A stretch of DNA of 64,000 nt from Catajapyx aquilonaris (GCA_000934665.2 JYFJ02001879.1:1-64000); one strand, 5' to 3'; positions 1 through 64,000 are shown, numbered from the stretch's first letter. Translations and numbers: made by a program. The notes: generated by a model from the sequence alone, not told the origin.

Positions 1-95
1 ATGAAGGGAGATCACATCGAGAAAAAATGACATTGTGAGAGTTGTAACACATGTCCTTCATACCTAGGTAGATAACTTTTTGACCCTCCCTCGTA
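1..95 (+). mobile_element. 3' end of a mariner-type transposon (transposase C-terminus plus right TIR)
   Basis: 1-30 reads MKGDHIEKK*, like the mariner C-terminal GDY(I/V)EK*. It is followed by ...ACTTTTTGACCCTCCCTCG-TA (reverse complement TA-CGAGGGAGGGTCAAAAAGT, a mariner-like TIR with TA target). Confidence 0.6.
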
Positions 96-483
96 TATGC
101 TCCCTGATGTTACATTGAAGCATAGGAGTCAAAAATACACATATGTACACTCAATGAAAGCTGTTTTATTTATAGGCCTGTCCTTGTCCCTGTCACCATT
201 GGGCTCAATTTGGGGGGCAATCTGCTGAATTTTTATTGCCGTTTCTGTCATACTGATAGCGACCTTTGTGTCGAAGGACAGATAAGACGTAAGTACACAT
301 TTGTATCTTGTTTGTTCCTGAATTTATTCATAACATTGTTGGCGACTGTTCGCGTTTCATTCCATTCATGTAAAATGTTCGAAACGGTTAGATATTATAG
401 CTAAAAATATGGTTCAAAATTAGCAGCTTAATTAGTAACTACTGGAAGCATATCTTCTTCTATTTACAGTATATGTAAGTAGA

Positions 484-695
484 CAGGGTGTTTCAACTTT
501 TTTTGTCCGAACAGTTATCGGAAATATTGCACTAAGCTGCTACTTTGTAAGCAGTGTATGCCTAAAGTACCGGTAACCTAAGATTCGCAGGGAATATTCC
601 TCCGACAAACCGGTTGCAAATCACTGCTTACAAAGTAGCAGATTATAGTGCAATATTTCCAATAACTGTTTGGACAAAAAAGTTGAAACACCCTG
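484..695. mobile_element. Tc1/mariner-type MITE family 1, internally deleted copy
   Basis: Long TIRs CAGGGTGTTTCAACTTTTTTGTCCGAACAGTTATCGGAAA at both ends; TA on the right; same family as 1812-2153 and 3731-4041. Confidence 0.85.
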
Positions 696-1811
696 TATAA
701 AAGTCAAAGTTTGTTTGGCTGCTTCTCCTAAACATGAGTATGAAATGGGTACAGGAAATTTGTTTGTTTGTTTGTTTGCCTGTTTGTCCAGGCTTGGTTT
801 CCATGGTAACGGGCTACCATATGGCAGCAGGTCCTGCAGCTAAGTTAGTCTCATTAATACATAAACAATTGTTAACACCTCCCCCCCCCCTCGCTCCCCC
901 CAAGCAAATTTGAAACCCTCATCGTGATTGGTGAAAGCTGCAACTTCCGCCCCCACACTTCCGGTTCAAATAAGGACTAGATGGCTCACGGGGGGGGGGG
1001 GGGNGGGGGGGGCTTCCTTAAAGCACCAGTTGGTACAGACAAGATTCACTTACGTCAGGGCTTTGCAGCGGAAGAGGAAAATGTAACCTCGAGAAACCAA
1101 TAATCACCTAGGCGTGAATGATTCTCGCAGGAAACTTTTTGCTCTCGCTGTACTGTATTTACGTGAAACAAAAATGTCTACAGGGTACATCTTATTGCAC
1201 CTTCAGTTTATTCATTACATGTAAATTACATTACAATATTACCATAGCTTCTGTCAAATTTCCCGTAAAAAGCCCAACATACCTACAATGCATTAAGACA
1301 GCAGACTTCTAAATAACTGTTATTACCGAATCGTTATATTATTATTAATATTAACTTAATTATTACTCTAATAGCCAAAAGTTTAATAAATGAGTTCAAT
1401 GAAATAAATATATAAATGAATTAATTATAAAGTAATAACTAAACTTAAATAAATAATAAATATAAATGAATGAGTAATAAGATAATAGCTATCAATATTA
1501 ATAAAATAAGTCAGATAAAATAATAAATAATAAATTGTAATAAATATAAATCAACGAATAAATTATTAAGTAACAAAGAAATGTTATATAAAGTATAATA
1601 GATATAAATGAATCATTAATAAGACAATAACTATTATTAATAATAAAATTAGCTCGATAAAATAACAAATAATAAATGGTAATTAAATATAAATCAATAA
1701 ATGGATATTACAAAGGACCCCAAGTATAATACATAAAATAAATGTTACACACAATGATATCTAATGCGTAATTAATAAATAACTAATAAAATAAATAATG
1801 CGTAATAAATA

Positions 1812-2153
1812 CAGGGTGCTTCAACTTTTTTGTCCGAACAATTATCGGAAAATTGGACGTAGCTGCTACTTTGTAAGCAGTGATTTGCAAACCGTGATTT
1901 TTCGTAAGAACGGGGAATATTCCCTGCGAATTGTAGGTTGAAGTGGCATACGCGCTGCTCGCTGAAAATTAAGGGTCAAACCTGGAAAAAATAGGGTCAC
2001 ACATGCCATGGTTGTGCCATGGGATGTGTGCCCCTCTTTTTCCCCAATTCCCCATTCCTCCGACTAATCACCGGTTGCAAGTCACTGCTTACAAAGTAGC
2101 AGCTACGTGCAATTTTCTGATAACTGTTCGGACAAAAACGTTGAAACACCCTG
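1812..2153. mobile_element. Tc1/mariner-type MITE family 1
   Basis: TA-CAGGGTG...CACCCTG-TA with about 80-bp imperfect TIRs. Confidence 0.9.
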
Positions 2154-2991
2154 TATAATGAGCCTTGTGTTTATGAATATCAATTTTTATCTGAAATTTT
2201 AATCAGGAGCAGGGTTAAGACCACTTAATTATTTACTTCTGCAAACTAATTCACAACCTATCGACCTATTTTTTTTTAAAAAATATCCAAACAGTGTCTA
2301 TTTGGAGCAGCTATTTGCACGAATACAATATTACTAATATTAAGTAGCTCCAATCAATTTATTGAGCCATTTAATGACTCCCAATCAATTTATTGACCAA
2401 ATTTAATGGCTCCCAATAATTTTGATGACCCCTTTCTTCATGTCTCCCGCAGTACAACCCATCACCGCAAAATACTGCAGCATCCCCCCCACCCAAAATA
2501 AAAATAAAACAACCCCTGCAGAATTGATCTGTGTGAATCTCCCCCCCCCCCTTTACCCCACCCTGTAGTTGCGTACTTTTTTTTAATACTCCCCCTTCTC
2601 CCTCTACCCCCCTGATCCTCTCCCTACCCCTGTACCTTCCAACCGGTAGAGCTGTTGGGAAAATTGCGCGGAGCATGTAGAAAGAGAGTGGGCTGAGTCG
2701 ATTCGTCAGCAAACACGTCACATTTGGCCCAAAGTGGATCGGAGCCCAGGCTGCTGCTCCCCAATCGGAGCCTGATCCGAATTTTTCTCTAGGACCCCCC
2801 CCCCCCCATCCTAGTTTTTTTGGGGGGAGCGCAACTACATAGAGTCCAGACCCGATTCTCTTTTCTCTCTCTGATCACAACCATTCTACCTTTTTTTCTA
2901 CCTGATTTGACCCACTTTGGGACACATACGGTTTTTTGAGGAAGGGTATTCAATTATGGGGGCCAACAATTGTAAAAATGGCATGTGCGAG

Positions 2992-3253
2992 GCAATTACC
3001 AGGGTCCCCTACATGGTTGCCTCCCCCACCCTAACCAGGGTATTGTCTTCACGTAGTCCTTATGCAATCTAGCTCCAATATGGCCGCCCCATGCTGCAGG
3101 ATAGGGAATTGGCAAGCGATTCGTTTTTGTTTTTTTTTAATTGTTTTTTTTTTTCACTGCATGTAGCTCCTATGTGATTTAGCTCCAATATGGAGGAGAG
3201 ACAATACCCTGTCTAGGTGGGGGAGGCACTCATGGAGGTGACCCTGGCAATTA
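2992..3253. mobile_element. Degenerate inverted-repeat element (MITE-like)
   Basis: GCAATTACCAGGGTCCCCTACATGGTTGCCTCCCCCACC...CAGGGTATTGTCT is mirrored by AGACAATACCCTG...GGTGGGGGAGGCACTCATGGAGGTGACCCTGGCAATT. Confidence 0.55.
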
Positions 3254-3730
3254 CAGCAGGTAATACAACAGGGTGCGAAAATACGAGATTAAATTAACAA
3301 TATTCTTTAACAATTGCAGCTTGCATGAATAGGACTGTACATGTGACAGGTACATTTTTCAACTCTATTGTTCCTAAAAACGTGACTTATAACAATGAGC
3401 ATTTTCACTCGAGTTTTTCTCACGTACCTATAGGTTCCATACAATCGATTTGAGCACATTGCGCAATTATTATGAAGCACCTTCTTGTAAGTGTTAGCTT
3501 TTTTTCCATATAAATTATTAAGCCTAATGGCACAGGTGAGTTATTGACTTTTAATAAGATTGATGAATCAGCTTCACAACTGCAGCCTTGCCCTGTGCGC
3601 ACTGAAAAATGTAAGGTGAGTTTAATTATCCCTTGCGGTACGTAGTGCATTACTGCAGCGGAACTGCCCAAACCAATGCAAGTGATTTGTTAATTAATTT
3701 TTTAAAAAAATAATCTACTTTATGAATATA

Positions 3731-4041
3731 CAGGGTGTTTCAACTTTTTTGTCCGAACAGTTATCGGAAAATTGCACATAGCTGCTACTTTGTAAGCAGT
3801 GACTTGCAACCGGTGATTAGTCGGAGGAATGGGGAATTTGGAAAAAGAGGGTCACATATCCCATGGCATGTGTGACCCTCTCAATTTTCAGCGGGCAGCA
3901 CGTATGCCACTTCAACCTACGATTCGCAGGGAATATTCCCCGTTCCTCCGAAAAATCACCGTTTGCAAGTCACTGCTTACAAAGTAGCAGCTACATGCAA
4001 TTTTCCGATAACTGTTCGGACAAAAAAGTTGAAACACCCTG
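3731..4041. mobile_element. Tc1/mariner-type MITE family 1 (opposite orientation to 1812-2153)
   Basis: TA-CAGGGTGTTTCAAC...GTTGAAACACCCTG-TA; the interior is the reverse complement of the 1812-2153 copy. Confidence 0.9.
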
Positions 4042-4196
4042 TATAAGAGAAAGTTTGTCTGTTTTTCCCTGCAAATGATTGAATACATTTTTTAAAAAAT
4101 ATTCTGCTTCGTGAATCTAGGGAAAGTTTGTCTGTTTGTCCATTCAAACTATTGGTTAATAAATTAATATTTAAAAAATACTCCATGAATCTGACA

Positions 4197-4939
4197 CATG
4201 GTCTTAGAATACTAAGGTCTGGACACTCCTTCTTATCGCCTGCTGGGCGTTTTGCATGATGTGCTCACTTGAGAGCGCCATGAGACCTTTCATTGCGCTA
4301 TTATGTGGCGACCCTACCGGACTACGCTGAACAAAGGTAGAAGAAAAGCCGCTACATGCGGGACCAACATGGCCGCCGGCGACCATGTTGGGTCCCCCAA
4401 TGTAGCGCTTCCCTTTTGTACTTGTACCTATAAAGTTCAGCCTAGTCCGGTAGGGTCGCCACATAATAGCGCCAGGGAGCATATACTACATAAGAGGCGC
4501 AAACATTCGATTTCCGCGTCTCTCTCTCTCTCTTTGGGGCGTTGCCAAGGCTGGCGGCCATCTTGAAGTGTGGGGAACGCCAACGAGGTATGAATAGGAT
4601 GCAGGCAAAAATAGGGTCCCCATCTCTGATTCGCGTGTGTTCTTGCCGTGTAGTTGCCATGTCCGCCAAACCATCAAAGATGGGGACCCTATTTTTGCCT
4701 GTACCCTATTCATACCTCGTTGGCGTTCCCCACACTTCAAGATGGCCGCCAGCCTTGGCAACGGCCCCAAACAGAGAGACGCGAACATCAAAGGCGCCGA
4801 CAGAAGTTTGCGCCTCTTATGTAGTATATGCTCCCTGATAGTGCAGTGAAAGGTCTCATGGCGCTCTCAGGTGAGCACCTAATGCAAAACGCCCCGGCAG
4901 GCGATAAGATAAGATTGTAGGGGAAGTGTCCGGGGGCTG
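4197..4939. mobile_element. Fold-back non-autonomous DNA element with asymmetric ends and 8-bp TSD (copy 1, carrying a nested insertion)
   Basis: TSD ATCTGACA at 4189-4196 and 4940-4947. Ends are CATGGTCTTAGAATACTAAGG and AGTGTCCGGGGGCTG, with long internal inverted repeats. A second copy lies at 15890-16273. Confidence 0.85.
4473..4837. mobile_element. Palindromic MITE nested in 4197-4939 (7-bp TSD, P-element-like)
   Basis: TIR CAGGGAGCATATACTACATAAGAGGCGC; TSD ATAGCGC/ATAGTGC; absent from the 15890-16273 copy; the interior is a long near-perfect hairpin. Confidence 0.85.
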
Positions 4940-6786
4940 ATCTGACATATTATAAGGGAAAGTTTGCTTGTCCATGCAAGTTATTGGTTAATTAATTAAT
5001 TTAAACAAAAGATTCTACTCCATGAATCTTACATAATATAAGGAAAAGGTTGTCTGTTTGTCCATGGCAACTGCTTTACCACGGAAACAGGCCGTGCGAA
5101 GAACGGGCTCTGCTGCTAGTAAAATGATAGATTATTTGCCTACTTCTAGAGGTCCACAATCGACCTCTACAGAGCAGGTCAACACACGGCTGAACCTGAT
5201 AACAGGCGTAACCGCCAGCTTAACGTCCAAAATCGTGATATAGCTAATAGAACAATTATTCCGCTCGCAAAAACTCCTAGTTTAAAAAATCTTCTCCGGA
5301 CTTGAACTGGGAGGATAACCATTCTCTACTAAAAGTTTAAATGCCCCACTGTCGCTGCGACATTGTCAGCAGGGGTCTAATTATGCCTCCCTGCAAAATA
5401 CAGGGTGTCCGTAATGAAATGACCCATTACCATGCGCCACTGCTCGTACACCGTGCCATCTACTGGGTAGGCAAACCGCAACCTGCTGAATACAAAGCAG
5501 GTCTCTCTCTCTCTCTCTCTACCCTCCCCAAGTTTCTTCTTCCCAGTGGCAGTTGGGTGCCCCCCACCGCCAGGGTGCAGTCAAGCATCGTAATGGGTCA
5601 TATCACGCAAGTGGACATCTTGCATAATCGCCACCGACCATTATTTTGGGACGCCATCCGGGACAGGCTGTCAAAACCTTCCAAGTCGGACAATATCTAG
5701 TTTGAGTTGCCGCCTTGACGCGCGCAGATGGCGCCACAATCGGGTTGACACAGTTGCCAGGCGCATCAGAATCTGTCTGGCAACAAACTGTGCTTTCAAG
5801 GTGCTCTATAAGTGTGAGTCGGGATATAACATCATCGGTTATAATAGACTCGAAAGGCCAATCCTGTCATACTTCCATACGGACCTGTGTATTTTTGCTC
5901 CTGATATAGCATACTCATTTTCACCTAATCTCGGCTATAGCAAACCATTTTTGGGCCCTCAGCAGGAAAATATGTTTCTTTGTTATTATTCAAATACCTT
6001 TCCCACTCGCAGGAAGGCAGATAATACTGAAGGGGAGTGATTTTCGCATCTGTCACTGATCTCATCTAAACTACTCAAAATCATACATTTTCTGCCACAT
6101 TTTGGCAACATGGGGGACAGCAGAAATAAATTACGTATTTTTGTGGATAGTTTCATTAGCGTATGCATGGGCATTATAAGCATATGGAAAGCAGAAAACT
6201 GTGTCTATTATTTTGTTGCAAAAGTGGCGATTTGGCTATAACAGACCTCGGTTTATGACATACTTTTCCAGCGGTTCCTTGAAGTCTGTTATATCCGTAG
6301 TCAACTGTATAAGGCAAAGTTTGTCTGTTTTGAAATCTTGATTGGTCACTTTCCAACTAATGTACTGTGCTGGGCATTAATGGAGCCTTACTGGTGGAGC
6401 CACTATCCGATGGATTAACTCTTGGCGCCACCAGTACAACACCATTAAAGTCTTGCACTGTACTTGAACAATGTGGATCCTATAGTACATTTAAACTTCC
6501 AAAATGCAATCTAACCAGAGTACCCTCTGGTAAAATGTTAGGCCATAATACACTGGCCTAACACCCACTGCACCGCTATGTCGACAACCAGCTTCATTAC
6601 TTTTCCAGAGATATTGACACTCTGCTACAAGCCCCAGATATCATTCACCCTGTAGGCAATTTGCCCACATAAATATGGTTCCACGCAGGCATCAATTTTA
6701 TCGACAGACTGTGCATGGCATGGCAGCCAAACGCTGTTTTTGAATAAACGATGGGGGAAACGAAGCCCCCGTGTGAAAATACTGAC

Positions 6787-6995
6787 CTATGACGGTAAGG
6801 TTGAGTGTGGCGCTTCGGGTGGGCGAATTGCGAAAGTCCACCCGGCACCTATAAACTCCTTGGTCCCGATTCTCCACACCTTCAACCACCAATCTGGCAG
6901 GGGTGGCCACGGTCCGGAAATGGGCCCTGGTCCCGAAGGATGCTTCCGAGGACCAATGTTTCGCCTGGCTGAAGGGCTTCCCTCGCACATCCAAG
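6787..6995 (-). CDS. Sidestep/nephrin-family Ig receptor, coding exon 3 (second half of the V-set Ig domain)
   Basis: Acceptor ttccag and donor gtcagt; 209 nt, phase 2 to phase 1. Translates LDVRGKPFSQAKHWSS...GTRAHF...LVVEGVENRDQGVYRCRVDFRNSPTRSATLNLTVI. YRCRVDFxxSPTR is the Sidestep-family signature. Confidence 0.9.
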
Positions 6996-8094
6996 CTGGA
7001 AGAGAAAGTGGCAACAACGCGTTAGAGTAGTTCAGGGACGCCGTCGAGAGAGGGCGCTATACGGTCTATAGTGATTTTTTAGTATTTACGCAGTATTTTT
7101 GTACTGGTTTGGTCAGTGATTGAAGCATGTGAGACAAACAAAAATTAAAATGATAATTGAGTGTCACATTAAGTGTAGAAACATGTAAAACCTACTTGTA
7201 ATGAGTTAGACTGCTATTCAAAATTTATATCGCAATATTCCTGCTGCTGCTGCTCTCTCTCTTCCCATGCATAATTGCTAGACATAACGAATAACCAGTC
7301 CGGCACAAAGACAAACTGCAGCCCCATTGTTAACCAGTGCGCGACATAGCCCCATGTAAACGCATTAACTCAACCCAACACAGCCCCAGCTTCTGGATGT
7401 CATACCTTGAAACAATATCGCAGGCAGACCATATTTGCATGGCGTGCGGTAACTAGGCCTGGGCGTAACTATTGCGGTCGCACTTTGTATTCCAATAGTT
7501 TCTAAACAAAAAAGAGAGAGAGGAGGTGAGGGGAGGGCTTTACGAGCACCCAGCAGCGTTTCCTTATATACCGTGCGCCTGTTGCGAAATTTATCGATGC
7601 TTTTGCTAAAGAGGATTTGCATAAATGGATGTCTCTTGCAAGATGAAGCATGTTAATGACGCTATCAAATCCCATCCCCGACAGAGACGTACAGTAAGTA
7701 AATCGCTGCTTCTCAAGCTGAATGTGTCGCTATAACACTGCAGATATGCTCGTCACTCCAAGGGGGAGGCTCTCATCAAAACAACAGCCATCCACAGGGT
7801 GACACAACCGATTGTTGACGCCCTAACCTGATTTTCCACCAGCTAGTATATATACCCAATCACCCACATATTTAACGCCCTCGTTTCATTGTCCGCGACC
7901 AATACAGGCATGGGCGGGTAGCTGACACGTTAATCAATGATGCAGTCAATAGAATAAATATAGGCAGCCAAGTTGAGGCTACCATAATGTGCAACAAGCC
8001 TAGGAACATTCACGCATGAAGACAATGCATAAATTTGAATCAAGAATACATTTAGTGTATTAATAACACCTGGATCACTGTTATTGCTGTAGTG

Positions 8095-8470
8095 ATTTGT
8101 ACAGGTGTGATACAGGTGTATTTAGATAGGTGTTGCACAGGTATGTACAGGTGTATACAGTGTATATTATGTATAGGTGTTGTATAGGTGTGTAATACAG
8201 GTGTAATACAGCAGGTCTTGTGAATATGTCATACAAGGGTTATGCAAGTATCATGCAGGTGTTGTACAGGTGCTGACAGGTGCTGCACAGGTGCTGACAG
8301 GTGCTGACAGGTGCTGTACAGGTGCTGACAGGTGCTGTACAGGTGCTGCACAGGTGTAATACAGATGTTGTACAGGTGTAATGTAGTTGTAATTCAGATG
8401 ATTGTAATACAGGTGTTCTGCTGGTGTAATACATGCGTAATACAGGTGTGATACAGCCATGCAGGTGTTA
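8095..8470. repeat. Minisatellite of 10-12-bp units built on ACAGGTG
   Basis: Repeated (T)ACAGGTGCTG / ACAGGTGTAAT units; these explain spurious ORFs 8240-8529. Confidence 0.85.
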
Positions 8471-10063
8471 TAGTAGCCATCTATCGGTATTCCACATGAT
8501 TTAACCAGTTGTACCGTTAACTGCTGCATCGATCAGGCCCATAAAATGCAAGTTTAAAAAATTTAGTACATATTTTATTAACATATTGTGTAAGGAGACC
8601 CGCTGGAATTGGAGTGAAAAATGGGCAATTTTTTGGAAAGGCTCTGTAGATATATAGGATGATTCTTTACAACCTCAAGCTTTGGGAGGGGTGGGTGGGA
8701 GGGAAGGGTACAGTAACAAAAAAAAAACTGAGAAAAACGAGCAAATTATGCGACTTTTAGTAATTCATAGGTTCGTAAATTCTCAAGGGCAAAATTCGCA
8801 TCCTTGCTCCCTGTTTCTCCTTTGCTATTACTCTTTCTTTGTCTCTCCCTTCGGCTGCGTCAAGTTGTTTTTTTATATTACAACTCAGATTTACGACGGA
8901 AAAAACGGCCCGGATTTTTGTCCGTCGTAAAATAGCAAAAAAGCCGCGCAAAAAAACGCTTTTCCTAAAAGTTTGAAGAAAACTTTTTGGAAAAAAAAAT
9001 CCGCAATATTTTCACATTCAAAAATCTGGCCTTATAAATGGCCATCACGTTGTAACTTATTCAAACTCTGGTAAAATTTGCGTGTGGCCCCTGGCAACAT
9101 AATTACTGCAGTAATGCAATTAAAACCTGACCCAATTCGTCACTCTGACAAATTGCACTGGAATTCTCGAAAATGGTGCCAAAATCCCCTCAACAATAAT
9201 TAACTTCTTTATTAAAGAAAACCCCCTCAGAACCATTACATAAGTTACCACATTTTTTTTAAAAAAAAGAAGGTGTAAGATCAATAGTTTGAAGCCATTG
9301 TACGTTTCTAAGGCTACTTATATTCTGCTCGTATAGCTATGGGGGTTGGAGCGGCAGAGTGAGAAATGGCCCAAAGGAAGTGGAATTTGCACGTCAAGAC
9401 GTAATATCTAGGGGGGTCTCCCCCCCTCTAAGAAAGGTTAAAAATGTCCAGAGTCACGCTAGGATTTTTTTTGTACCTTCAGTGGGAGACCCCCCGGATC
9501 ACGAAACCAGAAAAGGAATCTGTTAACCATCTGAGGAAATATCCACAGGAAATTTTACTCTAGACAAAAAAATATATATAAGAAAAAAAATAGGGCTTAC
9601 TAAGAAAATCGGTGCAGTTTCAACGTTTTCGTGTGTATAAGCCCGGTTTTTGGGGGGAGGGGGGAGACGGAGGCTATTGGGGATATCGGGTTTTGTAGCA
9701 GGTGCTGCGTGTTTGAACAAATTGCTTTTGTAGGATTTTGCTCTTTTTTTTGAGAGAGAGAGGGAGAAAAGGAGGAGCAAACAGCTTGCTGTTTTTAGAT
9801 GCCAAAAATATTGCAGAATTTGCAGCATAAATGAAGCTGGGTACTATCAAACATTAGAATTAGGCACGATATTAAAAATAACTAGTAATTTTATATCATA
9901 ATATTTATAAAATTATTGATAAATAAATTACATGTATTCATAAATACTATCCCTAGAATTATTCATCATCATCATCATCGCCATCACGACATTTCCCTAA
10001 AAGGGGTAGTCATAAATACATGTGTTCACAAATACTATTCCTAGAATTACTTATAAATTAATC

Positions 10064-10185
10064 AAATGTGTTCATAAATATCGCTCATAACATTATTTAT
10101 AAATTCATTAAATGTGTTCATAAATATCGCTCATAACATTATTTATAAATTCATTAAATGTGTTCATAAATATCACTCATAAAAT
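10064..10185. repeat. 46-bp AT-rich tandem repeat (about 2.6 copies)
   Basis: AAATGTGTTCATAAATATCGCTCATAACATTATTTATAAATTCATT repeated. Confidence 0.8.
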
Positions 10186-12047
10186 TATTAATACTGAAAT
10201 TATTTCAATAAAGAAAATGTAGTCGTAACAGATTCATAAATACTATTCGTAAATTAAGCTGGGCACTATCATACATTATAGATTAGCTCAGACACACAAA
10301 TTAGGTATTAGGTACGGTAATGATATCCAATGGTTTTGCATTTTTTTTCTGGAAGAGTCTCATAATCGCTTTCTATAGACTATAGTGAATATTACTAACA
10401 AATTGTAGCAACGTACTTAAAATGCAACGGTTCGTTGCAAAAATTTGATTAAAAAATTATAACAAAAATTATAGCTTCAGCGAAAACAAAATTTTCACAC
10501 GAATTGATACATTTGGCAGAATATTGAAACTCTCATTTAACGCAATATTTAAAAATTACATCAAAAAATAAAATTTCAGCCTTATTTACATTCATGTACT
10601 GATAGTTTGTAGGGTGTACCGTCCCTGCATTATGTCCACCTATCGCAGTTACACACCTGGCTGACTCATTTCCTTTACGGCACATTCACCTTTCCTGTTA
10701 GTGTGGTATCAGTCATTCAGATATTTCCAACCTTGAGACCCTATTTTTACAGCAGAAAAATCGAAATTCATCACACCTGTCTCCAGACCCGTGCCATTGG
10801 TCGTGATGTTAAAAATTTTCCTCCCATCTTGCCATATCAGCTTCAAAAAAATATTGGAATGAAATATGAGTTTTTGTGGTATACAAAAAGTAACATCAAA
10901 CAACAAAATTTTTGGGGGGGGCTAGTACCGCCTATGGGATGGTCATGGTTGTAATAGAAGCCTACTATAGATTCGGTCTGATCTGAATCTATTTAGCAAC
11001 CCAGCAGTTCCCCTTCCCTTTGATGGAACAAAAAAATTGTTCTACACCATATGTTCAACCCCTACCTGGATGTGCCAGAAGGAACATTCTCTATTTGTAT
11101 TGCATTTGTGCAAGAAATCTTGCTAAAATATCAGTACGGTATGACCTCAGGCCATTTGCATAGTCAATGTTCTGCGGATATTCAAACCCCCACCGTGCAC
11201 CTACAGTTTCTGCATTTGATAGAAGCAAAATCCTTAATTTAGAACTGAGAATATTAGATTTGGAGGGGGGTCAAAGCACTGCAAACATTAACTAGTCAGA
11301 TTTCCTCAATGGTTCTGGACTCAATTATGCACTAGGAATATATATTTTAACAGAGTGCGCACCCACTATCGCGCATCATTGATAATGCCAACACTGCTGC
11401 GCGAACTGTGATGCGCACATCGGCTGGCTCGTAAAATAATGTGGAAATTGGGTAGCTCGTAGAATAATCATCTATAATATCAACATAAATTGATTTATTG
11501 AATTGTTATTAAGTAACTGTTATTTCAAGTCGTGCCATACGCAGTGTCAGGAAGATCTTGATCGGATCTCGTGACCTGATAGGACAAAAAAAGGGCCACG
11601 GCCATTGCCCGCTGATGGAACTATAGGTGTGGGCCGGGTGTGGGAAAATCCTGTGACCCGGTGGCCCATCCCCCGTCCCACTCATAATGAATGAAATTTC
11701 GTCCTATCACATGCACACGCACACGCCACCAATTGATTTCCACTGTCGCACACACGCACTCGGATATTACAGGAAGGCCAGTTTTTAAAAAAAATCTTTT
11801 TCGTAGAACTCTAGCGTCATTTTTTCGTGCCAATAGACTGGCAATAGAGTCACACAATGTTGCAAAATGCATTAGTCATCATGTAGGTGTAATTTCGTAA
11901 GTAAAACATGGGTTGGGCTGAAAATGATGTATTTCCAACCGTCATATGACGTATTTCCAACAGTTCCATTTTGAGTAAAATGTCATTTTTTGATAACTAA
12001 TATTGGCATTTTTAAAGGTAGGGTAATAATTATTTATTTATTTATTT

Positions 12048-12352
12048 ACTAGCTGCGGCACCCGGCGCTGCCCGGGAAGAAATGAATGAAGGGAAAACAC
12101 CTGCCAGTCGTAGCCCCGTCAACTGTCTGTCGTTCTATGTGTCCGCCCACCTATGCCATCTGTGGTCCTGCTACTCCACCTTCAACCTCTCCCGCCTGTA
12201 TAACTGCAACCGTCATTTGCCTCCCATCTGCAGTCAACCACCAACACCTCCATCCTCTCCCGGCCTGGGGGTGGAGCACAGATGGCAGGCAAATGACGGT
12301 TGGCAGGCGGACAGACAGACAGACAGACTCACAAACGGCTTTATTTATATAG
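12048..12352 (+). mobile_element. Helitron/Helentron-like non-autonomous element (HINE/DINE type)
   Basis: Starts ACTAGCTGCGGCACCCGGCGCTGCCCGGG (hairpin), contains a (GACA)n microsatellite and ends GCTTTATTTATATAGA. A reverse copy lies at 22891-23587. Confidence 0.7.
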
Positions 12353-12354
12353 AT

Positions 12355-12630
12355 TTATTTTTGTTACCCCGTGATAGAGCTCGTGGCCCTCTTAGGGGGG
12401 AAAGGGGAAGTTCCCAAGGGAGGGCGCCGTGCAATAGCCATTTCTGACATTCTTTAACACCATGCCTTTTCTCCTGGCCCCGAGCAGAGAAGAGGTGCAG
12501 ATCTGCTCCGGCATGTCAGGAGAAAAGCGGAAAAAGACCCGGCCAAGCAGAGGTGATGAGGACGGGATTTGAACCCCGGCCTCCCGCTCGGCTGGCCAGC
12601 GGCGGAACCGCTAGACCACCACGCCGCCCC
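12355..12630 (-). mobile_element. tRNA-derived SINE family B
   Basis: Minus-strand head GGGGCGGCGTGGTGGTCTAGCGG (A box) ... GGTTCAAATCCC (B box); homologous to 26831-27180. Confidence 0.8.
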
Positions 12631-12870
12631 TTATTTATTAATTTATTTACCATACCCCATGCTAGAGCCTTTGGCTCCCTTAGGGGGGTGGATTACCACC
12701 ATTGGATGGGACCAGAGGTAGGGAAGGAAGCGGCTGTGGCCTATTTTTACGGAAACGATCCCGGAATTGTCTTGGGGAGACCATAGTCAGGGTAGCCGGT
12801 CCCTGATTCGAACCCAGGACCTCCCGATTAGCATGCGGGCACCTTATCCCCTACACCAACCTGCTTCGGT
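12631..12870 (-). mobile_element. tRNA-derived SINE family A, diverged copy
   Basis: Head ACCGAAGCAG...GCTAATCGGGAGGTCCTGGGTTCGAATC shared with the 14037 and 29677 copies. Confidence 0.75.
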
Positions 12871-13363
12871 GAGTAGGGTAAGAATTAAGTTCTCCAAGGT
12901 GTTTTTAGTGGGGAAATAGCCATCGATCGACTCTTAAACTGCGCCGTAGTGTGTAAGAGAGGGCGCCACATTTTTAGGTAGAAACCCGTTTTAATTATCT
13001 GGTACCCCGCGTCCAAAAGCAACTGAAAAACTCTTCAACTTCGCCTCAACTTTTCACATCAAAAACTTACCCACCCCCACTCCCACCCACCCATCCAGTT
13101 TTCTTNCCCCCCCCCCGTCCCCCCTACCATCTACTTTTCTGGAGGATATAAAACAGGCATAACTATTCATGAGTTCATTTCGTACAGTCTCAGGCTTTAT
13201 GAAATGAAGAGAACAAAAGGGAAATTCCTTGCTTCTTCTCATTCCGATGTGCGCCATCTTGGGGCCCAGATTACTTCGATCCGTTTTTGGGGGGAGATGA
13301 TGGAGGTATAGTATGGGAAGAGTTTAGGGTAGGGAGGGAAGGAGGGGGGGGATTATAATTTAC

Positions 13364-13496
13364 CTGTAAATGGGCTTTCCAACTGTGTCTCGAAACCAGA
13401 GGACCATGTAGACACTGTCGTCGCGACGTGACGGGGTGACGTCACAAGGCATTTCTGCCCTCCTTCCCAGCACCGCTTCCACCGCCGACACCGCAG
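13364..13496 (-). CDS. Sidestep/nephrin-family Ig receptor, coding exon 2 (first half of the V-set Ig domain); not in the ORF track
   Basis: Acceptor cttctattcttcag and donor gtaaat; 133 nt, phase 1 to phase 2. Translates AVSAVEAVLGRRAEMPCDVTPSRRDDSVYMVLWFRDTVGKPIYS and joins in frame to 6995. Contains the Ig B-strand Cys and C-strand Trp. Confidence 0.9.
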
Positions 13497-13944
13497 CTGA
13501 AGAATAGAAGACATTGTGGTCAGAATGGGTCATTCATATGAGTGATCAATTGATGTTATAACTTCATTGGCAATGGTAGAATAAAACATCTGAATGGAAA
13601 TACCCGGACTGTGACGGAAACTCCTACCGCACCGTAAGGCCTACAGCATTGGGAGTGGTCTCTAAATTTTGCCCGAGTTTTCTACATTTGTAGACCACTT
13701 TTGTTGTTTGGAAATATTGTCCAAGGAATTTATAAAACGCAATAAACGCCGACCGCGACCTTTCCACGGAATTCCCATTTCCGCCGTTCCGGGCGCGCCC
13801 CTAAATGTGAATACCTACCGCTAGATGGTGTGGGAATGGCGAACTCGCTGCACGCGTACTCACACACATCCGTGGCAGTGAAGCTAATATAACGCGTGTA
13901 ATAATAAAAAGTGTAATAATAAAAGGCCTGCATACACTCAGGGC

Positions 13945-14311
13945 TAGGGCTGTGCGATATCTGAAATTGCATATCGACTTTCGATACTTAAAAACATCGA
14001 ATCGAAGTCGATATATATATATATATTTATTTTATTACCGAAGCAGTGGTGGCGGAGGGGATATGGTATCCGAATGCTAATCGGGAGGTCCTGGGTTCGA
14101 ATCCCGGTGCCGGCAACTCTTACCGTGGTTTTCTGTGGTTTCCCACGGTTCCTCCAGGAGAATTCCGGAGTTGTTTCCTAAACTAATAAGCCACAGCCGC
14201 CTCCTTCCTTTCCTATCCTAAACCTAAAAGCGCAGTAAAAACGAAACGAAGAGTTCCAGTCAAAAAAATAATATCCCCCCTAAAGAGCCGCCGTCTGATA
14301 ACGGGGTATGA

Positions 14312-14375
<64 letters not shown>

Positions 14376-14766
14376 TTATTTATTTATTTATTCCGATACC
14401 CCTTTCCCTTTTTGGCGGACAAGTCGATATATCGAAAATAGGAAAACCGATATCGACAACCAACGTCGAAAATATCGAATCAAAGTCGATATATCGAAAA
14501 TAGGAAAACCGACATCGACAACCGACATTGAAAATATCGAATCGAAGTCGATATATCGAAAATCGGAAAACCGATATCGACAACCGACGTCGAAAAATAT
14601 CGAATCGAAGTCGATATATCGAAAATCGAAAAACCAACATCGGCAACCTACATCGAAAAATCGTGATATTCGATACATCGCACACACCAGGGGTCGGATA
14701 TCGCAACTTAGATATTAGGAAAATATCGTATCGACAGTCGATGTATCGAAATATCGCACAGCCCTA
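13945..14766. mobile_element. hAT-like MITE with internal ATATCGA-rich tandem repeats, interrupted by a SINE
   Basis: TIR TAGGGCTGTGCGATAT / ATATCGCACAGCCCTA; flanks CTCAGGGC and CTCCTGGC (degenerate 8-bp TSD); about 60-bp internal repeats at 14420-14660. Confidence 0.75.
14037..14373 (+). mobile_element. tRNA-derived SINE family A with (TTA)n tail
   Basis: A box TGGCGGAGGGG, B box GGTTCGAATCCC, body GTGGTTTTCTGTGGTTTCCC, 3' end ...GGGGTA then (ATT)n. Confidence 0.85.
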
Positions 14767-15889
14767 CTCCTGGCTACATTATTTCCCTTTAGATACAGTA
14801 GATTCAGACTTTATCTCTTCATATCCAGGATTTGAATGCAATTGTTGCAATTATACTAGCGCAAACACAATTTTTACATTTAAAAAATACCCGTCACCAT
14901 TTGGCAACAGCGCTCTAAGCTGCTTTAGGTGAATCTTGAGCTCCATTTGATCTAACGATTCGATCAATCACCAGAAAAGCCGCTTTTCCACCATATGAGA
15001 ACGCGGATTTGAAATTTTCCGAGGGCGCGCTTGAATGCGGCGGGGGGGCAATATGCAGAATATCAATAGGCCCTAGCTGTTTCCCACATAGAACCGTGTT
15101 TCGAACCGGGCTGATACAACCGGCGTGAAAAATCGGGGCCTGAAGGTGAAGAGAAAAGCGGGGTGCACCATGCGCAATTAGCTTGATCCCCCAGCTATAT
15201 CTGACATTAGACTCGGTGATCACGCATCGTCTGATATTCATGGGCTCATCCTATAGTGATGTGAGATTAATCGATACTAGTAGATCCGTTGCCAAAGCTG
15301 CCGAGGAAAGTGGACCAATTTGGAGGAGGATCTATAATTGCGATATGTCGAAATATCGATAATTGCGAACAATAAAAACTGGTGATAGGAATAATTGGCA
15401 CCGAAAATAAGATATCGGATTAAATATTGCCAGCAGATATATCGATGATTCGAAAATTTAAAATAATGTTCAATATTTCGATATTTGAACAATTTCAATG
15501 TTCGATATATCGGCTGCGCGGGGAAGTGGACCAATTTTGACATATCTTCGATAATATGTCGAAATGTAATAAAAATTGGCGAGAAGAATTAGCACGGGAA
15601 ATAAAATATCGGATTAAATATTGTCAGCCGATATATCTATGTTTCGATAATTTAAATGTTCACATATTTCGATGCATTCGATATATTCGATATTTGAACA
15701 TTGTAATGTTAGATATATCGATTTCCTGGGGATGTGGACCAATTTTTAAAATGTTAGATAGTTGCGATATGTCGAAATATCGCTAAATGTGAGCAATTAA
15801 AATTGGTTATAAGAATATATTAGGAACTAAAAAATCGCGTTAAATATCGCCAGCCGATATCTGATATTGAAAATGTTAAATGTCGAAAT

Positions 15890-16273
15890 GATGGTCTTAG
15901 AATACTAAGGTCTGGTCACTCCCTCTTATCGCCTGCCAGGGCGTTTTGCATGAGGTGCTATCTTGAGAGCGCCATTTTAGACAAATTCCACTGCTACTGT
16001 ACATTATGTGGCGAACCTACCGGACCGCGCTGAACTTTATAGGTACGAAAGGGAAGCGCTACATGCGGGCCCACCATGGCCGCCGCGCCGGCGACCATGT
16101 TGGGTCCCCCAATGTAGCGCTTCCCTTTCGTACCTATAAAGTTCAGCGCGGTCCGGTAGGTTCGCCACATAATATAGCAGTGAAAGGTCCAATGGCGCTC
16201 TCGAGTGAGCACCTCATGCAAAACGCCCCGGCAGGCGATAAGATAATAGTGTAGGTGTAGTGTCCGGGGGCTG
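15890..16273. mobile_element. Fold-back element with asymmetric ends (copy 2)
   Basis: TSD GTCGAAAT at 15882-15889 and 16274-16281; same ends as 4197-4939. Confidence 0.85.
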
Positions 16274-17895
16274 GTCGAAATATTGAATATATCTAACATT
16301 GTTGAATGTTTAAGTTATCTAACCATAGATTTTTGGAAATTTTCAATGTTCGATACATCGACTGCGCGAGTACGTGGCCCAATTTTTTTAAATCGTCGAT
16401 ATTAGCGATATGTCAAAATATCGATAATTACGAGCAATTAAAACGTGATAGGAATGAGCGCCAGAAATTAGATATCGGGTTAAATATCGTCATCCGATAT
16501 ATCGAATATTGACATTTTTCTTATATCACGCCATCGAATATATCGAAATGTTGAACATTTAAATTATCGGAACATCGGCATTTGAAATTTTTCAGATTTC
16601 GATACGTATCAAAATATATCGGAATATTGGTCATTAAAAATATCAATTTGGAAATTTTCAACATTCAATATATCGGCTGACGATTTCTAAACCGATATCT
16701 CATTTCCGTCGCTAATTCCCATCACCAATTCTAATTACTCGCAATTATCGATATTTAGGATATTAAGCTACGAACACCAGAACCTAGCGCCATCTCCCGC
16801 CACCATCCAACTCTCACGGCCCATTAGCAATTGTTGGACCCCAAAAAATGCGTCGCAAAAATTCTTTTTTAAATGTGTTCAAAAAAAATCCCTCCCACCC
16901 CCCCCCCCTCCAAAAATTCCGCGCTTGACCAATGGGGAGGACAGGATGACAGATGAGGCGTTAGCAAGGCACGTCCGGAACTCCGGAATGATCCGTAAAG
17001 GATTTTAATTAATCCTAATACCTGGGTGCAAGGTTCGGAATGCGCTTCATTACACGGGGAAGGCTTTTTTTTTTACTATACTCCGGGAGAGGGTTAAAAG
17101 CTCCGGATTCCCAGAATGTCTTGACTGCATTTTTGCACCCGGTTTTTTCGCACTGTAATTGAGCGATAGTTCAGAAAAAAATTATCGATACGATCCGATT
17201 TTTTCGAAGCATTCAATAATTTTCAGTGCATACCGTATAATTATACTTTACGATAATATATTTTATTTTTTACTAGATTTTTATATTGTGATATTTTCAT
17301 ATAGAGCTGAATCGGGATATAACAGCCTCGGCTATAACAGACATTCGGCTAGAACATACTCGAAAGGCCTGTCCCGGCATACTTCCATATGTGGCTTGTG
17401 TATTCGGTTATAACAGACCTTGGTTATAACAGACTTTTTCTGCTGTCCCTAGAAGTATGTTATATCTAGATTAAACTGTATTATAGGCTATAATTATTTG
17501 AATGTTTTATTATATATATTTTATTTTACATGTCAATGTGTTTAAATGTTAATATTCTATGTTTATGATAATATTATTTTATATTATTCATTATATTATG
17601 TATGTTAATAGATTATATTTTATTTATATGTTAATAGATTATATATTATTTATATGTTAATAGATTATATATTATTTATATGTAATATATTATATATTCC
17701 CCCCAAAGGTTTTTTAAACCCACCGGGGTATAATAAATAAAAAAATATTATATATTATTTATATGTAATATATTATATATTATATTCTTCACATATTATA
17801 TTTTAATATTTATTGACTTTATTTTTTTATTTTTTTCCTGTCACATTTTTCCGATTGATATTTTATTAAGTTTTTTTTATTTACTCATTTGTTTA

Positions 17896-18863
17896 CAGTG
17901 GTGCCTCGTACTTCGAACTGAATTCGTTGCAGGAGGCCATTCGAATTCTGAATTGTTCGAAATCCGAGTCAATTTTCCCCATGAGAAATAATGGAAAGTG
18001 TACAAAAAAAAATATAATAAAGATGCGAAAAACCGCGTGTCCGTATCTCTAACAGCGCGCCAGGATTCGTCGAACGAAGACGAGTCAGCGCACCCGATTT
18101 TGGCTCGCTGCTGCCCAGAAAATGGCGGGAAACGTAATGACCCCCAGCCCTCTTAACCCGTTGCCAGACCATTTAAACAATACCAATTTTGATATCTGTA
18201 GACCTACTTAAACAGCAAATAATAGTCTACACGTACTTTAAATCAAACATTACACGATTAAATGCCATCAATAATAAATGAAAGCAATAAATAAAATATT
18301 GTACGTAAACACTGGGGGGAAAAATAATGAAATTTTGCATTTACTGCAGCCCGTGAGGGGTGGCTGGTGGAGAGGAACAGTAATGTTACTGTTTGGAAGG
18401 GAGGTCACCTTCCGGATGTTATACCAAGTAGTTATAAACAAACATACACTCTTAACCATTTACCTTCTCTGGAGAGGGTATGAAAGTGGCCATTTTTTAC
18501 CTTACATTGTAGGGTAAATATTCTTGGGTAAATTGATTCTAAGGTAAATTTTGCATGTATTACCTTAGAAAATATAGGGTAAAAAAGAGGCCCTTTTACC
18601 CTCTATTTTCTAAGGTAATACATACAAAATTTACCTTAGAATCAATTTACCCAAGAATATTTACCCTCTATTTTCTAAGGTAATACATGCAAAATTTACA
18701 TTAGAATCAATTTACCCAAGAATATTTACCCTACAATGCAAGGTAAAAAATGGCCACTTTCTTACCCTCTCTAGAGAAGGTAAATGGTTAAGAGTGTACC
18801 AGAACCAAAGCGATAAAAGCACAGACAACAGACGAGCCAAGTTTGAAGTATGAGGTTCCACTG
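17896..18863. mobile_element. pogo/Tigger-like non-autonomous element with nested insertions
   Basis: TA-CAGTGGTGCCTCGTACTTCGAAC ... GTTTGAAGTATGAGGTTCCACTG-TA. Confidence 0.65.
18447..18796. mobile_element. Fold-back MITE with TA TSD (TIR CACTCTTAACCATTTACC)
   Basis: Near-perfect arms over 120 bp flanked by TA; a one-armed copy lies at 58334-58492. Confidence 0.85.
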
Positions 18864-20089
18864 TACTTAAATTTCCCACGAATTTTTATCTGATTTATTC
18901 ACCTGTTCAAATTGTTTGTTTGTTTGTTTTTCCGTGCTTACACTCTGTATGTATTCCTATATGGACAGTTAATCGTTCTTCTCGGTAATGTACATGCAGC
19001 TGTGTTTTTTTCCATACATTTTTTCCAGTACCTCCCCCCTGCATTCCCCCCTACCCCAGACCACATGAAGTAGAGTGCAATTCGCAAACAATGATCCGAA
19101 AAGCGCAGTCCCCAGTCCCCGGGGCCAAAGTTATGTGCCAGGCGTGAAATTTTGTGGATTTCGTGCCCAGGTTTTTTAGATTGCATGTGTGGTACACATA
19201 AGGACCGAGCATGGCGGGTATATATATAACGGTAGTTTTGCAAATGAGGACCAGCTGCAGTATACTCATGTATGTTCACAACATATATATAGTGCAGCAT
19301 ACAAAGTCCAATTTAAGTTAAGTTTCAGCTCTATCGACAAGTACATTAAGTCCTGTAAGAATCCAGCAAGCCAGGATTTTTTGTCCACTGATTGGCCAGT
19401 TAATGGACCCAATAATTTTTTTTAAATCTTCAAAATGTGAGATAGTTTGAATTATCTTTCAAAAGAAATGATCTTAAATTTATATGTTTCGAGGAATTTA
19501 ATGTGCTTTAGTATATATATTTCTTTTGTTATATACGATTGGGTGCGTTCTGTTGGCCAATAAGTGCGTCCTATTTTCACATGGGACCGCGCGAATCGTG
19601 AGTAAATATTATGATTGGGAGTTTGCTGTTTTGACTGCAAGTTGCTCAAAAGCAGTGGGGTTTAATTTGACTGAATTTTGTTGGCCTACTTCCGGGTTTG
19701 GGCCCTGTTTTATCCCCCCCCCCCCCACCCCATCAAACTACCCCCCTCCGCTTTTCCAACCAACGCAACGTTTTGTTCAGAAAATGGAGGTGGGGAGAGG
19801 CGGGGGTGGGGGGTGGGACTGCCCACTTGCTTCCGGACTACCCAAACATGGTGGGGAGGCTGGAAATATTCGGGAAGTGCAAAATGCATGGGTGGGATAG
19901 TATTTGAACGCAACAGCAGTGTATGAACTGGCAGATTGGCTACAATTGGGATATCAGCAAATTTCAGGTTGATTACGCAACGTTGTTTGGTTGATTCAGA
20001 TCATGTGATTAGCCGGAAGTTGAAGTTATAACGGAACTGATAGTAAACTGTTTGCATTGTTGGGGGGAGGGGGGGAATCAAATTTCTTC

Positions 20090-20950
20090 GGTATATCGAT
20101 GCTGCCATTGTATTTTTCGATGAATAGTAGCTGTCCTTGCATTTTCGATATATCGGAAGATACAAGAACAATGCACAATATACTAGACTAGAATAACCTC
20201 GATATATCGAGAATATATAGAACAGTGGATGTGTCAAAAAATACAAGGGCAGCTCGTATATCAAAATTGTTCTCGTATTTTACGATACATCTATACTCTG
20301 TTCTTGTTGTTTCGATGAATCGTCGCTGTCCTTGCATTTTCGATGTAACTAATAGGAAAATACAAAAACAATATATTTGTACAATACACAATGTACAAGG
20401 ACAGCCACGATCTATCGAAAAAAAAAAAACAGGAACAAAGTAGATGTATCGAAAAATACAAGAACAACATTGATATACCGAAAAATACAATAGTATAGCC
20501 CTTGCCTTTTCCGACGAATCTAGTCTGCCCTTGCATTTTTCGATATATCTAGACTGTTCTTGTATATTTCGATACATATTGGCTGTCCTTAGATGGTCGA
20601 TATATCGAGAATGCCCTAGATTTTCCGACGTATCAAATAGTGTCCTTGCATTTTTTGATGTATCGATTCTGTTCCATACACCGTGGCTGTTCTTGTATTG
20701 CCGATATATCGAGAGTGCCCTAGCCTTTTCCAACGAGTCTGTCCTTGCATTATTCGATACATCTAGTCTGTGCTTGTATTGTCGATATAACGAAGGGGTC
20801 CTTGACTTTCCCGACGTATCGAGTCTGGTCCTTGCATTTTTCGGTATATCGAGTCTGTTCTTGTATTGTTCGATACATCGTCTGTTCTTTTTTTTTCGAT
20901 ATACCGTATCTAGTCTGATCTTGTATTTTTCGATAGGCTACATAGAGGCA
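20090..20950. repeat. Degenerate ~25-bp TCGA/TATCG-rich tandem array in both orientations
   Basis: Units such as GTCCTTGCATTTTTCGATATATCGAGTCT. Related CG-rich arrays occur at 15290-16760. Probably MITE subterminal repeats. Confidence 0.65.
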
Positions 20951-21899
20951 CTCTTATATTTTTAAAGAAAACTTTCAGGTAGCTGCAAGTCTGGCCCAAA
21001 TAACCCCCAAGTCACAGCGGTTGTTGACACTGTCAGGTGTTTCAAACACAATACATGTTGGACAGGTGTTTTTCCCCCGGATTTGACTTCCCTTTGATCT
21101 CCCCCATCCAATAATAAGGCATATCGAAAACATCCTCCCCTTCAGCCCCCATGGGGGCGATTAAAATTCCATAAGTTTCCTACCCACCCCTCTTCCAGTT
21201 TGTCACCCTCCCTTGGCAATTTGTGTCGCCAAGTCATCGTCTTTGTGTCCCCACAGCCCGAGGGTGGATGGAGGGTGGTGGTGGTGGTGGCCGGTTAAAG
21301 TCCAATTCGCAAACAATAATCCAAAAAAGCGGCGGGATGTTTGCTCTGGTAGTGTCCCAGGGGCCAAGTAATTTTTCCCCGGGACGCTGCTGGATGAGGG
21401 AAGCATCGTAATCCGGATTACACATGCAGGTCCCTTGACCCATGCTGCAATATGCAGCAGGCCACTTCTGTTCCCCCTAATCAACTCCGCACACCCCACA
21501 GTAGAAACCCCCCACTAGCTTTAGCTTATCTCGGGGCCAGACCGAGATAATGGAATTGGCACTGCCAACCCCCTACCCTACACTTTTCCCCACCGTACTT
21601 TTTTGGCTCTTTTTCCTCCTACACCGCCTGCCGTGTCTCATTTTTTTTACGTAACCCACTAACAGAGGACAAAATCTGGTTTTTGCGGAGTGGAAATGCG
21701 GACAGTTTGGCCAGCCTCTAGATGGAGCCCGCCAGATATGCTTTGCTTCACCCACGCCATCGCTAGAGGGAGCCTGGCTGACGATGGCGAGACCTGTCGA
21801 CACAACTACTTAGAAAATGGATAGCTGGAGATAGAGACTAAGATCCTACTCCAAGGCATTCGTACGATTATGTCGTGCACACATCCCGATTACCTAAAT

Positions 21900-22059
21900 C
21901 TTCTAGAAATCAGCTTAAAACATTAGGTAATACTAGAAATCCGCACACATCGCCAAGAATATTAGAAATCTGCATATATATCGTCAAAAAATTCTAGAAA
22001 TCCCCATACACTCCTTATGACGAATCTAAAATTTTCATAAATCGTTTAGAAGTACTAGA

Positions 22060-22099
<40 letters not shown>

Positions 22100-22880
22100 A
22101 TTTGTTAAACCCACACAAACTCTCTAGAAATGCTAGAAGCCCGCATAAATCGTCTACAAATAATAGAAATTCTCTTAAATCCTTTACAAATGCCATAAAA
22201 TCACACACACCCTTCAAGAATATTAGACATCCGTATAGATACTATAAATCCACACAAACTGTTCATAAATACTATAATTATATCCACATAAATCATCTAG
22301 AAATTCTAGAAATCCCCAGACACATCTTATGACTATAATAGAATAAATCCTCACAAATCATAGAAATATTCGAAATCCTCTCTCTCTCTTTCTCTCTCTC
22401 TAAGAATCTTAGAAATCCTCATAAATTATTTAGAAGTACTATATAGGCACACAAACTCTCTAAGAATATTATAAATCAGCAGAAACGATCTAGTATGTAC
22501 ACTAGAAATCCATGCAGTCTTGCGCTCAATAAGCTATGGGGACTTTGAAAACTCAACTTTTCGAAGCTAGTGTAAACTAACCTAACCTAACCTCCCCTAC
22601 CCTAACTCACCTAGGCTGAGAGAAATGGACTTTTGTGAAACCCTGCAAATAGAAATTGTGGGACACGTCCTCACTTTAACGGTAATGTTCTGGTGTGTGA
22701 AGATGTGGGACCCAAAATGTCTCCACAAGAGAAATTGTGGGGACTGTAGTCCCCACAGTTACAGTAAAACACATACTTCCGGTCCCACAGTTATTGAAGA
22801 CAAGAACACATAAACTCTCTAGGAATACTAGGAATCAGCAGAAATCGTCTAAAAATACTAGAAATCCCCACACACTCCCT
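21900..22880. repeat. Degenerate ~30-bp CTAGAAATCC-containing tandem repeat with (CT)n
   Basis: Recurrent TACTAGAAATCC...CACAAACTCTCT units; the array resumes at 23600-23670 after the inserted elements. Confidence 0.6.
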
Positions 22881-22890
22881 AGGAATATCT

Positions 22891-23587
22891 ATCTTCTATA
22901 TTAAATAAAGCCTGGGGGAGGTGTGGTGGCCGTGATGGTAACGTCACGGCTTGCTGAGTGAAAGGCCCCAGGTTCGATCCCCGCCTGGGGAACTTTCCTT
23001 TCACCTGCGTCGGGAGGGTCTCTGACCTGCACCAAGGAGGTGTCTGGCAACCTAACCTCCTGGGGGACTGCACATGGCCCAAAAGCCGTAGGACAATGTA
23101 CCTGCACAAGTGTCCCCTCCCCAACAATACCTTTCCCTACCCTATATCCTAGTATTCCTTGCACGGAGATTGAAGTTAACGGAAAACTGTATGGTGGTCT
23201 GCCACCCCCCGAAAGGCCCATAGAGGGCCATCAAGGGGTACGTAAAATTAATAAATAAAAAAATAAAAAAATATTAAATAAAGCCGTTTGTGAGTCTGTC
23301 TGTCTGTATGTCTGTCTGTCCGCCAGCCAACCGTCATTTGCCTGACATCTGTGCCATCTGTGCTCCACCCCCAGGCCGCGAGAGGATGGAGGTGTTGGGG
23401 GTTGACTACAGATGGCAGGCCAATGATGGTGCCGTTATACAGTCGGGAGAGGTTGAAGGTGTTGGAGTAGGAGGACCACAGATGGCATTTGTGGGCGGAC
23501 AAACAGAACGGACAAACAGTTGACGGTGTTTTCCCTTCATTCATTTCTTCCCGTGTAACGCCGGGTGTCGCACGGGTGTCGCAGCTA
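22891..23587 (-). mobile_element. HINE/DINE-type element (same family as 12048-12352), interrupted by a SINE
   Basis: 23281-23587 is the reverse complement of 12048-12340; the terminal piece is displaced to 22891-22912. Confidence 0.75.
22913..23270 (+). mobile_element. tRNA-derived SINE family C
   Basis: Head GGGGGAGGTGTGGTGGCCGTGATGG...GGTTCGATCCCC; A-rich tail; 15-bp TSD ATATTAAATAAAGCC at 22898-22912 and 23271-23285. Confidence 0.85.
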
Positions 23588-26500
23588 TGCATAAATCAGA
23601 AGTCCAAACAAACACTCTAGATATACTAGAAATGCACACACACTCTCTAGGAGTATACATCCGCATAAATCACAAATTCGGTGAAGGTTACTAACCTGTG
23701 GTCTCATAATCTACCCTTAACAACACCCCTGCCCCCATGTCACTCACACTCACTTTGAAATCACACTATCGGACCGACAAATGACCTGCTGACTACCCCC
23801 CTTCTATCCAAAACCATCCTGACAAAACCTTCCGCCCATTTTCCCTCCCAGTCCTGAAAAGTACCGGAGGCTTGGAACCGCTTTTAATGGTCTACAAGCA
23901 GTAACCTCCGGGGCGTTTGAAACTCTTAACAAGGTTGAGAGAAAGTCCAGTGCTCTCGTGTTCAGCCTCCCGGAGGATCGGGAGGGGAGGAAGAGGGGGG
24001 TGTGTGGGGTAAGGCGGGGGAGGGGTAGAGACGAAAAAGCAAAAAGCAGGTAAAAGGGCTCTTGTGTCCGGAGGAGATCAAATGCAAAGTCCTCGCCTTA
24101 TATCCATGCAAAAAAGGAGGCCCCCATTCCACGCCTTGCCAACGTCTTCTAAGGAACGCTGAGAATGGAAATTCGTAAAGGAAGAGAGGGTAGGGGGAAG
24201 AAACCCTGGGAAATAAAGGGGCCCCAGGAATTTCTTATCAGATTTCATATACTTTGTGGAAAACGGGCTGTGTCGACTCAAAATCTCCTACTATAACCCG
24301 CCCCACCAAAAAACGCGACCTGAAAAATGCTCATGCATTAGCCAGAGTTGGTGGAAAATGAGGGTTCATAATATGAGTAAGACCTGGAAAGATTATTTAC
24401 TGGTCCGGAAATAAAGCGGAACTTTCTCCAGTACTTGCGGGGTTGGCCGCTAGGGGACGGGAAGTTGATGCAATGTGCATGTCTAATGTGGAGGCCTCCA
24501 ATTTTGGGGGGGGAAAGGAAAGGTCCTAGTGTGCAGTTTGGGAGTTGGAGGATCAATGGAAAGGTGATGGAGCAATTTGGTTACAATTTAACGGGCAGTT
24601 AAGACTTTGGCTGGATTGCACAGGTTTAAAAAAAATCTTTTTCGATTGGAAAGTAGCCAGAATTCATATTAGCCTACTAATCAGCTTTTCTGTCTGTCTG
24701 GTGTTTGTTGTCAAGAGAACGCTTTCATCCCACACTTTTACATACTTTCCTAGGGGTGTATCCGCTGAATGATAGGGGTGTATCCGCTGAAGGCAGTGAC
24801 ATAGCTGGGGGCGCCCCCCCGAACTCTTGTGGAATTTTTTAAAAATCGTGTTTTCAAAAAATCGTGCTTTCAAATTACTAATTCATGATTTTTGGGGGGA
24901 AAAGTGCTACCAATTCCATCAAATAAACACGCATTCAAATCTCCCACATTCACCTAAGCTCGTGTGACCTTGAACCAAAAAATTTCGCCTGCGGCGGCCC
25001 TCCTCCCCGCCCTTTTCGGTTTATGTCCTCCCCCCAGCACTGGAATCCTGGCTACGTCACTGGCTGAAGGATAGGGGTGAATCCGCTGAAGTAGGCGTGT
25101 ATCTGCATAAAGATAGTCGTGTATCCGCTGGGAAGGCTAGGTAATGGGGTAAGTTGGTACAGCGTGCCCATGTCCCTGCTACATTCGGTCTCTCATTACG
25201 AAAGTCCTTCCGTTGTCAGAACTGGTAATCAGTATGTGTGTTTGTTTGTCCTGGTGAGTCATCAACTGAGCCATGCACAACCCTGACAGTGGCAGGAAGG
25301 ATGCGACATCTACGTGAACCTGGCTGGATTGAGGTGATGACTCACCCTGGACAAACACTGACTACCAGTTTTGCCAACGTTTGAACTTAGTGAACAAAAA
25401 TTTGATGCCAATTTTGGAACAATATTTTGATTCATAGCCATACGTTCTATATGCTCTAAATAGTATGGCGTAGTGTAGATTAGCTTCAGGAGAACAGGAG
25501 ATAAAATGGGTATTAAAGTTGACAACTTGACCCCCACTATCAGCGTCCCATGTCATGACCTGTAACATGCAAAGTCTGGTGTTACTGGAGCCTGTAACTT
25601 TGGTCACTAAACTTAATTAGTGACTTTTATTGCATTCACAGCCTTTGATACGTAAAATATTTCCCAATGCTTCGTCACTACTATTGTACTGTATTGTAGA
25701 AGTGACCTCGAAAAAATAACTGACCATTATTGCCTCTTAAAACCGCTCCTAAATTTAGAACCAGCAGAAACAGCCACTCTAATTTGTACTGTAAATAAAT
25801 ACAAAGCTCAAAGGAAAATTCTGCTGAAGGTAGAAAATTACACCTTTTTTTTTGGCATGCTCCCTTTTGCTTAATAATTCAACATGCGCCCCCCTAAATC
25901 CCACTTGAGGTAGGTCGCATTGTAACCTCATGCACGCACCTACACTATTACTCATGAAATCTAAAACGTTTTCGCCATTTTGTACATTGGTGTCGTACAG
26001 GTGGCGCAACATGCTGATGACAAAATAAAATTTATGGCGACACCAATGTGACACATCTCTGTACATTTCCTATATTAGTATTTTTTTAAAATTAGGAAAT
26101 TGGTCAAAAATATTATTTCGTACGAATTGGTCAAAAATATTGTTTCGTGCGAATTGGACCGCCATTTTTGATGTAGTCAGCTTAAAACCTTTCGCAATAT
26201 TTAACGGCCTTGTGTTATTGGCGTGCAAGTGGAAAAGATAATGTTTGGAAGGCGGGAGGTGGGGGTAGTATTTCCACCCTTTTTCATTGCTAATCAATGT
26301 TAGGCCTGAATTTCGCCACAGCCGAGTTTTATTGACGGCCGTTCTATGTCAGAGCGTTATATGGGACCGGTAAGTTGCGGCGTGTTTTACGGAAACCCTT
26401 GGGTTCCCCTTTTTCGAATGTAGGTCCCCCCTCATTAGAATCCTAGGCAACGATCTCGTTTCTGGGAGCCTGAAAACCACCGCTTTTGGTATGGCTTGGA

Positions 26501-26829
26501 TGTTCAAGTTTCAATCTCTGTATGGGTCTGCAATTACTGAGGGAGGGAAAGGAAGGAAGCTCTATTTGTGATCTAGGACTTAAGGCAACATTCACGCAAT
26601 CAAAAACAGGATTTAAAAGAGAGTTTTAGGCAGCATGGCCAGCACATAGTTCGTTCATCGACCGCAGTGTCGCTACTGTCGTCATGTAGAGGGCGCTAGA
26701 GCCGATACTAGTGACACAATGCGGGAAAGACGTGAACCAGCGCAACATTAGCATAATTATCTTAATATATTTTTTACAGTAAGCTGCTTATTTTACAGAT
26801 TATCAATAATATTACACGCTGTAAGTTCA

Positions 26830-26830
<1 letters not shown>

Positions 26831-26905
<75 letters not shown>

Positions 26906-27180
26906 CCCCGTGATAGAGCGGAGCCCTCTTAGGGGGGAAGGGGAGGTTCCCAAGGGAGGGCGCTGTAATTTTTAGACATTTCTGACTTTGTGAAATTACA
27001 CCAGACCTTTTCTCCTGGCCCTGGGCAGAGTAGGGAGTGCAATATTCTGCCCCGGCATGTCGGGTGAAAAGCGGAAAAAGACCCGGCCAAGCAATAAGGT
27101 GACGGGGACGGGATTTGAACCCCGGCCTCCCGCTTGGCTGGCCAGTGACGTAACCACGCACCAGACCACCAAGCCTCCCT
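26831..27180 (-). mobile_element. tRNA-derived SINE family B with long (TAA)n tail
   Basis: A and B boxes on the minus strand; TSD AGTTCACATTATTA on both sides. Confidence 0.85.
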
Positions 27181-27289
27181 AGTTCACATTATTAATCATA
27201 AAAATTAAAAGCTAAAAGCTGAGAAATTAATCGGCGAAGGCAACCTAATATTAGCAGCTAATGTTCAAAAAGCATATTATATTAAGATT

Positions 27290-27625
27290 GGCAAATCACG
27301 CTAAATTCGAGTAGACTTTTTCTTATTGAGCAGCGGGAAATGAGACTGACTACTTTGTTGAAAACGATGCGATACGACATGAGATTTCTTTGGACAACAA
27401 AGACATAGAATGTTGTCAGTCACATTTCCCGTTTCTGGCAACCCAAAAAAAATTTACATGGTGTAGACTTGACCTTGGCGGATAGAGTGGACCCGGAAAC
27501 CCGAAAGATGGCCATGAAACCTATTTATACTCCGCTAAATCCTAAAACAGGTTGTCTCTATCTCTTCTGGTTTAGGCCATGATACCTGTCCACAAACAGA
27601 CGGACAGACATTTCATGAGAAAAAA
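27290..27625 (-). mobile_element. DINE-1/Helentron-like element, family 2
   Basis: Reverse complement of the 34315-34637 and 37130-37460 copies (GTCCGTCTGT microsatellite; GGTATCGTGGCCTAAACC). Confidence 0.6.
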
Positions 27626-29369
27626 ATTGTCAAATTAATGGCAGCGGACTAATAGCTCAGAAAATGTAGTCTAATACTAACAGCTAATGTTTTTAAAAAA
27701 TAGCCAATTTTCAAAACATGTTGTGAACAATAGTGCAAAACAATCCCTTTTGTTACATTATGAAGCGATCAATTATAGCAGTGACCGACAAAAAAAAGAA
27801 TTGGGCGCACGGTATGTACAGGGTGTTTTTGTAACGATACCGACATGATATGGGTTTAGACCCCGTGGCGATGTAGGATCATTTTATGTACAGGTGTCAT
27901 TTGGCAGCCTTGTTAATGAGGTTATTAGCATTAGTTTTTGTTGTTGTTTTTTTTTGCGCAGATTCGGCCTCGCCATACAGGCTGGGCGAATGCCAGCTAC
28001 ACCTAATGAGCTCGAATTTAAATCAAACACTACATAAACTATTTTGTTTTATTACTTAAAACTAAATAACGCGTAAAAAGCTAGTTAAAAATTAATAGCC
28101 TACACATATTGTATGTACTGTACAGTATATCCTCTACATTCCATATAATGAATTACACTGCATTAGAAAAAAATAATATCGATGATATCGATCCCACTTA
28201 CTACCCGTATCACCCCCCCCCCTCATACATTCTTAACGCGATTCCAGACGTCCATTATTCACCTGCCTACATTGACACCTAATGATCAATGAAAAACTAC
28301 TTCAATTATTAAAAACCATTCCCTATAATGATTCCTGAGGCTAAAATAAACGCCGTCCGTTTACGCAACATGTGTACCTGTATGCGGATCCACTATCTCC
28401 TTTCCCTTTGACATAGAATTCCTTCAGCCCAGCCTGCCATTTATTTTGATGGATGGCTCCATGGCGATACTCGAGCGATAGCCATCGGATCGATTAATCG
28501 AAGGACCCTAAAATTCTCCACCGCCAATTTTTTTAAGACCAATTCCTTTGATTGACCCACATGTGGTCTGGTGTTAAAATATGAATCTAACGCTTATTTT
28601 TAGTATGTGCTAATGACTGATTGCATTACCTATTAATTACAGCACCTACAGTCAATACTATCGAAATGCTCCGCCCACTTAGCTTGTAAGCTCCGCCCCA
28701 CTCACCCGTGACATCTAGCGGCCGGGTTTTAACCAAACTTTAACCTTAAGAGGGGGGCCACATAAGCCTCGAAATTCCATACGTGCCTAGCCCATTATGC
28801 AGAAAAGCCTGGAAGCAAGTTTAGGCCCGGTTTCTACTAGGCCTGCCCACCCCGGAAAATCCTGAAGGGTGGGAGGGGCCTCTGCTGGACGTGAGCTAAT
28901 CTGTCGAGAGGGTAGGAGAGGAAATGTTCCAACAAACGTGTAGAGAGCTCATTAGGACAAAGTAGTCATAAATCGGTGGTCAGCTTCCGTCATTTTCTAG
29001 AGGACGTCCGGACACGGCTTGGAATGTGTCCCTGCTGGCCCATTGGACAATTTGGGACTATCACGGGAAATTCTCTTTACGATTTTAAATTTTTAAGAGA
29101 GCCAACATTTAAAACATTCATTTTTTTACAATAAAATATTTTAATTATTTTACAATTAAGTTAGCTCAAATCGGTTTGGAAGTCGGTAGATGGCGTAGGC
29201 TTTTCCTTGCCAATATCGCCAAATTTTAAGAGGGCCGGGTCATTACGTTCCCCGCCATTTTCTGGGCAGCAGCGAGCCAAAATCGGGTGCGCTGACTCGT
29301 ACTCAACATATAAAATATTTAAAATTTAAAACAAATTATTGTAAAGTAAGAAATCCTAGACAGCATTTA

Positions 29370-29677
29370 CAATAATAATAATAATAATTTGTACCCTGTG
29401 CTAGAACCATGGGCTCTCTTAGGGGGGTGGGATACCACCATATTTTTTTATCTGGAACTTTTGCTTTCGTTTTTTACTTCTCGTATATGGGGATGGGATA
29501 GGGACGGAAGGAAGCGGCTGTGGCCTATAATTACGGACACGACCCCGGAATTTTCCTGGTGAGACCATGGGAAACCACAGAAAACCACGGTCAGGGTCGG
29601 TGGCCACCGGGATTCGAACCCAGGACCTCCCGATTAGCAGTCGGATACCATATCCCCTCCGCTACCACTGCTTCGGT
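29370..29677 (-). mobile_element. tRNA-derived SINE family A
   Basis: Reverse complement of the 14037 head; TSD GACAGCATTTA at 29359-29369 and 29678-29688. Confidence 0.85.
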
Positions 29678-31411
29678 GACAGCATTTATTTATTTTTAAA
29701 TATATGAATTAGCTAAAATCTGAGGCAACCTTTGGAAGGAAGTCAGTAGATGGCATAGGCTTGCCAATATCTGCAGGCACAGTTTTGAAGGAAATTTGTA
29801 GACGGCGTATGCTGTTCCTTCCCAAAAAATTTGATACCGGCACGACATGACGACATTACGACCCTTTCTTTAGGACAATGGTGACACCAGGGCGCGTCGC
29901 ATCTCCGGGTAACATACACGTATGCCGGCCTCGTCCTTTTATGGCCCCCAGGCAAAGTCAACGGAGCACGCAAAGTTGCCGAATAAAGATCTTGTCTGAC
30001 CCGCCAAAACATGCTTCGTACTCTACTAAAAAGGATACGCCTCTATGCGACATCTTTCAATGTACAGGCGGTTTTTATGACCTAGGTCGTTGGCGCCCGG
30101 GAGCAACAAACAAACAATGCCTAAAAATGGATGGGGATGATGGATATCTGGATCGTCCCCTGTTGTGATTCTGTGTGGCTAATCAGCAGTTTGCCTGCGA
30201 CATGAAACGTTGCTCTGGGCCAAAAATTGAACAATGTGAAAACCATCCCAGCGAGAGTTTGTAGGTCAGCGATGCAAATGTGGCGGAAGGCACAAAACGT
30301 TACAAACAAACATTTGAATATTATATGATGATGTGTGTGCATTCTGCTTTTTTTAAAACAATAAAAATAAAGAAAAGAAAAATCATTATTGGAGCAATGT
30401 TGCAATAGAGACATCAAAAGGGCGTAATAGTAGATGGTAGGAAGATGTCCATATTTTATTCATAGATTTCGGAAGGCTATTCTTTACTCCTATTGAGTAC
30501 AGAAGTATTTTGCGAAGGTTGGGTCTTTGTTATTCGGAAACTGTTTGTACTAGCTTTATAACCCGACACACTGTCATGTGCTTCTAAAATTGATGAATGG
30601 GAATGAACAGTGACGTTACAATGGCAACAATGAATTCTCACAACTTAATTATTAAAGGGTAGTGACCTCAGTACAGGTCCAGTAGCCTTGTAGTTTGTAA
30701 AGTCATTGTGAGACACCCTGTAAAATATTTATAACAGAATGGGTGCTTACATAAAAGTTACATCTAAGTGTATAGTACTATAGCCTTGAAATGTTGACAT
30801 TAATCTTCAGCTACTTATAACATCATTTTTTAACTACTGTAACTTCAAACGAATTTATTTACAATGTACAGTAAATTCAACAATATATTTTCCATTTTGT
30901 GATTATACCTATAGTACCATTGTAGTACGCACACCTTCCTATTCTCCATTTCTAAAATAGAGCCGCCTTAAAAACAGGTTACAACAATGGGGGGAAAAAC
31001 CCCCTGCATAATAATAATCTGTCAATAGAAATTGTTCTAATAAAATATTCGCCCAATACTCGCCATTTCTACATTATTTTATGCTCATAATAAATTAACA
31101 AAGTAAAATAAACAAGTAGTAAAATAAAATACCGTAACGAAAATAAAATACAGTACGTAACGCAAAATAATTATAGTGAAGTAAAATAAAATACAGTAAC
31201 CAAAATAAAATGAAATAGAGCCTGATTAGGACGGCTTGCGAATGATCACAATGTTGTCAATTCCATTTTAATAATAGTCTATCACCTTTGTGTTATTGTT
31301 GTGTATGTAACGACAACAATGTCATTTGAGCATTTTAAAAATGTACATTAGATTTTTAATAAATGCCTTAATATTAACATTTTAAAAATATATAAAAAGT
31401 TGTAGACTCAC

Positions 31412-31499
31412 TTGGCACCTCGGGCTTGACGAAATGCGGTTGGGCCCCTGACAGGGCTGCAACCACCAGTACGAGGGTGATGAGGTGGCGGCCTCTCAT
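31412..31499 (-). CDS. Sidestep/nephrin-family Ig receptor, first coding exon (signal peptide); not in the ORF track
   Basis: ATG at 31499 gives MRGRHLITLVLVVAALSGAQPHFVKPEVP (basic n-region, hydrophobic core, S-G-A cleavage site). The phase-1 donor A|gtgagt matches the phase-1 acceptor at 13496. A candidate upstream acceptor tttgcag lies at 31922. Confidence 0.75.
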
Positions 31500-32166
31500 T
31501 GGTCAGCGGCACATCCGCCCACATTCACACAACCTACGCACTTGTCGCACGCACTTTTTCCTTCCCACTGTCGCCACACTGCCACACCACCACCACGCAC
31601 ATTCATTCCCTTTCCAACTGAAAATCATCCAAAAACACCCGGCCTAATCAACGAATCAGGCCACGTTTCGACGACAACAACACAGCAGCATCGGCAACGC
31701 GCACACGCACATGTACCGGCATGGTCCATCCAAACTGCCGACTGTTCGTGCACTGAGGGACTTTGGAGAGCCGCGGTTTTTTGGGGAGGGTGGTGTGAGG
31801 TGCAGGGGGTGTAGGCATCCTCACGCAGACGCTACCTGCAGCGCATGCACCGTATGGATCCGCCGGTACCCCCTCACATATTATGTCGTGAACAACGTAT
31901 ATGAATGTGTGTGTGCGATACCTGCAAACCCTGTAATCATTCACATTTAATACAGGCCTCGGTGTACAAATTGGGGGGCTTGTCCCTCGGATAGCCCACA
32001 GATGGGTTATTCAAATTGGAAGCTGGAATTTGCCAGGGTGGGTGGTGCGGAATTCCGGGGGGTGGAAAGTTTCGAATTTTGGCGCCACACATTTCGGAGG
32101 CGATGGGCGACATCGGACGGTCGGGGCTTGAACTTGGGCAGCGACTGGCCATACTGCTCGATCTGG

Positions 32167-32433
32167 TTTGGTTTGGTTTATTCGGAAGAAGCCAAAGCAA
32201 TGTGGCTATCTGGCTATAAGAAGAAGCAAAGGTGGGACAGATGGAGAGAGAAACGAAGAGGAAAAAGAAGAGAGGAAAGACTGGCATCTCTCTTAGTCTG
32301 TCTCCTACCCCAAAGACCTGTCCGGCTTGGGTGGCCCTACCAGTAGACGAAGCTACCGCCGGCATAGCTCTTGGGGTCATGGGAGAAACGCAAACCCCAC
32401 CACCACGATAAGGTGGAGATACCATCGGGGGGA
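32167..32433 (-). mobile_element. ~270-bp non-autonomous non-LTR retroposon (copy A) with a structured 5' end
   Basis: TSD CTCGATCTGG at 32157-32166 and 32434-32443; 3' tail (AAACC)n; nearly identical to 38577-38846; no tRNA head. Confidence 0.85.
32283..32433 (-). ncRNA. Candidate HDV-like self-cleaving ribozyme at the retroposon 5' end
   Basis: Hand fold in HDV order: P1 UCCCCCC/GGUGGGG (one mismatch), P2 GGUAUCUC/GAGAUGCC, P3 ACC/GGU, L3 UUAUCGU, extended P4, J4/2 ACUAA. Confidence 0.5.
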
Positions 32434-32650
32434 CTCGATCTGGAAAATGAGAAGAATCTGAATGCACAAAAATGTATTTGAGACAGAGGAAATGTAATTT
32501 AATGATAATTTACAATTATTAAATTATTTTGCCATAATTATATTCCAATAATCAATTGTCTAAAATTTATCTGTAATTATAAATTTTTACCATGTATTAA
32601 TTACCTGAATATGTAAATGGTAAATTCTTATTCAATTATATTGTATAAAT

Positions 32651-32899
32651 GAAGGGGTTAGTGCCATAACGTGCTAAGCCACACTTTTGTGTTTTTTGAG
32701 CTTGCACGTGTCTGAAAGTCCCACCATCGTGCTTCACAAGTAGGCATCACGTAGTTAGAAAAATTCCCCATAGATCACGAGAAAATCACGAATAATGTTC
32801 CTTGTTTTGTATGATTTGCCATATTAAGCCAAACTTTTGAAAGCCCATATCTCAGAATGAAGGTTTTGTGGCTTAGCACGTTATGGCACTAACCCATTC
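32651..32899. mobile_element. MITE with AAAT 4-bp TSD (Sola-like)
   Basis: TIR GAAGGGGTTAGTGCCATAACGTGCTAAGCCACA / TGTGGCTTAGCACGTTATGGCACTAACCCATTC flanked by AAAT on both sides. Confidence 0.7.
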
Positions 32900-34314
32900 A
32901 AATTCTTATCGAGTATTAATTGTTTGAGATCTATAAATTTATAATTTCAAATAATTCAAACTTGATATGAATTTGTAATTCCAGATAATTTTAGACAATT
33001 GATAATTACAGATAATTTAAACAACAATAGATAATGAAAGATTATTAATAATTTAAACAACAATTAATAATGACAGATTATTAATCATTTAAACAACAGC
33101 TGATAATGACAGATTATTATTAATAATTATTTAAACAATTTATTATTGGGCCTACATAAAATTGATAATTTTAATAACGTATAATTTCAGATATAATCTA
33201 ATTATAAATTTAAGTTAATGAGAATGCAATGAGAATAAATAATTCAGTTACAATTTATTGATAATTTAAAAATAATTTAGTAATACAATAATTTAATAAT
33301 GTAATAGGCCTCCTGTTACTAACAAACGGATAGTTACATGTTACACTAGTCCCCACCCTACGTATAGTGATGCATAAAACCATTAAAACGTGTGCATATT
33401 AATGAACTATAACCATATAATTTTATTATATTATTATTATCATTATCATTATTATCATTATCATCATCATTATTATTATTAGCAAATTACCACCATTTGC
33501 ACTCCCGCTGCGGTTCTAATGTGGCAGCCAATTACACTGTATTTTTACTTACATTATTCACACAACTTATTGCATGTTCAACATAGTTCTATGTATTGTT
33601 ATCATTGTGACGTCACTCGCTGTGATTCAAACGCACGTGCAAAGTTGCGATTTTCAAATATTGTGACAGTTATCTCCACTCTTTGTTGTCCAATTGTAAT
33701 GTTCGTTTATATTGTGTTGTAATGTAGCCTAATCTTATGATGTAATGTAACCTTACGATGTTGTAATATAACATTATGATGTTGTCATGTTACTGCACGG
33801 AGGTAGGCCTACTTCAAGGTGGCGCCATGTCGCGGACAGAAACTTCCCTAACACCTCGCTTTCTCACCAGTCACAAACGAGGCCTCAATAACAATTAGAA
33901 CCAGCTCTTGGCTTTGACACCAAGCAACAATATATATTATTATTGCTCCTGCATTAAATCCTCAGCCCCTTTACCTTCCGAACCCGCCCATCCCCCCACC
34001 CCCTTCGAAACCCTGCAAACTAATTCATATCGATAATTGCCCTACAGTTGCAATTAACCGTGCTCCAGTTGGCTCCCGCCTAATTATTACAGTATAGTAA
34101 CGGGAGCCTGCACGCAGTAATTGATATATTAAAAACCCATCAGTATAAATTAAACCTAAATCATTTAATAATGTCTCCGTGCATGTAACTGTATCAAGCA
34201 GTGTGGGCACTCAAGTACAGTACTGACAGTGTTTGACCTAATTTTAGGTAGTCATCGTAAAATAGCAGCTGGTTATATATAAGTTAAATTTTATTATATT
34301 AATTTTTAGACATT

Positions 34315-34637
34315 TTATCATCAAAAAAGTGGCTGTCCGTCCGTCTGTGGACAGGTATCGTGGCCTAAACCGTAAGAGATAGCGATACAAACGGTTTTCG
34401 GGTTCGGGTTCTGCGGACCCTAAAGAGGTTCGAAGGTCAACTTCTGGTTTTCCCAGTCCACTCTATCCGCCAAGTTACAAGCAGATTACCATTTAAATCG
34501 GGGTAATGAGACTGACAATAAAATCAAAGTCATTGTTCAATTTGAATCGCATCGTGTCGTGTATATTGTATCAGGTTTGTCAGCCTCATTTCCCGCTGCC
34601 CAATGAGAAAGTATACTCGAATCACGCTTGTCTTGTT
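34315..34637 (+). mobile_element. DINE-1/Helentron-like element, family 2
   Basis: GTCCGTCCGTCTGTGGACAGGTATCGTGGCCTAAACC...GAGAAAGTATACTCGAATCACGCTTGTCTTGTT; three related copies in the window. Confidence 0.6.
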
Positions 34638-35533
34638 ATATGTTAATTTTCATTGTTATGTACATTATTAATTATTTTCTGAGTACACTCGCAGACAATA
34701 TGGAACATCTTCCTTTTCAATATGTCTCCTATTTTCGACCCTTTTGACCTCTGACCCTAAAGTGACCTGAGGCATGGTAGACACTCAGATTCCGGCAAGG
34801 CTGAGAGTGCACCGAGAGGGTCCCAAGCTAGGCATTATAGTTGGATGAGATCTGCTTTGAAGCAGTGCTCATGCAGTGAAAATCAACTTAGGGATCACTT
34901 ACCCCTACTGCGTCAACAAAATTTCAACCTCTCTTGACCCGTCTGTTCTGCATGTCAACATTCATCAAGTTTCTGCTTCGCGCCCGTCAACATCAAATTT
35001 TCTGCTACGTACAAATCCGTATTAAAGCCCCCCCCCCNCTCCCACCCCTCCATCCCTTCACCAGGTATATATACAGCGAGTGCGAGGCTATAAATATGTG
35101 CCTCTGCTGACACTTTTCCCAATTTTTGAAACTTCAAAAAAACAAAAATGTGAATGACAAATGGTTCGCTTTGTAGTTTAAGGGCATGGCGTACAAGGTG
35201 TTCCAAGAGTTACATGGTAGTCATAACAAGATTAGGGTAATTTTCTTACTAAACTGGTGTCCAAAAGTTACTTTCGGCACAGTTTTTGCCCTGTATGACA
35301 GTAATGGCAAAATCAGTACTTTTCATATCAATATGTTACAACTAGTACAAGTATGTAACATGTAGGTATATACACGTATGCAAAATAGGTACGGCATGTA
35401 CAAGTAGGCCTACATACACACATGAAAAAATATGCATGTTTGCAAATAGGGTGTACAGTACTGGCTTGTACGTATGTGCAAGTACGTGCAGGTACAGTAC
35501 GTACAGGTATATAAAATAAGCATGCACAAGTAA

Positions 35534-36052
35534 CTATGGGGCTCAAATTGTTTTGGCCACTTTATCCTGGTCTTGAAGCAACCCTTCACACAGGCCCCAC
35601 GGTGAGTGGGTGTGATCAGGTCTTGACTAAGGTCTGGGGACGGAAGTCTGTGGTTTTACTGTAGCTGTGGGGACCAGTTCCAATTGTGGGGACATTTGTC
35701 GGTCCCCACAGTCTCACACACGCGAAGTGTACCATTACAGTGGGGACATGTGTAAATTAGTGGGGACATGTCCCCACTATTTTCATTTGTAGGTTTTCAC
35801 AAAAGTCCATTTTTCTCAGCCTAGGTTACTTAGGGTAGGGTAGGTTAGGTAGGGTAGGGTAGGTTAGGTTAGGTTAGGTTAGGTTAGGTTAGGTTAGGTT
35901 AGGTTAGATCAGTTTACACTCGCAGTGAAAAGTGATCAATGTCCGTCCCCACGCCTTAGTCAAGACAAGAGTGTGTGGGTGTGTGTGTGTGTGTGTGTGA
36001 AGGGTTGCTTCAAGACCAGGATAAAGTGGCCAAAACAATTTGAGCCCCATAG
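35534..36052. mobile_element. MITE with ~57-bp TIRs enclosing a (TTAGG)n tract
   Basis: CTATGGGGCTCAAATTGTTTTGGCCACTTTATCCTGGTCTTGAAGCAACCCTTCACACA and its exact reverse complement; (TAGGT)n at about 35860-35907; related sequence at 22534-22800. Confidence 0.8.
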
Positions 36053-37129
36053 TACGTACAGGTATGTAAAATAAGTATGTACAAGTATGTACACGCAGAG
36101 TACAGTACGTACAGGTATACATAAGTATGTATCAATATTGTCCCAATTTACAACAGACAACTTCCACAAGTATTTAGTATTCACGTGTTAACATCTTCAG
36201 CTGAAAATGTGTGCCACAAGTGTATTTATTCACGTGTTGTAACGTATAGCAGTCATTCCAACCTTTGAAATCCGTTGGTTGGACCACATATTAAATTCTC
36301 TACCTTTAGGGTAACATCACTGGCATCAGAGGACACACCCTGTAAGCACACTCTATAACATAACATTCATATTCCATGCCGAGTGCCGGGGTATTTATGT
36401 AATTATCGTGCATAATAAAATTACCAACTCGATTATCACCCTTGATTAATCCGGTTCAAAATATTGACTCTGCACACCAGTTCCGAGTGTAAAAGCCTGG
36501 TTGTTCGTTCCAGCAACCCCTCCCAGCTATATTCAGGTCGTGAACAGACGTCGCTTATTCATTTCCAATTTCTTAATAGCTAACCATCAGCCTCCCTCCC
36601 TCCACCCCTCCTAGAGCCAGACTGTGGCCGGAAGCTGCCATAAGATTTTTACGAGCCGCTTTGGAATAAAGTGGGACAATGGACCTGCCCAGTAACACCG
36701 TACCGTAAAAGTCACGTGTAGCGCTTCAATGGACTCTTGTGCCCGGTTTAAAACAGTGTCCTGGACACATATACGCGGCCCCTTGGCGCTAACTAAATAC
36801 ATCCACGTGCACCTGCCCTACGGTTACTGTCCACATTACGTTACATTTACCTTAGAGAAGGTGACTGTATACTGAGAATGTATTGTCAGTTCATGCACTG
36901 TTTCCACCATGGAAACAGGCTGTGCGAAGAACTGGCTCCGCTCTTTTGCCGCCACTGGCACGTGGCGCCACCGGGCGGAAAAAGAGCGAATTGAAACGAT
37001 CGCGATCTATTGGTTGCTAATTCATCACTTCGATTCGTCATTTTCACAACAGTACAGCACCGCTGATGTTCAGCACTGTATACTAGCAGCGGAGCCCGTT
37101 CTAATGTAATTAACAATCGATTATTGCAT

Positions 37130-37460
37130 TTTAGAATTTCTCACACTTAAAAAAAAAGTTATAGAACGACTGTCCGTCCGTCCGTCTGTCTGTGGACTGG
37201 TATCAGGGCCTAAACCGCAAGAGATAGCAACAAACTGTTTTCGGATTCGGATTCAGCGGACCCTAAAGAGGCTTCATGGTCAACCCCTGGTGGCCGGCTA
37301 CTTCCGGTTTTTCGGGATCCGCTAGATCAAGTCTAGATGCGGGTGTCCTTGGAGTTCCTTGGCAACGGTAAGGGAGACTGACAACATTCTACTGTATGTC
37401 GTTGTTGTCCTATACTATTTTAATTTCCTTGGCTATGACCTATGAGAAAAAGTTTACTAG
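37130..37460 (+). mobile_element. DINE-1/Helentron-like element, family 2 (diverged)
   Basis: Homologous to 34315-34637. Confidence 0.55.
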
Positions 37461-38576
37461 AACCGGAATCTATTTATTTCATTTTATTTTATTACGTACC
37501 CCATGATGAGACCGAGGTCTCTTTAAGTGGACACATCACCAAAGATACATTTAAATACATAAGTTCAATCTTTTGTAGACATTTAAAAAGTCTACTCGAT
37601 TTGCCTGTCTTGTTGATGCTAATGTAACCTCGTTGCCATGGACAAACAAACAAACGTTCCCTTATATATGTAAGATGTATGAATGTTTGATTATTATCAT
37701 TGACATTCTCTGTAGAAGTCTTCTACTCTATATAATTATATTCTCAGCTTATAAATTATTTTTACTTTGGTGATTTTAAATGGTAGGAACACGTGGTGTT
37801 TGACATGAAATCCGTGGTTCCCCAGTCCAGTGGGAGTGTATACATAGAGATTGATGCAGTGGGGATGGGGTGCGTTTGGGGAGTGGGTAGGAACACCGCA
37901 GTGCACCAATGCCAACAACAATGGCTCCAATTAGCCAGGGGAGGACATCATGATGGAAAAGCCAACTGACTTTGCTCTCTGATGTGCCAGGCTTGGAGGG
38001 AAGAGGATTTTGCGAAGTACAACGCGGTATGGACTGACACACTATTCACTAGAGGGAACCTCCAGACAGCCACTTCCAAAAGAGACTGCAGATTTTTACA
38101 AAAGGTAAACAATTGTTGCAAAATTTTCCGGACGAAAAAATCTTTCCCCGCAGACAGTGCTGGGACCTCGCCATGGAAACTTTTATGACTAGTCTTAATC
38201 CTCCTGCCAGGTTTCAAACTTGTTTTCCACTTTGCAGATTTCAAGCTCAACTCCAAAGAGCTTCAAATCCCTCCTAGGGATTTTTCCTTCTTCCTCTTCC
38301 TCTTCATTTGAGAAAAGCGCCGCTTTTCTTCAGACTTCCTTTTGCAACGTTCTAAAGAACAGATCAAGCTTGGCATCCTCAATTGCCCAAGTTCACAGCC
38401 TCTCACAGTCCAACAATTGAGACGGAAATGGACGGAGAAAATTATGAGTAATTACAATTACTTGTGAAAACTTTCCGGGGTCCCGACTGTCTATATAATA
38501 ATAGTACCACACTTCTTGCATAGATGGCGCTTCCTGATTTCTGCACACTCCCGCCACTTTCAGGTCCTGCGAGGGG

Positions 38577-38846
38577 GGGGGGGGATGGTATCTCCACCTT
38601 ATCGTGGTGGTGGGGGTTTGCGTTTCTCCCATGACCCCAAGAGCTATTCCGGCGGTAGCTTCGTCTACTGGTAGGGCCACCCAAGCTGGACAGGTCTTTG
38701 GGGTAGGAGACAGACTAAGAGAGATGCCAGTCTTTCCTCTCTTCTTTTTTCCTCTTCGTTTCTCTCTCCATCTGTCCCACCTTTGCTTCTTCTATAGCCA
38801 GATAGCCATAGTTGCTTTGGCTTCTTCCAAATAAACCCAAACCCAA
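38577..38846 (+). mobile_element. ~270-bp non-autonomous retroposon (copy B)
   Basis: TSD CCTGCGAGGGG at 38566-38576 and 38847-38857; reverse complement of 32167-32433. Confidence 0.85.
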
Positions 38847-40089
38847 CCTGCGAGGGGTACTGGTACTATCAGCTCGGACAAACATGAAAAGAAATCCTAT
38901 TATTTGAATGGCAAGGTATTGTACTGTACTTGGTACATTAATGTCAAGTAAAAATCAATTTATCAAGTTAATATGAATAACTTCCGAAGAAAAATTAAAG
39001 TACAATGGTAATTAAAATAAATATTTTATTATGGTATTTTATTTATTATTATTATCTTTATTATATTACAATTTATAATTATAAAATAATGAAATAATGA
39101 AATAATAAATAAATGATGTAATCAATTCATCAATCTATCAATAACATTGATACTCAGATTAAGTTTTATTACATGTAGGATAATGTAGAACTTACTTGCT
39201 CCTGCACCTCCCCTACCTTAAAAGTACCGATACTTTAAGTTAAGTTAGATGGAGCCATCTGACCCTCTGGACACTGGAGTCCCGTTCCGCCGCAGCACCT
39301 TTCAAGTAAAACTCGCTGGATCCGGGTATGGCTTGATTCAGAGCATGGTCCCCACGTAATGTCCATCCTAAAACATTCGCGCTATACTGAACTTTGTTTC
39401 GAAGGCGGACCCGCCACGTTTTCTGCGGAGGGGTCGGAGCAGAAGGGGGGGGGGGGTGAAATGAGCCGTTTCTTTGTTAGGGAAAGGAAAAAGAAGTAGG
39501 GGGGGAAAGCCTCCTCCTCCAGTCTTAACTGCCTCGCCGCAGCCTCGGCCAGAAAAGGTTGGTGGTCTGGGAGAAGGGTAGAGAGAAAGAGAGAAAAAAA
39601 AGAAGGCTCGTAAATCTTTTATGGGCTATCACACCCTAGGCGACGTCTATCGCTCCGATAGAGCCAGCCAACGTTGGCGCCAAATGCTCCCCTCCTTCCT
39701 TTACTGCTCTTGCAAATGAAGCGAGGGGGGTGGCCAGGAGAGAGTACTACCAAATCGCCAGCACCCATTTCCACATCCACCCCTACCCCAAACCCTGCTT
39801 ACCTCTTTACTGCTAATTTCCTTCAACCCCTCCCTACCCTTGTATAGCCTCCTCCATCCCCCCCCCCACAAACCCGCACACCTAGAGGCTTCACACACTA
39901 GCTGTGCCATGGCCAAATCCACTTCTGACACTTTAGGACAGCTCAGGCCTAAACCCCTCTCTGGCTTTTGAGGTGGTACAACAAGTGCACCGATCAACTC
40001 AAAGAATCTGGCTATACGCATCATGCCATGTAAGGGTTGTACATATGTGGCCTTAAAAGGAATATGGCCACATAATTATGTGGTCTTAC

Positions 40090-40497
40090 AGGGTTGGTTT
40101 GGTTTATTAGGAAGAAGCCAAAGCAACTATGGCTATCTGGCTATACAGGGTGTAAATCCTAAGCGTGTCACAAGAAAAGACGGTGGCAGATGGGGCAGGT
40201 GTGAGCATTTTTGCATAAGGAACTAGGGGTCGGAAACGCACCCTCACCGAATTACGCCCCTTTCAAGTTTGCGGCAGGCAGTGTGCAAGAGGCGTGCGGC
40301 ACGCGGTGGATGAGTGGGCGAGGGGGGCTTGGCAGATGCGTTTCCGACCCCTAGTTCCTTATGCAAAAATGCTCACACCTACGCCCTCTACCACCACCTT
40401 TTCTGGTGACACGCTAGGATTTACACCCTGTAGAAGACGGAAAGGTGGGACAGATGGAGAGAGAAACGAAGAAGGAAAAGAAGAGAAGAAAGACTGG
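40090..40497 (-). mobile_element. 5'-truncated copy C of the retroposon, split by a MITE
   Basis: GGTTGGTTTGGTTTATTAGGAAGAAGCCAAAGC...CTGGCTA|TA [MITE] TA|GAAGACGGAAAGGTGGGACAGATGG. Confidence 0.8.
40146..40430. mobile_element. Tc1/mariner-type MITE, family 2
   Basis: TIR CAGGGTGTAAATCCTA(A)GCGTGTCAC; TA TSD; the empty site is visible in retroposon copy B. Confidence 0.9.
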
Positions 40498-43400
40498 CTT
40501 TTTTAAATTTGTCTTTGACTTGAATATATCAAACACTCCTTGCTACACAACAATGAAAAGGACCTAGAGCGCTTCAGAAAAGATTCTCCAGCCGTAAAAG
40601 GGCCAGAAACGTTTCATGCCCATTATTGACAACTTTTCTGGCTCTTTTGCAGCCTGTGATATTTTTTATGGTGTTGGTGCAACCCTTACATCACACAACA
40701 GTTCAAACCAGTCTACTATCCATACATGCTGAAAACATTTCCACCAACTTTCCTCCGAAAAACGGTGGGGCCATACATCTTGATCAAAACCCCTTTTCTT
40801 CGCACCACCAGGGGGAAAAAACCCCCCAGTATAAGAATATAAATCGCATATTATTCATACCCCCCACTACAGTAACCTCCCTCCAAAAAAAAAATTCTCT
40901 TCATTTCGAGTCTGAATTTTCTCTTCAAAGTAAGTGCAGAGCGTCCGACTTGGGATCCGCAGACTCTCATCCCCCAGGAGCCTTTGACAGTAATGCCAAT
41001 CGTAAATAACCGGGCAGGAATTCCTTCTCCCGCCTTCCCACCTCCCTCCGTGTTATTATATCGAATCACTGTCGTAAATTTTCTGAATGTATTCCCCTAA
41101 CAATGCGACACAAAGCAGCAAAGGCTTATGGGGGTAATACGGAATTATTATTGTCAACTGGGATCCGGATGAAAAGGGAAGCAGCAGCAGGCAGGGGCTA
41201 ATGGAATACTGCAAATATGATTCCAGGGAGGAAATTATGACAATCGCTATAAGAGGGAGAGGCGGGGATGGGAAGAGGGAGGGGGGGAATATATATATTT
41301 TTAAAAAAAGAAGAGGTAATGTTGCTATTGTCGAGGATTCGCGTCGGGGGTAATTTAATTAGATTGTTATAAGCGAGAATCCACCATGCTCTTCGGGACG
41401 GCCTTCAATGCAATCAGTAACAAAAGGACCGGTTTCAAACGGAGAGATTTGGCAATTTGCTCCGCCTCCCTATAAAGCGGGAGGAGCGTATGAGCGCAAT
41501 GGGTGGAGCCAAGTGAGCGCGGATCCAATAAAATGCAAGCGACAGTATGCTCCGCCGTATGAGTCGAAAGAGGCGGAGCCAACGTGTGCACATGCGCAGA
41601 AATACATCGTATCGAATGCGTGCGCAAGAACTGGGCGGTGACAAGTTACTAGCAGCAGAGCCCGTTCTTCGCACTGTTTCCATGATAACGTAATCAACAA
41701 AAATCACTGTTTTTGCTTCCGTGGAAACCCCGTTGCGAAGGAAACTCAGTTATGTGGCATACCAACAAACTTCGCCTTTTATAATAATTATGTACAGTTT
41801 TTTTATTTAATTATTTTTTAAATTGTATTATTGTTGTTATGATTATGTATTCATCAATAGAGATGGGTTAGGTGTACTGCGTATACAAGTCATCCCTGGC
41901 TACCCCATTTTTTGAGACAATGCTGTGATGTAATGAATTATTATAATTATAGTATTATTGTTGCTGTACATTTCACACATTACATTCTACACTACTCTTG
42001 CTTCAACCAATAGTATGGTACTGGTATATTATTATATTGCATTTCACTTGCAACTAACAGAATATTGACAAGATTATCTCCAGTAGAATGAGTACCGTAA
42101 TTAGCGTACTGGGTATTGCACTGTACAGTTAGCACCATGAAGGCAGATTCTTTGAGAAGGTATTCGCAGCATACACGGCCATAACACGTGAATTTCCATG
42201 TTTGAGACATGAAGGTGGTGGCATTATTTTGGAAAGGGATGGGTGGGTGTCAGCTGTCACAATAATTCCTGTTCACATGCTTTCAAAAAAAAAAAATGTG
42301 AGACAAAAAAAAAGTGTGTGGTAATGCTATCACAACAGCAGGTATGTAAATTGGGACATATGCTCGGCCGATGCTGACCAAGCCTAACTCGCCGTACAAA
42401 TTCCCATGTGAACGGGAAGCTACAAAAGTACATCGAAAAATGACGCTACTCGACACAAAAAGAAATAACCATGTTTGTACTGCATATTCAACAGCTTACA
42501 ATTAAGCTCTGTTATTGCAAAGGCATCCAACCTAGTGGTGTTCCTAGATGCATCGGTCGATGTTCATATATTTTTGAATCCAAATAATGTTGGTGCACAG
42601 CTGACTACACTGGCTGCAATCTTCCTGCAAGAAATGCAATGCACATGCCATCTCTGGTTCAAAAGGGAGACTGTGGCAGGGAAGGTTTGAACGGCTTGTT
42701 AGGATTGCTGGCATAAATTTCAAAATGAGTCCACAAAGTGGATGTCTTCCAAGGAACAGGATGTTCCGGTTATATGGCTCATAACAGAAGCATTTGCTTC
42801 AATAATGCAGACATTTGGAAAGAATACAGATCTATTGGTTGAACTGGCAATTGAGTGGGTTGGCTGGAGAAGGACATACAACCTACAGCAATGAGATTTT
42901 ACCCACTTGTAATAATACCTGAATGGGATATGCCATACCCAGATTTTAAAATAAGCAAATTATAATTTTGCGCTTTGGTACACTAACACAACAAAATGTA
43001 ACTCGCAGTGGACATAACTCTCAATTACTTTCGCCCTGTCAACTGCATATTATACACCACGTCTGATGGGGATTCTGGAACAGAAGCTTTTATTTGCCCA
43101 TGAGTACAATGCTGAAACCTGTACAGGCAGCGAACATTCATGTAAGCAACAAATCGTGGATGACCCTACCATGAGAGTAGACAAAGCTACCCCTCCCTAT
43201 GGAACTATTGGAGGGGTGAAGCACTAACAGTAAGACTAGAAAACTTGTAAAAATTAAAGCCTGTAAATTTTAACTTCAAGACTCACTGTCACTGATTAAT
43301 ATCAGAGTGTCCAAACAAAAAAGGCAACCTTCTTGCTTTCATCACCTTATCCAATGCTTTTGATTAATTTCATAGAGCAGTGGTTCGCTAACTGTGCTCT

Positions 43401-44497
43401 GCGGAGCCCTTGAAAACAGTAAAATTTGTCAAAGAACTAGTTCATTCGTTGACCTGCCCTTGAACACAATAGCGCCTAAATTTTTAGTTTATTGGACAAA
43501 TTTTTCACAGCAAATTGCATTTCATGGTATAGTTGGACTGAAGGCAATGACTGGCCATCAGACTGCCGGAGCTATCATCAGAATAAAAGAAAAATCAGAG
43601 TACAACAATAGTCAAGTGCTGTGTCTTCCACAGACAAACCTTAGCCATTATAAAAAAATGCCTTCTCTTTAAAAAAAAGTTCAGGACTAGGCTGTACAAA
43701 TTAGAATTTATTTTATTTTATTTTTCTACCCCTTCCTCAGGTCTCCGGACCTGTTTTGGGGGAAGTACAAATGAGTATAAATTACATTAAGTCCCAACCT
43801 CTGAAATCCAGGCTGTTAAAAAATTTGTATCACGACACAGAGTATTCGTAAATCCTTGCTTCCTCACACAGAAGTGAGGTGACTATCTAGAGCAGTGGTG
43901 TTCAAACTGGGGTACGCGAACATAATTTTGGGGGTACGCGAAAGATATCCTGCAATGGCGTCCAGTCTCTACATTTGTGGGAACCATAATATTCTGATTC
44001 AACCAGAAGGAAGCAACTTCTGAGAAAATCACAAAAAATAGTCCTACTAATTCCCATCTTTCACTGAACATGCCGTTTTTCTGCAGCCAGACATCGCCAA
44101 ACTATGCTAAACTAACAACCCCATTTATCTCAGTAGATGCTATGTTGTGTAAAAAATTCTGTAATTAAAATAAGATGCTTTTCTTTTTTGCATCTTGTGT
44201 ATCACTACTGTACTATATCCAGCAAAAAGGCGGAGACGATTTTCATTGACAACAAAGGAAAAATCGCATACATATTTTTCAGCTATATACACGGTACAGT
44301 ACAGTACGGTAAGGCCCTTCCTAAAACACCCATTGCAAGTGAAAAAAAGTCAGGGGCACCGCTGTCAAATTATTTCTATAAAGGGGGCTCCATGGGACAA
44401 TAGGTTTGGGAAACCACTGTCACAGAACATGCCGCTGGACAAAGCTCAGTGAATTACGGATAAATGGCGGTGTTTTGGCTACCCTATCAGACCTATA

Positions 44498-44696
44498 CAG
44501 GGTTTCTCTACTGAAGTTCCGCGAGCAATCGCCAGGGATTCCGCAAGGAATAGTGATGAATAGGCTATCATATGTAAATGCATTTTTGAGTCATTAATTG
44601 GCAGATCTATAATATAATAATTTTTATGTAGGAGTTCCCTGACAGAGGAATATTATTTGAAGAGTTCCGCAAAGGTGCAAAGGTTGAGGAACCCTG
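44498..44696. mobile_element. hAT (Charlie-like) MITE
   Basis: CAGGGTTTCTC...GAGGAACCCTG with TSD GACCTATA/GACCTACA. Confidence 0.7.
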
Positions 44697-44839
44697 GACC
44701 TACATGGCAAAGCACACACAAAGATGATTGGAAGACTATTAGTGACACCTGGGATCAAGATTTAAAAAGGGGTATTTCAAAGTAACCCCTTATCACCCCA
44801 TCTTTTAAAATCATAATTAGATAACACTAGCAACTAGAG

Positions 44840-45140
44840 CAGTGGTTCCTAACCTTTTTTAGCTCGCTGCACCCCTATGCACCCCAAAAATTCTGACGGC
44901 AACCCTAACTTTAAACTAAGTAGGCCTACAATAATTCATGCAAATAGTTGTAGGCCATTTAAAAAAGTTAATCGAGTTGCATTACACTTCAATCAGTATT
45001 GGCACTTATTATGTAAAATTATAATACCCTCAATTTATAATTTCACTTTCGCAGGGCGTGACAGCAGGTAACGATATGATAGGCAATCTTTTCGCAGCAC
45101 CCCTACAAGTCGTCAGCGGCACCCCAGTTGGGAACCACTG
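44840..45140. mobile_element. hAT (Charlie-like) MITE
   Basis: CAGTGGTTCCTAAC...GTTGGGAACCACTG with a perfect 8-bp TSD AACTAGAG. Further hAT ends lie at 43378, 43893 and 44419. Confidence 0.85.
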
Positions 45141-46829
45141 AACTAGAGAGTACGGCTTACACAAAAGAATCGGGATATCAATTTATTAATGTTTGCGGAT
45201 GAGTATGACACTTCTTTGGGTACATGAAAATTGGGCATGGAGAAGGAGGAAGAAAAAGTGGGAGGTCCAAAGCATGTAGAAATGAAGCCGAGTTTTGTCT
45301 TTTCTGCTGCCAGGTCAGAAGAAATTCAGCGAGTGAATGAAAAGGAGTGCTCTCTTCAGATCACACTCCGAGATCACACTGACTCCTCCTGGATGGCAAC
45401 CCTTTTTATTTTGACAGTGACACATGTGCACAACACAACTAATGGGCAGAATCAAGAGGCAAGGGCAGGCAAGGTGGGAGAATAATCTTGGAAGGTTCGA
45501 GAGGTGGAAAATGAATGTAGGAGGCTGGAACCAATATGGTGAGAAGGCAGGAATATATTGAGCAAGTTCTGTTCAGTAAAAGTAATTTCTGAGGGCCTTA
45601 GTGTACCTCTCTCTGCCTTCCCAATATTTTCATATTCATATAGCTGGAGCACATATCGTCGGTGATCATGCAAAACCTCGTATCTCCTGCAAAAACCAAT
45701 GGAAGATACGAGGTTTTGCATGATCACCGACGATATGAATGCTACCAAGCGAGTAACCAAAATCACTCAGGTCCGCATGCATGAAAACACAATATTACTC
45801 GATACAAACTACAACAAATGGAATTTCCATGCATGTGGATCTGCACTATTTTGATTGCACACATGGTGTACATTGGTGCGTGAATCAAAGTACAGGGACA
45901 TCAAAAAAGAATGCTCATGTTTTGAAACCCTACAACTCGAAAAACCTGTAGACATATCTAAATGATTTACGTTTTCAAATGCTGAGAAATGTCTCGAGGT
46001 TTGGTCTTACCATAGTTTGTTTCAGTATGAGCTCTATTTGTCGCTTGGAATATGTAAATATGGGAATTAATGCCATGCCTAACCTGCTCAGTCAGTCAGT
46101 CATATCCAGCACCTACAGGATAGGATTGCAATGGTAACTCCAGGTATGACTGAGCGGGTTTGGCACAACAACGATTACTGTTTTTATTTATCTGCATAGT
46201 GACAAATGAAGCTCGTATCGAAACAAACTAAGGGGAGACCAAAACTTTAGACATTTCTTAGAATTTCAGAACTTAAATCATGTCTACAAGTTTTCGAGTT
46301 ATATGGTTTTATAATTGGGACATTCTTTTTCCATGTTCCCGTATAATTTCTAGAACCCTGAAATAGATATGAATTAGCATACCAAAATACCATCCTCTTG
46401 CACCAGGTATGCAAGAATGACTTTTGACCCCTTTGCAAGTAGCCATTTAACAGCTCGGGTGCAGTGGCATCCAGTCCATCTGACACACGCTGGCAGTCCG
46501 ATGTTCTGTCGGTAAATCTGGAAGCAGTAAGTGTACTCATTAGGCAGTGAATTCCTCTAGCCCACATCAGGGAAAATCAGCACTGTTATTCACATAGGAT
46601 TACATAGGATCACATAGGAACACAAAAAGATTTTGCGACAGCGACAAGCGGCAAACGCCTGCCCCGCCAATTGTTATTAATTATTGGCAATAATAAATAT
46701 AAATAAGAAATATGCCCGCAACGCGCGCCGTTTGCCGCGCGACTTTTTTTTTTGTGAAATGGCCTTTATACACAAATTCCCTGCAAATTTTCCTACTTTC
46801 TCATGGCATGTCAAGCATGGCACATGCTA

Positions 46830-47172
46830 CAGTGCTGGACATAATAGCCGTCGCTGAATGTTTTTTTCCGGCAGCGGCGGCGGCGGGGTTACCTGGCAAC
46901 CCTGTCTGGCGGGCCAATTCAAACATCAGCCCATGGAGAGCGCTTCCATTGTTGCCACTGTTTACAAATCGAACGAGTGACGCGGCCGACCCAGCGACGG
47001 GTCTCTTCTGCCTGCGCACTCACTCACTTGATTTGTAAACAGTGGCAACAATGAAAGCGCTCTCCATGGGCTGGTGTTTGAATTGGCCCGCCGGACAGGG
47101 TTGCCAGGTAACCCCGTCGCAGCCGCTGCCGGAAAAAAAAACATTAAGCGACGGCTATTATGTCCAGCACTG
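46830..47172. mobile_element. Fold-back Tc1/mariner-type MITE
   Basis: TA-CAGTGCTGGACATAATAGCCGTCGCT ... AGCGACGGCTATTATGTCCAGCACTG-TA with ~140-bp near-perfect arms; explains ORFs 46712-47144. Confidence 0.9.
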
Positions 47173-48572
47173 TACCTAGCATTCTACCATAATCTGATGC
47201 AGCAAAAAAATTGCTTAATTGCACAAAAATGACATCCAGGAGTCCCACGAACCCATATGAGCGCTAACGACCACCAGTGCAAATGCAGCAGGAAGCGCTG
47301 CACTTCCCATATTTAATTAGCCGCTTCCATTACGAAGGTGTGGCTTCATACCCCTGATTTGTTGCGGACACTAGCAGTTTGCCATGATGTTGCTACGGTG
47401 TCACGGTTGTAATGCTCATGCGCTGCGTGCTTCTCGTTGTAAGTGATCCGGCATGTGCGACTAGCTCATGGCTTCCACGTACCAGCACCTGCAACAGACC
47501 CACACAATGAACCACCATACCATCATATGCATCCTGGTCTCCTCCCATCAGCTCTACGTACATGTCCACTACCTCGTCTGCCTGTCCGTTCGCCGGGAGG
47601 ATGAGGCGCATGGGTGTGCAGGTACCGCAGAATGATGAAGACATACCGAGTAGTGTCCTGTGCACCATTCTTCTTCAGGATCTGAGTGTTTTGATGGCCT
47701 GATGACAGGGGGCTGCACTTGACACTCTACAGCCTGACACCTGCTGGCCATCTGGTCTACCATTGACCCACATGCTGACAAACTTTTGCATATATATGTG
47801 TACAGGATATAATATACGATATTAAATTAAAATGCTAAATTAAAAATGTTAAGAAATTTTGAATTTAAAATGCAAAAATTTTCTTCTCAAAATAAAATGT
47901 CTCGTACTTTAAAAGAAAAATGTGAAGTACAGTAGGCCTACAATGCTCAGAAAATGTGAAAAATAAAATATCGGATATTTATATTTAAAAAATACATTAG
48001 GAACTATAGCTTGGGAAAATTTTCAAATGCCAAAAATTGTGACAGTGACATTTAAAGGACTTTATTTCGAAATTTTTAATGTGAACTTTGAATAGGCTTT
48101 ACTGATGTAGTACTATGTAAAATTGTAACGTTAATTTGAAAGTTGTTAATATATGTAGGGTTTTAGGCCCTAAATGAAATTTCAGATTCTTTAATAAAAA
48201 GACTAAAAATTAACAATTTTTGATACTAAATTTTAACTTAAATCTGAAAGAAAAATTAACGGGAACTTGAAGAAATTTAAAATTTAAGCAAATTTTATAA
48301 TTCCAAAATATGAAATGTAATTGTAAAATTCCATATCATACGCATGCAGTATAATCGGGTTTGTCTTTCTCGGAGCTGATGTAGTATCACTATACCCCCT
48401 CGCACCACCTGAGAGTGGCAGTAGTGTGACGCAGAGAGGGAGGATGTGCCATCTATGTGTGGAATATGGCACTACACAGAAAGTCAGATGGGCTGCACTA
48501 GAAATATGACAAACAGTGCCTACCGAAGTCACATGTGACTGTACAATGCAAATGAGATATGGACATCACTTT

Positions 48573-48925
48573 TCACCCATGGCACCTCCGGTGGGCCCGC
48601 GTAGTATTGTCCTGTACGTGGTTCCCCAACTCTTGTTCCACGGGTACGTACTGCCAGGTGAGGGTACCGGTGTCCCTGTTCCACTCCAGATCCAGGTAGT
48701 GTCCCTGGAGTGGGTTTTCGTCGAAAAGATTGACGAACTCCATCCCGCTGTACATCCCTTCCAGGAAGTCCCCGAGCACCACGTCGTCCGTCACCCTCTC
48801 CCAGGCGTCCATCCAGAACATACCTCGGTCCGTCCATACCTCGTATGCCACGTGAGCTATGCGGTACCCCGTCAGAGCATCCTCGTCGAACAGATTTCGC
48901 AGCTCAGACCCGTCCATATCATCAC
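48573..48925 (-). CDS. Putative orphan coding exon for an acidic, Trp-rich protein of unknown function
   Basis: GC-rich open frame in an AT-rich background with strong G/C third positions; acceptor gcacag at 48926; protein-like sequence GDDMDGSELRNLFDEDALTGYRIAHVAYEVWTDRGMFWMDAWERV...; no family recognised. Confidence 0.5.
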
Positions 48926-50078
48926 CTGTGCACGATTCATATTGTTATACTCGCAACAATTTATAGTTACTTAATTGGCGAAATGTATTAATTTACTTAT
49001 TCAATCAATCAATAAGCAATCGCGATAAATCTTAATTAATTATTATGGCCAGGTGGACTGTAAGGCCTACCTGGTCATCGCTGGTAACCCCATCTTGATG
49101 GGAATATGCCGTGAATGTATGTATGTATGCATTTATATTTATTATTTATTATTTACTGATATTTATTTATTTAATAATACATACGTATGTATACTACGAC
49201 GGTATATAATATTATTATTTTAATGAGTCATGAGTGGATAGTTATCCTGCCAGATGTTCTGTCCATTGTCCAATCTCCCCCAACAATCAATAATATGTGC
49301 ATTGTGTGTATGGGGAGGCCTGTATGAGTCACAGGGCAACAGGACTGCCAACCCAAACATAATTTTATCATACGGAAACATATCAGCATAAGTTAGCATT
49401 TCTGATACGAACATAATATTTTCCTTCGTGCTTGTAATATTATTTATTAATAATAATGGTTGCTGCTGTCTAGTGGTAAGCAATACCGTTGCAAGCGGAC
49501 CTGGGTTTGCTCCTAATACGAGATGAATAAAGAGACAACAAGTTGACCTGGCAGGATGACCCCACGACTAACCTGGGTCACTCCCCTTCTTCCTCTTCTT
49601 CCAGTCTTGGTCCAGTCCACCCTCCATCCTGCCATTCCCAGAGTGTTCCTTCCTGTGGAACTGAGATGAAGCCAGACACCCTGGGAGTGCCTTCTATTTG
49701 GGGTATCCAGAGAGGGGGGGGGNGGGGGGGGGGGGGGGTCAGGAAGGACGCCCCCTACATTCTGTCGACCTTTGAACAAGTCAGCTTATATCGGGCTGAA
49801 AGACCCAGTCAACACTATCTGGCTTATCAGTGTCGGTAAACAGAGTTTCCGGTAATAATTACCACTCGTACAGTCTTTCAAATATTTAAGCCTGCATAAT
49901 AATATATCACCTGTACTGGCTGTACATATACATGTTATGCAAATAATGACTGAAGAAATTTATTTATTTATATTATATTGTCAAAATGTAGGAGTGTAAA
50001 TGAAAAAAAACGAACAAATGTTGCCTTTTATTATAATGGAGATTATAAAGACTAATCATATCCATTTAACAGTTAAGG

Positions 50079-50240
50079 ACAATTATGAATTAACACGAAT
50101 AATAATTATCATGAACAATTATGAATTAACACGAATAATAATTATCATGAATAATTATGAATTAACACGAATAATAATTATCATGAGCAATTATTATGAA
50201 TTAACATGAATAATAATTATCATGAACAATTATTATGAAT
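50079..50240. repeat. 36-39-bp AT-rich tandem repeat (about 4 copies)
   Basis: AATTATGAATTAACACGAATAATAATTATCATGAAC repeated; generates ORF 50000-50209. Confidence 0.85.
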
Positions 50241-53200
50241 TTACCGGTATTAATATAACTATTCATTAACACGAAAAATTATTAATTAATTTATTAACAC
50301 GACTAATAATTATTAGTCATGTTAATTAATTCGTGTTAACAAATAATTGCTATTCATTTTAATAATTAATAATTATTAGTTAATTATTAGTCATGATTAA
50401 AATGAATAACAATTATTTATTAACACGAATAGCACTTATTAATTAACACGAATAACTATTATTAATTATCATGGATAATAATTATTTATTAACATGAGCA
50501 TAATTGGTAGTAATTAATAACTTGAGTTGTTATTTTGTTGTTGTTGTTTTTCCTTTAAAACAGGTGCATTCTATGGTGAGGAAGTTGAGGCGCTGAGGCG
50601 TCAGCAGATAGTTCGACCTTGTCATTGTTGTGAGTGGTGACAAAATCACTTTTCTTCCCAAGACCCTCGTGATACTTGCTGAAGACACCAGGGAAAAATA
50701 AATAGTCTACTGGAAGAAACTGCTGCTAATTAATGAATATCACGCGACAATTTAATAATTGTAACCTCGAAGTGCATATTAAGATGCGTTTATCACGAAA
50801 GCACGTACAGTACGTGTTATCCCTGTAATTGGATCCAAAAACTGATTAAAAACGCACTCTTTCCACGTGAAAAATACGCTTAAAAAGTTCCAAAAATTAC
50901 ATATTTCACGTGTAATTATAATTACACGTTTGCAACTTAAAATCGGTAGGGTTATTTCTACATCTCATGTCTGGAGTCCGTTATCAGTGTTGGAAACAGC
51001 AGGTTCTCTCCGTATTCGCGCGGGTTTTCTCTGGCCTTTTCCGCTTTAAAAATCACAATAAAATAATGTACTTTTGCCTGCTAGGAAAAAAAATGAAGAA
51101 ACTTGCATTCTTATCAAAAAAACGACGATATAGTTAAAGGATAATATATTCCAAGGCAATGCAATAATTATGTGTGTACACACATGGCCTTCACGTGTGT
51201 GCTATCACATCTTCCCGGGGATTTTACCCAGAACTTTTCTCATTTAAATGTACTGCAGTACATTTAAATGCAAAAAAGTTCTGGGTAAAATCCCTGGGAA
51301 GAACGACACAGGAAGCAAATATTGACAACCTTCAATAAAAAATAGTAAAGTGAATTTATAGAAAGGACAGATAATCACAATATAGATGTAGTTGAAGGTT
51401 AGTATTTTACGATAGTTTGTAATATATGAGTTAGGAAATTGCTGACAGGTATTGTGTAGTGCTTCTGGATTCCAATCACGTGCAAGACTCTACAAGCATT
51501 TAATGAGAAAAGGGGCTGTCTAATTAACACGTCTGAAAAAATTCCTCTCAACACGCGTATCTAGAGTCAAATTGTACAGTGTTCATGTGTTGTTATTCAA
51601 TTTATCAGGCCGGTAATCCCTTATTAGTGCTGTAAAACAATTAAACCACTGGGATCATTATAAAACTCGTGGGAATGGAGAGTGAAAGGATTCTAACCCT
51701 TAAGAAGCGGGATAATAATACCACAGTACATTAATTAAAATTCGCGTAATTAAATACACGCCGGAAACAGTTCGTTTTTGTAGCAGTAGGAAGATTAAAT
51801 CATAGTGCACAGTTAAATCATTCTATTCGGGCACAATACCAAACAACCATTGCTATCATTAAATAAAATAATAATATTGTAAGCTGGCCACTTCATAAAT
51901 ACATCTGACGAGTGACGAGTAAATTATGACTGTCAAGACGTTTCATTAATTACCATATAAAAACAGCGTGTCCTACTTTCCAATAGTAATAAGAATGACA
52001 ACGTGCCTGACAAAAAAAGGACACACTCTCACAATTTTTTTTGCCTCTCCTTGAGGCCATATAAGTGTCCTTCCTTTTGGACAACAATGTTTCTAATTTC
52101 ATCAAAAGCCCTTAATATTTTACTGCACAAAACTCACTTCATTTTGACTGTTCTTTTATAACTTTCTGGTCAATTATTGGAGCTGTAATTTTTAAGCTCA
52201 TGTTGACATAATGTCCTTCACAGAAATGTGTAGAAAAAGTTAATATCGCATATTTTTAGAATATCTGCATAAGGTACAGGATATCAAAATGAGTAATAAT
52301 CAAATTGTGCAATAATTTCCACGGCTCATTGTAATGTAAGTAGATTTCACAACCGGCCTAACAATCGCCAAAAAAAAATTTAGGCACTTCACAATTGCTG
52401 CTATCAAAAAATCAACCTTCGACACCTAATTGCCCTTCATTATCCAAATTATTCACAAAGGTCCCCACAGTGGTCCCAAAGAAAGTGGAAGAACTGGTAT
52501 GGAGATTTTGATTTCTAGTTTGATATTCGTGTGGAATAAGGGACAATAAGGAGGCTGTATTTCTTCAGTGTGAAGTGGGCTACTTGCAATACACAACAGT
52601 CCTGACCTACCCCACTGCAAAAGATGTTGGACAAGGTGGTTGCATAAGATACAGCGCCAAGGATCCTGGGAGCTCATTTGCTGGGAGCATGTCACACCTG
52701 ACATATACGCTTCAGTCACTAGAGAGGAAGCTTGGAACCATGGCTTGGAACTGAGTCACTGACAACAATATACAGTTGACAAGTGTCAGCGAATAGATTA
52801 TCACATCGATAGCATCTAGACAAGATGGATACCACAGAAGTTAAACAAGTGAGTACACCTCTAAATTATTAATTACTTATTGCACATTATTGCCAGAGAA
52901 ATTATCCATGAATGAGCATTAACACAACAATATGGTTAAAATTATCAATTATTATTGGAATATTATCGAAATTATTCGAATTATTTATGTTCATTTATTA
53001 ATAATAATAATTAACTACTGTCACTTAATTCTATTATCAATTATTATCAATTAATTATTATTGTCAATACAATCAATTATTATCAATTAATTATTATTGT
53101 CAATACAATCAATTATTATCAATTGATTGTTATTGTCAATACAATCGATTATTATCAATATTATCAAATGTTATTTTAAAACTACTACTTTTGAAACAAC

Positions 53201-53649
53201 ATCAATAATGGGGGGGGGGGGGGGGGGGNGGGCTACTGTTCATAAAATCCGGTCCTGTGCTCCGAGACAAAAGAGGCCTAAGATGTGGTGCTTATACATT
53301 AGCCTACTACATACTAGACCAGTTTCGAGAGAGACAATGCGGTATGGTATGTTCCTAAAAGCATTATTTTATATCTCACCCTATTCCGCCACCATCTCCA
53401 TTTGCACATCCGAAGATCATTATCATATTATTATATTGTCTCAATAAACTGGTCCGTGAGCTGCTCTTACCTTCACCTATAATTTCTTTTTTATCCAAAA
53501 CCTGCTCCCTTTTGCTTCAACAACCCTTCACAAAGATAGGCTTAGAGTATAATTAGGACTGAACCACCATTTTAAGACCAAGCTCAAGGTCTATTCGCCG
53601 CATTTGGCGACTTCACGTTGAACATGCCACACCGTGCGAAAATGCTCAG

Positions 53650-53717
53650 CCAATAATAGTGCACATAGATTATGCCACTGTTATAAGGCAATAGGTCAAA
53701 CAGCATCATTATCATTA
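53650..53717 (+). promoter_or_regulatory. Candidate core promoter of ALDH-like gene 1
   Basis: CCAAT at 53650, TATAAG at 53682 and Inr-like TCATTA with its A at 53714 (32 nt spacing); ATG at 53768. Confidence 0.45.
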
Positions 53718-53767
53718 ATAATATTGTTGCGAGCAAATTAGTGAAGGCAGAAAATCTTGTAGCAAAA

Positions 53768-56674
53768 ATGGATTCAACAACAGTGAATGTGAGTATGGAA
53801 AAATGAAACTGATATTATGTCACTGACATAATTCTGGTTATGTCCTCATGCAGCATGAAAATGGCATAAGAAGTGCATCAAGTTTGATAAAAACATACGA
53901 ATCTGAATTCCGTCTGAATCAGCTGCAACAGTTGCTAGCATTGTACGAAGAGAATCGGTCCAATCTGATTCAATGCCTCCAGAGAGATTACAATACCGTA
54001 AGTACCCTGTGTTTGTTCCGAAAAAGTGTCAACCTACAATCGGCATCCCCTCCCCCTTCCAGACGTTTGATATCCAAGATGTGACCAGCCTGATCCAAGA
54101 GGTGAGAGCAACAATCGAGAAGATCCAAGAATGGACCGGCACCAAGAGGATGTCAGGATTGCTCTCGATGAATGTGGTCACTCTCAAGAAGGAATCTGTG
54201 GGCTCTGTCCTCATAGTGTCTGACCCTCACTATCCCCTGCACCTAAGCCTGCTGGCATTTCCTGCTGCCATATGCGCCGGAAATGTGGTGGTCATCAAAG
54301 CTCCAGATGGAACACCACTTTTCACCAGAGCCATCACCCAGCTGTTGCCCAAATATTTGGACCCGGTAAAGAAATTTGATATATGCCAAAAGATCAGGCC
54401 CGAAAAAGCAAATAAACAAATCGTAGAGCCAATAGAAATCCATTGTTCAATATTTGGCATTTTCAGCTACGAATAAATAATTAAACTATTGATAGTAATT
54501 AAAATAATTATTTAATTAAAATAATGCAAGTAATTAATTATATTATAATGGCGCAATTAAAATAATTATTTAATTAAAATTATAAAAGTAATTAATTATA
54601 ATATAATGACGCAATTAAAATAATTATTTTATTACAGTGATAAAAGTAATTAATTATAATATAATGGCGCAGTTAAAATAATTATTTAATTAAAATTATA
54701 AAAGTAATTAATTATAATATAATGACGTAGTTAAATAATTATATAATAATAGTTATATAATGATTAAACTAATTATTATATTATGACATATTTAAAATAA
54801 TCCAATTATTATATTATGACATATTTAAAATAATCCAATTATTATATTATAACATAATTAAGATGTTAATATAATAATACTTAATCGTTTTATTAGAATT
54901 AAAAATATTGTATGATAAACTGCAATTACATGATAATTAGAATGATATAATATAGCCATCATAATAAAACTAATATTAAAATAATTATACCGTACCCTAG
55001 ATAATAGTAATTAGACTATTAATAAGTAATAAAAATAATCTTGATATAAACAAACAAACAAATAAAAATTGATATTCTTCTCTCTTGATTGGTGAAGTTC
55101 ATTTAAGACCTAAAGATTCATAAAGAGCCAGAAAGTCAGAAATTTCTGCCTTCACTAGCACGTTAGCACGTGAAAGGATTAATTTGTGGATTTCTCTGTT
55201 GTATGACGACAAAATTGTGATGATAGGGCCTACGGTATATTATTTATTAGTTAATGATCGATTAATTATTATTTACCACCTCATATCATTCCCTTCGAAC
55301 TATGCCCCTATTTTGATTACACAGGAAATCTACCGGGTCATTCCTGGCGATTCGGATGTGGACACAGTGTTGGGAGGTCATTTCGATCGCATCGTGGTGA
55401 TGGGCAAAGCAGGGATCATACGCAAGGTGTACGCGGCTGCTCAAAAGGAACTGACCCCAGTCACTGCGGTCACCAACGGGAAAAAGTAAGCCACATTTTG
55501 TCCAAACTATTCTCATTTATTACCTTCATTATTTTCAGCCCAGTTTATATTGACGACTCTATTGATATCGAAGTAGCAGCCATCCACATAATTGAAGCAA
55601 AACTATCAAGTTTTAGCAGACCATGCGTAGGTCCTGACTACATTCTGTGCAACCAAGTAGTACAAGAGCATCTCATATCCACGGTGGTCAAGATGTCAGG
55701 TCAAATTGCCAACAAGTTCTGGCCAATTAGCAGCAAGGAAAATTTCGAGTAAGTTTTTTATCGAATTGACATAACATTCTGATTACCAATATTGTTGTTT
55801 ACATAGCCGATTGAAGTATCTGCTGCAAACTACAAAAGGACGCATTTTGTTAGGCGGACACATCGACGAGCAAGGACAACGTATATCTCTCACCATTGTT
55901 GCGGACGTAGCCAAAGACGACCCACTTTTTCAGGAAGAGTTTTTGGGCCCCATTCTTCCAATTGTTGAAGTGAAGACAGTGTACGACGTCATATCACTTA
56001 CTCGTAGAACTCGGTAAGTAATTATCACCTTATTATCTCACTGAAGTTCTAGTGTACCGCTGGGCCGTTACTCCCCCCTACCGTTATCGCGAGCACTAGC
56101 GACATTGCGCTATTGGTGGTTAAGACATGAACCTCGAAGTTGTGAACTGTCGCAATTTTTTTTAACATTTCAGAGATCGTGCAAATTCCGGCAAGTGGAC
56201 AGATTACAAGATGGCTGCAAATGTATTGTACGCCTTTACAACCAGGAGGATCGCCCAAGTGCGTCTGATGCAAGGGACATTGGCAGCCAACATTGTATTC
56301 AACAGCACCAATATTCAAAGTAAGTACCCAACATATGAAGGGTGTGGTAGAAAAACGTGACAACACACATTTTTATGTCGCTGTTACTGTGGGAATTACA
56401 CTGATAGATGTTATTTCCAGACGATGTCAGCAACTACTTTCTGTGTGGAGAAAGTGCTTACAAGTTATTCACCAAAACCAAGGTGGCGAATAGGCTGCCC
56501 TTGAAGCATGTGTCTGAACCTTCTGACAAATCATCTGTTCATGAAGAGTCTTGTACCAACAGTAATTATTTTGGGACCAAGCAAGTTCTGGACAGCACCA
56601 TCCCTCATAGGTTAAAGATAATAGCAGTTTCTATATTCGCTTTGTTCATAGCTCATTTCTTAGGATGGCAGTAG
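53768..56674 (+). CDS. ALDH3 (fatty aldehyde dehydrogenase)-like protein 1, 481 aa, degenerate active site, C-terminal TM anchor
   Basis: Exons 53768-53788, 53854-53997, 54063-54365, 55325-55485, 55539-55748, 55807-56013, 56174-56319 and 56421-56674. All are GT-AG and total 1446 nt, open. ALDH3 motifs: GSVLIVSDPHYP, AAICAGNVVVIK, PKYLD, LTPVT..GKNPVYID, CVGPDYILC, QEEFLGPILPI. Confidence 0.9.
54495..54740. repeat. ~58-bp AT-rich tandem repeat expanding intron 3 of ALDH-like gene 1
   Basis: AATTAAAATAATTATTTAATTAAAATTATAAAAGTAATTAATTATAATATAATGGCGC, about 4 copies. Confidence 0.8.
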
Positions 56675-58333
56675 AGGTCGCTTGACTAACAGAAAAATTG
56701 AGCAACTTATATATCAACTACTAGATAGTAATCTCCAGAGCCGAATATTGAACATTATATCATTTTTAAGTGAAATATTTTACTGCATTTTTGTATCGAA
56801 TAGTTGTATTAAATTAGTGTTACAACCATTTTTTTTCAATAAAGAGGCAAATGGTTGTACTATTAATTCGCTAAATAATTGGCGTTAAGTGGGGAAATTC
56901 TGTTAAGTGGTATTAGTTGACGCTATTACAGCATAGAAGTACACAAGGAAAAAAATAGTAGGAAATGTTCACTGTCAGTTCTGGCAGAGTCATAACAAAT
57001 CCAGTTCTTAAACTTCGTTGTTACGGTTTTTTTCTGTCATTAAACTTTCTCCTTGAATATTTGTGACCTCAAGGCAAACTGAATTGACCTTCTGGAAGCA
57101 ACCAGCAATCTGGTTTTCATAGGTATTGAATAAGAAGAAAAAAAAGAGAGCACTTTTTGAGCATCATACCGTGCGCAGGCAATGTTTTTGCAATATGACG
57201 GTCACGTAGTTTTACACATTACGTAACATTAAGCAAGCATTGTAAATCAAAACAACATTTCCAGGATATCTTCTAAATTTAAATAACAATTAAAATAAAC
57301 CCACAAATGCGCAATAGGTATAAAATCCCCGAGAAAAACTACGCACTGTTGAAGGCCAATGGTAATTGCTCAAAATAAAATAACCGTGAAACAGACGTCA
57401 TGTCAACTAATTAGCACTGAAAACTATAAAGATGTCATCAATTAGCAACCTGGCTGTAAATTTTTGACATTTACACTTGCTTGTGGCTTCGTATTTAAAA
57501 AAAATAAACAATCATTGCTTCCCATAAGTATGTGAAATTGGCCGATTGTCCTAAAAAATATTCAGGTACCGGTATGTGATATCAGGAGCAAAATATTCCA
57601 AATATTTCAGGGCGGAAATCCGTTTGTTGCAATCAAAAAATTTCCCTTTCGTTCAAATGTTGTTAATAACAACACCGTGACTAACATATTAAAATTTTGA
57701 TTTACTTTCAAGCCTCTTTCGCAAGATTGGCTTTTCTCTCAACGCTATAGTGCAATAAACGTCCTTCAATATTTAAAGAGAGACTATTTATATTCACTAT
57801 TTCCTTCATAAAACACTGCGTAGTGCACTCATTAAATCATCTAGTATTTTCCAGACAGATTTGATGCCGGTTTTTTCTGGTTCAAGTAATATGCATCATA
57901 AACATAGGGTTGCATTTCCCCTTTTTTTCGCAGTCAGCTCACAAGATGACTGACCTACAATTTTTAAAGATGACAAAAAAAAGTTGGAATTTGTCTAGGG
58001 AAACCCCCTATTTCAAGGACGCTGAACCTCACGTGTACAAAGGTGCACGCAATCACTTTTCTAGTTGTAAATGATTCTGTCACGAGTACACAGTAAAGAT
58101 TGATGTATTAACTCTTAACACACTGAAACTCGCCCATTAAAAACGTAAAATGCATTTTTTTAAAAAAAAATCGTTGTGCATTATTTCTTATGAGGTAAAG
58201 TTTTTTTTACAAATTTCTCCGAAAGTTTCTCTCAGAAAATGTCAAGTGCTTACCAAATAATTCAGAATTAATTGGATGCATCATTTCTGTAACAAAGGTA
58301 CAGCATATGTCAACAATGCAATCTTCAAGTGTA

Positions 58334-58492
58334 CACTCTTAACCATTTACCTTCTCTAGAGAGGGTAAGAAAGTGGCCATTTTTTACCTTACATTGTAGG
58401 GTAAATATTCTTGGGTAAATTGATTCTAAGGTAAATTTTGCATGTATTACCTTAGAAAATAGAGGGTAAAAAGGGCCTCTTTTTTACCCTCT
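58334..58492. mobile_element. Single arm of the 18447-18796 fold-back MITE
   Basis: TA-CACTCTTAACCATTTACCTTCTCTAGAGAGGG... near-identical to the 18447 arm. Confidence 0.8.
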
Positions 58493-59603
58493 ATACCCCC
58501 CAATATATTAAACACTTCAAAATGCGCACCAAACCTGAAAAAAATAATTACTGGAAACTATTCGGTTCAAACTACTGTAGTTTAGAATGAGCCAGTTTTC
58601 AGCAGATATGTCCACATAATGCAAACGATGCAGCATAGTTTAATAATTCATCACAAAATATTAGTTAGTGAAGAGAGTCATTGTCAATGTTCCGCACGGG
58701 TACCTTTATATACCTTCTTGAATAAGGAGGTCACAGTGAATTATGGTATACATCTGCTACTGGCAGTACAAAAACTCACTTGCCCAGATATTGCACAACC
58801 AGATCTCTCTTGGTGTATTGTTGGCAGAAGGTCGACCTTGTATTATTACAAAAAAATAAATAACACTCGATTACATCATTAATCCACAAGATTACTCGAT
58901 AGTAAAAAAAGTTACAGAATCAAACGGTACATTTTATTATCCGTATAAGTTGTACAGTAAACAAAACTACGCACAATTTTGATTTTGTAAATGACAACAC
59001 ATGCCTTACGCACGGTCAATTAGCATATGTAATGCAAACTATTCTTCAGCTTTTGTCAAATTTGTTACGGTTTTTGTCTCCGGTTGGTGAACTGCCTCAC
59101 CTTGAAGTAGGCTACACTGACCTTGTGGAATATAACGAACCACACACGAGCTAGCAAAAAAAAACATTCCTTTTGCTAATAATATCTGATGCTAATATTC
59201 TCGCCATTTTTTGCAAATTAGCACTATCCGGTCATAAATTTTTTTCTCAATATAATTATTGTTAATGAAATCACAATAGTAGCATAATTGTTGGCTCAAA
59301 TATTACTAACACTAAAATATGTGATCTTACATCATAAACAGGTTCTTAGCACAAGGATCGCTAATTTTTTTTTTGCTAGTTCCTTGATTGGATGGGCATA
59401 CTTTTAAGGGAAAGGTCTACACAGTGCGTATTAAGTATATCTAACTACTTTTTTTCACTATATGGGCCGGTTTTGTCTTTAGAGACGAATAGAAAGCTGG
59501 CCATATACTGACCAACCTCATTGGCTGTCCGCTCACCCAGTTCATACATGTTGTTGCGTTAGACACGAGAGGACGTGTAGTGTCTTCAATCGAACTGTGC
59601 GAG

Positions 59604-61364
59604 ATGGAGTTGAAAACAAAGTCTGGCCTATTGAAAGCATGGGATCGGCCATTTCGTCTAGAACAATTGCAAAAATTGATTGCATTGTACGAAGACAACA
59701 TATCCACACTGATTGAATGTCTTCAGTCCGATTATGGCATGGTAAGTACACACACGATTCTAGTTACAAAAATCAGTAACTAAGTGTAATTTATTGTAGG
59801 GATCATACGCTCACCATATAAGGTCGCTGATTAGCGAGGTCAAAGAGTGTATCAGGAACTTCCATATTACAAACACCAAACGGACATCTGGACACTGGAT
59901 GTCCAAACAAATTGTGACAGAAAAGCATGAAGCGGCAGGATTGGTACTGATTGTGTCAGATAGCAATTACCCATTGCCACTCTGTTTGTTGTCATTGCCT
60001 GCAGCCATTGCTGCCGGAAATATGGTGGTCATCAAGCCATCGTTATGTACACCGGAGTTCAACAAAAAAATGGAGTACTTGATGTCGCAATGTTTGGACC
60101 AGGTTGGTGACACTGATAATTTAAAATAATTTAAAATAAATTTATTCCGAACAATTTTTGAAGGACTGCTACCGGATAGTGTTGGACTTGTCTGTACCGG
60201 ACGTTCTGGCCTGCCGTTTTGATCATATCCTGTGCATGGGAAATGCGAAATTCGTACGTGTTGTGTACGGTGCAGCGCAGGAGCAACTGGTACCCGTGAC
60301 GATCGTAACAAACGGAAAAAAGTACGTAGGATTTTATTAATCATTCAGAAAAATATTGTTGCCATAATATTTTGAGCGTAAAAGCAAATATTGTTGCCAA
60401 CTTAATAGCCCCGTGTATGTGGACGACACCTGCTGTATTGAAGATGCTACAAGGCAAATCATACATGCCAAAATGTCCAGCTTGAGTCAACCGTGTAAGT
60501 CACCCGATTACATCATGTGTACTGAGCCTGTCCGGAACAAAATTGTGGACGAGGCTACCAGAATTTTGGGACAATCAGACACATTCGTACGAATAGCAAG
60601 CGAGGACAATTTCAGGTTGGTATAACTGGAGAGCTTACCATGCTAATGTACTGATACATGTGTTTCAGACAATTGAAGCGGCTTTTGGGTGACACAAAAG
60701 GACATGTGATTGGCGGACAGTTCGACGAAGGACAACGAATGTCGCTCACAATTGTCACGGGTGTCACAAAAGATGATCCGCTTTGGACAGAAGAGTTTGT
60801 GGGTCCTCTACTTCCGGTGATTACAGTGGCCAACGCCTACGACGCCATATCGTTTGTTCGTAACAAGTCAGTCAACGACACTTAAACTGACAAATACAAT
60901 TTACTAAACGAGCATACTTTTCAGGCAATGTATGGGAACATTTTGGCCTGACCATACGTTAAAACCGCTGGCATTTTACGCTTTCACGACCAAGCGGTTG
61001 ACACAGATGCGTCTGATGGATGGTATTGTGGCGCAGAGAATTTTTTTCAATACAATACAAGCCATAGGTAAGTACTTAGTTACCATGGTACTTACCTCAA
61101 GTAATATAACACTGCTTTACAGACTGCGACACCGAGGCTGCTAGAGGACTGATCACAAGTGGACAAAACGCATTTGACATGTTCAGCAGAAGCAAAGTTG
61201 TGTATCGATGCGTACCTGAACCTCTACCTTCCTTAGAGCACGATAAGTCAAACACTAATAATCGGAAATGGCAAATTTTACCTGCTAACATACCTGTTGC
61301 TTTCAATTTGAAGATTGTGGCTGTTGCTTTGTTGGTTCTATTCCTGGCCCAAATGTTTGGATAA
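59604..61364 (+). CDS. ALDH3-like protein 2, about 462 aa (start uncertain), degenerate active site, C-terminal TM anchor
   Basis: Exons 59604-59741, 59800-60102, 60164-60321, 60409-60615, 60669-60866, 60925-61067 and 61123-61364 (1389 nt, open). Intron positions and phases match gene 1. The frame is also open upstream to an AG at 59540, so an extra first exon is possible. Confidence 0.88.
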
Positions 61365-61713
61365 AAAATGTTAAGTTCGACCAAATTTATTGAGATGTGT
61401 CATAATGTTTATTATGCTAATTGACATTGATGGCTGTCAAATTAGTACGCTTTAGAGGCTATTTGTCAGGTTTGTAAATTGATATTAAAAAATATTATTC
61501 GTAAAGTGCTTAAGAGGTGGTCATTAATTTCAATTTATTTCTAACGTTGATTACAGATTTGCATAAATATTAAAGTCACAACTGAATTAACAGGTGATTT
61601 TCAATACAGTATTTTTTTATAAAATCGTGGGATTACTTTAACAGAAAATTGACTTCATTATCAGAGAGGATGACACTAATGTAACTATGCAAATGCAAAT
61701 GTATTCTATTGTG

Positions 61714-63537
61714 CTACACGATAGTGAGCCCAAAAATACCTACCAATGACACAAGTATTAGACCCACAGCCACTTTCATAACACCAAAATCACTGGATGG
61801 TACCAATTGTGATAGGCCGTCACCAGAAAATCCAGACTTGATCCAAGAATCTCGATGAGAAATCTTGATTCTCGTGAGCAACTTGTAGGCCTCTTCTCCT
61901 CTTATCACGTACATTTCGCTCGGAAGTGCGGAACTCTTTGAATCCACTGTTACAATACATTTTAGATCATTAGATTTCACATTGGATTTTTGTCTGTAAA
62001 AACATGCATACATACCGGTTGTGTCGTTGAATCGTATCATGTCCGATGGAATTGTCTGTAACATTCTGATACAAGGTATTCGCTTACTGATAAATGCGTA
62101 AGTCACCATCGCTCTCAGCTTGTAATCAGGCCATGTGGAATCTGTTACCTGCCTGTAATTAAATACCACAGTAAGCTTCTTACTCAACAAGACATGTCAA
62201 TAAGTCACCCACATCTTTCGGATCTGAATCATTGCGTCATATGAAGTGATCACAGTCGTAATAGGCAGGATGGGCCCTGAGAAATTTTGAGTCAAAAGCG
62301 GATCATCTTTAGGGACGTCAACAACAACAGTCAGTGCCATTTGTCTACTATTGTCGTCCACATCTCCACCAATGACAATCCGACCTTTTGTGGACCGCAG
62401 AAGTGTCTTCAATTGGCTGCAAATTAATTTATTAGCATCTTAATTTGCAGGTTACAGGATATCACCTACGTAAACTGGTCCTCCGAATGTATGTGGCAGA
62501 AATGGGGTTTACCATAGCCCATTTCCTTCATCATGGCCACAATTTTGTCCTGCAATGTGGCAGAACACAACACATAGTCTGGAGCTATGATGGGATACCT
62601 CAAATTAAGCAGCTTTTTCTGAAAGATGAACTTGGCTGTTGCCTGGACATCACAAGATTCGTCCACAAAAACAGGGCTAAAGAGGACAAAAGACATTTGG
62701 TATTATCACATTGCGTAATTTATAACTCCACACCTACTTCTTTCCTCTGATACAACCAGTCACCGGAACACAATCGTTGTAAGCAGCCTTGTAGACCTTC
62801 CGACCCAACTTCTCCTTACCCATGTACACGACATGATCGTAGCTGAATGTCAAAAGCTTGTCCAGAAGTGATTCGTCGCCATGGACGACGTGAAAACAAT
62901 TCTGAAAGCAAATGCTGGTAAGTACACAAATAATTCTGGGCGTCGAAAGTGCTCACCTCATCAAGATACTTGGGAATTAATTCGGCAAACTTCGTTGAGG
63001 AAAGTGGAGTGACCTGCGAGGGTTTGACAATGACTGTGTTCCCTGCAGCAATGGCAGCAGGAAGAGGTAAGAGGGACAGGTACAAAGGATAACAATCGTC
63101 TGCTACTATCAGCACCACTCCTACACCTTCCCGCTTTTGGGTGACCATACTGTTGGAAAATATGGTTTTGGTGACACGTTCAGTCCTGGTCCATTCATCG
63201 ATGTGACTGATGCTGTCCTTAATTTCTGCGATCAGGTAGTCGATGTCCTTAAAGTCTTCCTTCTGCGTACAGTACATGTTAAGCAATGCAGTAAATTGTC
63301 ACATGTTGCTACCTACTGCGTGATAGTCGCCTTGAAGACAGTCCATCAGAACATCTTTGTTTTCGCAGCAAAGTTGTAACAGTTTTGTCAGCTGAATGCG
63401 ACGAAATTCAGCTGAACTTAACTTTCCAACATTTCCTTTATGGCGTGCCGCTTCCACCACCTGCAAGTAATTAAACTAATAATTAGACTAGGCCTAATAA
63501 AGTTAATTACTGATCGTACCTTAACTGCTTGATCCAT
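61714..63537 (-). CDS. ALDH3-like protein 3, 470 aa, catalytic Cys absent, C-terminal TM anchor
   Basis: Exons 63537-63520, 63460-63317, 63262-62957, 62901-62738, 62676-62470, 62416-62213, 62152-62016 and 61946-61714 (1413 nt, open). Intron phases 0,0,0,2,2,2,1 match gene 1. Motifs: EGVGVVLIVADDCYP, AAIAAGNTVIVKPS, IIAPDYVLC, FSGPILPI. Confidence 0.9.
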
Positions 63538-63562
63538 GTTTGTGAAGAGATAATCCGGAGTG

Positions 63563-63598
63563 TAATGAAGTAGTTGGAAAAATGTCCTTCTATTTATA
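63563..63598 (-). promoter_or_regulatory. TATA plus Inr core promoter of ALDH-like gene 3
   Basis: Minus-strand TATAAATA starts at 63598 and Inr-like TCATTA has its A at 63566 (32 nt spacing); ATG 29 nt further on. Confidence 0.6.
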
Positions 63599-64000
63599 CC
63601 ATGTTCATTACCATACAGCTGCTTTACCCTTCACACGAAATCACGAAAACTCACTGATTGTTGGATCCTTGAGGCGAAATATGCGAATTGTTCATGTATC
63701 ATACAGTATGTGGTAATAAACTGGTTGCAAAACTGGCACTCTTCACATGGACATGCAAATTTTAGATTGCTATTTACGCGGATTAAGCAAGATTGCAGCA
63801 TGTCAAAGCATATTCATGGTGGTAATTTGGATGTTGTGCAAGTTTGGACGTACACGATGACTATGGTAACGCGTGTATCGCAGGTAGTTCCATCTCCCAC
63901 TTCCGGAATATTATATTCTCCGGCGTTCACATATTATTTACAGTAGAGGGAAAGGGTTTATTTACGTCACTCTATCCGTGGTTACCACAGACAAATTTGC

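Follow-up and report, generated by a model that had tools for sequence, protein, structure and literature searches.

A cluster of three ALDH3-like genes

The window analyzed here is a 64,000-nt stretch of Catajapyx aquilonaris DNA (JYFJ02001879.1:1-64000), and all positions given below are counted along its whole length. It holds three adjoining genes that resemble class-3 aldehyde dehydrogenases (ALDH3), whose exons we joined purely by coordinate before reading the frames. Gene 1 lies on the forward strand at 53768-56674 and encodes 481 amino acids in eight exons (53768-53788, 53854-53997, 54063-54365, 55325-55485, 55539-55748, 55807-56013, 56174-56319, and 56421-56674). Gene 2, also on the forward strand (59604-61364), encodes 462 amino acids in seven exons (59604-59741, 59800-60102, 60164-60321, 60409-60615, 60669-60866, 60925-61067, and 61123-61364), and gene 3, on the reverse strand (63537-61714), encodes 470 amino acids in eight (63537-63520, 63460-63317, 63262-62957, 62901-62738, 62676-62470, 62416-62213, 62152-62016, and 61946-61714). 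All three frames are open with no internal stops, and all 20 introns (20/20) are bounded by GT..AG. Intron positions and phases are common to the three genes: the six introns of gene 2 match introns 2-7 of genes 1 and 3 in both alignment place and phase (0, 0, 2, 2, 2, 1), and the single extra intron of genes 1 and 3 falls right behind a tiny first exon. Pairwise identities among the proteins are 212/455 (47%), 183/460 (40%), and 174/446 (39%), and gene 3 is the most degenerate of the copies. A preliminary description of the locus had reported full-length frames with canonical splice sites, common intron positions, no stops or frameshifts, and strong mutual divergence; the joined exons and these identities agree with it throughout.

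Genes 1 and 2 are transcribed and correctly spliced. Contigs from the public run X5, whose library kind is recorded as "?" and which we took to be RNA-derived solely because its contigs skip GT..AG introns, join all six introns of gene 2 as predicted (59741>59800, 60102>60164, 60321>60409, 60615>60669, 60866>60925, and 61067>61123), and a single 1365-nt contig holds all six joints. For gene 1, three of the seven introns are joined as predicted (55748>55807, 56013>56174, and 56319>56421), and a loose contig end at 55485 that runs on into the first letters of exon 5 backs the fourth intron. None of these joints was found in the DNA run X1. Transcript support for gene 1 spans exons 4-8; its first three introns rest on prediction, as do the 5' exons of genes 1 and 3, and for gene 3 no transcript support was obtained. 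The gene 2 transcript differs from the window at three codons, all of them synonymously (3/3), and the listed gene 1 pieces show no differences. Downstream of gene 1, an unspliced X5 contig spans 56829-57417 and depth begins at the stop codon and continues to about 57671, so that 56675-57417 on the forward strand, which includes several AATAAA/ATTAAA sites, is probably the 3' untranslated region of this gene.

In each of the three proteins the strongest hydrophobic 17-residue stretch falls at the extreme C-terminus. The tail of gene 1, its last 24 codons (56600-56671, forward strand), reaches a best Kyte-Doolittle mean of 2.32 over residues 462-478 of 481; those of gene 2 (61290-61361, forward strand) and gene 3 (61717-61788, reverse strand) reach 2.58 over residues 441-457 of 462 and 2.68 over residues 454-470 of 470. 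A similar hydrophobic C-terminus is present in the canonical relatives P0153-P0155 and in P0050. In such relatives the tail anchors the protein in the membrane of the ER or of peroxisomes. A C-terminal hydrophobic segment is likewise common to the window genes and the ER-bound fatty aldehyde dehydrogenase (FALDH) described in PMC8160307. The segment at the very end of each protein is a candidate tail anchor, in support of the membrane attachment that had been suggested for the cluster.

Class-3 ancestry and an altered active site

Several lines of comparison place these proteins within class 3. A Pfam search, run on separate exon-ORF translations and not on the spliced proteins, found matches to PF00171 (Aldedh) for 6 of 11 translations, five of them above the 23-bit cut-off (32 and 34.1 bits in gene 1, 34.1 and 29.7 bits in gene 2, and 48.7 bits for exon 3 of gene 3) and one below it at 20.0 bits; the other five of the 11 had no Pfam match. 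Exon 3 of gene 3 matched class-3 ALDH structures with an E value of 2e-13; the seven top PDB chains were all ALDH3A1, class-3, or FALDH (53.6-49.2 bits, E 2e-13 to 4.6e-12), compared with 24.9 bits for ALDH1A1. For the profiles of three further exons, solved class-3 chains were again the best matches and were aligned end to end. Over these four exon regions the best solved matches were ALDH3A2 (FALDH, 4QGK) and ALDH3A1 (1AD3, 3SZA), which are similar to the window genes in length, in having a single ALDH domain, and in their fold-core motifs. In a protein-library search, the best 150 of 2570 matches include class-3-type sequences that we inspected. By these alignments the three proteins are class-3 aldehyde dehydrogenase homologues, as had been proposed.

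They are distant ones. Identity to canonical ALDH3 sequences, including ALDH3A2 and ALDH3A1, is 28-36%, compared with 45-54% among the canonical sequences themselves. The best full-length BLAST matches of genes 1 and 2 include canonical tail-anchored invertebrate ALDH3 proteins (P0153, P0050, and P0155). For the motif-6 exon, P0153, which its source names as a putative aldehyde dehydrogenase from the beetle Trypoxylus dichotomus, is the top match that carries a name (51% identity over 68% of the exon), a hint at most of an arthropod origin. Yet the canonical invertebrate proteins share about 50% identity among themselves and about 30% with the window genes, and they keep WNYP, LELGGK, GQTC, EEIFGP, and PFGGVG where the window genes are altered. 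No close relative or orthologue of the three genes was found in the large protein collections searched, and the best reading is that the family is lineage-restricted.

The alterations fall on the catalytic and cofactor-binding motifs, and every motif string in the preliminary description is present as it was given there. In genes 1, 2, and 3, respectively, the oxyanion motif WNYP reads PHYP, SNYP, and DCYP; KPSE reads KAPD, KPSL, and KPSQ; the NAD-binding YTGS reads VMGK, CMGN, and YMGK; the general-base motif LELGGKSP reads AVTNGKNP, IVTNGKNP, and GCIRGKNP; the nucleophile motif GQTCVAPDY reads SRPCVGPDY, SQPCKSPDY, and RYPIIAPDY; and EEIFGP reads EEFLGP, EEFVGP, and QNFSGP. The PFGGxGxSGxG loop (motif 10) has no counterpart in the three genes, its aligned columns being gaps or unrelated residues. 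The general base Glu209 is replaced by Val in gene 1 (55469-55471, forward) and gene 2 (60305-60307, forward) and by Cys in gene 3 (62752-62754, reverse), and the motif-5 octet around it contains no Glu or Asp in any of the three genes. Profiles of the exons pair with LELGGK and GQTC of solved class-3 chains in ungapped alignment, so Glu209 is not merely shifted, and the loss of this residue from all three genes stands as first described. The nucleophile Cys243 is kept in gene 1 (55624-55626, forward) and gene 2 (60494-60496, forward) and is Ile in gene 3 (62589-62591, reverse). Asn114, of the oxyanion site, is kept in gene 2 (59965-59967, forward) and is His in gene 1 (54228-54230, forward) and Cys in gene 3 (63092-63094, reverse); the Trp that precedes it is gone from all three.

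Changes in the cofactor site are equally widespread. Thr186 of the TGS cofactor loop is Met in every copy (gene 1, 55400-55402, forward; gene 2, 60236-60238, forward; gene 3, 62821-62823, reverse), at a position where canonical ALDH3 sequences have Thr in 23 of 23 cases and Met in none (0/23). The Glu333-Ile334-Phe335 codons specify Glu-Phe-Leu in gene 1 (55937-55945, forward), Glu-Phe-Val in gene 2 (60793-60801, forward), and Asn-Phe-Ser in gene 3 (62278-62286, reverse). At other sites the residues of genes 1/2/3 are D/L/Q for Glu140, K/N/K for Ser188, I/V/G for Gly192, and N/N/R for Gly211. All three genes retain Lys137, at the adenosine end of the cofactor site, and Gly187, together with the fold-core motifs AAGN-x4-K, G-K-N-P, PDY, GP-LP, and YAF. 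According to PMC8160307, Cys243 serves as nucleophile, water is activated by Glu268 (which corresponds to Glu209), and the cofactor is held by Lys192, Glu399, and Phe401.

Measured against ALDH3A2 and ALDH3A1, the window genes all lack Glu209, Thr186, Gly211, Phe335, and the PFGG loop and carry an added insertion of roughly 12 residues; Asn114 survives in gene 2 alone, and Cys243 in genes 1 and 2 but not in gene 3. Of 53 columns with conservation of 95% or more across 23 canonical ALDH3 sequences, genes 1, 2, and 3 keep 26, 31, and 28, and 16 of the 53 are lost in all three; in a leave-one-out control each canonical sequence keeps at least 84% of such columns (median 98%). The comparison supports loss of the general base and of much of the cofactor and nicotinamide site in all three proteins. 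Genes 1 and 2 retain Cys243, Lys137, and Glu333 together, and some chemistry may be possible there.

Common origin and long-term constraint

A phylogenetic tree groups the three genes in a single clade, with SH-aLRT support of 100, whose stem is 1.58 substitutions per site long. They are identical at 128 columns, at 31 of which the residue occurs in no more than 10% of canonical ALDH3 sequences; these derived invariant residues include Met186, Pro242, Phe334, the Asn after G-K, and an invariant Trp and Asp within the roughly 12-residue insertion, which lies ahead of motif 9 in all three genes. Between copies, pN is 0.35-0.41 and pS, which is saturated, is 0.70-0.74, so that pN is about half of pS; the corrected dN/dS of about 0.17-0.29 is, because of this saturation, only an approximate long-term average and is mute on the present. 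The single clade on its long stem, the 31 common derived residues, and the deficit of pN relative to pS together argue that the rewiring predates the duplications and has been conserved since. The suggestion that the common losses are older than the duplications is thereby strengthened, as it also is by the 16 columns lost jointly.

The companion suggestion, that selection kept the frames, is also supported, with a caution for gene 3. It is favored by pN below pS, by a gene 2 transcript whose differences are all synonymous, and by the splicing of genes 1 and 2. Gene 3 is represented in variant DNA contigs (exons 3, 4, and 8) by 18 nonsynonymous and 6 synonymous codon changes, a near-neutral ratio, and has no transcript, and for this gene the evidence on constraint is mixed. 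Intact genes, common ancestry, joint losses, and long-term constraint are shown for the family, as is transcription with correct splicing for genes 1 and 2.

A candidate pseudoenzyme family

The cluster probably represents a lineage-restricted, tail-anchored family of ALDH3-derived pseudoenzymes: catalytic residues are gone from genes that are intact and constrained, and that are expressed in the case of genes 1 and 2. We propose that an ancestral tail-anchored class-3 ALDH gene lost its NAD(P)-dependent aldehyde-oxidation chemistry with the loss of Glu209, the Thr186/Ser188 cofactor loop, Gly211, Phe335, and the PFGG loop, and that fast evolution came next, followed by settling on a new set of conserved residues. 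Two tandem duplications would then have produced the cluster, with gene 3 branching first and genes 1 and 2 later. From the residues lost, we infer that the three proteins no longer oxidize aldehydes and would act at the membrane without turnover, most plausibly by binding lipids or hydrophobic aldehydes within the substrate funnel that they retain, where Cys243 of genes 1 and 2 could reversibly capture an aldehyde. Because class-3 ALDH enzymes work as dimers, the proteins may also pair mutually or with an active ALDH3 subunit.

Alternatively, the proteins may still be enzymes, with a rebuilt, NAD-independent site suited to thiol-based ester, thioester, or acyl-transfer chemistry or to covalent capture of aldehydes. 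ALDHs have a cofactor-free esterase activity, according to PMC8160307, and candidate groups are at hand, with Cys243 in genes 1 and 2, His at the neighboring oxyanion position 114 in gene 1, and, in gene 3, which has lost Cys243, Cys at both 114 and 209. Moreover, the invariance of Met186, Pro242, Phe334, and the Asn after G-K at 39-47% identity resembles a conserved new pocket more than decay. We nevertheless consider this doubtful. The esterase activity depends on the same residues of the active site (PMC8160307), and none of the three genes retains the water-activating Glu or the loop that closes the site; furthermore, positions 114, 209, and 243 vary among the genes, and there is therefore no single conserved new catalytic set. 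A fuller version, in which the former active site was rebuilt into a membrane-tethered, NAD-independent, aldehyde- or lipid-reactive protein, limited to one animal lineage and diversifying by tandem duplication, seems unlikely. In that version the new pocket would be fixed by the derived invariant residues and the insertion with its Trp and Asp, thiols or imidazole would occupy old catalytic positions (Cys243 and His114 in gene 1, Cys114 and Cys209 in gene 3), and the protein could serve to sense or carry aldehydes by covalent binding or could catalyze acyl transfer.

Quite unlikely, in our view, is that these are decaying relics, duplicated genes adrift whose transcription is noise. Such decay would suit gene 3 above all, which is also without Cys243, Asn114, and Glu333 and whose variants are predominantly nonsynonymous (18 to 6), and it would fit the very long branches, the 28-36% identity to canonical ALDH3 (45-54% among canonical sequences), and the absence of orthologues from the large collections searched. 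Against it, frames of 462-481 codons have stayed free of stops and frameshifts through 0.47-0.60 nonsynonymous substitutions per site between copies, all 20 introns have intact splice sites, pN is about half of pS, 128 columns are invariant, genes 1 and 2 are correctly spliced with only synonymous differences, and GC content by codon position is coding-like (0.50/0.37/0.50). That the genes are ordinary active class-3 ALDHs, made to look odd by misalignment or wrong exons, is very improbable: they retain the fold-core motifs and Lys137, with Cys243 and Glu333 in genes 1 and 2, but transcript contigs confirm the junctions near the critical motifs in gene 2 and in gene 1 exons 4-8, the exon profiles are ungapped against LELGGK and GQTC of solved chains, and neither an acidic residue in the motif-5 octet nor a counterpart of the PFGG loop is present in any copy.

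The pseudoenzyme reading has partial precedents. ALDH16 proteins are about 800 amino acids long and include a second domain that is degenerate; the Cys is missing from the mammalian form. The 767-residue chains 6MVR and 6MVU, which we take to be ALDH16, score 37 bits and are outscored by the class-3 chains at 53.6; with this result and their single domains of 462-481 amino acids, the window proteins do not match an ALDH16A1-type pseudoenzyme. ALDH-derived crystallins (omega-crystallin and corneal ALDH3A1) put the ALDH fold to a noncatalytic role, as is proposed here. Crystallins are abundant soluble proteins, and the omega-crystallin of cephalopods and scallops is inactive and derived from class 1; the window proteins are class-3-like with a hydrophobic, presumably membrane-bound tail and are therefore a poor fit to a lens-type role. 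PMC8160307 lists a structural role for crystallins of the cornea and lens and also recognizes ALDH16A1 as an ALDH-superfamily pseudoenzyme that is missing a catalytic residue and is proposed to be a binding protein (citing Liu and Tanner 2019). Dead-enzyme relatives in the superfamily are thus already known. Like ALDH16A1, the window proteins have an ALDH fold with a catalytic residue missing; they differ in belonging to another ALDH family and in having lost Glu in all three copies while keeping Cys in two.

In the literature searched, we found no class-3, tail-anchored ALDH pseudoenzyme. Automated pipelines would probably call all three genes "aldehyde dehydrogenase family 3" and so overstate the organism's capacity for detoxification. 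If the pseudoenzyme reading holds, the cluster is a natural experiment in which a scaffold lost its chemistry, was re-optimized around 31 derived invariant residues, and radiated locally, with two members expressed. It would thus offer a tractable case for examining how the ALDH fold can function at a membrane without aldehyde turnover.

Gene models and transcript support

Joining exons by coordinate, after all three frames had been read across the region, gives three ALDH3-like genes at the right end of the window: gene 1 (53768–56674, forward strand, 8 exons, 481 aa), gene 2 (59604–61364, forward strand, 7 exons, 462 aa), and gene 3 (63537–61714, reverse strand, 8 exons, 470 aa). The joined exons contain no internal stops, and all 20 introns have GT..AG ends. 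The six introns of gene 2 (phases 0,0,2,2,2,1) match introns 2–7 of genes 1 and 3 in place and phase, and only genes 1 and 3 have an extra intron, behind a first exon of 6–7 codons. Most introns are 53–160 nt in length, with one gene 1 intron of 959 nt. Genes 2 and 3 converge, their stop codons lying 349 bases apart; pairwise identities among the three proteins are 47%, 40%, and 39%. Thus, the intact frames, canonical splice sites, shared introns, and strong mutual divergence claimed in the preliminary description are all borne out by the models.

Transcript support comes from X5, a public run of recorded kind '?' from the same organism as the DNA runs but a different study. We read X5 as RNA-derived because its contigs skip GT..AG introns and because the public DNA run X1 contains none of these intron-skipping joints for genes 1 and 2. 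A single 1365-nt X5 contig spans every one of the six junctions modeled for gene 2 and differs from the window at three positions, each synonymous. For gene 1, three junctions (exons 5/6, 6/7, and 7/8) are present on X5 contigs, a loose contig end where exon 4 stops runs on into the first letters of exon 5, and the X5 pieces listed show no differences from the window. Genes 1 and 2 are therefore taken as transcribed and spliced as modeled, in the case of gene 1 beyond its first three introns. X5 covers neither gene 3 nor the 5' third of gene 1, an absence from which we conclude nothing. Past the gene 1 stop, an unspliced X5 contig covers 56829–57417 and differs from the window once, at 57386; it probably represents a long 3' UTR of that gene.

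Several features of the locus are worth recording in their own right. Intron 7 of gene 3 (61947–62015) is 69 nt long, in frame, and stop-free, leaving an open reading frame (61714–62196) that is continuous from exon 7 to the stop codon; if retained, it would add 23 residues at the site of the former PFGG loop. The cluster's one long intron, intron 3 of gene 1, carries AT-rich tandem arrays at 54497–54861 (a 58-nt unit × 5.2 and a 33-nt unit × 2.8). Between genes 1 and 2, at 58334–58664, lies a very high-copy element (X1 word depth ~18,420 versus ~30 nearby) with 33-nt inverted arms (58357–58389 and 58463–58495) that are 82% complementary; an X5 contig joins opposite strands there, and similar ends recur in a 65-nt repeat at 18560–18732. 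It looks like a MITE-type repeat. The cluster adjoins a gene-poor, repeat-rich stretch: no Pfam family was matched by the 148 stop-to-stop open reading frames of at least 75 aa in 1–53700, where tandem repeats are many, including a 62-nt unit at 14421–14663, (ATT)n at 14312 and 26831, and a 29-nt unit at 20734–20935.

Class-3 descent and the rewired active site

Pfam Aldedh is matched by six of 11 exon ORF translations, five of them above the curated cut-off. When gene 3 exon 3 was compared with solved chains, the top seven were ALDH3A1, "class 3", or fatty aldehyde dehydrogenase (E 2e-13 to 4.6e-12), and the remaining ALDH classes scored lower. Exon profiles from three further sets matched class-3 chains again; these ranked first for the motif 3–5 and motif-6 exons, and benzaldehyde dehydrogenase 5UCD (51.9 bits) ranked first, with FALDH second, for the motif 7–8 exons. 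In all three proteins the most hydrophobic 17-residue stretch lies no more than four residues from the C-terminus (Kyte-Doolittle means 2.3–2.7), and canonical invertebrate-type ALDH3 matches have a similar hydrophobic end. FALDH is described as ER-bound in the part of the review PMC8160307 consulted here. The Pfam matches, class-3 matches, and hydrophobic C-termini together point to class-3, probably tail-anchored ALDH homologs, in keeping with the ALDH3-like assignment and the membrane anchor proposed earlier, the latter as a candidate by sequence.

Residue positions were set by counting along 452-residue class-3 chains in the alignments. It is established that Glu268, Lys192, Glu399, and Phe401 of ALDH2 correspond to Glu209, Lys137, Glu333, and Phe335 in this numbering, and that Asn114 is the oxyanion residue. 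Lys137 and Gly187 are kept in all three genes. At the remaining positions the residues in genes 1, 2, and 3, respectively, are His, Asn, and Cys at Asn114 (WNYP); Asp, Leu, and Gln at Glu140; Met in each at Thr186; Lys, Asn, and Lys at Ser188; Ile, Val, and Gly at Gly192; Val, Val, and Cys at Glu209 (LELGGK); Asn, Asn, and Arg at Gly211; Cys, Cys, and Ile at Cys243 (GQTC); Glu, Glu, and Asn at Glu333; and Leu, Val, and Ser at Phe335. Nothing in any of the three genes corresponds to the PFGGxGxSGxG loop. According to the same portion of PMC8160307, Cys243 is the catalytic thiol of ALDH3A1, and, in ALDH2 numbering, the water held by Glu268 both deprotonates the thiol and hydrolyzes the thioester, Lys192 and Glu399 bind NAD, and Phe401 stabilizes the nicotinamide. 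Because the LELGGK and GQTC regions align without gaps to class-3 chains and the motif-5 octet (the LELGGK region) contains no acidic residue, a general-base Glu that has merely shifted is ruled out, and its claimed loss from all three genes stands. As judged from these alignments, the genes have lost the water-activating Glu together with much of the cofactor site on its nicotinamide side.

The extent of this change was gauged against 23 canonical ALDH3 proteins taken from the best 150 of the 2570 matches to gene 3 exon 3 (see below), a set that is canonical by construction because its members were chosen for length (440–560 aa) and for carrying ELGG[KM] and FGG. This set has 53 columns conserved at 95% or more, of which genes 1, 2, and 3 keep 26, 31, and 28, respectively; 20 are kept and 16 lost in all three. 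Each canonical ALDH3, scored against the remaining ones, keeps at least 84% of conserved columns (median 98%).

One alternative is that the active site has been rebuilt for NAD-independent thiol chemistry, for which the cysteine retained in genes 1 and 2 would speak; we consider it unlikely as an account of the family. CoA-dependent chemistry like that of methylmalonate-semialdehyde dehydrogenase, a type that also does without the Glu, was rejected, since these genes have lost the cofactor loop, Phe335, and the PFGG loop as well.

Common origin, constraint, and relatives

In a quick maximum-likelihood tree (IQ-TREE, 39 rows), genes 1–3 form one clade (SH-aLRT 100) within which gene 1 is sister to gene 2 (SH-aLRT 89), and the stem of the clade measures 1.58 substitutions per column versus a median terminal branch of 0.92. 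Identity to canonical ALDH3 is 28–36%; the beetle-containing canonical group has ~50% identity within itself and ~45% to a vertebrate-like sequence. Genes 1–3 share 128 invariant alignment columns, 31 of which carry a residue seen in no more than 10% of the canonical set, including Met186, Pro242, Phe334, and a Leu replacing the Pro of "PT"; the 31 also take in an invariant Trp and Asp that lie in an insertion of roughly 12 residues common to the three. Between copies, pS is saturated at 0.70–0.74 and pN is 0.35–0.41; the corrected dN/dS of 0.17–0.29 is only a rough long-term average because dS is saturated. The single clade, its long stem, the derived invariants, and a pN below the saturated pS indicate that the catalytic losses arose once, before both duplications, and that fast change followed, the new state since being held by selection. 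The preliminary description had likewise placed the losses before the duplications and the frames under selection, and the phylogeny it proposed agrees.

Gene 3 is where this constraint is least clear. Over its exon 8 (61872–61910) and exons 4 and 3 (62737–63274), X1 contains extra short contigs with 3–12 differences each, and the depths of extra and matching contigs, which are not copy numbers, sum to about twice the neighboring level. The extra contigs differ from gene 3 at 18 non-synonymous and six synonymous codons. They may be a second gene-3-like copy elsewhere or a very divergent haplotype, and under either origin the pair looks close to neutral. Such a pattern would suit the idea that these genes, chiefly gene 3, are drifting relics; given intact frames throughout and the excess of pS over pN between copies, we think this improbable, somewhat more so than rebuilt thiol chemistry.

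Searches for closer relatives returned canonical-type proteins. Word-indexed protein searches scored none of 578 candidates for gene 1 exon 3 (longer proteins), none of 41 for the family-specific exon alignment A2, and 13 of 467 for the motif-6 exon alignment A1. Four of the top five A1 matches inspected have canonical motifs and the fifth, P0154, lacks the motif-5 Glu and is otherwise canonical-type. Nothing closer came from these three queries. Exon 3 of gene 3, used for an exhaustive search, drew 2570 matches; none of the best 150 resembles genes 1–3, [WF]N[YF]P occurs in 136 of them, and the remaining 14, read singly, are fragments or near-variants. The sole source name among the matches was a beetle ALDH, which, taken with the short introns, is a hint of an arthropod source. 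Neither the exhaustive search, in its best 150 matches, nor the word-indexed protein searches found an ortholog of genes 1–3, and neither the three proteins nor six canonical ALDH3, used as tblastn queries, turned up another copy in the remaining 53.7 kb of the window. Of the 63 HSPs of the canonical queries, 62 fell within 53.7–64 kb, the outlier having an E of 0.87. The library protein P0154 is itself a canonical-type, tail-anchored ALDH3 (50–54% identity to the beetle-like group) in which IKLRGK replaces LELGGK, removing the general-base Glu, with WNYP, GQTC, EEIFGP, and PFGGVG kept; at 29–31% identity it is no closer to genes 1–3 than are others. Full-text literature searches, judged from titles and abstract openings, brought up no publication about an ALDH pseudoenzyme of class 3.

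A candidate pseudoenzyme family and its possible roles

The core of the preliminary description, a rewired ALDH3-like pseudoenzyme family, is supported: the genes are intact, and unlike a competent ALDH they fail at Glu209, at the cofactor loop, and at motif 10, the PFGGxGxSGxG loop. That they are ordinary active enzymes misread in our analysis is, on the same residues, very hard to credit. Our results support genes 1–3 as tandemly triplicated, tail-anchored ALDH pseudoenzymes, apparently lineage-restricted, that resemble and descend from class-3 enzymes of the FALDH type, and NAD(P)-dependent aldehyde oxidation would be beyond their proteins. The nearest conceptual pseudoenzyme relative, in the part of PMC8160307 consulted, is ALDH16A1, which differs in belonging to another ALDH family with another architecture.

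As pseudoenzymes, these proteins would work at a membrane without turnover, most economically by holding a ligand in the retained substrate funnel; reversible thiohemiacetal capture is possible in genes 1 and 2 because Cys243 is kept there. Because class-3 enzymes are dimers, the three proteins may also pair among themselves or with an active subunit of ALDH3. Any specific binding or dimer mechanism is a tentative proposal, perhaps one that we would doubt sooner than accept. A crystallin-like soluble role was rejected as unlikely given the C-terminal membrane tail seen by sequence in genes 1–3: ALDH-derived crystallins are soluble and these proteins tail-anchored, so a lens-type role is a poor fit.

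Taken as a whole, the cluster is probably a lineage-restricted family of ALDH3-derived pseudoenzymes. Pseudoenzymes are common, yet this case is a clean one and is partly expressed.
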